NCBI GenBank assembly: GCA_965153355.1
Contig: OZ231126.1
Coordinates: 44,764,001-44,828,000 of the forward strand
Source: Flaccisagitta enflata
Lineage: Eukaryota
DNA: 64,000 nt
Direction: 5' to 3'
In this document: piece by piece, positions 1 through 64,000 of the stretch
Layout of the letters: every line of letters begins with the position of its first letter
How positions within the stretch are numbered: the first letter of the stretch is position 1
Translations under genes and position numbers: made by a program
Notes under the pieces: generated by a model
Database searches by the model: none
Told to the model about the DNA's origin: nothing
What the model saw: only the letters and a program-made list of their open reading frames with translations

Positions 1-11
1 GCCGACGTGAA

Positions 12-413
<402 letters not shown>

Positions 414-1156
414 TAATGTACAGAGACCCGTAATTCTTTTTCAACATTTTTTTATTTCATTCTTTTTCACATAAATCGAAAACTGTTTTTTTGACGCAAT
501 CATTAATTTCAAAACCCATTCAAAACTGTATATATCCATGATTGTATGCTTCATAAACGTGATTGATAGAATATTGTCAATCAGGATGAAACAAAAGACA
601 AGAGAACGACATGCTGAAAATCTTTTAATTCTCTTTTTCACTCTCTCTATCTCTCTTTAAATCGCGTTGAGAGGTAGAGAGAAAGAGAGATTGTTCACAG
701 AATATTCTGAAACTGAAGGTGTAAAAATGCAGAAAAAAAAAGAATAAAAATCGTTGGCGCAAGAAAAAATAAATTCAGTTTTGCGCGTGCTTCATCTGAA
801 GCGGATCGATCATCGACTGTCCGCGCGAAAAATAGAACGTATCCGCGTAACAAATGAATAACGTGAAATCACGTTACAAACGATGCGAAAATTTGGTAGC
901 GATGAATAAAAGATGGTTTTGTTCAGCAATTGGGATCTCGCGCGAAAGATTTTTCAGGTTGTTGGATTCATTCAAAAAGATTTTGGGGCGAACCTTCGAA
1001 GCTGCCTTTGCATGGGGTCGAGAAAGGAGGGGTGCATCATCATCATGTAGGTTTTTCGCTATCTCTCTTTCTCTGTTTCTCACTATCTCTCTTCCGCTCT
1101 ATCTTTTTCTTTTTTTTTTTTCAACCATTTTCTTCCTCTTTAAGTTTTATTCTGTT

Positions 1157-1212
<56 letters not shown>

Positions 1213-1277
1213 CTTTTTTGCCCACTTATCTACAAGAATCAATTTTTCAGGTCTTAATTATAGTTGTCCGTCGGTCT

Positions 1278-1341
<64 letters not shown>

Positions 1342-1536
1342 AGGCACCATTAACAATCGACTCAAGACTCCTGCTATTTTCCATTCTTAGCCAGCCCCCC
1401 CCCATGTTTGGTCTATTCATATAGCTTACATGGGTCGGGGACTGATGGAGCTGAGTCCCACGGTAAACAGCCCCTTGGTCTATTAATATAGCTTGGGGTC
1501 ACGACTACTGCTGACAAACTACATACAACGTAAATG

Positions 1537-1599
<63 letters not shown>

Positions 1600-2093
1600 A
1601 GTCGCATCAACGCTTGATGTTTCTTATTTATATATTTATTCATTATCAAAATTGCTCTGTACTTAATATGACTACTCACCTAAATGGGGTGTTTGTGTAA
1701 ATAGCTCCGAGCTTCCTAATTGTTGTATTTTACGGGGGGAAGGGATTTGTATCACTTTGTATCGAATCCATATCGCCCTTTTGTATTTGCTTGATGGCAT
1801 TCCGTGCTTTCTTTCATTTACAATAAATGTCTTTTCATTCATACAAGAATAGTAAAGTAATTTCTGTAGAAAAGTCATCAAAAGCAACACCTTCGCATAG
1901 TAACATCCTTGCACACGGTTGAAAGCTAGGTACCTGAGATCCTTGGACCTAAGATAAAGGCTGGATGGCTAACCAGAACAGGGTACCTATCTTAAATGTA
2001 AGAAACTGGGGTTTAAACAAGGCCGGATACACGGACTAAGACGTTACAAAGTAATGTTGTCCAACTCCATATTTTTTGACCTGGCGTTATATA

Positions 2094-2322
2094 TTTTTAG
2101 TCGCGTGCTATGCAACTCTACACCCCGCTATGTTGGTCCGTCGGTCGGTTGGTTGGTCAGTTGGTTGGACGGTTGGTCAGTCAGTCGGTCCCCTTTTTAT
2201 TTTTTTTGGCGTTTTTGAGCTTTTTGAGCTTACCGCTGCTGCCCAAATGCTCTAGTGATCTTATCCAGCACTGCCCCTGCCCACCTGCATGCGACTGGGG
2301 AAGCCGTGTATCCGGCCTTGTT
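2094..2322 (+). mobile_element. Helentron-like non-autonomous element (HINE/DINE-like), AGTCGCGTGC subfamily
   Basis: T-run, AGTCGCGTGC plus adjacent inverted copy, (GGTC/GGTT)n tract, 3' subTIR GCATGCGACT, hairpin GCCG-TGTATC-CGGC, then CTTGTT. The same architecture recurs at 39273-39500 (-). Confidence 0.7.
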
Positions 2323-2647
2323 AAACCTATCCCTAGCTCCATTCCTAGTCCTACCCTAGAGTTTTACCTGAAAATATCTCTAGCACCATGGCGAAAATGA
2401 TGATGAATGTGATGACCACTATGACATTTCCATAATTGCGATTTGATGTGAGTGATTTCTAGTGATTTTGGTCATTTTTGGTGATTTTCACCTCAGGCGT
2501 GACCGCCCAATCAACCAACCAACTGACCAACACACAGAGTCTCTTACAGAGGTGCGTTGACGCGCCTAAAAACGGATTTTTTGCCGTGACGTACAGATTT
2601 GGCCAAAGTGCTGAAATTGTTGTATGTCCATTTATCTGTCTGCCTGA

Positions 2648-2718
<71 letters not shown>

Positions 2719-3056
2719 CTACAGTCATGAATTAAGGTATACTTTTTCATTCTGCTCATGCTCTTCTATAATCAATGATAAAAGATCTGTATAAAAGGGC
2801 TTATCTATTGCTAAAACTCAATTGAGTTAACCTCGAGGTTCAGGTGTTAGGAAATTGTAACAACTGAAACAAGTGAATTAAATCGAAATATTTAGACGGC
2901 TTCCCAAGATCGAATTATGATCATGCAAAGGCGCATTCCATTAATAAGCACGCACGAAATGTTCAGGCGTGAGTTGACATGCACATGCATGTCCAGCCGC
3001 GCCGTTCCTCCTCCCATTCATGCGCCCTGGATCTCATATGTGACTCTGGGAATGTG

Positions 3057-3173
<117 letters not shown>

Positions 3174-3587
3174 CAAAGCATATACAGGCACACAAACACA
3201 AAACGTGGACAGAAAAGGCGCAAGAGAATGTGCAGAAAACAGACAAGAAGAACGACGGAGAGATAGACAGGAGGGGATAGTTGAATTGCAAAACAGAGTA
3301 AGATGTATCGACCGATAGATCTGGATTCGGAAACAAGAAGCAAGCCTGAAGGGTGGAGTCAGCTGCCAGCTCATTTGCTACGTAAACAAACAGCGACGGT
3401 CAAAGGTTTCTAGAACGTGATCGTTATTGATACGCCTCAGTAAGATGTCAAACTCATAATGAAACCTTCAAAACCACTTCGAAAAATATCAAAACACTCG
3501 AAACAGAAATAATTGAATAGGCCGCAATTAGCAAATTTTAGTCTTTTCCGACAACGTGAATTTTTTTCTCGCATGTGGTGTTTATTT

Positions 3588-3736
3588 CTAGTTGCGGACA
3601 CGCAACTCTGTTTGTGGCTTTGTCCGTCCGTCGGTCCGTCGATCCGTCAGTCAGAGTCGAAAAGCGGGAAAATGAGCTTTTTGGCCGCTCCTGCCCACCC
3701 GTCCGCAATGATATTGTGACCCCGCGCCACTTGTTT
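3588..3736 (+). mobile_element. HINE/DINE-like element, AGTTGCGGAC subfamily
   Basis: AGTTGCGGAC-ACGCAACT, (GTCC)n, 3' GTCCGCAA, GTGAC..CAC hairpin, TTGTTT. Homologous to 44839-45074 (-). Confidence 0.65.
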
Positions 3737-4154
3737 GATTGAAATGTGCTATCTCCTTTCATAAAAGACTGTTTCTTATTGCAACAATGAAATCATGATG
3801 AAAATATAAAAAAAGCTTGTTTATAAATGTAAAATGTGTTTAGTTTAACTCTAAGTAATGTGTTGAAATATCATCATTTCCTTCATCTAAAATTGTTTTC
3901 AGTAAATCAAACGTTCAATGAAATCATTTCTGGTTCTTATGAGGGCAGTGACTATGAGATTATCTGAATCATTAACAGATTTGATGGAATTGTTGGCTAT
4001 CATGGATTTCGCTTTTCGAAAAAGCCCATGAGAGAGAATTTTGTTGTTGCTGTTATTTGTTTTGATGGTGGTTTTCTGGTTGATTGTGTTGCTTTTTGTT
4101 GTGGCTTTAGTTTTATTTCATTATGCGATTGTATTCATGATTTTGTGGATACAA

Positions 4155-4640
<486 letters not shown>

Positions 4641-4700
4641 TCGACAATCAAATATTTGACCAAAATATCAAAACGTGGCGTGTACTTCTGCTGCTAACTA

Positions 4701-5035
4701 CCGTATTTCTTGTAATTAGCGCCCCGGGCGCTTTTGAAATTCATATTAAACATTGCTTTTTAAACCTGCAATTAGCGCCCCCTTTTCACTTATGTCTGAA
4801 TAAAGTTTTACAACATTTACACTTTTTTGACAATTTTATTACCATTCAATCAAAAGATCAAAAGATTTTGTTCTTTTGCATCTTTTTCTCTTATAGTTTT
4901 TGCCAAAGAAACCTTGTTTTTTAGAAATCTTCTATGATCTTTTTCAAAAAGTCATCTTCATCATTACCTCATTCTTTCATGACAAAGGGGGGGGGGCGCT
5001 AATTAGAGGGGGGGCGATAAATGCAAGAAATACGG
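4701..5035. mobile_element. MITE, Tc1/mariner-pogo (Tc2-like) type, 335 bp
   Basis: TIRs CCGTATTTCTTGTAATTAGCGCCCC / GGGGCGATAAATGCAAGAAATACGG, flanked by TA on both sides (4699-4700, 5036-5037). Confidence 0.85.
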
Positions 5036-5387
5036 TATACAACTTTGCAAGAGTGACTTGGGTGTTCAAGGTCAGATTCTTTCATTATAAAGATGTGCGA
5101 TAGGTCAGGTAAACCACGCGCGTAACAGAGATTCTCCGAGGGATCAATTACAATAAAATTGAGGGATTTGTTATTTTTTCTACTTCAACATCCTCACCGA
5201 CGTCTGCTCCCTCTCTTTCGTCGACCCCACCACCCCTCCTCTTAACCAGTCAGCACCCTCGTCAAGCGAGAAGATGAAATCGAATATCAAGTAAGAATAA
5301 CAATACTTCTGCTATGAATTATGATCAAAATTCAAGTCGCTGTCTTGGGCCGTCGCCTCGCTCGGTCAGTTATTCGGGCAGTCGGTT

Positions 5388-6293
<906 letters not shown>

Positions 6294-6694
6294 GTCGCAT
6301 AACTATCAGATGGTAAGCGCTACCCGTTGCCCCGTATGAGCAGCTAGCAGATGCTATCTTAGAATAGAGGTTAATCGCATTGTTAAAGCCTGCTAATCTT
6401 GCATGAACACTCAAGCTATCTCAGAAATACTTTTATACTTCAAGAAAATCTTATCCCTTTATTTTCTTACTTGAGGTTGAGCCGCTGGGAGCCGCTGGGA
6501 GCCGCTCCACCCGGCTCAACCATGCAATGAGAATGTTTTCTTTTTGGCTCTTTTGCCATTAGGAAAATCTAATAGATCTTAACACATTTGACCTCCGCAG
6601 GATAACCAAAGATGATTTTCTGACTGGCTCAAAAATTTTTCATCCAATGTTTTCTCTTTGGCTCAAGCAATATCAAAACTTGTTTCCTTGTCAT

Positions 6695-7410
<716 letters not shown>

Positions 7411-7546
7411 AAAAACAGGGTGTCACACAATACTTCATTTTCTTCTTGGCTCATCTCACTACTGAAATTACTATTTAAACATGATTGCCAAATATGGGCA
7501 TTTGTAGTTCTCATAAGATTAATTGACCAATAGAAAACACCTTGCT

Positions 7547-10500
7547 GAAAATTTGCCTTGCTATTGGGTACCACTGCCGTCTAGACATCCTCACTTGTTA
7601 TCTGGTTTCTTATTGGCTCAAAATGAAGAGGTGTGATCTTGGATTCTTATATAAGACCAAAAAAATGAATATCCCTGGGGTGGGGTAAACTGCTGATGTT
7701 GCTTAAGTGGATAACAACCAGCCATTATTGACATGAGCCTCAAATAAAACTTTTCAAAGGAATTTTCGTGTAGGCTCATGAAATGCATCCATATTTAGGG
7801 CTGTCACGATTAAGTCAAAAGCTGCTTTGGCCTCAGAATGAGCCACCGGGAAAACTTTCTGTTGTGCAATCTTGAGCCACCTAGAAAACTTCCTATTGTT
7901 CAATATTGAGCCCCCTGGAAAACATTCTATTGTGCCAATAGGAAAATGAATCAAACTATTTTCTATATGGCTCTACCTGGCCAATACTTAAAAGTCTTGC
8001 TTTGAGAGAGACTGCTAATCTGAGGTGAACCTTTGTGGGAGATTAGCAATCTGAGCAGTCAGCTCTGAGGAGGTCAATATATGTTGATTGATAAAGAGCC
8101 ACTTAAAAAACCATTTCATTGAGCCTTGTAGAAATCACTTGATTTGCCACAAAAGTGACATTTAGAAAATTTTTAAGAAGGGTGACAAGAGGGGCTAGCG
8201 GGGTTGAAACTAATGTTAAACCACTTTTACTTATCACCCAAAGAGGATCTCTGATTTGATCTGAGGATGACCTATATGTATATATATGTATATATAAAGG
8301 GGCTTTTGGTCAAAATGGGGTGGTGATCTGGGGATAAGCCAAATCAGGCTTAACATGTAAGTCAACCCCGCTAGCCCCTCATGTCACTAGTTCTCCCCTT
8401 GTTAGACCACACAGGTGTTCTCTGATCATTTATCAGGTGGCTCAATGGCTGATATCATCAGTAAAGTATCCTTTCCTCTGTAGGCTTCACTGTGGTTGAG
8501 GTAGTAATGCTTGACTTTGTGGATTAAGAATGCATCCAACAAGTGTTCTTCAATCATTTTTCAGGTGGCTCAGTGGTTAGAATCTGCAGTGAATAAGCTG
8601 CCTCTCAGCAGATGTCACCATGGAGTGGGGTTGCAAAGCACCGTGGTTTGGGCTTTGAATGCACTCTGGATGTGGTTGGCTGCTGTTGTTGCCTTAGTAG
8701 ATAACAGCCAGCTATTATTGACATGTGAATACAATTGAGCCTCACAGAAAACTTTCAAGACTGTTTTCAAGTGGGCTCATAAAATGCACCTGCATTTAGG
8801 GCTCTCACATTTAGGTAAAAAACTGTTTCTCCCTCAGTAGGTAGCACTCTTATTTCAAGTAAAATACATGAATGAGCCACCTGGAAAACTTTCTGTTGTG
8901 CAATATTGAGCCACCTAGAAAACTTTATATTGTGCAATATTGAGCCCCCTGGAAAACATTCTATTGTGCCAATAGGAAAATGAATCAAACTATTTTCTAT
9001 ATGGCTCTACCTGGCCAATACTTAAAAGTCTTGCTCTGAGAGAGACTGCTAATCTGAGGTGAACCTTTGTGGGAGATTAGCAATCTGAGCAGTCAGCTCT
9101 GAGGAGGTCAATATATGCTGATTGATAAAGAGCCACCTAGAAAACCATTTCATTGAGCCATGTAGAAATCACTTGATTTGCCACAAAAGTGACATTTAGA
9201 AAATTTTTAAGAAGGATGACAAGAGGGGCTAGCGGGGTTGAAACTAATGTTAAACCACTTTTACTTATCACCCAAAGAGGATCTCTGATTTGATCTGAGG
9301 ATGACCTATATGTATATATATGTATATATAAAGGGGCTTTTGGTCAAAATGGGTTGGTGATCTGGGGATAAGCCAAATCAGGCTTAACATGTAAGTCAAC
9401 CCCCCTAGCCCCTCATGTCACTAGTTCTCCCCTTGTTAGACCACACAGGTGTTCTTTGATCATTTATCAGGTGGCTCAATGGCTGATATCATCAGTAAAG
9501 TAGGAGTCACTCTGGAGTGAGGTAGCAATGCTTGGTTTTATGGGTGAAGAATGCACCCAACAAGTGTTCTCTGATCATTTTTCTGGTGGCTCAGTGGTTA
9601 GAATCTGCAGTGAATAAGCTGCCTCTCTGCAGATCTCACCATGGAGTGGGGTTGCAAAACACCGTGGTGTGGGCTTTGAATGCACTCTGGATGTGGTTGG
9701 CTGCTGTTGATGCCTTAGTAGATGACAGCCAGCTATTATTGACATTCGGATACAATTGAGCTTCCTAGAAAACTTTCAAGACTGTTTTCAAGTAGGCTCA
9801 TATAATGCACCCATATTTAGGGCTCTCACATTTAGGTAAAAAACTGTTTCTCTCTCAGTAGGTAACACTCTTATTTCAAGTAAAATACATGAATGAGCCA
9901 CCTGGAAAACTTTCTGTTGTGCAATATTGAGCCACCTAGAAAATTTTATATTGTTCAATATTGAGCCCCCTGGAAAACATTCTATTGTGCCAATAGGAAA
10001 ATGAATCAAACTATTTTCTATATGGCTCTACCTGGCCAATACTTAAAAGTCTTGCTCTGAGAGAGACTGCTAATCTGAGGTGAACCTTTGTGGGAGATTA
10101 GCAATCTGAGCAGTCAGCTCTGAGGAGGTCAATATATGCTGATTGATAAAGAGCCACCTAGAAAACCATTTCATTGAGCCTTGTAGAAATCACTTGATTT
10201 GCCACAAAAGTGACATTTAGAAAATTTTTAAGAAGGGTGACAAGAGGGGCTAGCGGGGTTGAAACTAATGTTAAACCACTTTTACTTATCACCCAAAGAG
10301 GATCTCTGATTTGATCTGAGGATGACCTATATGTATAAATATGTATATACAGGGTCATCCACCTGAGTTGTCGGATTCTGTTAAGCTTTTATTCCTTCAT
10401 GCTAAGAGACATGAATTTGAAATTAATCAAGTCTTGAAGAGTATAGATTGACATTTTTTTTATCAAAATTTCAGTCATTTTGGTCATGTAGTTTGTCTTT

Positions 10501-13500
10501 TATATAAATTTGAAGTGGCATGAGTATTTTCAAAAATGGCAGATTTTCCATCAAATATCAAGAGTTCTGTTTGGCTTCATTTCATTTTTTTTAAAATATT
10601 CATGCCATAGAGATAAGATTAATCTTAAATGATAGATAAGCTGAGAAACGTTTTAAACTACTTCAAAAACATCACCGATTCAAGCCTTTTCTGGATTGAT
10701 GATTCAAAAAAATTATGATGTTAACCTGCACAATTCCTGAAATTTATTGGAAAATCTGCCCATTCCTGAAATAAAAGTTTTATGTTCAAATCCATGTAGA
10801 AGACAAACTACTAGACCAAAATGGATGAAATTTTGACACAACAAACGTCAATGTATACTCTTTAAGACTAGATCAATTTCAAATACATGACTTGTAGCAT
10901 CTGAGAGTAAAAGCTTAATAAAATCCGACAACTCAGCTGGATGACCCTGTATAAAGGGGCTTTTGGTCAAAATGGGGTGGTGATCTGGGGATAAGCCAAA
11001 TCAGGCTTAACATGTAAGTCAACCCCGCTAGCCCCTCATATCACTAGTTCTCCCCTTGTTAGACCACACAGGTGTTCTCTGATCATTTATCAGGTGGCTC
11101 AATGGCTGATATCATCAGTAAAGTATCCTTTCCTCTTAAGGCTTCACTGTGGAGTGAGGTAGTAATGCTTGACTTTGTGGATTAAGATTGCATCCAACAA
11201 GTGTTCTTCAATCATTTTTCAGGTGGCTCAGTGGTTAGAATCTGCAGTGAATAAGCTGCCTCTCAGCAGATGTCACCATGGAGTGGGGTTGCAAAGCAAC
11301 GTGGTTTGGGCTTTGAATGCACTCTGGATGTGGTTGGCTGCTGTTGTTGCCTTAGTAGATAACAGCCAGCTATTATTGACATGTGAATACAATTGAGCCT
11401 CCTAGAAAACTTTCAAGACTGTTTTCAAGTGGGCTCATAAAATGCACCTGCATTTAGGGCTCTCACATTTAGGTAAAAAACTGTTTCTCCCTCAGTAGGT
11501 AGCACTCTTATTTCAAGTAAAATTCATGAATGAGCCACCTGGAAAACTTTCTGTTGTGCAACATTGAGCCACCTAGAAAAGTTTATATTGTTCAATATTG
11601 AGCCCCCTGGAAAACATTCTATTGTGCCAATAGGAAAATGAATCAAACTATTTTCTATATGGCTCTACCTGGCCAATACTTAAAAGTCTTGCTCTGAGAG
11701 AGACTGCTAATCTGAGGTGAACCTTTGTGGGAGATTAGCAATCTGAGCAGTCAGCTCTGAGGAGGTCAATATATGCTGATTGATAAAGAGCCACTTAGAA
11801 AACCATTTCATTGAGCCTTGTAGAAATCACTTGATTTGCCATAAAAGTGACATTTAGAAAATTTTTAAGAAGGATGACAAGAGGGGCTAGTGGGGTTGAA
11901 ACTAATGTTAAACCACTTTTACTTATCACCCAAAGAGGATCTCTGATTTGATCTGAGGATGACCTATATGTATATATATGTATATATAAAGGGGCTTTTG
12001 GTCAAAATGGGGTGGTGATCTGGGGATAAGCCAAATCAGGCTTAACATGTAAGTCAACCCCGCTAGCCCCTCATGTCACTAGTTCTCCCCTTGTTAGACC
12101 ACACAGGTGTTCTCTGATCATTTATCAGGTGGCTCAATGGCTGATATCATCAGTAAAGTATCCTCTCCTCTGTAGGCGTCACTGTGGAGTGAGGTAGCAA
12201 TGCTTGGTTTTGTGGGCTAAGAAGGCACCCAACAAGTGTTCTCTGATCATTTTTCAGGTGGCTCAGTGGTTAGAATCTGCAGTGAATAAGCTGCCTCTCA
12301 GCAGATGTCACCATGGAGTTGGGTTGCAAAACACCATGGTGTGGGCTTTGAATGCACTCTGGATGTGGTTCGCTGCTCTTGATGCCTATTATTGTCACAT
12401 GGATACAATTGAGCCTCCTAGAAAACTTTCAAGACTGTTTTCAAGTAGGCTCATAAAATGAACCCATATTTAGGGCTCTCACATTTAGGTAAAAAACTGT
12501 TTCTCTCTCAGTAGGTAGCACTCTTATTTCAAGTAAAATACATGAAGGAGCCACCTGGAAAACTTTCTGTTGTGCACTGTCTGTCACCATGGAATGGGGT
12601 TGCAAAACACCGTGGTGTGAGCTTTGAATGCACTCTGGATGTGGTTGGCTGCTGTTGATGCCTTAGTAGATGACAGCCAGCTATTATTGACATTCGGATA
12701 CAATTGAGCTTCCTAGAAAACTTTCAAGACTGTTTTCAAGTAGGCTCATATAATGCACCCATATTTAGGGCTCTCACATTTAGGTAAAAAACTGTTTCTC
12801 CCTCAGTAGGTAGCACTCTTATTTCAAGTAAAATACATGAATGAGCCACCTGGAAAACTTTCTGTTGTGCAGTATTGAGCCACCTAGAAAACTTTATTTT
12901 GTGCAAAATTGAGCCCCCTGGAAAACATTCTATTGTGCCAATAGGAAAATGAATCAAACTATTTTCTATATGGCTCTACCTGGCCAATACTTAAAAGTCT
13001 TGCTCTGAGAGAGACTGCTAATTTGAGGTGAGCCTTTGTGGGAGATTAGCAATCTGAGTAGTCAGCTCTGAGGAGGTCAATATATGCTGATTGGTAAAGA
13101 GCCACTTAAAAAACCATTTCATTGAGCCTTGTAGAAATCACTTGATTTGCCACAAAAGTGACATTTAGAAAATTTTTAAGAAGGGTGACAAGAGGGGCTA
13201 GCGGGGTTGAAACTAATGTTAAACCATTTTTACTTATCACCAAAAGAGGATCTCTGATTTGATCTGAGGATGACCTATATGTATATATATGTATTTATAA
13301 AGGGGCTTTTGGTCAAAATGGGGTGGTGATCTGGGGATAAGCCAAATCAGGCTTAACATGTAAGTCAACCCCGCTAGCCCCTCATGTCACTAGTTCTCCC
13401 CTTGTTAGACCACACAGGTGTTCACTGATTATTTATCAGGTGGCTCAATGGCTGATATCATCAGTAAAGTATCCTCTCCTCTGTTTCTCCCTCAGTAGGT

Positions 13501-15160
13501 AGCACTCTTATTTCAAGTAAAATACATGAATGAGCCACCTGGAAAACTTTCTGTTGTGCAATATTGAGCCACCTAGAAAACTTTATATTGTGCAATATTG
13601 AGCCCCCTGGAAAACATTATATTGTGCCAATAGGAAAATGAATTAAACTATTTTCTATTTGGCTCTACATGGCCAATACTTAAAAGTCTTGCTCTGAGAG
13701 AGAAAATTTGCCTTGCTATTGGGTACCACTGCCGTCTAGACATCCTCACTTGTTATCTGGTTTCTTATTGGCTCAAAATGAAGAGGTGTGATCTTGGATT
13801 CTTATATAAGACCAAAAAAATGAATATCCCTGGGGTGGGGTAAACTGCTGATGTTGCTTAAGTGGATAACAACCAGCCATTATTGACATGAGCCTCAAAT
13901 AAAACTTTTCAAAGGAATTTTCGTGTAGGCTCATGAAATGCATCCATATTTAGGGCTGTCACGATTAAGTCAAAAGCTGCTTTGGCCTCAGAATGAGCCA
14001 CCGGGAAAACTTTCTGTTGTGCAATATTGAGCCACCTAGAAAACTTTATATTGTGCAATATTGAGCCCCCTGGAAAACATTATATTTTGCCAATAGGAAA
14101 ATGAATCAAACTATTTTCTATTTGGCTCTACATGGCCAATACTTAAAAGTCTTGCTCTGAGAGAGACTGCTAATCTGAGATGAACCTTTGTGCGAGATTA
14201 GCAATCTGAGCAGTCAGCTCTGAGGAGGTCCATATATGCTCATTGATAAAGAGCCACTTAAAAAACCATTTCATTGAGCCTTGTAGAAATCACTTGATTT
14301 GCCACAAAAGCGACATTTAGAAAATTTTTAAGAAGGGTGACAAGAGGGGCTAGCGGGGTTGAAACTAATGTTAAACCATTTTTACTTATCTTCCAAAGAT
14401 GATCTCTGATTTGATCTGAGGATGACCTATATGTATATATATGTATATATAAAGGGGCTTTTGGTCAAAATGGGGTGGTGATCTGGGGATAAGCCAAATC
14501 AGGCTTAACATATAAGTCAACCCTGCTAGCCCCTCATGTCACTAGTTCTCCCCTTGTTAGACCACACAGGTGTTCTCTGATCATTTATCAGGTGGCTCAA
14601 TGGCTGATATCATCAGTAAAGTATCCTCTCCTCTGTAGGCGTCACTGTGGAGTGAGGTAGCAATGCTTGGTTTTTTGGGTCAAGAATGCACCCAACAAGT
14701 GTTCTCTGATCATTTTACAGGTGGCTCAGTGGTTAGAATCTGCAGTGAATATGCTGCCTCTCAGCAGATGTCACCATGGAGTGGGGTTGCAAAGCGCCGT
14801 GGACCACGGTCCGTGGTTTGGGCTTTGAATGTACTCTGGATGTGGTTGACTGCTGTTGTTGCCTTAGTAGATAACAGTCAGCTATTATTGACTTAAGAAA
14901 ACTATTGAGCCACCCTGAAAACTTTTCAAGAATGGTTTAAAGAAGGCTCATAAAGTGCGCCCTTATTTAAGGCTATAACATTTAGACAAAAGATTATATC
15001 ACCCTCAGTAAGTGGCACTCTTATTTCAAGTAATATACTTGAATGAGCCACCTGGAAAACTTTTTGTTGTGCAACATTGAGCCACTGGGAAAACTTTATA
15101 TTGTTCAATATTGAGCCACTTGGAAAACATTCAATGGAGCCACTTAGAAAACTTGGACTT
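7547..15160. repeat. Satellite array 1, ~1.02-1.03 kb unit, about 6-7 units, rich in GAGCCAC motifs
   Basis: A landmark cassette recurs at 8182, 9216, 10237, 11874, 13185 and 14337. The array's opening segment (7547 onward) reappears at 13703. Confidence 0.95.
10350..10949. mobile_element. MITE, Tc1/mariner type, 600 bp, inserted in one satellite unit
   Basis: TIRs CAGGGTCATCCA(C/G)CTGAGTTGTCGGATT. TA is duplicated (10348-49, 10950-51), and sibling units show the empty site ATGTATA-TA-TAAAGGGG. Confidence 0.95.
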
Positions 15161-15647
15161 AGTATTTTCAGCCTTTCTGCCTGGCTCCTGCAAGATTTTC
15201 TTAAGAAAAACCCAAGTAGGATTCTCCGCTATTGAGCCGCTGAAAAAATGGAGTGAAATACCGAGGGGTGAATATGCTAAGTCCAAGTTTTCCGGGCGGC
15301 TCTTTGGATATCTTTTAGACGTCTCCATGGTGACTACAATCAGATTTCTTTCCATTTTCCATATGACTCAAAAAAGTTTTCCTTCTGTCTCAGGCACTGA
15401 TAAGCACTGAAAATGAGTTCAAGTGGCAGGGGCTAGGTTGCTCCGTTGCCCAGAGGTCACTTTCCCTCTATTCTTATTTTTCATTTGTCTCCATCGTTAC
15501 CCATCTTTATCCTTATTTTCTGTTTGTCTCTATCCTCATCCTAATCTTCTGTTTGTCTCCATCTTTATCCTTGTTTTCTGTCTGTCCCCATCAATATTCT
15601 TATTTTCTGCCTGTCTCAATCTTTGTCCTCATTTTCTGTCTGTCTCC

Positions 15648-16201
15648 TTTTTGGGCAGCGGCCCCAAAGGGCCGATGTCCTGTAGGTCACAGGGGTGAAT
15701 TTCCATACGTCCGTCCGTCCGTCCCCCCCTCCAAAGCTTCTCAAGCCTCTCAGGCTTCAAATCCAGCCTCTCAGGCCTCAAATCTGGCCTCTCAGGCCTC
15801 AAATCTGGCCTCTCATGCCTCAAATCTGGCCTCTCAGGCCTCAAATCTAGCCTCTCGAGCCTCAAATCCAGCCTTTCGAGCCTCAAATCTAGCCTCTCAG
15901 GCCTCAAAATCAGTCTCTTGGGCCTCAAATTCAGCCTCTTGGGCCCTAAATCCAGCCTCTCAGGCTCAAAATCCCATTGAACAACATGGCAAATTGACAA
16001 AAAATTGAAAAAATGCAATATTCCCAATGAATATCACGGAACATTACTCCAAATATGCCTTCTCAGGACGTATGGAAATTCACCCCTGTGTCCTACGGCC
16101 CTTTGGGGCCGCTGCCCTGCTCTCACTCCACTTCTTCAGCTAATCACTCAAAGCAGGGCATCGGGTACCGCTGACCATGTGCGATCCTTGGATGACTTGT
16201 T
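15648..16201 (+). mobile_element. Dispersed GGGCAGCGGCCCC-family element with central 21-bp minisatellite
   Basis: TTTTTGGGCAGCGGCCCC..., internal inverted GGGGCCGCTGCCC, central (TCAGGCCTCAAATCTGGCCTC)n, 3' ATCC-TT-GGAT hairpin, then TTGTT. Confidence 0.75.
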
Positions 16202-16209
16202 ATCCCCAT

Positions 16210-19200
16210 TTTTGGTTTGTCTCTATCTTTTTCTTATTTTCTGTCTGTCTCCCACTTTTTCCTCATTTTTTATTTGTCTGCATCTCTATCCTAGTTTTCT
16301 GTCTGTCTCCATCTCTATCTTTATTCTCTGTCTCCATCCCCATATGGAGACAAACAAAAAATGAGGATTAAGATGGAGACAGATGGATGAAAAATATAGA
16401 GATAGAGACAGACAGATAATAGGGATAAAGATGGAGACAGACAGAAAATGAGGATAGAGATAGAGACAGACAGAAAATGAGGCACATTGAGGTTGCAAGT
16501 ATTGAAGCACACTCTATTGACTTTACTTGGGCCTATCCTTAGCAGAGTGGCTAGAAGCATTAGTTAGTAAAGAGCCAGTTTAAAAACATTTAGTGATGGT
16601 ATAGGTTCTTTGGTGCACTGGGATTGAGGGTCTAAGAGGCTAAGGGTTGAGTCACTAGATATCAAGGCTCTTTGCCTCAGAGAGACATTTTAAAAACCTA
16701 GCACTTATCCCCCTCTGAAGCCATTCAAGATATCGCAAGATGAGCCCAGCAACTGACATGACTGATGACCCACAACACCAATTAAGTCACCCAACAAATT
16801 TTCTCAGCACTTAGGTGCATTCTACTAAAGGAGAAACAAGTGACAAGAGGGGCTAGCGGGGTTGACTTGCATGTTAAGCCTGTTTTGGTCTTTCCCCAGA
16901 TCAACACCTCAATTTGACTGTAGACCCCTTATAATCTACTTATATATACATATAGGGCTTCTTAGGAGTAAATCAGAGATCATCTTGGGGTGACAAGTGA
17001 AATAGCTTTAACACATGTTTCAACCCCGCTAGCCCCTCTTGTTGCTGTTCTTCACTTTATCAGAACACACCCATGTTCTGGCAACATTTTTGAGGTGGCT
17101 CGGTTGCTGTATTGGATGGTGATCTCCTCATGGGACTGACTTTGAAGTGCACTGGGGTTAAGGGTCTTGGGGTTAAGGGTGGAGGATGTGAACCTGGGTA
17201 TGAGGGTCTTGGTTTGATACCATTTTCTATTTGGCTCAACCATCACAATTCACACTTATTCCAATATCAAGGGCAGAGGAGTTAGTTCAAGCTTGCCAAT
17301 GCAATCTCATTGGTCTGTTTCCATCTTTTTTTTCATTTTCTGTCTGTCTCCCATTTTTTCCTCTTTTTTTGTTTGTCTCCATCTCAATCCTCATTTTCTA
17401 TCTGTCTCCATCTCTATCTTTATTTTCTATCTATCTCCATCTCTATATGGAGACAGACAAAAAATGAGGATTAAGATGGAGACAGACAGAAAATTAGGAT
17501 AGAGATGAAGAGAGACAGATGATAAGGAAAAAGATGGAGACAGACAGAAAATGAGGATATAGATAGAGACAGAAAAGAAATAAGGAAAGAGATAGAGACA
17601 GACAAAAAATGATTTGATGATTAAGTGATTAAGTGATGGTACAGATTCTAAGGTGCACTGGGGTTGAGAGTTTTAGAGGCTAAGGGTCAAGTCACTGAAT
17701 ATTAAGGCTCTTTGCCTCAGAGAGACACTCTGAAAACCTAACTCATTTCACCCACCAAAGCCCAGCCATTCAAGAAATCGTAAGATGAGCCCAGCATTTG
17801 ACATGACTGTTGACCCACTCCACCAATTGAGTCACCCAACAAATTTTCTCAGCACTTAGGTGCAATCTACTAAAGGAGAAACAAGTGATAAGAGGGGCTA
17901 GCGGGGTTGACTTGCATGTTAAGCCTGTTTTGGTCTTTCCCCAGATCAACACCTCAATTTGACCGGAGACCCCTTATAATCTACTAATACATACATATAA
18001 GGCTTCTTAGCAGTAAATCAGAGATCATCTTGGGGTGACAAGTGAAATAGCTTTAACACATGTTTCAACCCCGCTAGCCCTTCTTGGTGCTGTTCTTCAC
18101 TTTATCAGAACACACCCATGTTCTGGCAACATTTTTGAGGTGGCTCGGTTGCTGTATTGGATGGTGATCTCCTCATGGGACTGACTTTGAAGTGCACTGG
18201 GGTTAAGGGTCTTGGGGTTAAGGGTGGAGGATGTGAACCTGGGTATGAGGGTCTTGGTTTGATACCATTTTCTTTTTGGCTCAACCATCACAATTCACAC
18301 TTATTCCAATATCAAGGGCAGAAGAGTTAGTTCAAGCTTGCCCATCTCATTGGTCTGTTTCCATCTTTTTTTCATTTTCTGTCTGTCTCCCATTTTTCCC
18401 TCTTTTTTTGTTTGTCTCCATCTCAATCCTCATTTTCTATCTGTCTCCATCTCTATCTTTATTTTCTATCTGTCTCCATCTCTATATGGAGACAGACAAA
18501 AAATGAGGATTAAGATGGAGACAGACAGAAAACTAAGATAGAGATGAAGAGAGACAGATGATAAGAAAAAAGATGGAGACAGACAGAAAATGAGGATAGA
18601 GATAGAGACAGAAAAAAAATGAGGAAAGAGATAGAGACAGACAAAAAATGATTTGATGATTAAGTGATTAAGTGATGGTACAGATTCTAAGGTGCACTGG
18701 GGTTGAGAGTTTTAGAGGCAAAGGGTCAAGTCACTGGATATCAAGGCTCTTTGCCTCAGAGAGACACTCTGAAGACCTAACACATTTCACCCACCAAAGC
18801 CAAGCCATTCAAGACATGGCAAGATGAGCCCAGCATTTGACATGACTGTTGACCCACTCCACCAATTGAGTCACCCAACAAATTTTCTCAGCACTTAGGT
18901 GCATTCTACTAAAGGAGAAACAAGTGACAAGAGGGGCTAGCGGGGTTGACTTGCATGTTAAGCCTGTTTTGGTCTTTCCCCAGATCAACACCTCAATTTG
19001 ACTGGAGACCCCTTATAATCTACTTATATATACATATAGGGCTTCTTAGGAGTAAATCAGAGATCATCTTGGGGTGACAGGTGAAATAGCTTTAACACAT
19101 TTTTCAACCCCGCTAGCCCCTCTTGTTGCTGTTCTTCACTTTATCAGAACACACCCATGTTCTGGCAACATTTTTGAGGTGGCTCGGTTGCTGCATGGAT

Positions 19201-22200
19201 GGTGATCTCCTCATGGGACTGACTTTGAAGTGCACTTGGGTTAAGGGTCTAGGTGTTAAGGGTGGAGGATCTGAACCTGGGTATGAGGGTCTTGGTTTGA
19301 TACCATTTTCTTTTTGACTCAACCATCACAATTAACACTAATTCCAATATCAAGGGCAGAAGAGTGAGTTCAAGTTTGCCCATCTCATTGGTCTGTTTCC
19401 ATCTTTTTTTCATTTTCTGTCTGTCTCCCACTTTTTCCTCTTTTTTTGTTTGTCTCCATCTCAATCCTCATTTTCTATTGGTCTCCATCTCTATCTTTAT
19501 CTTCTATCCGTCTCCATCTCTATATGGAGACACACAAAAAATTAGGATTAAGATGGAGACAGACAAAAAACTAAGATAGAGATGAAGAGAGACAGATGAT
19601 AAGGATAAAGATGAAGACAGACAGAAATGAGGATAGAGATAGAGACAGACAAAAAATGAGGATAGAGATAAAGACAGACAAAAAAAAATGACCCACTCCA
19701 TCTTAATCTTCATCTTTTTACTGTCTCTATATAGAGATGGAGACAGACAGAAAATTAAGATAGAGATGGAGACAGACAGTAAATGAGGATAAAGCTGGAG
19801 ACAAACAAAAAATGAGGAAAAAGTGGGAGATAAACAGAAAATAGGGAAACGATAATGACAGATCAATAATGGGGATGAAAAAGAGACAGGCAAGCTGGAA
19901 CTTACTCCTCTGCCTTTGATATTAGAATAAGAGTGAATTTTGAAAGTTGAGCCAAAAAGAAAATCTTATCAAACTAAGACCCTCATACCCAGGGTCACAT
20001 TCTCCACCCTTAACCTCAAGACCCTTGACCCCAGGGCACTCCAAATTCAGTCCCATGAGGAGATTACCATTCAAGACAGCAATTGAGCCACCTTAAAAAT
20101 GTTGCCAGAACATGGGTGTGTTCTGATAAAGTGAAGAACTGTAACAAGAGGGGCTAGCGGGGTTCAAAAATGTGTTAAAGCTATTTTACTTGTCACCCCA
20201 GGATGATCTCTGATTTACTCCTAAGAAGCCCCCTATGTATATATAAGTACATTACAAGGGGCCTACAGCCAAATTGAGGTGTTGATCTGGGAAAAGACCA
20301 AAACAGGCTTAACATGCAAGTCAACCCCGCTAGCCCCTCTTGTCACCTGTTTCTCCTTTACTAGAATGCACCTAAGTGCTGAGAAGATTTGTTGGGTGAC
20401 TCAATCGGTATTTTGGGTCAACAGTCATGTAAGTTGTTGGGCTCATCTTGGGATGTCTTGAATGGCTAGGCTTTGGAGGGTGAAATGTGCTAGGTTTTCA
20501 GAGTGTCTCTTTGAGTCAAAGACCCTTGATATCTAGTGACAACCCTAAGCCTCAAAGACCCTCAACCCTAGTAGACCTTAGAACCTGTACCTTCACTAAA
20601 TGTTTTATAACTGTCTCTTTACTAACTATTGCTTCTAGCCACTCTGCCAAGGATAGGCCCAATCAAAGTCAATGGAGTGTGCTTCAATGCTTTCAGCCTC
20701 AATGTGCCTCATTTTCTGTCTGTGTCTTACTCTATCCTCATTTTCTGTCTGTCTCCATCTTTATCCTCATTTTCTGTCTGTCTCGATCTTTATCCTTATT
20801 ATCTGTCTGTCTCCATTGTTTTTTTTTATTTTCTGTCTGTCTCCATCCTAATCCTTATCTTTTTACTGTCTCCATATAGAGATGGAGACAAACAGAAAAT
20901 TAAGATAGAGATGGAGACAGACAGAAAATTAGGATAAAACTGGAGACAAAAAAAAAATGAGGAAAAAGTGGGAGACAAACAGAAAATAAGGAAACAATAA
21001 TAACAGACCAATAATGTGGATGAAAAGAAGACAGGCAAGCTGGAACTAACTCTTCTGCCTTTGATATTTGAATAAGTGTGAATTTTGAAAGTTGAGCCAA
21101 AAAGAAAATCTTATTAAACTAAGACCCTCATACCCAGGGTCACATCCTCCACCCTTAACCTCAAAACCCTTGACCCCAGGGCACTCCAAAGTCAGTCCCC
21201 TGAGGAGATTACCATCCAAGACAGCAATTGAGCCACCTCAAAAATGTTGCCAGAACACGGGTGTATTCTGATAAAGTGAAGAACTGTAACAAGAGGGGCT
21301 AGCGGGGTTGAAAAATGTGTTAAAGCTATTTTACCTGTCACCCCAGGATGATCTCTGATTTACTCCTAAGAAGCCCTATATGTATATATAAGTACATTAC
21401 AAGGGGCCTACAGTCAAATTGAGGTGTTGATCTGGGGAAGTGCCAAAACATGCTTAACATGCAAGTCAACCCCGCTAGCCCCTCTTGTCACCTGTTTCTC
21501 CATTACTAGAATGCACTTAAGTGCTGAGAAGATTTGTTGGGTGACTCAATCGGTATTTTGGGTCAACAGTCATGTAAGTTGTTGGGCTCATCTTGGGATG
21601 TCATGAATGGCTAGGCTTTGGAGGGTGAAATGTGCTGGGTTTTCAGAGTTTCTCTTTGAGTCAAAGAGTCTTAATATCTAGTGACTCAACCCTAAGTTTC
21701 AAAGAGCCTCAACCCCAGTAGACCTTAGAACCTGTAATGTTTTTTAACTGTCTCTTTACTAACTATTGCTTCTAGCCACTCTGCCAAGGATAGGCCCAAT
21801 CAAAGTCAATGGAGTGTGCTTCAATGCTTTCAGCCTCAATGTGCCTCATTTTCTGTCTGTGTCTATCTCTATCCTCATTTTCTGTCTGTCTCCATCTTTA
21901 TCCTCATTTTCTGTCTGTCTCCATCTTTATCCTAATTATCTGTCTGTCTCCATCTCTTTTCCTATTTTCTTTCAGTCTCCATCTTAATCTTCATTTTTTT
22001 ACTGTCTCCATATAGAGATTGAGACCGACAGAAAATTAAGATAGTGATCGAGACAGACAGAAAATGAGGATGAAACTGGAGACAAACAGAAAATGCGGAA
22101 AAAGTGGGAGACAAACAGAAAATAGAAAAACTATAATGACAGACCAATAATGGGGATAAAAACGAGACAGGCATGCTGGAACTAACTCCTCTGCCTTCGA

Positions 22201-22920
22201 TATTGGAATAAGTGTGAATTTTGAAAGTTGAGCCAAAAAGAAAATCTTATCAAACTAAGACCCTCATACCCAGGGTCACATCATCCACCCTTAACCCCAA
22301 GACCCTTAATCCCAGTGCTTCTAGCCACTCTGCTAAAGAAAGGCCCAATCAAAGTCAATGGAGTGTGCTTCATTTCTTTCAACCTCAAAGTGAATAATTT
22401 TCTGTCTGTCTCTATCTCTATCCTCATTTTCTGTCTGTCCCTATCTTTATCCTTATTATCTGTCTGTCTCCATCTCTATCTTTATTTGTCTGTCTGCTTC
22501 CATCTTAATCCTCCTTTTTTGTCTGTCTCCATAAAGAGAGGAATCAGACAGAAAATAAAGATAGAGATGGAGACAGCAAGAAAATGAGGATAGAGATGGA
22601 GACAAGTAAGAAATGAAGAAAAAGTTAGAGACAGACAGAAAATAAAAAAAAGATGGAGACAGACAGAAAATAAGAAAAAGATGGAGACAGACCAATAATG
22701 AAGATAAAAAGGAGACAGGCAAGCTGGTATTAGCCCCTATGCCTTTGATAATGGAATAAGTGTTAATTTTGCATGTTGAGCCAAAAAGAAAATGTAACAA
22801 AACCAAGACCCTCCACCCTTAACCCCAAGACCCCTAACCCTAGTGCACTTGAAAGTCAGTCCCCTGAGGAGATTACAATCCATGACAGCAACTGAGCCAC
22901 CTCAAAAACTTTGCCCTAAC
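16210..22920. repeat. Satellite array 2, ~1.04-1.15 kb unit, with internal inversion near 19690
   Basis: Cassette copies in reverse orientation at 16840, 17885, 18924 and in forward orientation at 20141, 21286. Units are rich in ATGGAGACAGACAGAAAAT subrepeats in both orientations. Confidence 0.93.
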
Positions 22921-23350
22921 ATTCTTAACCCCAGTGCACAAGACTTCCCAAGTTGCTGCTGAGTTTGTTTTTATGAGGAAACATTTTTTTAAAGACACAA
23001 AAGTGAATGTTTTCAAAGTGTCACAAGGTGAGTCGCCCAAAAAACGTATTCTCCTCACGAGTTTTTTTCCCAAATAAGGTTTTTGTGCCAGAAAAAAAAT
23101 CTATAAAGAATGGTCGCTAAGCAGAGCCACTTAAAAAATGAATGATTTTCCATGTTATCCAATGAGAGACGCATTGCGTCTCCAAACGCGTCTCCAAACG
23201 TCTCCAGTCAACAAAGAAAATAAAGGGATTAGATTTCCCTATAGAAAATCTTTGTATAACATACTTACAAAGATGAAAAATGCGATAAACTTTTTTCCAA
23301 TGCATTCTTGTGGTGGTAGGAGGGGCAGCGGTCCTGACGGGATTAGTTAC

Positions 23351-23635
23351 CAACCAGCTAGAACCACCCTACCCACCTAAATCACCATCACCGTGAGGCA
23401 AAAACACCCCCAACTTGGAAAAACCACCCACCAACCAGCTAGAACCACCCTACCCACCTAATTCACCATCACAGTGAGGCAAAAACACCCCCGTCTTGGA
23501 AAAACCACCCACCAACCAGCTAGAACCACCCTACCCACCTAAATCACCATCACCGTGAGGCAATAGCACCCTCGACTTGGAAAAACCACCCACCAACCAG
23601 CTAGAACCACCCTACCCACCTAAATCACCACCACC
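23351..23635. repeat. 81-bp minisatellite, ~3.5 copies
   Basis: CAACCAGCTAGAACCACCCTACCCACCTAA begins at 23351, 23432, 23513 and 23594. Confidence 0.93.
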
Positions 23636-23884
23636 TCAATCACCCACCATCCAGCTACTACCAACCTACCCACCCAAATTACCATCACCTCAGCAACTAG
23701 AGAATAAAAACAAAAGATAGCAAAAAAGACAAAAAGACAAAAGGTGAAACAAATTGCGCGTCGGTCGAATTATAGTCATTCACATCATTTCACATCAGGT
23801 CAGGTAGGTCTGTTTGTAAAACTTCGTGGGCCTCTTCCATCAAATATCAAACGCCTTAAAATTGCAACATGCATCATGAGAATG

Positions 23885-24261
23885 GTGTGTCTGCATTCAC
23901 CATATTATTTGGATAATTTATCTGGATATCAATATCCGGATATTCTACATAGTGAATTTACCAAATTTACTATATGAAATATCCGGATATCAATAATCAA
24001 ATAAGATATCCGAATAAGCTGATTAATGCATACACACCTGCATGCATTAATCAGCTTATTCGGATATTTTATTTGGATATTAATATCCGGATATTTTATG
24101 TAGTCTGGGTGCGTCTGCTTTCACCATATTATTTGGATGATTTATCTGGATATCAATATCCGGATATTCTACATAGTGAATTTACCAAATTTACTACATG
24201 AACTATCCGGATATCAATATTCAAATAAAATATCCAAATAAGCTGATTAATGCAGACACAC
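23885..24261. repeat. Two ~150-bp palindromic MITE-like units with a partial inverted copy between them
   Basis: GTGTGTCTGCATT ... AATGCA(T/G)ACACAC ends; internal ATATCCGGATAT palindromes; unit repeated about 224 bp later. Confidence 0.7.
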
Positions 24262-24266
24262 TATAA

Positions 24267-24339
<73 letters not shown>

Positions 24340-24710
24340 CTCCCGTCCCTTGCTATCTCGTAAGGTGTTACGAAAAAAAAAAATCTTTGGCAATATTATA
24401 GCCATCATTTCACGGTACATCAGTCCCGTTAAAGACGGAGTAGGCTGGAGGATGATGAAGATGATGACAATAACGAGGAAGAAGAGTAAAGGGGGGAGTA
24501 AGGAGGATGAGGAAGAGCAGCGGGTGAGTAAAAGAGGAGGATGAGGAAGAGTAAGGCATGAAATAGATGAGGTCAAACTTGGGCTTTTTTTGGTGGGTGT
24601 TTTTTTGAGGCCTGGATGATGCGGGACAAACCGACCGGAAGAAGACAAGTAGTGAGGAATGGTGGTTGTGGTGGTTGTGGTGGGAGGTGAGTGGACGTAT
24701 GGAAGAAGAG

Positions 24711-24930
24711 TTTTTAATCGCGGACTTGCGGACTTGTAAGAGGCTCTCTCTGTCCGTTGGTCCGTCCCTTGGTCCGTCTGTTGGTCCGTCCATGATGATC
24801 GAGCTGAAAAGTGTGAAACCGCGCATTTCAGGTTCTAACTTCTAAAGTGTGCGATAACGGTGTGTGGAATGGGGTTGTATGCCCCTGTCCACCCACCCGC
24901 GACGAAATTCTAACCCCGCGTTACTTGTTT
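24711..24930 (+). mobile_element. HINE/DINE-like element
   Basis: TTTTTAATCGCGGAC..., (GTCC)n, CCACCCACCCGCGAC, hairpin TAAC-CCCGC-GTTA, then CTTGTTT. Confidence 0.6.
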
Positions 24931-25612
24931 CAAAGGCGCTCGGAGTTTAAAAGAAAGAAAGAATAAGAGAAATCGACTGGGAGTAGGAGTGCAGCTGGGA
25001 TGGCAAGGTGCGGGGGGGGGGGGGAGGAGGGATGGAGACGATATTCCGGTAAACACTGAGGTCGATGTCAATGACGCAGGTTGGTGAAGGATTTTACTCC
25101 AACCTTGTGTAAGAAGCGAATTTATGCGGCCCCTAATCATCAGAAACTCGATATTTGATTTATACAGAAAGTGTGAACGAAACTGTTTAAGATACAATGT
25201 GGAATTAATGATGTATACTTTCAAAGACGCGTTCTAGCTATTTCGTCCTTCTATGGAACATAAATCTTCTACGTAACACTTGATCAGGAAAAAGGTGATG
25301 AGAAAGAAAGAAAATGGTATTTATTAGACGGACCAAAAGGACGATTTGGATGAAGAGATCCAGTCTGTTCAAATGCAACATACAAAGCTTTTTCCGCGCC
25401 TAACTGCCTATGGGAATCGTCTTCGGGAGGAAAGGTAAGGTCATTCACGAGTGAGAAACATCTATTCGAATGAAAATACCGGATCAACAGAACACGCTCA
25501 GGGAGAAAAAGTGAGGAGGTGGAGGATAGGAAGAAGAGGAAAAATAAGAAGGACGCTGAGATTATTCAGCAGAAACTTTAATTTTGCGTCCAGCGAACTT
25601 CGGGGATGGAAA

Positions 25613-26015
25613 GGTCACCTCGTGGGTGAATACGGGGATGAAGAGAGTGAAAGGGGGTGATTATTGGTCACCTCGTGGGTGAATACGGCAATGAAGAGAG
25701 TGAAAGGGGGTGATTATTGGTCACCCTGTGGGTGAATACGGCGATTAAAAGAGTGGAAGGGGGTGATTATTGGTCACCTCATGGTTGCATAAGGTGATGA
25801 AGATTATTGGTCACCTCCTGGGTGCAAACGGCGATGAAGAGAGTGGAAAAGAGGGTGGGGGTAATAATTGGTCACCTCGTGGGTGCACAGGGTAGGGAAG
25901 AGAGTGGAAAGGGGTGGGGGTAGTTATTGGTCACCTGGTGGGTCCATATGGTGGGGAATAGAGTGGAAAGGGGCGTGGGGGTAATCATTGGTCACCTCGA
26001 GAGTGCATATGGTTT
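25613..26015. repeat. ~53-61-bp minisatellite, 8 copies
   Basis: GGTCACC at 25613, 25666, 25719, 25772, 25809, 25870, 25929 and 25990, with homologous intervening sequence. Confidence 0.9.
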
Positions 26016-27388
26016 GGAAAAAAGTCGAAGAGACGAAGTCCCTTCGGTCTTTTTGAGTCCTGCAGAGGAAAACGGATTTCCCTTTGTTTTATAAGGCGTT
26101 TGGGAAAGTTTGTGCATTTTTCGGGCAGAATGACACCAAGCAGAATTCTGTGCGATCAATAGTTTTGGAGCTATGATTTTTTTAATCTTTTTATATTTTT
26201 TCCCATTTTTCACATTTTTTCCAAAAACGAGGAATTGAGTTAATTGAAGTTTATTTGAACTTTGAAATATCCCAGGTGATGATTGTGCATCCTGGCAGCA
26301 CAGTCTCTCTCTCATTTCAACTCTGGACTCTATGAGAGGCTTTGTCTGTCAATCCATCCATCAGTCTGTTGGTCCGTTGGTTCGTCCGAGTGGAAAAGTG
26401 GAAAAACAAGCGGTCTAGATGCTTGTGTGTGGGGGTTGGGGTTGGGGTGTGGATGGGGGTTGGATGCCTCTGTCTCAAACAGAGAAACACATGTAGAGAG
26501 TGGAACAAACCAAAAAGATGCCTGGAGAAAAAAAGGCAATAAACCAGACAAAACACAATCACAAAAAATTCCAAAACCTCGCACTTACGACTTTTTTCCT
26601 ACGGCGAGAGCCGCCTTTATTGGTAGGGAATAGAGTGGAAAGGGGGTGATTTACATCCAAGCTTTATAGGAAACGACAACTAGATGATACGGGAGGACAA
26701 AATGTTGTTGGGAAATTTCGATGGCTATGGCAGATTAAACTGTTTCTAAATATAAGGAAGAGGCTGGACTTGAGGCGAGCAGCAGCGGAAACAACGACAA
26801 AGTTTAAATCATACCTACGTGTTTTGCTTACTCTACATTTACACAGTTGCGTGTGCAATTATCTTTTATATTTCTTAACTGTAGGTATTTTCGCAATAAC
26901 ATGTAATCCCAGCCAAGGCGAGATACCAGGACTGAGAGGGAGTCCACATACATTCAAATTGAACCACTCTATCGCTCCGTACCGATGCGAGTGAATCGAC
27001 TGATATGCAGAGTGATGCCCTACGCACAGATGCGAGGATTGCGAGGGAGTCAACAGGGAAGCATCTCGAAAAACGGGGGTGGGTCAGGCCGAGAAGAGAG
27101 AAGGTGGAAGAGGAGGGAGAAAACAAGGAGAACAACGCGGAGGAAGAGGAAGTGGAGGATAAGGATGGCGGGACTTAAACCAAAGGTCACAGGCTATTAG
27201 AAACCCCACGGCCTTCCTGAGGGTGGGGGCAGAAAAGTGCCTGGATGAGAAGCAAGAGAAAGTCCGAAATATTCATCCATTGTCAGTCATTAACGCGAAG
27301 GTGGCCATAAACTGGAAAGAAAAAAAATATCGCCTACGCCTCCAATGAACTAACCGGAAGCGAGAAAGGGAGAAAGAGAGAATGAGAG

Positions 27389-27473
<85 letters not shown>

Positions 27474-28314
27474 GAGAGGAGTAAGTGCGCTGTGTCTCGA
27501 TCTCGACGTAAGAACACTTTTATATAGTAATGTAGTGGTCAATGAATACGCCCTGCCCTGTTGAATCCCGCTTTCATGTCATTATTTTCACCGCGACAAA
27601 GAAAAACAAGCATTCTAGTCTGTTATGTTTTCTTGACCCCCTACCCCCCCTCGTTCCCTCTCGAAATGTCACTCTTTTGTCCTTGCTTTTAATTGATATT
27701 TCACGCACATATTCCTTCCTTTAGAATGATCAGAAAGATAGGTCAGTGGTCAAGTCTGTTGATTGAAATTTGCTAATGAATTTTCACTTCGGCTTTTTAT
27801 TTTTGCTCGAGTTTTGCGTGTGCCATAACATGACGCGCGCGTTCTCAGTCATGTTTAGCGTGCCTAAGTCACGCACACATGACTTTGAATTTATGCTTCT
27901 ATGCATCTATGCATAATTGCATATTGCGTGTAGCGTTGTCATGAAAAGCGTGTGTTTCCGCCATGTTGCGTGTGACATGACACAAAAAACGTTCCGCCGA
28001 CATGTTACGCGTGACACTGACTTGTGTAACTTGCTTCATGCGCCCAGAAGAGAACAAGCCCGACCAGGCAACGATGCGTCCGGACTGTGTCACTGCGTGG
28101 AGTAAATCTCACGATGCGAATGACGATGACGACGATGACTACAGCAAATTTGAGCGAGAGCGAGAGCGAGAAAGTGATCGAGAGTGAGAGAGGGAGTTTT
28201 TCATATCATGTGTGATATCCCTGTGGTTGAAAAGTGCCGAGAAATGCGGTTTGAGAAAAGGTTGCTGTTGTTGTTTCCCCGGGTGGCGAAGCCACGTAGA
28301 AAGCTCCGCAGGGT

Positions 28315-31300
28315 TTAAGGGGTGTCAGGAGGTTGAGGAGGAGGAGGAGGAGGCGGGGGATTAGCGGGAAGCAACGACGAAAAAGAAGGGAGAGATTGGA
28401 GGAAGCTGACGACGGTTGCCGGGTTGACCCAGAGGTCTCGCGGCGTCAAATTAGTAGGGACGGCACCACATTCAAATAAATGTTTAGCTGTATGGCGGTG
28501 GAAGAGGCATTCAGGGCATAAAGCCGAGCGCGTGTGGCCGAGGAGGACCTTGTAATCGTTTAGTAGGCGGCAGCTACCAGAGCGAAGTTGGGCCAGAGTG
28601 CAGCGCTGGATGCGATTGAGGTTTTTCTCAGAGGGCGAGATTTCGGGTGGCGTGGAATTAAGCAGCGGATTGGCACTTTTCAGTTTTTTAATGGAAGCAG
28701 CGATAAAGTCGGTGTGGACATTTTTCAGAACGGACTTGTAGGTAGCCGGGTCGACTGAGCCATTGGTAAGATAAGGATCGACGGCAGCCTGGTGTTTGCT
28801 CTGCAAGGTTGCCTTCATGGAACGGTGGCCGGAAGGAGCCGTGACGATGGGAAGGGAGGGATGCGTTGGGCGAAGGCAGCTGGCGAGATGTTGCGCGGAA
28901 AGCATGTCAAGATGATCGCGGACAAGAGGGAACTTGGCCTCATGATGAAGATGTTCAACAGTGGCAGCTTTGTGGCAGCCGGTGGCGATGCGAAGGGCGG
29001 CGTTTTGGATCTTCTGGATGTTGTTGAAGGAGGCGTCGCTTGCATTTGGCAACCAGACAGCGGCGGCATAGTTGATTTTGGGCTCGACGTAAGTTTTGAA
29101 GGTACGGAGCAGGAGCTCTTTCTGGCAGCCCCAACCAGTGCCAGCAAGAGCACGGAGCATACCAAGCTTCTTCTTACAGGATTTGACTAGATCGGCAGCG
29201 TGGGCATGGAAACAGAAATGGGTGTCCATGGTCACACCCAAGATTTTAGGCGTCTTGTTCAGAGGAATCGGAGCGCCGGCGATGGTGACATTGGGGTGGG
29301 TATCCGATTGACGAGCCCTGTCAGGAGTGAAGAATGTGATTGAAGATTTCGTCGGAGCGATGACAAGTTCTTTCCTTAGAGCCCATGTTTCGAAGGCATC
29401 GATGTCGCTTTGCAATCTTCTCTCGATCTCCGCCAACTCTGAAGACGACTGACTGGTCGTAAAGTCATCCGCGTAGGAAGGCTGACGGACAGGGCAGTTG
29501 CGAACAAAGAAGTTGAACAAAATGGGGCCGAGGACTGATCCTTGAGGGACGCCTCGTCTAACAATCCTCCAACTTGATGTGGCTCCCTGCCATATAACCC
29601 TGGATTGACGTCCACGGAGGTAAGCAGAAAGCCAGTGAAGCAGGTTGAGATGGAGGTCAGTCTCAGACGCTTCGTCAAGGAGGATAGAATGATGAACTGA
29701 CTCGAAAGCCTTTGCAATGTCGATGGCGACAGTCGCAGTGCGAGCGGCCGGTTTCTTTTCATTAAATCCCTGGGCGATACGAGTGACCGTCGGGAGTAAG
29801 GCAGAACTCGTCGAGTGATGTGGACGGAAGCCATGTTGAGTTTCTGTAGGTTTGAGAGACGCAGTAAAGAATGGAAGAAGAACTCGCTCGAGGAGTTTTG
29901 ACGCGGGACAAAGAAGCGAGATGGGGCGCTTAGACGACAATAAGAGCGGATCCTTCCCAGGCTTAGGGACAGGGATTATGTTGGCTTTCTTCCATATGGC
30001 TGGCATTTGCGCGTGTTGGACGGATAAGTTGAAGATGGAGGTGAGAGAGGCGATGGCGCGGCGACCGAAGTTTTTGTAGTGAATCATAGTGAGGCCATCC
30101 GGGCCAGCAGCAGATGAGCTTTTGGCACGTTGAATCGCAGCGATGACGGCAGTTTCGTCGATTGGCGCGTAGGAATGATCCATCTTCTTCTTCTTGATCT
30201 TGCGAATAACACGGCGTGTGAGAGGCGTTTGACGGTGAGGTACGACGTTGGCATATTTCTTGTTGAATCGATTCGCAATATTTCGTCGTTTAGTAAAAAT
30301 ACGGCCGTCGAAGTCGATGGGTTGATTTGGGGCGTTGTAAATGCGCTTTCCGGATAGCCGTCGAGTGATGCTGATGAATTTGGCTGAATTACCGTCGTTA
30401 TTAGTAGCGTCCAATTCTTCAATGAAGGCATCTCCCTTCGATTTGTTAATCGTTTCACGCAGTTGTCTCTCCAAGTCCGCAATTCCCGGATCATGGGGGC
30501 TGCGGGCGCGGAGGGCGTCGCGGCGGTCGCGAATTTCAGCAGCTTCGCGTGGAAAGTTAGGGACAAAGTCATGTCGGTAACCAGCCGGAATATTCCGGCG
30601 GGATGCTTGTAAGACTGCTTTCCTTAACTTAGCCTCGCCGTCGACGCAAGACGATGGGGGAGACGAAGGAACAAGCGACTCAAGATCTTCAGTGAATTTA
30701 CGCCAATTAGCTTTACGAAGACATGGATAAGTGCGACGCATGCGGACGTTGGGGAAGTTGTTGCGGAGTTGGGGGTCGACGAAGGAGATGAGGATGGGAA
30801 GGTGGTCGGAGTTGAGGGGTTGAGCGTTGAAGGCGCCGTTGGATATAGTGGGGACAGACCAGGTGACGAGAGGAAGGAGATGAGCGGAGATGAGCGAGAC
30901 GTCGGGAGAGGAAGGGGAGCCGTTGGCTGTGGTGGGAAGGCGTGTGGCGGCGTCGTTGTTGGCGATGCAGAAGTCGCTTTCTTCGATTGCGTCAAGGAGA
31001 CTCTCGCCCCTTGAATCGTCGGAAGTCGAGAACCATTCGTGACTATGAGCGTTGAAGTCGCCGAGGATGAAAGCATCTCCATCCGGGTGGTCAAGAATGG
31101 CGGTGAAATCCGGCAGATAATCATTGGGGCAAGAGGCAGACGGTGGGATGTAGACATTGTATATACGGATGTCTGCGTGGCGAAGGAAGATTTTAACGCC
31201 GATGATCTCAAGTCGCTGGTCCTTTAGCGTAGAGGTGTCGATTGGCGCAAATTCGACGTCGTGATGGACGAGGATGATGAGGCCGCCGCCTCCACCATCA

Positions 31301-31614
31301 CCAGGGCGGTCGCGTCGAAGGAGAGTGTAATTACTGAAGACAGGGTCCGGGATGTGTGGGCGTAGTTTGGATTCCTGGATACACGCAATCTTAACATTGT
31401 TTTCATGCAGATAAACTTCAAGTTCGTTCCTAGAGGTATTTATCGCATTGATATTAAGTTGGAGGACGCGAGGAATGTCGACGGGAGGAGGAGGACGAGG
31501 AGGGCGAGGGCCGGGATTGGGAGAGATTCCGGAGATGAAGAGGAGAATCAAAATAAGTCGTCGGATGAAGAGCTTCCCTGAAAGTTTTTGCCAGTAGAAA
31601 ATAGGCGTCCTCAT
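28315..31614 (-). CDS. APE endonuclease-reverse transcriptase polyprotein with C-terminal CCHC-type knuckle, 1099 aa
   Basis: APE motifs QLNIN, IQES, NVYIPP, GDFNAH, SDHLPI. RT motifs QHGFR, DIAKAF, PQGSVLGP, YADD, ILGV. C-terminal AQLRSG..CPEC-x8-HLFEC. No RNase H recognisable. Confidence 0.96.
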   Translation of the reverse strand: MRTPIFYWQKLSGKLFIRRLILILLFISGISPNPGPRPPRPPPPVDIPRVLQLNINAINTSRNELEVYLHENNVKIACIQESKLRPHIPDPVFSNYTLLRRDRPGDGGGGGLIILVHHDVEFAPIDTSTLKDQRLEIIGVKIFLRHADIRIYNVYIPPSASCPNDYLPDFTAILDHPDGDAFILGDFNAHSHEWFSTSDDSRGESLLDAIEESDFCIANNDAATRLPTTANGSPSSPDVSLISAHLLPLVTWSVPTISNGAFNAQPLNSDHLPILISFVDPQLRNNFPNVRMRRTYPCLRKANWRKFTEDLESLVPSSPPSSCVDGEAKLRKAVLQASRRNIPAGYRHDFVPNFPREAAEIRDRRDALRARSPHDPGIADLERQLRETINKSKGDAFIEELDATNNDGNSAKFISITRRLSGKRIYNAPNQPIDFDGRIFTKRRNIANRFNKKYANVVPHRQTPLTRRVIRKIKKKKMDHSYAPIDETAVIAAIQRAKSSSAAGPDGLTMIHYKNFGRRAIASLTSIFNLSVQHAQMPAIWKKANIIPVPKPGKDPLLLSSKRPISLLCPASKLLERVLLPFFTASLKPTETQHGFRPHHSTSSALLPTVTRIAQGFNEKKPAARTATVAIDIAKAFESVHHSILLDEASETDLHLNLLHWLSAYLRGRQSRVIWQGATSSWRIVRRGVPQGSVLGPILFNFFVRNCPVRQPSYADDFTTSQSSSELAEIERRLQSDIDAFETWALRKELVIAPTKSSITFFTPDRARQSDTHPNVTIAGAPIPLNKTPKILGVTMDTHFCFHAHAADLVKSCKKKLGMLRALAGTGWGCQKELLLRTFKTYVEPKINYAAAVWLPNASDASFNNIQKIQNAALRIATGCHKAATVEHLHHEAKFPLVRDHLDMLSAQHLASCLRPTHPSLPIVTAPSGHRSMKATLQSKHQAAVDPYLTNGSVDPATYKSVLKNVHTDFIAASIKKLKSANPLLNSTPPEISPSEKNLNRIQRCTLAQLRSGSCRLLNDYKVLLGHTRSALCPECLFHRHTAKHLFECGAVPTNLTPRDLWVNPATVVSFLQSLPSFSSLLPANPPPPPPPPQPPDTP

Positions 31615-31680
31615 ACTGGCGGATGTTGACGCCTTAGACGAAAAGAGGGTAAAGGTGCGAAGTTTGGGGGTTTTTGTTGG

Positions 31681-31750
31681 TCGTCGTTTGAGCCAACGTC
31701 ATGCTGACGTCGACATCCATCCACCACGGAAAGGCGACGATATCGGATGG
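31681..31750 (-). ncRNA. Putative HDV-like self-cleaving ribozyme at the 5' end of the retrotransposon
   Basis: Minus strand: P1 CCATCC(G)/(T)GGATGG; P2 TCGTC(G)/(C)GACGA; P3 (G)CC/GG(T) closing L3 TTTCCGT; P4 GTCGACGTCA-GCA-TGACGTTGGC; J4/2 T-C-AAA. It starts 2 nt inside the TSD. Folded by hand only. Confidence 0.75.
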
Positions 31751-32258
31751 TTTTTGAGAAAAGGTGAAATGGACCAACGGACCAAGGGACGGACGGATGG
31801 ACAGATGGACAGAAAAACGGTCAAACGGATTGTTGGACGGACAGACTGATGGACGAACGGATGGACGGACGAACGGACAAACGGATGGACAGACCCTCTT
31901 ATAAAGATGCGTTCCTGATGGACACAGCTAAAAATGTCAGCTGAAAATAAAAGAGAAAATTTCAGCCTTTGATGTTTTGCTGGCCATTTGATCGTCTATG
32001 CGACCGACCCCTACCACTACCACGGTCAGTCTTTGCGTCTTTTTATTTATGAACAGATTTGCGGTTGAAGAATGACCGACAAATCAGCAACGAAATTAGC
32101 TGGATGAAATCAAAGGTGATGACCTCGCTCTGCCTGACTGACAACCTGCCGGCATGATAAGCAACAGACTGTTGACCTAACTTGTCGAATTGATTCTATT
32201 ATGGCTTCAAGTAAGCAAATATCTTTCTCTGTCTATCTTTCTCTTACGCTCTCTTTTT

Positions 32259-32305
<47 letters not shown>

Positions 32306-32999
32306 CTCTTGTTCATTTCCAATTAGAATGCAAATCATTCCTTAGTCTTCTCGTGAGCTTGTTGCCAAAGATAATCCTGCCTTTGCCGCTTCCGCCCTCC
32401 GGTTTGCCGCTTCCGCTGCCGACAGCCGCTTCCATCTCCTCCTCCTCCCCCACCACTAGGAGAATTTTTGGGGGGACTCCCAAGAAGGAAGATGAGAGAA
32501 ACAGGAATTAAGAGGAAGGAAGGAATTAAAATAAAGGAAGGAAGCCCAAGATGCTAATTTCGTAAATGGAGATGAAAAAAGAAAGAGTGAGAAACAAATG
32601 ATGAGGATAAGGTCGATGAATTATGGCAGCTCCGTTATCATGCCTTATCCTGAGTTTGTGTACGAATGTCTAAGTTTTCCATTTTAAGGATCAACTATTT
32701 TCTACGTATATCTGCAGGCGACACTTGTTGGAAAGATTTTCTATTGGTCGGCCATTCTGTCTCTCCGTCCGTCCTTCAATAGCATTCTGCATTTGCTGTA
32801 TGGAGAGTGGAACAATTATTATTATCATTGTGTCTATTTTCGTCAACATATTATGCGACAATTCAAACATCAATCACAATTCAATTCAAAGGGCTAGGTC
32901 TACTACATGTTTGCTTCTATGATAAAAAGAGCGTTACGGGGTCCGGTCACGTTCCTCTGCCTCCTCTTCTCTATGGAGGGCAGCCAGAAACTTCAAAAT

Positions 33000-33290
33000 C
33001 TCGTTATCATGGGCAATCATTCCATTATGGAAACGTTATTTGCTTTTTCAAACAAAGACTCGATGCGAAATTATATATCTCTCTTATCTGGCGAATGCTT
33101 TGCCACAGGCGAAAACCAAAAATCCGACGTATAGCAGTATTTAATGCAACATTGAATTGGTTCATTTGAAAAGCATTTAATTTCTTAATCTCAGAACCAA
33201 AAGTGAGTTTAGGCACACAGTTAGAATAAAGTAAATGCATCAGTACATTCTCCTTTGGTCTACGAGTACTTGAATTTCTTGAAAGCACTA
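33000..33290 (-). pseudogene. Degraded 3' fragment of a different non-LTR retrotransposon ORF (post-RT region)
   Basis: Translation LMHLLYSNCVPKLTFGSEI...NTAIRRIFGFRLWQSIRQI resembles the P.L.YG.E / IRRI.G pattern found C-terminal to LINE RT domains. Confidence 0.65.
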
Positions 33291-34949
33291 AAATAAATGG
33301 AAGAGGGTGAACCCTCACTGGCTAGTTAATACGCGCACCACACCTAGTTTTCCATAAATGTCTTTCATTTCATTTCATAAAACAGAATCTGAAAAACATT
33401 CCTTCTCAATCTAACCCAAAAGCAGTTTATGCTTGACCGCACGCCCTAGTTTTTTTCCGGCGTTCTTGCTAATCCGTTGACTTACTGATTATCTTCTTAT
33501 TCTGTTTGCTCGATTGCCTTTTTTTTCTGTTTGTTCGCTGAACTGATTCTATACATGTCCTCGATCTTAGGGATAAGAATATCTTGAGTCTTTGTCTTTG
33601 TCTTTGAACTAAAATGACTATTCGGGCTTTTGTTAGGTAAACTTGAAACTTGAAAGTTCAAAAGTACTTCCTGTAAATAGGACTAAGTCGCCCATTAAAA
33701 GTACTTTGATTCACCTGAAGAGCCTCACATCAGAAAGAGCTTTGTTGAAAGGGCTAGGACAGAAGAGCTCACATATTAGTCAAGTTACCAGCAGATTTGA
33801 TCGGCAGGAGAGAGACTTTTTAAAAGCAAAAAACAATTATGTAAATGATTACAAAAACATTACAAAAACGAATATCATTTCCTTGTGTCGCAGATGTTTC
33901 AATAAAAGAGGTGACAACATTGAGGAAAAAAAAAGGGTAAGCGTGGAAGATCCGATAGCAAATAAACTTTTAAGTCAAAGTTAAATTTGCATGATTACAA
34001 TGAGAATTATGCGACAAGTCGAATTTATGCATGGGCAAATAATGAGGAAATGCCCTCTTCTTTTTCTTTGCACTGTATTTATGGCTTTTTTTTTTTTTTT
34101 GGCCACCTCTGTCCATCAGTATTTTTATGGTCTATATCTCTTTCTTTCTCATATGCCTGGGGGATAGCATACAGGGTTTTAGTTTGAAATATGCTTCAGA
34201 ACTCGGTTTGTGGTTAGTTTATGATGTCCTTATTGCAGGAAAAAAATTTTTGGAGACCTGTGTGAATGGGAAGCGGTAGCCATTTTTGATGAAAGTCAAA
34301 CTATAAGATAGGCAAAAATCGTCTTTTTCGCCAAAATTGCCATTTTTACTGTTTTTGGGTGCATTCATTCTGATATAAAAATCTTGAAATGAATGTTATG
34401 GGGCCATTTCTAACTTCCTTAGTATCTATACTTTACATAGTAACTTTGAAACAACTTTGAAATTGGATACTTTGATCATACTGCTAAACCAAGGTTAGCA
34501 CCGTAACAGCAAAATAAGCGAAAATGCAAAAATCGCGATTTTGGCTAAATGTGTGCTTTTTTGATTGCATATATTATTAGTAAGAATCATGAAATAAATG
34601 TTGGGTGATTTTTTCTTACTTCCTTAGCATCCTAACTTGACAATGAACCATCAAAAAAAGTTTGATATGGCTAGCCGTTATCATACTGCCAAACCTAAGT
34701 CAGTACCGCTGTATTTTTTTAATATTCAGTGCTCAAACTTCTTCCTCCAGGTATTGCGGTTCCATTACCAATTCTCTGCTCCACCTAATTTCTGAAGGTC
34801 GATTATGAATGTGCTAATGCAAAGCGGTATCAAATTTGTCGACGAAACTCGTCTGACAGATTCATTTCTTTGAAGTTTGAACATAAAAGCGCCATTTTCC
34901 TCGCAAAATATTTCATTTCTTATCATAACTTCAATCTGGCAGAGGAAAA

Positions 34950-35350
34950 ATTTGGTGCATTGTTGACAAGTTCCTATTATCCACTCTTTTTTTTAAAGTC
35001 CATTGTCCATTGTCTATTTTTACTTTTTTTTACAAAATATTCATCAACAAAGTGTTAAACAGAACAATAAAGACTGTTGAAAAGGTATTGAGTATTCATA
35101 TTTGGTGGGATTTGCGTTTTGTTGTCAAGAACCTGTTATCCACTCTTTTCTTTCCTACGTCCACTGTCTAATTCACACTTTTTACAAAATTTTCAATGAC
35201 AAAAGATTGGACGAAGCAATGAAAACTTTTGGAAGGGTATTGAGAATTCATTTTTGGTGGGATTTGTGTTTTGTTGTCAAGAATCTATTGTCCACCCTTT
35301 ACTTTCCTACGTCCATTGTCTATTTCACACTTTTTACAAAATCTTCAATG
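34950..35350. repeat. ~152-bp tandem repeat, ~2.5 copies
   Basis: TTGAG(T/A)ATTCAT(A/T)TTTGGTGGGATTTG at ~35089 and ~35241, with a more diverged copy upstream. Confidence 0.75.
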
Positions 35351-35580
35351 GTGTTTTACTGATTTTTTTTGTTTTTTTTTGTTTTTTTCTCAGTCTGTTT
35401 GTTAGTCTCTGTTTGTAACTGCCAATTTGTCCCTACCTCTGTTTGCCTCTGACTCTGTCTCTTCTTACTATCCCTCTTTCCCCTTGTTTGTCTGTCTATC
35501 CGTCTGACCGTCTGTCTGTCTGACCGTCTGTCTGTCTGACCGTCTGTCTGTCTGTCTGTCTGTCTGTCTGCCTGTCTGTC

Positions 35581-35652
<72 letters not shown>

Positions 35653-36554
35653 GCAGTCACACTCGACTCATAACTTTTGCTTTTTTTGTCTATTTCCTCT
35701 AATTAGGAATTCTTGGAGGGTGAAGAGCCAAAGAGCCAAGGCTTATCTTCGCTTTGATTTGTGAAGGAGAAAATTCGTCTGAATTTTCGAGATTATTTTT
35801 GGGGGAATTTCTTTTCTTTTTGCTCTTTTTTTTTCTTGTCGTTTTTGTCTCTGTCTCTGTCTCCCTCTTTTAATTTCTCGAACGCTCGCGAGTGGCGCCA
35901 AATCCTGCAAACAAAAAAACACAAAAGGAGGAAATGTTTGAGAGCTCAGTCAAGATCAAATTCGCTCTCAAGATCTCAGTTTTTCCCGACATGAAAAGGA
36001 GAGAAGAAAAACCTTACAAATTAATGTATCACTTAAACTGTCTGCGCACCACCTGCTTTTCATATCTAGTACCGACATTGAATGGTTAAACAAATACTGT
36101 TGAGAATTTTCGAGGGACTAACAAATCAGTTTGCTATAAAAGAAATCTTTACAAACAATTTTAAAGCAAATGAATGGTTGGAGGACAAAAAACTTTTTTT
36201 TCAAAAATAAATGTTTCTTATACTTATAGGCATGTTCCTCAGAACGTACTATGACTGTAATTAGATTATAAATGAATATTTGCAGTAAAAAGAACACGAT
36301 TTCTGAGTCGCTTTGGTTGGTCGATCAGTCGGTAAGTCTGCTGATTCGTCATCGGTTCGTCGGTCGTTTTTCCAGTCTGTCGGTCTGTTTGACTTTCTGT
36401 CAGTTCGTCCATTAGTTGATTAAAGTAATCGTTTTCTCTGCGCCTCGAAGCTTTATTAATTTTCCATGTGTGTTAGTTCATTTGTGTTAACCCCTCCACG
36501 AATCGAACTCAATTGAAGTCAGGCCTAACGGTGATTTCGCGACACGAGGAGTTG

Positions 36555-36561
36555 TATTTAA
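36555..36561 (+). promoter_or_regulatory. Candidate TATA-like box of the Kazal gene
   Basis: TATTTAA about 65 nt upstream of the ATG; positional inference only. Confidence 0.3.
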
Positions 36562-36620
36562 GCGCCACCTATTTCACCGCAAATACAAACGTTTTGGTGG
36601 GTTGAAGGGCGTCGTACACG

Positions 36621-36651
36621 ATGAAACTTTTCATCGCCCTGCTCGCTTTGG
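36621..36651 (+). CDS. Kazal-type protease inhibitor, exon 1 (signal peptide start)
   Basis: MKLFIALLAL plus one G, then donor GTAAGT (phase 1). Model join(36621..36651,36885..36967,37917..38024,38349..38582) gives 151 aa. Confidence 0.88.
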
Positions 36652-36884
36652 GTAAGTTGTGAGTAAATCATAACGTCATGATGCCTAGAAGAGAGAAACG
36701 TATCATTCACACCCTGAGGCTCGATACCCGGCCCCCAGTTGCGGACGGTTGGAGAGGTGCGGTGATGAAAAAAAAGGCTTGTTATCGAATTATATTACCG
36801 ATGGACGAAGGGAAAGACGGACTGACGGACTGACCGACACAACCAATGTAGATGAATAACACTCTTCTCTCTTTCTCCCTGTAG

Positions 36885-36967
36885 CGGCTTTTCTGTCGTC
36901 CACAGCGGCGGCGTCCAAGAGCAGTTGCGGTCCTTGGCCAAGACCTTGTCCGAAGATTAATTTTCCG
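36885..36967 (+). CDS. Kazal-type protease inhibitor, exon 2
   Basis: Pyrimidine tract and TAG acceptor; (A)AFLSSTAAASKSSCGPWPRPCPKINFP; donor GTATGG (phase 0). Confidence 0.9.
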
Positions 36968-37089
36968 GTATGGATTTCAGTCGTTTGTGCGCGACTTTTT
37001 ATCCCGCTATGTCGGTCCGTCAGTTGGTCGGTCCATCCAACAGTTACGCTTTTAATTCTTCAGTATTTTTGGTCATACGCAGAGTTGCC

Positions 37090-37394
37090 TTTTTAGATGC
37101 GTCCGTCAGGAACGCATCTCTATAAGAGGGTCTGTCCGTCCGTCCGTCGGTCCGTCCGTCGGTCCGTCCGTCCGTCGGTCCGTCGGTCGGTCCGTTACGC
37201 CTGTGCAAAAACCGCGTTTCTCGGCTGTTTTTGGCCACGGTGACATCCTACACTGAAACAAATGATCAACCAACATGTTTTGAGAGTCGTTTCACCCGTC
37301 TGTTCGTCTATCTATCTCTCCATGCATATGTCACATGATCAATACACGCTGAAACACAGCCCGGACGCATCGTTGTCCGGTCGGGCTTGTTTTT
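37090..37394 (+). mobile_element. HINE/DINE-like element, AGATGCGTCC subfamily, in Kazal intron 2
   Basis: TTTTTAGATGCGTCC-GTCA-GGAACGCATCT, (GTCC)n, 3' GGACGCATC, hairpin GTCCG-GT-CGGGC, then TTGTTTTT. Confidence 0.72.
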
Positions 37395-37916
37395 CTACCG
37401 CCCACGACCGACGTACAATTTCTTGAAAAGTTCTCACTATGATAGTAAGATGGTCGGTTAGATCGTCCGCCGACATGATTAGAAAATGAACTTAAAGCTT
37501 ATATGACCCATTATGCCCGAGCTGTTTTCCATTTATTTCACCGACTGCCCGCCTTACCCCGGCACTCCCTGCGCTTCATTTAAAATTAAGCCACTATGCC
37601 ATCATCCACTACCGATTCTGTCTATCCCACTAACGCTATCCGTCCCACCCCAATGTCAATCAGTTCAGAAAATAGTTGTACCTTTTATATGCATGTCGCG
37701 TGCTGACGGTGGTGTCAAGCTATTCCTGCATCACCTTGGCGGTCAGTCTGGCTGATTGTCTGTTAAATGTTCTGCTGTCTTTGCTTCACATGGCCTACAC
37801 GATCAGGTTTACATTTTTACTCTCATGCCAAAGTTTTCTTCAGATGGAGTGCTCTGGCTTTCAGCTGATTTCAGGATATGACATAAAAACAAGAACATTG
37901 CAATATTCACATCCAG

Positions 37917-38024
37917 GTTTGTGATAATGAGGGCAACATCTATCCCAACAACTGCCAATTCATGGCCCACTACTGTCAAAAATTTCGCCATCCATCCAAA
38001 ATGAAGAAGTCTTTGCCTTTCTTG
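37917..38024 (+). CDS. Kazal-type protease inhibitor, exon 3
   Basis: CAG acceptor; VCDNEGNIYPNNCQFMAHYCQKFRHPSKMKKSLPFL (Kazal VC.x.G.xY.N.C signature); donor GTGAGT (phase 0). Confidence 0.92.
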
Positions 38025-38206
38025 GTGAGTACAGAGTCACTTCCTCTCTTCAGACTTGTCTTCATTTCTACATCTTTACTTAAGAAACCATGCCTTTGTT
38101 TCTTCTTAAATGCCCCCCCTTTCTCTGTCTGCGCGTTTGTGTGTCTGTCACTCTCTGTATCTCTTTCTCTGTGTCGCTTTGTCTCTTTCTGTCTGTCTTT
38201 GTTTCA

Positions 38207-38341
<135 letters not shown>

Positions 38342-38348
38342 TGTTTAG

Positions 38349-38582
38349 GTTACGTGTCCAAAGAAAAGCTCCAAGCCGTTGATGTCCAAAAAGAAAGTCG
38401 AGAAAAAATGTCGCTTTTACGATGAAAAGGTGTACAAATGCAAGAATGGATGGAAGCCCGTTTGTGACACAGATGGCGTCACATCTGCAAATGTCTGCGA
38501 GTTTCTCAGACGGCGATGTTTCATAGGTTTTGCCGAAGGAAGAAAAGTAAAAGAAGTGAACGTAAAAGGAGGTATCTGCTAA
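38349..38582 (+). CDS. Kazal-type protease inhibitor, exon 4 (end of domain 1, all of domain 2)
   Basis: TAG acceptor; VTC...CRFYDEKVYKCKNGWKPVCDTDGVTSANVCEFLRRRC...GGIC*, with six Cys in Kazal spacing for domain 2. Confidence 0.93.
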   Translation, partial: VTCPKKSSKPLMSKKKVEKKCRFYDEKVYKCKNGWKPVCDTDGVTSANVCEFLRRRCFIGFAEGRKVKEVNVKGGIC

Positions 38583-39272
38583 GGAGGCAGGAAATAGTAG
38601 GCACCTGTTATCCTTTCTGACCTAACACATGATGCCAAAAGTGATTGGCGATACATCAACAGTCAGCGCTAATTGTAGCTTACAATCTTACAATTTGTAA
38701 GATAATTTTCGAACTCGTTTTTTTGCCTTAAATTTAAGCAAAATGATACCTATAGTTATTTCGTCATAAAGATCGATGTGACTTATTCGTTAGAAGCATC
38801 CCGATTTTAGAATTTATGTCGCGAGGTCTTGAACAAAAAGAATTCATCTTTTTCGTCTCACAAGCAGACGTCATTTAAAAATGTTTGTAAAAGATTTAAA
38901 AAGAACAATGTATCTGTATTCAGTTAATTTGTACTAATCGTGGGTTTCTGTTGTCGTTGCCGCGTTTCATCACAAAATATATGACGCCTGTCATTGAAAA
39001 CAAATGTCGAATCTTCTTTTCCATTCATTTGCTTTTATTTTTGTTCTTTTTGCCGACCCCCGTCCGAATTCTGTTGTACGGTGGAGGTCTGCCTTTTGGA
39101 CGCTAGAACATGGGGGTTCTCTTTCGCTAGGACATGGGGTTCGCTCTCGATGAAAGGTTTTTATTATTTTCATACGCGTGGTATTTGGGGCAGATACAGG
39201 CTAGAAATAGTAGAATCAAAGAAATAAGGAAAATCCACCATTTAAATCGGCTTTTTAGTATTCAGTGCAAAT

Positions 39273-39500
39273 AAACAAGGCCGGATACACGGCTACCGAA
39301 GTCGCGTGCAGGTGGGCAGGGGCCATATTTGAGGTCACCAGACCATTTGGGCAGGAGCAGTGAGGTCAAAGAAATAAAATCATAAAAAAAAGTAAAGTGT
39401 GGCAGACCAACCGACCGACCGACCGACCGACCGACCAACCGACCGACCGACCGACCGACGGACAAAGCGGGTTGTAGAGTCGCGTGCACGTGACTAAAAA
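39273..39500 (-). mobile_element. HINE/DINE-like element, AGTCGCGTGC subfamily
   Basis: Homologous to 2094-2322 in the opposite orientation. Further partial or expanded copies at ~41569-41690, ~42375-44365, ~45230-45390 and ~60961-61260. Confidence 0.72.
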
Positions 39501-39673
39501 GATTTTGGAAAACAAAATGGTCTCAGTAGTTTAAAAAACTGCAAAACACTAATTGCCAAAGCTGCAGAGACAAATACATATGCAAATGTATTTCGGCAAA
39601 CTTAAGGACGTCCTGCCCCTGCCCAACCGTCGCGATTTTTGCTCTGTTTTGGGCTTGTTTTGCCCGCGAGGTC

Positions 39674-39733
<60 letters not shown>

Positions 39734-39999
39734 AAACGTCATCCAAACAGTCGATCTATCATCCATTTTCCCTGTTGTGTTACGGTGTTCCCGTCAAATT
39801 TTGGAAGAATTTCGAATTTCTTTGGTGCAATCAATTTCTTCCTTTGTTTTGAGTTGCGCTTTTGTTTTGAGCCGATTTTTATCCGAGACCGACGCGGCGG
39901 CTTAACCGGCTGGCGCACTCGCGTACTCTGCAGGGAGAACGCCAGTCTCAGTTTATTGTATACCGTGAACATACAACAAATCCGTCTGTCAGTGGCTCT

Positions 40000-40955
<956 letters not shown>

Positions 40956-41914
40956 CTTCCGTTGGCGCAAAAGTGGAAAAATCTCAAGGAGAAAACGTTT
41001 TATTTTTCAATTTTACTTTTGACATAAATAAAAGGGAATTTGAGTGTGGTGTACTCGGGAGTTTGTGGGTCTTTGGAGAATAACCTGCCATTGGGTTCCA
41101 GCGCGTAAACTCGCTTTTAAATTTGAAACGAGGAACAAAAGCGACAACCTCCTATTTTAACGACATTTCAATTTCTTCCCTCTGTTTCGCACTTCTCTTA
41201 CTTGTCTTCAAACGTAATCCGAAAAACATCTTGCAGCTGTATTTTATCTACATTTCACCACAAAATATGCGCTCAGTACAAGTAGAGTCTTTAACAAGAG
41301 CGTGTCACCCAATTTACTACTGTTGAACTCCACAATAACTGATGTTCAGGTACTAACAGCTGGATTTCCGTTATTACAATTATGAGAAAAAAAAAGAAAA
41401 CCTGAGGGAACCAAAATTTCATATTCATTATAGCCGAATTTCCATTACTCTTGGAACCGTTATAGCCGACCGGCTCCTATTTTTCAAGTATGGACAAAAT
41501 CTGTCTAGATAGATAGACAGAGATAGATAGATAGATGAAAAAGTAGAAAAATAGTGTCAGCTATAAAGAAACAAGGCCGGATACACGAATATCCAGTCGC
41601 AGACGGCTGGGCAGGAGTAGTTAAAAATGTTACGGACCGACGGACGGATCGACACGGCAAGGTCTAGAGTTGCGTGTCTCCGACGAAAAACAGGACATGG
41701 GATAAGTATCAAGACAGATCGACAGACAGACTGATCAGTCCGTCAGAAAGATAGATACACAGGAGACTAAGTAAATAGTTTTACGGGGGCAAAGGTCAGG
41801 ACAATAATGGTAAATTTACGGCCACCCTTCTTTGCACCCTCCAACCCCCGAAAATAAACCACGCCTTGAAATGAGAAAGTCGGTTACGCCATCTCGACAT
41901 GTGTGACATCTGGG

Positions 41915-42014
<100 letters not shown>

Positions 42015-42765
42015 TCATTTCCCGCCTACATGCAATAACACTTAACCGCAATAACAATTAACGGCGATGACAATTCAAAGACGGCAATCAGCGGCCATGA
42101 GCAACGTTTTCGCCGCGACTTAACGTGTCCATTCCATCGTGACCAAAGCATCCATTGCGTAATGCCATCCGGTCTGAAATTGCACGCACTTGAACCACAA
42201 ATGTTGATTCATTTCATTTCCTTCGTCCATTCAGCGGTGGTTTCGCCCGATTTTGTCTTGTTCCGTACAACCAAAATGCATAATGCAAGATGCAAAAATC
42301 TAAAAGACGGCATGTCTAAAAAAATGTCGTGCCATCGATCCTCTAAATTTGTTCCAGGGCACAATTTCACGATTTATAGTCGCCTGCTACGCGACTCTTT
42401 ACCCCGCTTTGTCTGTTGGTCGGTCAGTCGGTGGGTAGATCAGTCGGTCAGCTCACATTTTACTTTTTTGGCATTTTTTATTATTCTAAGTCCTTTTTAG
42501 TCAATCTAAGTCATTCTAAATTATTCTAAGTCATTCTAAGTCATATTAGGTCATATTAAGTTATATTTCCTTAACTAATAAGTCATATTAAGTTATACCA
42601 ATAAAGGCGGCTAATCGCCGACCGGAAAAAAGTCGTAAGTGGGAGTTTTTTTACAGTGCATAATCATCTGTGAGTGCATCTTATGCTGTCTGGTTGACTG
42701 CCTGTGTGTTTTTGTTATTCAATCTACAGTTGTCCTTTCTTTCTCTCAGTCTTCCTCTGTCTTTG

Positions 42766-42847
<82 letters not shown>

Positions 42848-42955
42848 TCTATGTGTGTGTGTCTCTATGTGTGTGTGTTTCTGTGTTTCTGTGTGTGTGT
42901 GTCTGACTCTCTCTGTCTCTCTTTCTGTCTGTTTTTCTGTCTCTCTGTCTCTCTG

Positions 42956-43010
<55 letters not shown>

Positions 43011-43020
43011 ATGGCTTGCT

Positions 43021-43239
<219 letters not shown>

Positions 43240-43758
43240 CAGAATAAAATATCAATGCTAGCGTTATAAAAGTCAGGGTCAATTTGCGTAACATGTTTAC
43301 TCTTACCTACTGTTACTTAAGACCAAAAAATTGGGATCAATAGAAAATATTGATTTTTTGGGAAAATGCGAAAAAATAAAAAAAGATTCAAAAATTCTTA
43401 GCTCCAAAATTATTGATCCTAAAGACTTCTGGTTGGCGCCATTTGAAAGAGAAAAATTAGCTCTTTCTTAGCTGTGAATATCAAAAAATGTATACTCCCA
43501 GCCCCAAAACTGCACAACTTGCTAAAATTGCCTCAAACCAAAAATGGAAAACTTTATTTCTCCCCTACGTTTCAAAAAGTCGAATTACGTTATTCGACTT
43601 TTTTCCAATTAACTTAACTATCAAGTCACTGAAGTCAACAAGATTAACTTAGTCATTTAACCCATTTTAAGTCATTTTAAGTCATTTCAGGTCATCCTGA
43701 GTCATTTTAAGTCAATTTAAGTCATCTGAAGTTATTCATGTTCCGCACGCGACTTATA

Positions 43759-44347
43759 CAGGGTGTTCAATCTCAAAGTGGGAAAAGTAAAAAGCTTACA
43801 TTTCTAAACGCACTTGGTCAGTGATTTCAAACCATTTTTCTCTTGTAGTATTACATTTGACGTTTTTTGTGTACAAATTTCATTGGTCTAGCTTAAATAG
43901 TTTGTCCACAACATCAATTTGAAGTAAAACAAGTGTTTACAGTTGAGGCTCAAAAACTCATGTTTTTATCAACACCATTTTTCAATATTTTGCCTTTAAT
44001 TCTCAAACGGCTTGAAAACCGGTGTCAGATTGGTCTCAGATGTGAACATTTTCAAATTATACTTCATTTGAGACCAATCTGGCATTGGTAGCTCAAACCG
44101 TTTAGTAATTAGAGCAATTCTAAGAAAAATAATCATGATTAAAAGGAGAGTTTTTAGCTCAAACTTCATACACTTGTTTAACTTAAAATTGACGTTGTGG
44201 ACAAACTATCAAGGCTAGACCAATGAAATTTTTATACAAAAAACGTCAAACAAATTACTACAAGAGAAAAATGATTTGAAATGACTGACTAGTTACGTTT
44301 AGGAATATAAGCTTTTTACTTTTCCCACTTTGAGATTGAACACGGGG
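43759..44347. mobile_element. MITE, Tc1/mariner type, 589 bp
   Basis: TIRs C(AGG)GTGTTCAATCTCAAAGTGGGAAAAGTAAAAAGCTTA; TA at 43757-58 and 44348-49. The empty site CTTA-TA-GGTGTTGG is seen in the sibling repeat at ~61238. Confidence 0.9.
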
Positions 44348-44838
44348 TAGGTGTTGGCCTCGTTTTTCTGACTCTCGTTCTCTTCCACTATCCCACCGGT
44401 TTGAACGCGTTCCCTTGCCCTTCGTCAGTTCGTCTAACTCGAATCATCTATTGGTTATGAGGTCAGACTTCATTTGTTGCGTGCAGAAATGCTTCATCAC
44501 CCAACGTGATCAAGAACATTGCTTAACCGTGCGCCCACATGATTCCGATTTTGGTACGTTCCGCATTCGCACTATCGCAGATACAGTAACAAACGAACAA
44601 ACGAACAAATGAACAAATGAACAAATGAACAAATGAACAAATGAACAAACGAGCAAACGAACAAACGAACAAACGAACAAACGAACAAACAAAAAAATCA
44701 AGCATGCACTTGTTCGCAATTTGAGTTCATCCCACATGTACACCCACCACTACGTGTACACCCAAGTGCACAGATAACTACGCGATCTGACGCGGTTTCA
44801 CCTCACATAAAAAGAGAAGAAAAAGAAAAGAGAAAGAA

Positions 44839-45074
44839 AACAAGTGACGCGGGGTCACAATATCGTTGCGGACGGGTGGGCAGGGGCAGCTAACCCCCAT
44901 CCAAACCCAACGCCCCACCCAACCCTCCTTTCAACACAGACACATGCACAAAATGCTTCTAAAACGCTCGTTTTCCCACTTTTTAACTCGTGCTCACGGA
45001 CGGATGGACCGACGGATCGACGGACCGACGGACGGACAAAGTCTCTTATAGAGTTGCGTGTCCGCAACTAAAAA
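44839..45074 (-). mobile_element. HINE/DINE-like element, AGTTGCGGAC subfamily
   Basis: Minus strand: TTTTTAGTTGCGGAC-ACGCAACT ... GTCCGCAAC ... GTGAC-CCCGC-GTCAC-TTGTT. Confidence 0.72.
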
Positions 45075-45748
45075 GGACGATATAGAAGAAGAAGAAATTG
45101 TGCGCAATCTCTGGAGAGCCACATTAACAAATGTTTGTCAGAGGTTAAAGAGAAGGATTAACCTTTCGTCACGAAAACTGCACAGACACGATGTTCCACC
45201 CAACCGACGACTCACATTTTAATCACGAACACGCGACTCAGTAAGCTGCTTTGTCTGTCGGTCCATCCGTTGGTATGTAACACTTTTTGGCGTTTACAGA
45301 CGGTTTAGCATCACCATCCATATGTTCAATTGAGCTATTTTTTCACCGCTCCAGCCCAGGACCTGATTAGCTGTATATCAGGCCTTGCTTAAACTGATCT
45401 CTGCCCCCCTCTTATGTACATATTCAAGAATCAACTGCAATTCGTTCTTCCATACAAAAAATTCAAGTTATACAAGTGAGCATAAATCTCATTAGCTGAT
45501 TGCGCAGTGACGGAATGTATGAAAGAAACTAAAAAAAGAAAAAAGGGAAATTCTCCAAGTTTAAAGAAAATATACTTGATCAAAAAGGACTAGATGAATA
45601 CCGTTGCTCTACGTCATGGAAAAATATCTTTTATGATTGGTTTTGAAAAGAATCTATAATACTAGTGCTTTAGTTTTCTCTCTATCTCTGTCTCTGTCTC
45701 TTCCTATGTCTCTGTCTCTGTCTTTCTTAGTCTCTCTGTCTCTCTGTC

Positions 45749-45796
<48 letters not shown>

Positions 45797-46381
45797 GTTC
45801 CATTTCATTACAAGATGAATTTTCAAATAATCTCGATGGTTTCCTAGAAACTGAAACTGAGGTGTTTAATGTCCTCAAGTTAAAAGGCTTATGCAAGTTT
45901 AAGTACCAGACGCCGAATATATCCGTTATAGAGTCATGTTTTTTGGCATACATTTTAGGTTAGATTAGCTCAGTTCTTCGATGATTGGAAGCTGTTAGAG
46001 ATATTATTAGGGTGTGTCGTACATTGCTCATTCTGATTTTATTTTCCGAGAGTGTTCCTGCCCTTATTAGAGCATTTTGACTTGCGACTCTAGAACTTGC
46101 TATGTCGCTATGTACAAGTACAAAATTGTCGTAGTTCAAAATTGTCTGAACTATTCAGAGTAGCACCAACATTTAAGCTCTTGCAGCGGTCTCATTTATG
46201 AACTGTTGAGCAGATTGCCATGAAGGTAGAAACTATGACGTAGGCACAAAATGATTCTAAATTATTGAATAAACGATAAAGCATATGTCCACTGGAGACA
46301 CCCTAAAGTCAAATACCAAAATCATCAACAAACGCCTTTTACTTTCATTTTTGCCCGCTGTTGCGTTTGAAGATCACGAAA

Positions 46382-46648
46382 ATGTTGGAGATTTTCCTCT
46401 CTATTCTTGTCTTTATTCCAACCGTAAAATTAGAAAGGTCAATCAGATTTTGTGAGGACCAACACATTCTTGCCACTGAATTTGGAGAAAATGATTATCA
46501 AAATGGTGCCGTATTGACCTACGACATGAAAAAAGGTGGGATTGGACAATTGGATTTTGGTTGCAAATATCAAATTCTGACTGGCAAAGATAGCCGGCTA
46601 TCTATATCAATGAAAAAAAAATTTACAATTACAATGTCAGGAAATTGA
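46382..46648 (+). CDS. Candidate first exon of the 7TM receptor (signal peptide plus start of a CUB-like domain); 3' boundary unresolved
   Basis: MLEIFLSILVFIPTVKL hydrophobic leader; FCED...GCKYQILTGKDSRLSISM resembles CUB strands. A possible phase-1 donor AAG/GTGGGA lies at 46536; otherwise the frame stops at 46646 after an A9 run. Confidence 0.5.
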   Translation: MLEIFLSILVFIPTVKLERSIRFCEDQHILATEFGENDYQNGAVLTYDMKKGGIGQLDFGCKYQILTGKDSRLSISMKKKFTITMSGN

Positions 46649-48431
46649 AAAAGCCTGCCCCTAGGGATAGCCTATGGAGTCCGAAAATGCCTTTTTCCAA
46701 TAAAAAGTGAGAAATTTAGTTCAGAAGGTAATTTGTCAAAAAGTATACACTTACATGCTTCCACTCATATACGTATACGGGCTTTTTTTGTTAAGCAGTA
46801 CTGATCAGAAACCCTTGGAACAGAATTTTTATACAGATATGGAGAATTTTGTTCTAACTTAAAGTACTTTAATTTCGGAATATCAGATATCAAAAGGGGG
46901 GCTCTTATAGTCACCTTAGTATACCAACCCTGACTTCTGGCTTTGGATGGGTCTTCCAATTCAGCTAGATATATGTTTTATTGGAAATTTGAAAGTGAAG
47001 TGCCCAAAACACCAGTTTTGATCCTTTTCCTCCATTAAGGGGGCTGGGACATGGTGAATTTTTCCTAAGAGTAGGCCACTGACTATGGGATAAATGTCAT
47101 TTCTCCGTTGTACCATTCTCAAGTACTGTCCATGAGCTTCAATGCTACATGTTTGTTTTGTCAAAAAATGTTCGGGAAGTGTGAGACCAAGGGGGTCCTA
47201 GGTCAGGGGGTCAATGTATGATCCCCCACGGGGGTCAAAATTTCAAAGTTTTCAAAATTAAAATCTGATTGCAGATTTGGATTCCTCTCAAAAGAGTAGC
47301 ATAAGAAAGTACTCTTCTTTTTTTTCATTTCTCATTTTAAGTGGGTCAAAATTGGGGTCAAAGGTCACAAGTGACCCCAATCTGACCTCACGTGAGGTCA
47401 AAAATGAAAACGCGGATAATCAAAATTCTGGGACCAGTTTTGGAATCTTCATAAACAATGAGTTGATAGTCATTACTGTCAATTTCAGATTTTCCCAGAA
47501 AATGTCTGTGAAAAAAATATTAACCCATAGAGCTAATTTGAGGTGGGGGGTGGGGGCATGTTTGTAGCTGAAAGGGCATATTTGAGGCCTGGAGAGCTGA
47601 TTTTAGATCTGGAGGGCAGATTTGAAGTCTGGAGAGCTGATTTTAGGTCTTTATGGCCAAATTGAGAATTGAATAAGCTAACTCAAGGCCTTTGAGGGCA
47701 AAAATCAGGCCTGAGAGTGCTGATTTGAGGCCCGGAGGGTCTTTGGGGTGATGGTTGGGCAGACAGGTGGACAGATGGACAGAAGGATAGACAGACTGAC
47801 GGATGTCTGAAAATTAACCCCTGTGGCCTACAGTTTCCTATAATTGTGCTACCAGAATCACATCTTTAACTGATAAGATTTGTTGGTTTATTGAAATCCG
47901 ATAAAGTGGGATTCAATGCTGTGGTTGTATAGAATTGATTCCTGGAGTTATGAGAGAAATTTGTTCCATCTCAAGTTTGGGCGGAAATTGGTGACAATTT
48001 TCAAAATGATACATGACTTTTGAAGGAACTTATGATCAATTCTGAAAAGGGAAGTTTCAAACAAAAGATATAAGCATATGTGATGGGTCCGGATTAAACA
48101 CCATTGAGAGCTCCAAAGGCTCTTGTCCTTTGCTTAGATTGGGTTGAGTAGTAATTTTGTCCAACTTTCATAGTAATTCTATACAACTACAGCATTAATG
48201 ACGGAGTGCCTAGATCAAGTCCAGATCAATTTTCCAATGAGATTAGGCTCTTAATATGCAAATAGAACATGAAAATGCATGGAAATAATGATTCATTCGA
48301 ATGCCCAAATTAAACCCACTTTAATACCAAACTGAATGAAATGGAAGAGGGCCTTATGACTTGCTAGTCAAGTGCTGCATGACTCCACACCCTGCTTTGT
48401 CGGTGGCTTGGTCAGTCCATGGGTTGGTCTG

Positions 48432-49009
48432 TTTTTTGGGCAGCGGTCCCAAAGGGGACAAAGTCCTCTAGAACACAGGGAGAATCTGTCCATCCATATG
48501 TCTATCCGTCCGTCCGTCCCCCCCCCCCATCAGGGCTTCATCTCCTTTGGGGCTTATTCTGACCCAAATTCTCCCAAATCCAAGCAATATGGCCCAAATC
48601 TTAGCAAAATGGCCCAAATCCATGCAGAATGGCCTAAATTCAAGCAAAATGGCCCAAATATAGCCAGAAACCCCAATAGTGGCCTTGGGTCCATCATTTT
48701 GGCCCATTAGACCTATATTGTAGCCTCTGATATCTAGGTTCTGACCAGATTAGGACCATTTTGCTTGGATTTGGGCCATTATGCTTGGATTTGGGCCATT
48801 TTTGCTTATATTTGGGCCACACTGCTTAGAATTGGGCTTTCTGGTAGAACGGACGGATGGATGGATGGAAAGACGGGCAGATTTCCCCTGTGTTCTACAG
48901 GACTTTGTCCGCTTCGGGGCCGCTGCCCTGCTTCCCTTCAACTCAAATCACACACTACTCAAACAGGGCACAGGTACCGCTGACCATTTACTGCCCTTGG
49001 GCTGCTATT
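48432..49009 (+). mobile_element. GGGCAGCGGCCCC-family element with inverted GGCCCAAAT minisatellites
   Basis: Same termini as 15648-16201 but a different central ~20-bp repeat; 3' GCCC-TT-GGGC hairpin. Confidence 0.72.
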
Positions 49010-50677
49010 ACTTTTTTTGCATTATTAAGCTTTTTGGGCTCACAGTAGAGAGGTAAACATGAGTTGGTTCCTCGGGAAAGCGAGCAAAAAAGCATTGTTG
49101 GAATTTTCGACCTAGGTTTGATTAAAGCTCATGCGGTAAATTAGGCAAAAAAATCAAATTTCAAATTTAATAAATTCCTGTCATTTATGGACATAATGAT
49201 GTATGGGTAACTTTTTTTCGCTGAAAAAACTTGTGTCAAAAGGAGGAAGCGTAGGAGGAAGGGTCATCATGGCTAAACCAGGTTGTGGTGAGGTAAGGTG
49301 AGCTTGCCGCTATGTCCCCAGAGTTTGACAAGTCCAAATCTGTTTTTGTTTTTATTTAATGACACAGCTCCATCCCAAAATCCATTTTAAGTCATTCTAT
49401 GTCATTTTAAGTCATATTAATTCATATTTCATAATAGGTTATATTAGGTCACTTAAGTCAATCAGGTCAATTTAGTCATTTTTAATTTTTGACAACCATG
49501 GTTTAGGCCTGGGATTGATGATTTAGGGTGGAGAGGGCTGATATGTGTCATTCAAGAGCTGATTTAATTTTCACGAGAGCTGTCTTGAGGCTTGAGAGCT
49601 TATTTGAAATCTAAATGGTCTGAGGCAGCTTGAGAGGACAAATTTGAGGCCTGTGAGGACCATCTTGAGGGCCAAAAGGGTTAGTTGGAGGCCTGAAAGG
49701 GTTGATTAGAGCTCAAGGGGGGGGGGGGAATACAACTACAGACAAATGAACAAACAAACAAAATTCCCCGTATTCAACAGGACTTCGTCCCCCTGCCCAA
49801 AAGCTTAATTTGACTTTACAGGATGATCAAAAGTCAGAAAGGCCATATCTATATTAAATATATATACTTAGGAGCTGTGTTCTTTTTAAGTAGATTCAGA
49901 ATACATAGCGAGTCTAGATTTCTGTTAGGACCCTGTTATGCATCATGACAAATATTGTCATTTTTGACAGACATTTTCTGAGAAAACTTGAAAATGACAG
50001 TAATAACTATCAACTAATTTTTCATGGGGATTCCAAAACTGGTCTCAGAATTTGGATTATCCGCGTTTTTATTTTTGACCTCTCGTGAGATCAGATTGGG
50101 GTCACTCATGACCTTTTACCCCAATTTTGACCTACTTAAAATGACAAATGAAAAAAAAGAAGAGTACTTTCTTTTGCTACTTTTTATCTTATCAGTTAAA
50201 GATGTAATTCTGGTAGCACAATTATAGGAAACTGTAGGCCACAGGGGTAATTTTCAGATATCTGTCCATCTGTCTTTCCTTCTGTCCATCTGTCCACCTG
50301 TCTGCCCAACCATCACCCCAAAGACCCTCCGGGCCTCAAATCAGCACTCTCAGGCCTGATTTTTGCCCTCAAAGCCCTTGAGTTAGCCTATATAATTCTC
50401 AATTTGGCCATAAAGACCTAAAATCAGCTCTCCAGACTTCAAATCTGCCCTCCAGATCTAAAATCAGCTCTCCAGGCCTCTGAAATTGACAGTAATAACT
50501 ATCAACTCATTATTTATGAGGATTCCAAAACTGGTCCCAGAATTTTGATTATCCGCGTTTTCATTTTTGACCTCACGTGAGGTCAGATTGGGGTCACTTG
50601 TGACCTTTGACCCCAATTTTGACCCACTTAAAATGAGAAATGAAAAAAAAGAAGAGTACTTTCTTTTGCTACTTTTT

Positions 50678-51016
50678 TAGATGCGTCCTGGCATCTCTAT
50701 AATAGGCTGTGTCCGTTGGTTGGTTGGTCTGTCTGTTGGTTGGTAACGCATTCATTAAAAACATCAAAATCGAGCATTTTTTTAACAGAAAAGTGGTTCT
50801 GATCCAGTAAAAGAAGCATACATCTAGTAATTCATTCATCAAATCATTAATTCATTCACAAATGACATTCATTCATTCACAAATGACATTCATTCATGAA
50901 AAAAACATTCATTCATCAAAAACATTCATTCATCAAAAACATTCATTCATCAAAAACATTCATTCATAAAAAACGTTCATTCAAAGAGGACGCATCGTTG
51001 GCCTACTTGGCCTTGT
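50678..51016 (+). mobile_element. HINE/DINE-like element inserted in a T-run of the foldback arm
   Basis: AGATGCGTCCTGGCATCT ... GGACGCATC ... GGCC-TACTT-GGCC-TTGT. Absent from the opposite arm (~47285-47300), which shows the empty site. Confidence 0.8.
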
Positions 51017-51580
51017 TTAGAGGAATCCAAATCTGCAATCAGATTTTAATTTTGAAAACTTTGAAATTTTGACCCCCGTGGGGGATCATACTTTGACCCC
51101 CTGACCTTTGACCCCCTTGGTCTCACACTTCCCGAACATTTTTTGACAAAACAAACATGTAGCATTGAACCTCATGGACATTACTTGAGAATGGTACAAC
51201 GGAGAAGTGCCAACTGTAAAAAAAACCTTCATTGTCAGGGGCCTACTAAGAGGGTAAGATAACCTTGCACTTTGCTTGTACGGTTTCTCTCAGGAGCACA
51301 AACCTCCACTTGCTTTAAGGATTCTAAAATTTTTTTTTTGATGATGAGAATATCGTGTATATTACGCTGGTCAGAAGAGCGAAAATACCCCAATACCCCA
51401 ATAGCCCATTTGCTCTATCGAGAGCCTCAACTTTCTCATAAGAAAATGTAAACCATGTTTCTCGCAAGTATGTCAAAAAGTCGAAGACTGACTTCGACTT
51501 TTTTCCCGATTATTTAAGTAGCATTAAAGTGCCTTCCCAAATTTTGTAAATTCTTTTCATCTTTGTCTCCTCTTTTTCAG

Positions 51581-51709
51581 TCAAAATGTTTGACACTGAT
51601 ATGAAAATGCTTTCGAGGAATTGCTGGACAATGAAGCAAGAACCCCATCAATCAGTTTTCCTCGAGTTTCCCCAGAAAGAAGTATTTTTTGGCTTTCAGA
51701 TGGCGACAA
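51581..51709 (+). CDS. Internal exon of the 7TM receptor (second half of CUB-like domain)
   Basis: Strong pyrimidine tract and CAG acceptor. The only open frame reads KMFDTDMKMLSRNCWTMKQEPHQSVFLEFPQKEVFFGFQMAT. Donor GTAAGT is phase 1, matching the acceptor at 51939. Confidence 0.75.
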
Positions 51710-51938
51710 GTAAGTAGTGAGGAAGGTCGGGATTTTGATGGGATTTTAGGCGAAATAAATCTAATCTAATCTAATCTTGCAAGCCCATATGAGGTCCAAG
51801 TGCGTGATCAACCGACGCGCCGACTAACAAACACAACTGTTTACCGAGATGAAATGGCCACAAAAACAGGGCAGTGAGAATCAAGTGGGCGGATTCTCTT
51901 AAACAATTTGATTTCAACCTCTTCACAACTTGATTCAG

Positions 51939-54127
51939 GTTCTGCAACTGAGAACGTTCAATTCTACTTAGAAGGTTCATCGGAAAAATGCGTTGGTCAT
52001 GATGCAAATCTTCGTAAGCGGGTCTTGACGGACATCACGACCTGGCCCAATGGGTCATCAACTTACAGCTCAAGAATGAAAAACATCGCATTTATCTCGT
52101 GCATGAAGCTTTCTATCTATCAACCTGGCTCCAAATCGTTTGCCATCAACGACATGCGATTGTTTCAATGTCCCGCTTGGAACAGAGTTCTTCGTCTTAA
52201 AATCGCGGATTGGTCCAACATAAAATTGCCCATTTGTGATTACAAAGAAAATGGCAACACCCTCACTAATTTAGTAGGTGATAACTGTGAAAAACGCGGT
52301 AGACCATATTACGAATTGGGTTTTCTGGGCTTTGTAGAATTTTCTTGTCAATGCGACACTTTGTGCCGCGCTTTTGGCGACTGTTGCGCCGACGCTTCTT
52401 CCGAGACGTTGAAATGTTACACTGATCCCGAATGTCAAGCTGAGTATGAGGAAGCTCTGAGCGTGGATATCCCTCTTACAAATATGAACGCGAATCTCGA
52501 TAGTATAATGACCTGCGTTTCGTATCAAATCCCTTCGTCAAATCGAACGGATCCTTTGGGATATTACATGATCACAGATTGCAGGGAGAAGAACCATCGC
52601 ATGAGAAGCGACTGTCAACTGACGATACCAAATTCTAAACTAACTCTATTTCATTATGTACCCGTTGAGACGCGGAAGATTATTTATCGCAACGTTTATT
52701 GCGCGTGGTGCCACGGAGCGACGGTCGAAACGATTGATTTCTGGAAGTTGAAAATTCCGGGAGGGGAACTTCAATCGGAGGAATGTCGTTTGTTGATCGA
52801 GATGATTCGCGATCTCGAATTCGTTCCCATGTCGGCGGTGATTCGAGATTGCCTCATGTTAGGCAACGCGGTCGTCGCGCCTCCCATGGCCGACGCCCGT
52901 CACGCTCACGAGTTTGGGAAAAGCTTTTCCAGAATGGGCAAAGTCTGTTTGGTTCGTGGTCCGGGTTCCTTGGCGCCTCTTCAAAGGCGAAGTGCATTAA
53001 ATAACGAAAGTTCGCGATTCGCCAAAGATTACGACCAATGCAAGAACGCCATCGACGAAGCGGCCGTCATGGAGACGAAGGGTTTTAACGTCATTCTAGC
53101 TAAATCCGTCGACCGTTCTTACGTTTTGACGGATGTTGACAAAGTCTGCGAAAAATGTCCATTCATACTCCAACATCTTCTTTCTATCAATCATTTTGAG
53201 GTGGTTGCGTTGATGATTGAGCATGTTTTGACGATGGATGGCGATATCACTTCTCTATTTACCAGTTCAAATATTCTCAATTGCACCTTATTCAACAACT
53301 GTCGTCAGGATGACAAGTCAATTTCGCACAACATGAAGGAGGTCTTTGTAGCGATTTGTCAAGCGGGTTCCATATTTTCTCTTCTGTCTCTTTTCGCGGT
53401 TTTGTACATCTTCAAGTTGAGGGGCAATTTTTGTCAAACTCAGCCCAAAAGGGTTCGACTCATGTTGGTTTTGTCCAAGTTGCTGTTCTTCGCTTGTTTC
53501 TCGCTCGGCACCGTCTTGAGAACCTTCGACGCCGGTTGTAAAGCCATCGCCGTTTTGCTGCATTTCTCTCTCTTGTTGTCCTTTTCCTCTTCCATTTTGT
53601 TCGGTGTGAAGGTGCTTCGAATGTTGACGCGTATCAAGTACGACATGGCCGCTCTCGCCACGAACAACAGAGACGACCTCAAAGTCAATTGCAAAGAATT
53701 ACTGCAGTACGTTTTTGTTTGGGGCACGTTAGTGTCTTTCAGTGTCACGGCGGCTGGCGTTGATTTTGCCACGGATCACGCCGTATTCGGATATGGGATG
53801 AACGATATCTGCTTCGTCACGAAACCGAAAGCGGTATTTTTGGCCGTCGTAGTGCCAACAGCCATCACGGTGATAATCAATATCCTCACCACTTTGATGA
53901 GTACTTTGCTTATGATTGACATATCGAAACACGGAAGCGTTAGTATTGGGTCGGTCAAGTCAATCTTGACTTATCTCGGCCGTCTCATGGCTTTTCAAAG
54001 CATTCAATGGGTTTTTGGATTGATTTATTATTGGCTATCAAACCAAATTGCTCGTTTTATATTTTCCTTTTTGTCCTCGTATGAAGGTCTGTTTATCTTT
54101 TTTGTCGTTTACACATCAAAAGGATAG
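51939..54127 (+). CDS. Terminal exon of a family-B (secretin/adhesion/Methuselah-like) GPCR with somatomedin-B domain
   Basis: SMB-like CQCDTLCRAFGDCCAD (~52346); YRNVYCAWCHG (~52685); seven hydrophobic segments with family-B-like motifs CKAIAVLLHFSLL (TM3), VWG (TM4), GYG..C (ECL2), VVP..I..N (TM5), QWVFG (TM6), EGLFIF (TM7). Confidence 0.9.
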
Positions 54128-54365
54128 ATTAGAGTATGGCCAGGGCCCCCGGCCCAGGGGTGTATAAAGTTGAGTGACTTTTGATTTCTTCCCCCCCCCC
54201 CCTTTTGGTCTTTAATTTCCTTCCTCAGCCGATAGAAGAATGTTTTTATTTTCTTCCCCATAGAGTATAAATCTGGTAAAATTTGAGCAAGAATAGTACG
54301 TATGAGTATGAAAATGTGTTGTAGTAATCACATATCACCTTCTTGAAATACCAAAAGTGTTACAT

Positions 54366-55700
54366 TGGTGTGTTCAGGAATTGCAAAAAATGCTAAAAAC
54401 GCCTGTGCCAAAAGTTTGGGTACGGTACATGGTGTATTTAATGAGGGGGAACCATCAGTGGGACTTTTTGTCTAACCATATTAGTGCTCGGATGAGTTTT
54501 AGTTGGCCAAAAATGGCCTAAAATGGCCAAATTTGACTATGGACCCTCTAAGTTGCATAACGGCAAAAACAGTCAAATTTTCACCACCCAACATACTTTT
54601 TTGGCTTAATGGAGTCAGAATTCACTAAAGTAGGTGGTAGAGTGGGTGGGTGGGAGGGGTCACCCATGGGGTGGGGGTAAGGGGGCCAAATTGGCCAAAA
54701 TTCACCTCCTGATGGAGGTGGTCGTAAAAAATGACAAAAATCAAAAAAGTTGATTTTTTTGGTAAGAATAGGTGTTAACTAGTGTGTTTCAGCAAAAAAA
54801 TTGGATTCATTTTGGAAAATGAACAGAAAATGATTAAATCAAAGTGTTGATGGTTGTTGGTAATTTTGGGGTATGAACCATTGAACTTCAATTGCTTATA
54901 ACTTTTTTAAGCTGAGGAGAAAAATCTTTCAAAACTCTTTCAGAATCTCACGGATCTCAACTCATTTCGTTTAAAAATGGCAGTACAGTGATCTCCCAAA
55001 GTACAGTAAATATTGATTTCTTGGGCGATAGAACCATTCAACTTTGACTGTTAATGAATTTTGAATACTTTAAAGCATACAAATTTGGTTGGTCTCATCT
55101 GAAAGAGTTTTCAAAACTCTTTCAGAATCTCATGAATTTCAACTCATTTGGGTCAAAAATGGCGGCACAGTGATCTCACAATCTATAGTAAATATTAATT
55201 TCCTGGGCGATATAACTATTCAACTTTGGCTGTCTATAGATTTTGAATACTTTAAAGCATACAAATTTGGTTGGTCTCATCTGAAAGAGCTTTCAAAACT
55301 CTTTCAGAATCTCATGAATTTCAACTCATTTGGTTCAAAAATGGCGGTACAGTGATCTCACTAAGTACAGTAAATATTGATTTCTTGGGTGATGGAACCG
55401 TCCAATTTTGACTGCTTCTAGATTTTGAACAATTTAGAGTGTAAAGATTGGTTGATCTCATCTGAAAGATCTTTCGAAACCCTTTCAGAATCTCATGGAT
55501 TTCAACTCATTTGGTTGAAAAGTGGTGGTACAGTGATCTCCCAAAGTACAGTAATTTGGTTGGGTTGATCTCATCTGAAAGATCTTTCAAAACTCTTTCA
55601 GAATTTCATTGTTCCAAAAATGACGGTGGTCTCTCAAAGTACGGTAAATATCCATCCAAAAAAATATTGTTACAGCTTTCTTACTATTTTGTATTCATTC

Positions 55701-55791
<91 letters not shown>

Positions 55792-55840
55792 TGTTTGTGT
55801 GTGTTTGTATGTGTGTGTGTCTATGCGCGTGTGTGTGTAC

Positions 55841-55914
<74 letters not shown>

Positions 55915-58900
55915 CTTCTGTGTACAAGACCTTGACATCATCTCGAAGCCGACGTTCAGTTTTGCAAACATGCGTCTTGTGCTTCCTAAGCACTTGTTGG
56001 ACCACCAATTCAGCCGCCGACAGAAGCAAATTGCCAGCAAGAAACAAAAACAAAAACAGGCGCAAGACTCGGCGGTTTGAGGGTGTCTTTGGTCCGTGAG
56101 GCGCATCTATCAAACTGAGATCGCCAAAATCGCTTGAGAATTCAGGAACTTCATTTTTGGTTGAATTAGTCAAGCATCCCTTTTTGGGCAGTGGCCCCAA
56201 AGAGGACGATGTCCTGTAGAACACACGGGGACTTTTGTTTGTTCATTTGTTCATTTGTTTGTTTGTTTGTTTGTTTGTTTGTTTGTTTGTTTGTTTGTTT
56301 CTCCGTTTGTTTGTCCCCCTCTAGCCTCGGGGCTCAAATCCCAGCCTCCAGGCTCAAATCCTAGCCTCCAGGCTAAAATCCCATTCTCAAGGCTTAAGTC
56401 CCAGCCTTGGGGCTCAAATTCCAGCCTTGAAGCTGATATATTAGCCTAAAGGCTCAAATCCTAGCCTCGGGGCTCAGATCCCAGCTTTGAGGCTCAAATT
56501 CCAGCCTTGAGGCTGAAATCCCAGCCAAGAGGCTGAAATCCCAGCCTCGACGCCGAGATTTAAGACTTGAGGCTGAAATTGAGTCTCGAGGCTGGGATTT
56601 AAGCCTCAAGGCTCAAATCTCAGCTTCGAGACTGGAGTCCTATTCTCAAGGCTTTAATCCCCATCTCAAGGCTTAATATCTGTCTCAAGGTTTAAATCTC
56701 AGCCTTGAACTCAAATCCCAGCTTCAACAAACAAATAAATGAATGAAAGTCCCCCTGTGTTCTACAGGACATCCTCACCTTTGGGGCCTCTGCCCTGCTT
56801 ACCATCACCTACAGTCAACAGGTGTCGCTGACCACATATTGCCCTTGGGTAGGGTGTCTGGAGAGGGGGGGTATTTGCAACAAGGTAATGGGGCATAAAA
56901 AGGGAGCATATTTTCTTGATTAGGCATGTGTGGAGGTAGAAAATGACTGGTCTTTTGATTCCTTAGTGTCAGATGTTGCAAGCAAGAGCTCATTCTTTAA
57001 GTATCGCAAATAACCAAAAAAACGGCGAAAATTGCAAAATAATCGCGAGATGTAAAAAAAGATTCAAAAAATCATAACTCAATAAATAATTGTTGTAGAA
57101 GTCAATGTCTCTAACATAGTTGTAAGTTGCCTCTTAGCATACTGTCGTTTTTGGACCAAATCAGCAGCAACTCATGAGTCATGAGGTACTGTGAGGTTTA
57201 CAATATCTACTGTACTTTGGAAGATCAGTGTGCCGCTATTTTTAAACCAAATGGTTGAAATTCATAGGATTGCAGAGAGTTTTGAAAGATCTATCAAACA
57301 AGACTGACTGCTTTTGTTTGCATCAATTAGCTTAAAAGTTATAGGCAATTAAAGTTGAATGGTTCCATATTCAAAAAAAAACAAACAATATTTAATGTAT
57401 TTTGTGAGAACTCTGTACTACCATTTTTAAACCAAATGAGTTGAAATTCATGAGATTCTGAAAGAGTTTTGAAAGCTCTTTCAGATGAGACCAACCAAAT
57501 TTGTATGCTTTAAAGTATTTAAAATCTATAAACAGCCAAAGTTGAATGGTTCTATCGCCCAAGAAATCAATAACACCTCTCACAAAATTAGGCGAACTGG
57601 GATCAGAACGTATACTTTAATCGCGTTTTAAAATTTAAAACATGAGTCCAGGCTAATGATAATATCAAAACATGTTATTTCCATGAGGGTTCTACAAAAA
57701 AATTCCAAATCATGTCAACCAAGAGCTGAAAATAGCTTGATCAAATTATATCATAAAAATTTTAGGTTTAGTTTAGCTTCAAATTTGTCGCTAAAACGAT
57801 TTTATTTGACAAGGGGTTTCAATGCTTTTCGCAGCTGTCTCTGACTGTATCTTGGTACCCAGAACTCATTTTTTGTCTGTTAGTGATATAAGAACCTGAG
57901 AATTGATGTTTTCTTGCATTTTTCGTGGTAAAATTCAAGTAGGTTTATGATGTCTCATTATCAAAAATTTCCACGTCAAAACCAGTCATAATCTTTCATT
58001 GCATTTTTGGCATGACACTTTCTGAGAGCCACGCACTTTCACGGGCACACAATTATGCCCCAATTTGTAAAAATACTATATTTTAGCTACCTCTGTGTCA
58101 AATTTCAGCCCACCGACTCCATTATTTCTATCAATTTTGCTCATTTTGCTAGTTCGTTTAATTATATGAGAGGTGTTATTTACTGTACTTTGTGAGATCA
58201 CTGTACTGCTATTTTTGAGTAGAAATTCATGAGATTCTGAAAGAGTTTTGAAAGCTCTTTCAGATGAGACCAACAAAATTTGTATGCTTTAAAGTATTTA
58301 AAATCATTAACAATCAAAGTTTAATGGTTCTATCGCCCAAGAAATCAATATCTACTGTACTTTGGGAGATCACTGTACTGCCATTTTTGAACAAAATGAG
58401 TTGAAATCCGTGAGATTCTGAAAGAGTTTTGAAAGATCTTTCAGATGAGATCAACCATATTTTTTTTCTCCTCAGCATAAAAAAGTTATAAGCAATTGAA
58501 GTTGAATGGTTCATACCCCAAAATTACCAACAACCATCAACACTTTGATTTGATCATTTTTGTTCATTTTCCAAAATGAATCCAATTTTTTTGCTGAAAC
58601 GCACTAGTTAACACCTATTCTTGCCAAAAAAATCAACTTTTTTGATTTTTGTCATTTTTTACAACCACCTCCATCAGGAGGTGAATTTTGGCCAATTTGG
58701 CCCCCTTACCCCCACCCCATGGGTGACCCCTCCCACCCATCCACTCTACCACCTACTTTAGTGTTATTCTGACTTCATCAAGCCAAAAAAGTATGTTGGG
58801 TGGTGAAAATTTGACTGTTTTTGCCATTTTGCAAGTTAAAGGGTCCATAGTCAAATTTGACCATTTTAGGCCATTTTTGGCCAACTAAAACTCATCCGAG

Positions 58901-59021
58901 CACTAATAGGGTTAGACAAAAAGTCCCACCGATGGTTCCCCCTCATTATATACATCATGTACCGTACCCAAACTTTGGGCACAGGCGTTTTTAGCATTTT
59001 TTGCAATTCCTGAACACACCA
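54366..59021. mobile_element. Non-autonomous Mutator/Foldback-like element, 4656 bp
   Basis: TIRs TGGTGTGTTCAGGAATTGCAAAAAATGC... extend more than 700 bp; 9-bp TSD GTGTTACAT at 54357-65 and 59022-30; ~181-bp tandem subrepeats inside the arms. Confidence 0.92.
56181..56851 (+). mobile_element. GGGCAGCGGCCCC-family element with 20-bp minisatellite, nested in the MULE-like element
   Basis: TTTTTGGGCAGTGGCCCC start; (GAGGCTCAAATCCCAGCCTC)n centre; GCCC-TT-GGGT end. Confidence 0.72.
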
Positions 59022-59362
59022 GTGTTACATCTTAATAACTTTCTTTTTTTTTCTTTTCTAGCTTTTGATTTTTTGTTTTCAAACTTTTTCTCCAAACTGT
59101 TTGACTTTATTCCCCCTAAACTTGACAAATTATACAGTATACTTGACCGAGTATGGTATAGCGTTAAATGGACATATTCTCAATGCGACATTTTTGATGT
59201 CCATGTTTACGACATTTTTGATGTCCATGTTTACGAAAAGACGAAGAACTTTCTTCACCCCATGTTTATGGATACTTTTTGAAACTGTCTCATTAGAAAT
59301 CCAAAAAGTTTTGAATTCCGGAACCATCTGCCTGTCTTTTGTATTTGTCTGTCTGCCCTGGG

Positions 59363-59464
<102 letters not shown>

Positions 59465-59529
59465 CTGTCTATTTGAAGGAGAGAGACCTGAGAGAACAAG
59501 GTGAAAGGTGAATGACCAAAGAAAGAGAG

Positions 59530-59573
<44 letters not shown>

Positions 59574-59616
59574 GAGAGAGACAGAGAGACAGACAGAGAC
59601 AGACAGAGTGAGACAG

Positions 59617-59662
<46 letters not shown>

Positions 59663-59847
59663 GTGGCGAAAGATTAATGGCACGAATGAAGAAGTGCTCA
59701 TGAAATTCATCTTGGAGATGAGCACGTGACTGCGCTTGATTACGCGTGATTGTCTTGGAATACCACGGTACGGATGAATATTAACTGCGCCTACGCGTGA
59801 CCGCTTCTTAAACGAGGCATCGTTTCGTACAAGACGGGATACACGTA

Positions 59848-60410
59848 CAGTAGATCTCGTCTAGACTTGAGATAACGGGGGCAAGCATTGTGGAAAGACG
59901 AATGAAGGTAGGGAAGCGATATTTGGATTAAAGACAAATCAAAGGGTGCTTAATTCCCCATGATAGCTGATTGCCATGGAAACACATTTCCATGTATTCT
60001 TGCTAAAATATCAACATTTTCAGAGATTTTTTTAAGGAACATTGCTTAAAATCAAATTTGCTACAACTTTCTCATAGTATGTTCTGTAAGAATGTCGCTC
60101 GTTTGGCCGTTGCTAGGGAGCGTATCCATGTGTGACAACCCTTAGCAACCACTAAACGAGCGACATTCTTACAGAACATACTGTGGGAAAGTTGTAGCAA
60201 ATCTTATTTTGAAAAATGTTCCCTCAAAAAATTTCTCAAAATATTGATGTTTTAGCAAAAATACATAGAAATGCGTTTCCATGGCAACCAGCTATCATGG
60301 GCAATAAAGCATCCCTTTATTTGTCTGTGTTTCAAATATCACTCCCCTGGCTTAATTTGTTATTCTACAATGCTTGCCCCCGTTATATCAAGTCTAGACG
60401 AGATCTACTG
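59848..60410. mobile_element. Palindromic MITE, Tc1/mariner-pogo type, 563 bp
   Basis: TIRs CAGTAGATCTCGTCTAGACTTGA; TA at 59846-47 and 60411-12; the two halves are complementary almost to the centre (~60130). Confidence 0.92.
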
Positions 60411-61512
60411 TACAACGGTACAAGTGACTTGAAAATAATTGAAAAAAAAATGAACATTTAGCTTTAATTGTCAACAATTTACATATCCCTATTTTTGATC
60501 AACGGGAGCGAGAGGCATCGTTTCATAAACAATTTCATGCACCCTGTTTTGAAAGTTTCACTTTACTAAGTGATTTTTGGTCCAAGACAATCGCTTTATA
60601 ATGAATTGAATTCTTTTTATTTATTTTATTCCATGATTTTCTCGGGTAAAGATTTTGTAGGATTTAACGTGCATCGGCGACGCTCATCGATGAGAGATCA
60701 TATTCGTCGGTCTGTCGGTCAGCTTATCTATCGGTTTGTCGGTTTGCCTGTCGGTCATGCTTTACCCCCGCTTTCGTATTGGTCTGCTTGACTTGGTATT
60801 CTTTGAATTTGTAAAAAACACAAAAAAGTGACACTCTTTTGGTTCTGTTGCTTGGCATAAGTCCAATACTTTCTGTCATTTACTATATTTGGGAAAAAAA
60901 TTGATCTTGAACCTGTAATCTCGTAATAATAAATCGTGAATTTGATAACCATTATGTCTTTATTCGCGTGCTCCATACCCCGCTTTGTCTGTCGGTCGGT
61001 CGGTTGGTCGGTCGGTCAGTTGGTTGGTCAGTCCCCATTTCACTTTTTCGGCATTTAAGTCATTTTTAGTCTTTCTAAGTCATTTTAAATCATATTCAAT
61101 TATTTTAAGTTTCATTAAGTTATATCAAGTCACTTAAGTTAATAAGGTCAATTTGGTCATTTTAAGTTATTTCAGGTCATCTTGAGTCATTTTGAGTCAA
61201 CATAAGTCATTGTAAGTTATTTGTGTACCGCTCGCGGCTTATAGGTGTTGGTCTTGTTTAATGAAATGCTCGTGTTTTTAAAAGAAAGACCCAGTGAAAG
61301 AGAAAAGGACAGAAACATCCAATTTGCAAACTGCTTTATATCAATTTTTCTTCGTTTCCTCCTTAATTTGTTTTTGTTTATTTGTTCGTTTGTTTGTTTT
61401 TCTTTGCTTTTCCCTTTTCCCCTCTTTTTCTTTTTTCTTTGTTTTACTTAATTGTTTTTCCTTTTATCCTGTTTTCTCTTTCTTTTTCTTTTTTCATTTT
61501 TCCTTTTTTCCC

Positions 61513-63140
61513 TTTTTGGGCTGCGGCCCCGAAGGGGACGATTTCCTGTAGAACACAGGGGGACTTTCGTTTGTTCGTTCATCTGTTTGTGCGTGCGTCC
61601 CCCCCACCTTAAGGCTCAAACCTCAGCGGTGAGGCTCAAATCCCAGCCTCGAGGCTCAAACACCATCCTGGAGGCTCAATGCCTAGCCTCAAGGCTCAAA
61701 TCCTAGCATCAAGGCTCAAATCCCAGCCTTGAGGCTCAGATCCTAGCCTCAAGGCTCAAATCCCAGCCTTGAGGCTCAAATTCTAGCCTCCAGGCTCAAA
61801 ACCCAGCCTCAAGGCTCAAATCCCAGCCTCAACGTTCAAATCCCAGCCTCAAAGCTAAAATTTCCAGCCTCGAGGCTCAAATCCCAGCCTTGAGGCTCAA
61901 ATCCCAGCCTCGAGGCTCAAATCCCAGCCTCGAGGCTCAAATTCCAGCCTCGAGGCTCAAATCCCAGCCTCAAGGCTCAAATCTGCACACACGGACGGAC
62001 GAACGAATGAACGAAAGTCCCCCTGTGTTCTACACAACATCATCTCCTTCGGGGCCGCTGCCCTGCTACCCATCACCTTCATTCACCAACATACATAGCA
62101 GGGCAACGGGTATCGCTGACCACATATTGCCCTTGGGCGACTGGTTCTTTTATCCCCTATTTGCAATCTTCTTTTTTTCTTTTCACCTCCCTTTTTGGGC
62201 AACGGCCCCAAAGGGCCGATGTCCTGTAGGACACAGGGGTGAATTTCCATACGTCCATCTGTCCTTCCGTCCGTCCCCCCTCCAAAGCTTCCCTATTGAA
62301 TAACATGGGAAATTGATAAAATGCCAACTTCCCATTGAATAACATTGGAAATTGATGAAAAATGAAAAAGAGGTGAAATTCCCATGGAATAACATGGCAA
62401 ACTGATGAGAAATTGAAAAAATGCAAAACTCCCATTGAATATTATGGAAAATTGCTCCAAAGGCCTCAAATATGCCCTCTCAGGACGTATGGAAATTCAC
62501 CCCTGTCTCTTATAGGACATCGGCCCTTTGGGGCCACTGCCCTGCTCTCACTCCACTTCTTCAATCTTCAGCTATCACTCCATGCAGGGCATCGGGTACC
62601 GCTGACCATGTGCAATCCTTGGGTGACTTGTTGGGCAGAGGCACACAGGGGTGAATTTCCAGACGTCCGTCCATTCGTCCGTACGTCCATGCATACATCA
62701 CCCCAAAGCTTTTAAAGCCTCAAATTCCCATTGGATAACATGGGAAATTGACAAAATACAAACTCCCGTTGAATAATATGGAAAATTTACAAAAAAGCAA
62801 AAAATTGTATGAACGTTGGACAACATTACTACTCCACACTGTATGTTTCCCATTGAATAACATAGAATATTGATGAAAATTGAGAAAAATGAAAAATTTC
62901 CACTGAATAACATGTAAATTGAGGAAAAATTGAAAAAATGCAAAATTCCTTTTGAATAACATGGAAAGTTGCTACCAAGGCCTCAAATATGCCCTCTCAG
63001 GACGTCTGGAAATTCACCCCTGTGCCCCACATTGGCCCTTTGGGGAGGCTGCCCTGCTCTCACTCCGAATCTTCAGCCAATCATTTCAAGCAGGGCATCG
63101 GGTACCGCTGACCATGTGCGATCCTTGGATGACTTGTTCT
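61513..63140 (+). mobile_element. Three clustered GGGCAGCGGCCCC-family elements (61513-62150, 62192-62632, 62631-63140)
   Basis: Same termini repeated three times in the same orientation. Centres are a 20-bp GAGGCTCAAATCCCAGCCTC array or ~41-bp CCCATTGAATAACATGG repeats. Confidence 0.75.
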
Positions 63141-63346
63141 TTTTCTCCCTTCCTTCCTTCCTTCCTTCCTTCCTTCCTTCCTTCCTTCCTTCCTTTCTTC
63201 CTTTCTTCTTTCTTTCCCTACTTCCTTCCTCTTTCTTCCTTTATTTCTTTCTTTCTCTCTTTCCTTTCTTTCTTTCCTTTCTTTCTTTCTTTCTTTCTTT
63301 CTTTTTTGTTTGTTTGTTTGTTTGTTTCTTAGTTTCTAGCTTTCCT

Positions 63347-63458
<112 letters not shown>

Positions 63459-63482
63459 TTTTTCTTTTTTTCTTTCTTTCTT

Positions 63483-63596
<114 letters not shown>

Positions 63597-64000
63597 ATGG
63601 AGCTGGAGGCGAGTGAGAGAAACCGCTGAGGTCGCCATCGGGGTCAACCTGATGGCATAAAGGGTCATCCCTTCCGGGACCATCTGCCTCAGGCTTCGCC
63701 ATCCTAGAACCGTCTTTGCCATAAAGCTTTAAAGTGATGAATCAGGGAAAATAAATTCAGGACTCAGCTAGCTCTGCTTCTGAGGCGCTGAAAGGAGGGA
63801 GGAAAAAAAAAAGAAAATAAAAGACTGATCGCCCTGTCTGATTAGTAATAATGTCACGCCATAACTAGAACAATTTTGGTTCAGCATAGATTTTATGAGT
63901 GCTTGCAATTAATAGCCAAAAAGCGCATTTCTATAAAACACAATGTAGCAGAAAATTTGCACCGGTCTGTATCGGTAGAATTTGCATTTAAACGGAACGA

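What the first reader, a model, noticed from the sequence alone, without database searches (positions are those of the whole stretch)
31681..31752. HDV-like ribozyme fold at the exact 5' terminus of an intact Vingi-like retrotransposon
Seen: on the minus strand, 2 nt inside the TSD, the sequence reads CCATCCG ATA TCGTCG CC TTTCCGT GG TGGATGG AT GTCGACGTCA GCA TGACGTTGGC T C AAA CGACGA. This gives nested P1, P2 and P3 helices, a 7-nt L3, a 10-bp P4 and a J4/2 with a C at the catalytic position, in HDV double-pseudoknot order. Known: HDV-like ribozymes occupy the 5' ends of R2 and L1Tc/Ingi elements, and the P3-L3 segment GCC-TTTCCGT-GGT parallels ACC-TCAACGT-GGT of the L1Tc Pr77 element as I recall it. 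Inference: self-cleavage sets the element's 5' end, which would explain why P1 starts at the insertion boundary. Caveats: the canonical GG of P1.1 is replaced by AT, and P1/P3 have two possible registers, so this may be a variant fold.
Basis: partly seen in the sequence, partly recalled or inferred. Interest (0 to 1): 0.88.

Follow-up and report, generated by a model that had tools for sequence, protein, structure and literature searches.

The report
Self-cleaving ribozyme heading a retrotransposon
The first 70 bases of an intact jumping gene fold like the self-cutting RNA of hepatitis delta virus, and related elements keep the same fold, which is a known way for such elements to trim their RNA to its exact start.

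Summary
On the minus strand a 3,490-bp single-ORF APE+RT LINE (28263-31752) sits between perfect 13-bp target-site duplications. Its bases 31750-31681 can form P1, P2, P3/L3, P4 and a J4/2 cytosine in HDV order.

The window alone does not prove this. The Rfam HDV hit scores 17.9 bits against a cut-off of 44, the MFE z-score is -1.0, and loose helix descriptors match everywhere.

The evidence comes from relatives. Protein-homologous elements from metagenomes carry the same fold upstream of their ORFs: 9 by covariance model and 2 by hand, out of 20 loci with at least 250 nt upstream. Across the 11 aligned rows, 91% of cells pair against 60% in shuffles, and 23 of 26 pairs show double changes. 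This includes P2 and P1.1, which were not in the model. A model built from 9 relatives only finds one site in the 64-kb window, exactly here (39.4 bits, E 2e-7).

The "missing GG" is a covarying P1.1: U-A in this copy, C-G in half the relatives.

Catalysis is inferred, not shown, and no RNA data bear on it. The "Vingi" label could not be tested. Verdict: a new member of a known kind, an L1Tc-like HDV-like ribozyme at a LINE 5' end.

The parts
31753..31765 (.). 5' copy of the 13-bp target-site duplication (ACCTTTTCTCAAA on the minus strand)
   Evidence: identical 13-mer at both ends of the element
31751..31752 (-). Two A's between the TSD and ribozyme nt 1. They are probably untemplated or microhomology nucleotides added at the 5' junction, upstream of the predicted cleavage site.
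   Evidence: 5' junction additions that self-cleavage later removes are described for R2 (PMC3774820).
31681..31750 (-). HDV-like ribozyme, 70 nt; predicted cleavage 5' of C31750
   Evidence: R3 (relatives-only model) 39.4 bits, E 2.3e-7, the only significant hit in 64 kb; Rfam RF02682 17.9 bits; covariation
31745..31750 (-). P1 5' strand (nt 1-6); pairs with 31717-31722 (nt 29-34)
   Evidence: 6 of 6 pairs show double changes across 11 rows; 98.5% of cells paired
31736..31740 (-). P2 5' strand (nt 11-15); pairs with 31681-31685 (nt 66-70); this is the pseudoknot helix
   Evidence: P2 was not part of the model; 5 of 5 pairs show double changes
31723..31735 (-). P3 (nt 16-18 with 26-28) enclosing L3 UUUCCGU (nt 19-25)
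   Evidence: P3 cells 100% paired; L3 first base is U in 11 of 11 rows
31715..31716 (-). J1/4 = AU (nt 35-36). A35 pairs with L3 U21 (31730) to form a 1-bp P1.1. U36 faces U20, a mismatch.
   Evidence: this pair is U-A in 5 and C-G in 5 of 10 scored rows, never broken
31692..31714 (-). P4 hairpin, 10 bp with a 3-nt loop (nt 37-59)
   Evidence: 9 of 10 pairs show double changes; length varies among relatives (21-71 nt)
31686..31691 (-). J4/2 (nt 60-65, U + CAAAC); candidate catalytic cytosine C61 at 31690
   Evidence: C-A-A is invariant in 10 rows and C-A-G in 1; the C is present in 11 of 11 rows
31615..31680 (-). 66-nt spacer between the ribozyme and the start codon
28315..31614 (-). Single intact ORF, 1,099 aa: APE endonuclease (aa 51-274), reverse transcriptase (aa 549-794), C-terminal CCHC-like motif; no RNase H hit
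31507..31518 (-). NPGP of a degenerate 2A-like leader (…SGISPNPGP, aa 33-36)
   Evidence: relatives carry AGI[S/H]PNPGP or canonical GD(V/I)ExNPGP
28263..28314 (-). 3' UTR ending in a short (CAA)n-like tail (28263-28276)
   Evidence: similar tails in L007, L012, L013, L014, L018
28250..28262 (.). 3' copy of the 13-bp target-site duplication

Best explanation

Proposed mechanism: when the element is transcribed, probably as part of a longer read-through transcript, the RNA folds into the nested double pseudoknot (P1-P1.1-P2-P3-P4). It cuts itself 5' of C31750, with C61 (31690) in J4/2 as the catalytic base. This removes host sequence and the two junction A's. The element RNA is left with a defined 5'-OH end that still carries the ribozyme, so every full-length new copy inherits it. 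The stable fold left on the 5' end may also protect the RNA or help translation of the 2A-leader ORF 66 nt downstream.

Shown here: the fold, its conservation by compensatory change in related elements, and its position at the insertion boundary.
Inferred: catalysis, the cleavage site, co-transcription, and any role in translation.
For: 1. Anatomy and position. The helices stand in HDV order starting 2 nt inside a perfect 13-bp TSD of an intact element.

2. Relatives were chosen by protein, not by RNA (80 metagenome loci). They carry the same fold on the sense strand upstream of the APE domain.
- A window-only model (R1, filters off, 25 loci, 94 kb) ranked L041, L018 and L012 first.
- R2 then found six loci that were not in its training set: L019 E 3.6e-5, L027 5e-4, L007 1.4e-3, L028 3e-3, L017 0.011, L015 0.022.

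3. Covariation on the 11-row alignment A9.
- 91.0% of cells pair against 60.3% in shuffles (0 of 500 shuffles reach it).
- Slid controls give 27-47%.
- 23 of 26 pairs have changes on both sides.
- P2 and P1.1 were not in the model, so they are an unbiased test. P2: 5 of 5 pairs with double changes, 78.8% paired despite register slips. P1.1 pair L3-3/J1: C-G in 5 rows, U-A in 5 rows, none broken.
- RNAalifold on the 9 relatives alone predicts P1, P3 and P4, with 15 of 18 pairs compensated.

4. Independent membership test. R3 was built from 9 relatives without the window. It gives one significant hit in 64 kb on both strands, at 31750-31681 (39.4 bits, E 2.3e-7). The next hit scores 9.7 bits, E 2.2. 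R3 finds nothing below E 0.17 in the other 59 non-training loci, about 250 kb.

5. Active-site letters are kept: L3 begins with U in 11 of 11 rows; CG at L3 positions 5-6 in 8 of 10 scored rows; C-A-(A/G) in J4/2 in 11 of 11 rows.

6. The best weak Rfam hits are HDV families for two different members: RF02682 for the window and RF00094 for L012.

7. 5' end.
- In the related pair L013/L014 the flanks differ, and homology begins at the first P1 base.
- In the DNA runs, contig pieces start exactly at 31753 (records 7, 12, 21).

8. Precedent. L1TcRz is active in vitro with a single-pair P1.1 (PMC3185411, passages). Trypanosomatid ribozymes differ from HDV and R2 in the orientation of the P1 G-C pairs and in P1.1 composition (PMC4035085, section 9).
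Against: - No cleavage has been shown for any member of this family.
- The window copy departs from its own family at two sensitive places. Nt +1 is C (a C-G pair), where 10 of the 12 curated sequences have G (G.U or G-C). P1.1 has one pair (U-A) plus a U.U mismatch, where 10 of 12 have two pairs.
- Rfam scores are far under the gathering cut-offs. A lax Rfam scan of 16 relatives (62 kb) listed no HDV family at E up to 10.
- P1 does not start at the TSD itself; two A's intervene.
- L002, the closest relative with upstream sequence (45% protein identity), has no hit. Neither do L022, L036 and L039.
- The alignment used for P1/P3/P4 counts was fitted to that structure.
- The first relatives were found with a window-derived model, so locus choice is partly circular.
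- E-values come from a shortened calibration and are rough.
- Only one copy lies in the window. The 56-60%-identity relatives (P0002-P0005) could not be read as DNA.
Confidence: 0.72

Rival explanations
1. The family has a real ribozyme, but this copy is a weakened or dead one. The C-G first pair and the single-pair P1.1 would abolish or greatly slow cleavage. The 5' end of this insertion would then simply reflect the end of a template RNA that was cut by a better parent copy.
For: +1 is G in 10 of 12 curated sequences, but C here. P1.1 has two pairs in 10 of 12, but one here. R3 scores the window at 39.4 bits, in the range of its own training members' R2 scores (17.9-77.7 bits) but not at the top.
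Against: The insertion looks young and whole: perfect 13-bp TSD and an intact 1,099-aa ORF. L015 independently has the same UU/AU arrangement. L1TcRz cleaves with a one-pair P1.1 (PMC3185411); its P1' strand, read from a primer printed, ends in GGG followed by UC, which implies a C at +1 there too (inference). The A at -1 cannot extend P1, a feature reported to hurt L1TcRz when it does.
Confidence: 0.13
2. The fold is a conserved structured 5' UTR element with HDV-like topology that does not cleave. It could be, for example, a 5' exonuclease block, a translation-initiation platform for the 2A-leader ORF, or a handle for the element's own protein.
For: Covariation proves structure, not chemistry. 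The HDV-like fold is reported to protect template RNA 5' ends in R2-derived tools (PMC13708176, passage). Two members (L017, L028) carry a 22-23-nt insert inside L3, the active-site loop.
Against: The unpaired positions that matter for catalysis are the most conserved letters: the J4/2 C-A-A and the L3 U…CG. A purely structural role would not require this. A non-cleaving fold would not explain why the element begins at P1.
Confidence: 0.1
3. The conserved 5' block acts at the DNA level as an internal promoter, like Pr77 of L1Tc, and the RNA pairings are incidental.
For: In L1Tc the same 77 nt are both promoter and ribozyme (PMC3383444, abstract). This role cannot be excluded as an additional function.
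Against: The helices change sequence freely while keeping complementarity (23 of 26 pairs). That is the signature of selection on RNA pairing, not on a DNA motif.
Confidence: 0.03
4. Chance resemblance in a GC-balanced 5' UTR.
For: The single-sequence statistics are weak. Loose descriptors match about 2,000 places in the 85 loci: 300 on the sense strands and 1,679 on the antisense strands.
Against: R3, built without the window, gives E 2.3e-7 for exactly this site. The same fold is found in 11 related elements.
Confidence: 0.02

Closest known systems
L1TcRz, the HDV-like ribozyme in the Pr77 hallmark of Trypanosoma cruzi L1Tc and other L1Tc/ingi-clade elements (PMC3185411, PMC4035085)
   Same: It occupies the first ~70-80 nt of a single-ORF APE-type LINE whose ORF opens with a 2A-type leader. 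It is retained in the cleaved RNA. P3 is 3 bp. P1.1 is reduced to one pair, with no GG after P1'. P3' reads GGU and is followed directly by P1'; this comes from the reverse complement of primer L1Tc55+47r printed, which gives GGU-GCCAGGG-UC.
   Different: L1Tc/ingi elements have RNase H and this element does not. The host is a marine eukaryote, not a kinetoplastid. Most members of the present family have G at +1 and a two-pair P1.1 of varying composition. Promoter function is unknown.
R2 HDV-like ribozymes (PMC3774820)
   Same: 5'-end processing of a LINE RNA. P1 is 6-7 bp, P2 at least 5 bp, P4 highly variable, J1/4 0-2 nt, with few invariant bases beyond the catalytic C. Variable, untemplated 5' junction nucleotides are removed at the next round by cleavage.
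   Different: R2 uses a restriction-like endonuclease and inserts only in 28S rDNA. Many R2 ribozymes borrow P1 from the rRNA and have active-site sequences close to HDV.
HDV genomic/antigenomic ribozymes and the Rfam families RF00094 and RF02682
   Same: The same nested double-pseudoknot order. L3 is 7-8 nt starting with U and carrying C-G near its 3' end. A cytosine followed by purines in J4/2 stands just before P2'. The identities of the HDV positions are recalled, not taken from a call.
   Different: Scores are 17.9 and 14.9 bits, against cut-offs of 44 and 50. The window has C-G instead of G.U at the cleavage site and U-A instead of two C-G pairs in P1.1.
Ribozymes reported at the 5' ends of the RTE, LOA, R1 and R4 clades (Ruminski et al. 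2011, known here only through Kojima 2018, PMC5786205, section 23)
   Same: General role and location.
   Different: The paper itself is not held, so no feature-by-feature comparison was possible. Kojima's 2018 list of six clades with a 5' ribozyme (R1, R2, R4, RTE, Ingi, LOA) does not include Vingi.

Membership tests
HDV-like self-cleaving ribozymes | P1 of about 6-7 bp starting at the cleavage site, with its 3' strand directly after P3' | tested here: met
   6 bp, nt 1-6 with 29-34; 98.5% of cells paired and 6 of 6 pairs compensated
HDV-like self-cleaving ribozymes | P2 pseudoknot of at least 5 bp joining the P1 loop to the 3' end | tested here: met
   5 bp (11-15 with 66-70). It was not in the model, yet 5 of 5 pairs are compensated. 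Curated P2 is 4-8 bp in 12 of 12 sequences.
HDV-like self-cleaving ribozymes | 3-bp P3 closing a 7-8-nt L3 | tested here: met
   G.U + 2 C-G, L3 of 7 nt; 100% of cells paired
HDV-like self-cleaving ribozymes | P1.1 between L3 and J1/4 (canonically two C-G pairs) | tested here: inconclusive
   The window has one U-A pair plus a U.U mismatch. The first pair covaries C-G / U-A in 10 of 10 rows. Two pairs are present in 10 of 12 curated sequences. A one-pair P1.1 is active in L1TcRz.
HDV-like self-cleaving ribozymes | Cytosine in J4/2 just upstream of P2' | tested here: met
   C61 (31690); the C is present in 11 of 11 aligned rows, followed by A-A/G
HDV-like self-cleaving ribozymes | G at +1 forming a G.U wobble at the base of P1 | tested here: not met
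   The window has C1-G34. Across rows: G.U 5, G-C 4, C-G 1, unpaired 1 of 11.
HDV-like self-cleaving ribozymes | Reaches the gathering score of an Rfam HDV-type family | tested here: not met
   17.9 bits against 44 for RF02682
HDV-like self-cleaving ribozymes | Site-specific self-scission giving 5'-OH and 2',3'-cyclic phosphate ends | not testable with these tools
L1Tc/ingi Pr77-type ribozyme | Lies in the first ~77 nt of the element and cleaves at +1 | tested here: inconclusive
   Location met: nt 1 is 2 nt inside the TSD. The cleavage point was not tested.
L1Tc/ingi Pr77-type ribozyme | Sequence homology to the Pr77 hallmark | not tested
   No L1Tc/ingi sequence is reachable. Only a 21-nt primer complement was seen.
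Vingi clade of non-LTR retrotransposons | Single long ORF with APE and RT and no RNase H | tested here: met
   One 1,099-aa ORF; Pfam finds Exo_endo_phos, Exo_endo_phos_2 and RVT_1 only. The description of Vingi is from PMC13708176 and PMC3708506. RTE and several CR1-group lineages also fit this description.
Vingi clade of non-LTR retrotransposons | RT-domain phylogeny placing it with Vingi, sister to Ingi | not testable with these tools
   No named reference LINEs are in any searchable collection.
2A 'ribosome-skipping' peptides | Motif GD(V/I)ExNPGP preceded by a suitable upstream tract | tested here: not met
   The window has SGISPNPGP: NPGP and the Leu-rich tract are present, but D and E are absent. 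E-to-S variants tested inactive in Nematostella elements (PMC3708506). More distant relatives have the canonical motif.

The most novel reading that the evidence does not exclude
A ribozyme-plus-2A-leader 5' module (HDV-like ribozyme, short spacer, Leu-rich leader ending in NPGP, then APE-RT) is the ancestral head of a large, unannotated lineage of single-ORF LINEs found in marine, freshwater and soil eukaryotes. It is homologous to the Pr77/L1TcRz + 2A head of the kinetoplastid L1Tc/ingi elements. On this reading the L1Tc arrangement is not a trypanosome oddity but a relic of an old design. The cleaved ribozyme fold would serve as the cap-independent entry point for translating the leader-2A ORF. 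The same could underlie the reported need to keep the native 5' UTR in Vingi-derived gene-insertion tools.
Probability: 0.3. Interest if true: 0.65.

Novelty: new member of a known kind. Interest (0 to 1): 0.5.

Why it matters
HDV-like ribozymes at LINE 5' ends are established for R2, L1Tc/ingi, RTE and a few other clades. A specialist would therefore not be astonished by another one.

What this case adds:
- A whole family of about 70-120-nt ribozymes that no Rfam model catches. It is supported by unusually clean covariation, including in the tiny P1.1 helix, whose composition drifts between GC/GC, AU/AU, GU/AC, AC/GU and UC/GA.
- A link between this ribozyme and a 2A-type leader outside trypanosomes.
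- A concrete set of natural variants (G or C at +1; one- or two-pair P1.1; hairpin inserts in L3) for testing what the HDV fold tolerates.

If the clade is Vingi or close to it, this fills a gap in the list of ribozyme-bearing LINE clades. It may also matter for engineering Vingi-type elements, whose 5' UTR is being carried along empirically.

Tried and rejected
- Own-genome search: no genome is held for this window.
- Other copies in the window: none by blastn or by pattern, so no paralogue covariation was possible.
- Earlier findings of the scan: nothing by place, sequence or words.
- Viral and prokaryote-genome collections: only distant or irrelevant RT hits.
- Lax Rfam scan of 16 relatives (62 kb): no HDV family at E up to 10. 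Rfam on L013 180-340: nothing relevant.
- MAFFT alignments of the ribozymes misaligned P4 and the 3' end and were dropped.
- Default cmsearch filters lost true members, so filters were switched off for later searches.
- Helix-only descriptors are non-specific: 300 sense and 1,679 antisense hits in the 85 loci.
- My automatic annotator chose wrong P2 partners. It was replaced by hand-set segment lengths that were checked by code.
- RNA: no RNA holder was listed by the index.
- The one poly(A) RNA run of the same study (X9, about 6% of it read) put no read on 31100-31745 and only repeat-derived reads on the flank. This says nothing for or against expression or cleavage.
- Paralogue variants from DNA contigs: none were listed inside 31681-31750 (23 rows were not shown).
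- Taxon and names: the Atlas and the cluster look-ups gave none. The PDB gave only generic LINE-1, R2 and TRAS1 proteins.
- Ruminski 2011 and Kojima 2011 are not held. Supplementary figures of the L1Tc papers, which show the foldings and the Pr77 alignments, could not be seen and may bear on the L1Tc comparison.
- Not-in-print claim: searches found no paper linking Vingi with a ribozyme beyond Kojima 2018's list.
Full report
OBSERVATION

I number the candidate from nt 1 = C31750 to nt 70 = A31681.

A perfect 13-bp direct repeat, ACCTTTTCTCAAA, lies at 31765-31753 and again at 28262-28250. It brackets a 3,490-bp element (31752-28263). Two A's (31752-31751) separate the upstream repeat from nt 1.

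The element has one intact ORF of 1,099 aa (31614-28315). Pfam finds an APE-type endonuclease (aa 51-274) and a reverse transcriptase (aa 549-794), and no RNase H. It ends in a short (CAA)n-like tail. So the claims "intact" and "P1 starts 2 nt inside the TSD" are both correct.

THE SINGLE SEQUENCE IS NOT ENOUGH

- No Rfam family reaches its gathering score anywhere in the 64 kb.
- A lax scan of 301 nt gives a full-length alignment to RF02682 (the Faecalibacterium HDV-like ribozyme). It scores only 17.9 bits against a cut-off of 44, E 0.39.
- RNAfold cannot draw pseudoknots. It gives an ordinary energy: z = -1.0, and 35 of 200 shuffles fold as well.
- Two helix-only descriptors that I wrote matched very many places. 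One matched 300 sense and 1,679 antisense sites in the 85 fetched loci.
- There is only one copy in the window, and no genome is held for it.

RELATIVES, CHOSEN BY PROTEIN

The ORF has 70 relatives in the protein collection. Most come from contigs of 3-5 kb, and none carries a name.

An 18-protein alignment (A1) was used to scan JGI metagenome contigs. Of 582 pattern matches, 439 encoded a relative, and the best 80 were kept as L001-L080. The viral and prokaryote-genome collections gave only distant hits.

Reading the 5' regions showed two things.
- Many relatives open their ORF with a Leu-rich leader ending in a canonical 2A motif (GDVEENPGP, GDIESNPGP and the like).
- Several have, upstream of the ORF, a stretch that can be parsed just like the window's. 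The central GCC-L3-GGU block is the same, and the flanking helices are completely different but still complementary.

COVARIANCE MODELS

MAFFT could not align the variable P4. I therefore seeded a model with the window sequence alone, giving it P1, P3 and P4 as structure (R1). P2 and P1.1 cross other helices and cannot be put in such a model.

- R1, filters off, over 25 loci (94 kb): the top hits were L041 (E 0.008), L018 (0.026) and L012 (0.075). All were on the sense strand in the 5' region.
- R2 was built from the window plus L041, L018, L012 and L005. It found six loci that were not in its training set: L019 (E 3.6e-5), L027 (5e-4), L007 (1.4e-3), L028 (3e-3), L017 (0.011) and L015 (0.022). 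Again all were on the sense strand upstream of the endonuclease domain.
- By hand I found a twelfth and thirteenth case, L013 and L014. These are two copies of one family with different flanks. Their P3 is GGG/CCC, so the model missed them.

Coverage: 20 loci have at least 250 nt upstream of the protein match. Eleven of them carry the fold (9 by model, 2 by hand).
- In five of the nine negatives (L010, L016, L020, L026, L034) the reading frame is open to the first bases of the contig. The 5' UTR is simply not on the contig.
- L002, L022, L036 and L039 have upstream sequence but no hit. L002 is the closest relative with upstream sequence (45% identity), so the fold is not universal in the family.

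COVARIATION

On the 11-row alignment A9 (printed) I counted a structure that includes the two unmodelled pairings: P2 as columns 13-17 with 138-142, and P1.1 as columns 24-25 with 66 and 64.

- 91.0% of 256 cells form a standard pair, against 60.3 ± 2.1% in shuffles. None of 500 shuffles reaches the observed value.
- Sliding the partners by 1-3 columns gives 27-47%.
- 23 of 26 pairs have a change on both sides.
- Per helix, cells paired and pairs compensated:
  - P1: 98.5%, 6 of 6.
  - P3: 100%.
  - P4: 91.8%, 9 of 10.
  - P2: 78.8%, 5 of 5. This is despite register slips in L019, L007 and L015 that the model could not correct.
  - P1.1: 80%, 2 of 2.
- The inner P1.1 pair (third base of L3 with the first base after P1') is C-G in five rows, U-A in five rows, and never broken.

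The P1, P3 and P4 counts lean towards the model because the alignment was fitted to it. The P2 and P1.1 counts do not. RNAalifold run on the nine relatives alone predicts P1, P3 and P4, with 15 of 18 pairs compensated.

A hand-set segmentation, with pairing checked by code, gives the full picture for 12 sequences:
- P1: 6 bp in all; one mismatch, in L017.
- P2: 4-8 bp.
- P3: 3 bp.
- L3: 7-8 nt.
- J1/4: 2 nt.
- P4 region: 21-71 nt.
- J4/2: C-A-(A/G)-N-N in 11 of 12; L007 has one extra base (CAAAUC).
- P1.1: GC/GC, AU/AU, GU/AC, AC/GU or UC/GA, with two pairs in 10 of 12 sequences.

AN INDEPENDENT TEST OF THE WINDOW

R3 was built from the nine relatives only, without the window and without L041.
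- Scoring every position of the 64-kb window on both strands, it returns one significant match, 31750-31681 on the minus strand: 39.4 bits, E 2.3e-7. The runner-up scores 9.7 bits, E 2.2.
- Over the other 60 loci (255 kb), which include about 40 more distant LINEs with 1-4 kb of upstream sequence, R3 finds only its own training member L028. Nothing else falls below E 0.17.

So the model is specific. This ribozyme type is confined, in this sample, to the lineage that is 33-47% identical to the window's protein and carries the 2A leader.

E-values are rough because calibration is shortened. The chain of models began with the window, which makes the choice of training loci partly circular.

WHAT IS PARTICULAR ABOUT THE WINDOW'S COPY

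J1/4 is AU, and A35 pairs with U21 of L3. This is the same pair that is C-G in half the relatives. The second pair is a U.U mismatch, as in L015.
- The register question is answered. P1 of 6 bp plus P3 of 3 bp is the arrangement shared by all members.
- Nt +1 is C (C-G), whereas 10 of the 12 curated sequences have G (G.U or G-C). This is the main departure from both the family and canonical HDV-like ribozymes.
- The base at -1 is A and faces A35, so P1 cannot extend and displace P1.1. The L1Tc authors found that such an extension harms cleavage (PMC3185411, discussion passage).

THE 5' TERMINUS

- P1 starts two bases inside the TSD.
- For R2, untemplated nucleotides at 5' junctions are common. 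They are not inherited, because self-cleavage removes everything upstream (PMC3774820, introduction passage). The two A's fit that picture.
- In L013 and L014 the flanks are unrelated and the shared sequence begins at the first P1 base, give or take one T.
- In Logan contigs of two runs of the same organism and one marine metagenome, listed pieces begin exactly at 31753 (records 7, 12, 21). None of the listed pieces bridges 31746-31752.
- One 247-nt contig carries 172 further letters that do not match the element. This would fit an empty-site allele or a branch in the assembly graph at the insertion boundary. Only the longest of more than 8,000 pieces are listed, so this is suggestive only.
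- One metagenome contig matches 31674-31745 perfectly and then diverges 5 nt inside P1 (record 20). I cannot tell whether that is a substitution near the end of the match or a truncated copy.

RNA

The index listed no RNA holder. The single poly(A) RNA-seq run of the same study, of which about 6% was read, put no read on 31100-31745. This is uninformative either way.

COMPARISON WITH WHAT IS KNOWN

The closest described case is L1TcRz.
- It is an HDV-like ribozyme in the first 77 nt of T. cruzi L1Tc. It is active in vitro, with a 3-bp P3 and a P1.1 of one pair (PMC3185411, passages).
- The trypanosomatid ribozymes are said to differ from the HDV and R2 ones in the orientation of the G-C pairs of P1 and in P1.1 composition (PMC4035085, section 9).
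- From a primer printed in the methods, the L1Tc P3'-P1'-J1/4 reads GGU-GCCAGGG-UC. That means no GG after P1' and, by inference, a C at +1, as in the window.
- L1Tc and Ingi also open their ORF with a 2A sequence (PMC3708506, introduction passage).

R2 ribozymes show the same tolerances: P1 of 6-7 bp, variable P4, J1/4 of 0-2 nt, and few invariant bases (PMC3774820, section 16).

[quoted passage not shown] Vingi is not among them. My four literature searches found no later report for Vingi. Ruminski 2011 and Kojima 2011 are not held.

Whether the element is Vingi is open.
- It fits the description "single ORF, APE+RT, no RNase H, sister of Ingi" as far as domains go.
- Its next-nearest protein hits, at 23-30% identity, do carry RNase H.
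- RTE and CR1-group elements also fit the domain description, and no named references were available for a tree.

VERDICT

A real HDV-like fold, conserved in a family of LINEs, sits at the 5' boundary of an intact insertion. [quoted passage not shown] The main alternative is that this particular copy is impaired. It is a new member of a known kind.

Noticed in passing
window 31507-31614 (minus strand): The ORF opens with a 36-aa Leu-rich leader ending in SGISPNPGP, a degenerate 2A-like motif. Close relatives keep AGI[S/H]PNPGP. More distant ones have the canonical GD(V/I)ExNPGP, often followed by a PHD-like Cys/His block. Odon et al. 2013 reported finding no 2A in Vingi elements, and found E-to-S variants inactive.
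   Followed up: partly
L017:85-176, L017:4680-4745, L028:637-747: These members carry a 21-23-nt insert inside L3, the active-site loop. In L017 it forms a 9-bp hairpin. I do not know of HDV-like ribozymes with an L3 insert, so it is unclear whether these are active variants or decayed copies. The second L017 hit lies downstream of the first element and lacks P4 and P2.
   Followed up: partly
L013:233-353 and L014:216-336: A variant ribozyme of about 121 nt: P3 GGG/CCC, L3 UGUCCGC, 8-bp P2, 71-nt P4 region. It was missed by all three models. The two copies have unrelated flanks, and their homology begins at the first P1 base. The short hairpin at the start of the P4 region is intact in L013 and has two substitutions in L014.
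   Followed up: partly
L002:190-240: L002 is the closest relative with upstream sequence (45% protein identity), and no model hits it. Its 5' region instead holds a 7-bp helix whose 9-nt loop is fully complementary to a stretch 6 nt downstream. That gives a P1/P2-like pair of helices without P3 or L3.
   Followed up: no
L041:1882-1932: A 51-nt look-alike of the window's ribozyme has the same P1, P3/L3 and J4/2 letters but no P4 and no P2 complement. It lies in an apparently open frame upstream of a LINE that is 29% identical. It may be a remnant or a minimal form.
   Followed up: no
window 28263-28276; L007, L012, L013, L014, L018 3' ends; window 5388-6293: Elements of this family end in (CAA)n-like tails. 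The window also holds a 906-bp (CAACAA)n array, besides long (GA)n, (TG)n and (ATGATG)n arrays.
   Followed up: no
window 31780-31950: The upstream flank is a GGAC/GGACGGAT-type simple repeat. Summed contig depth there is very high in all three DNA runs, and it is the only part of the laid stretch with RNA reads (90-95% alike, so probably from other loci).
   Followed up: no
window 31678-31745: Summed contig depth over the ribozyme is about 4-5 times that of the rest of the element in runs X1 and X2 (755-1,055 against 136-450, and 536-657 against 52-211). This hints that more copies, or short non-autonomous derivatives, share the 5' head. Depth here is not a copy number.
   Followed up: no
window 28330-28400 (minus strand; ORF C-terminus): The C-terminus has a CCHC-like motif (CPEC…H…C) conserved across relatives, followed by a proline-rich tail.
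   Followed up: no
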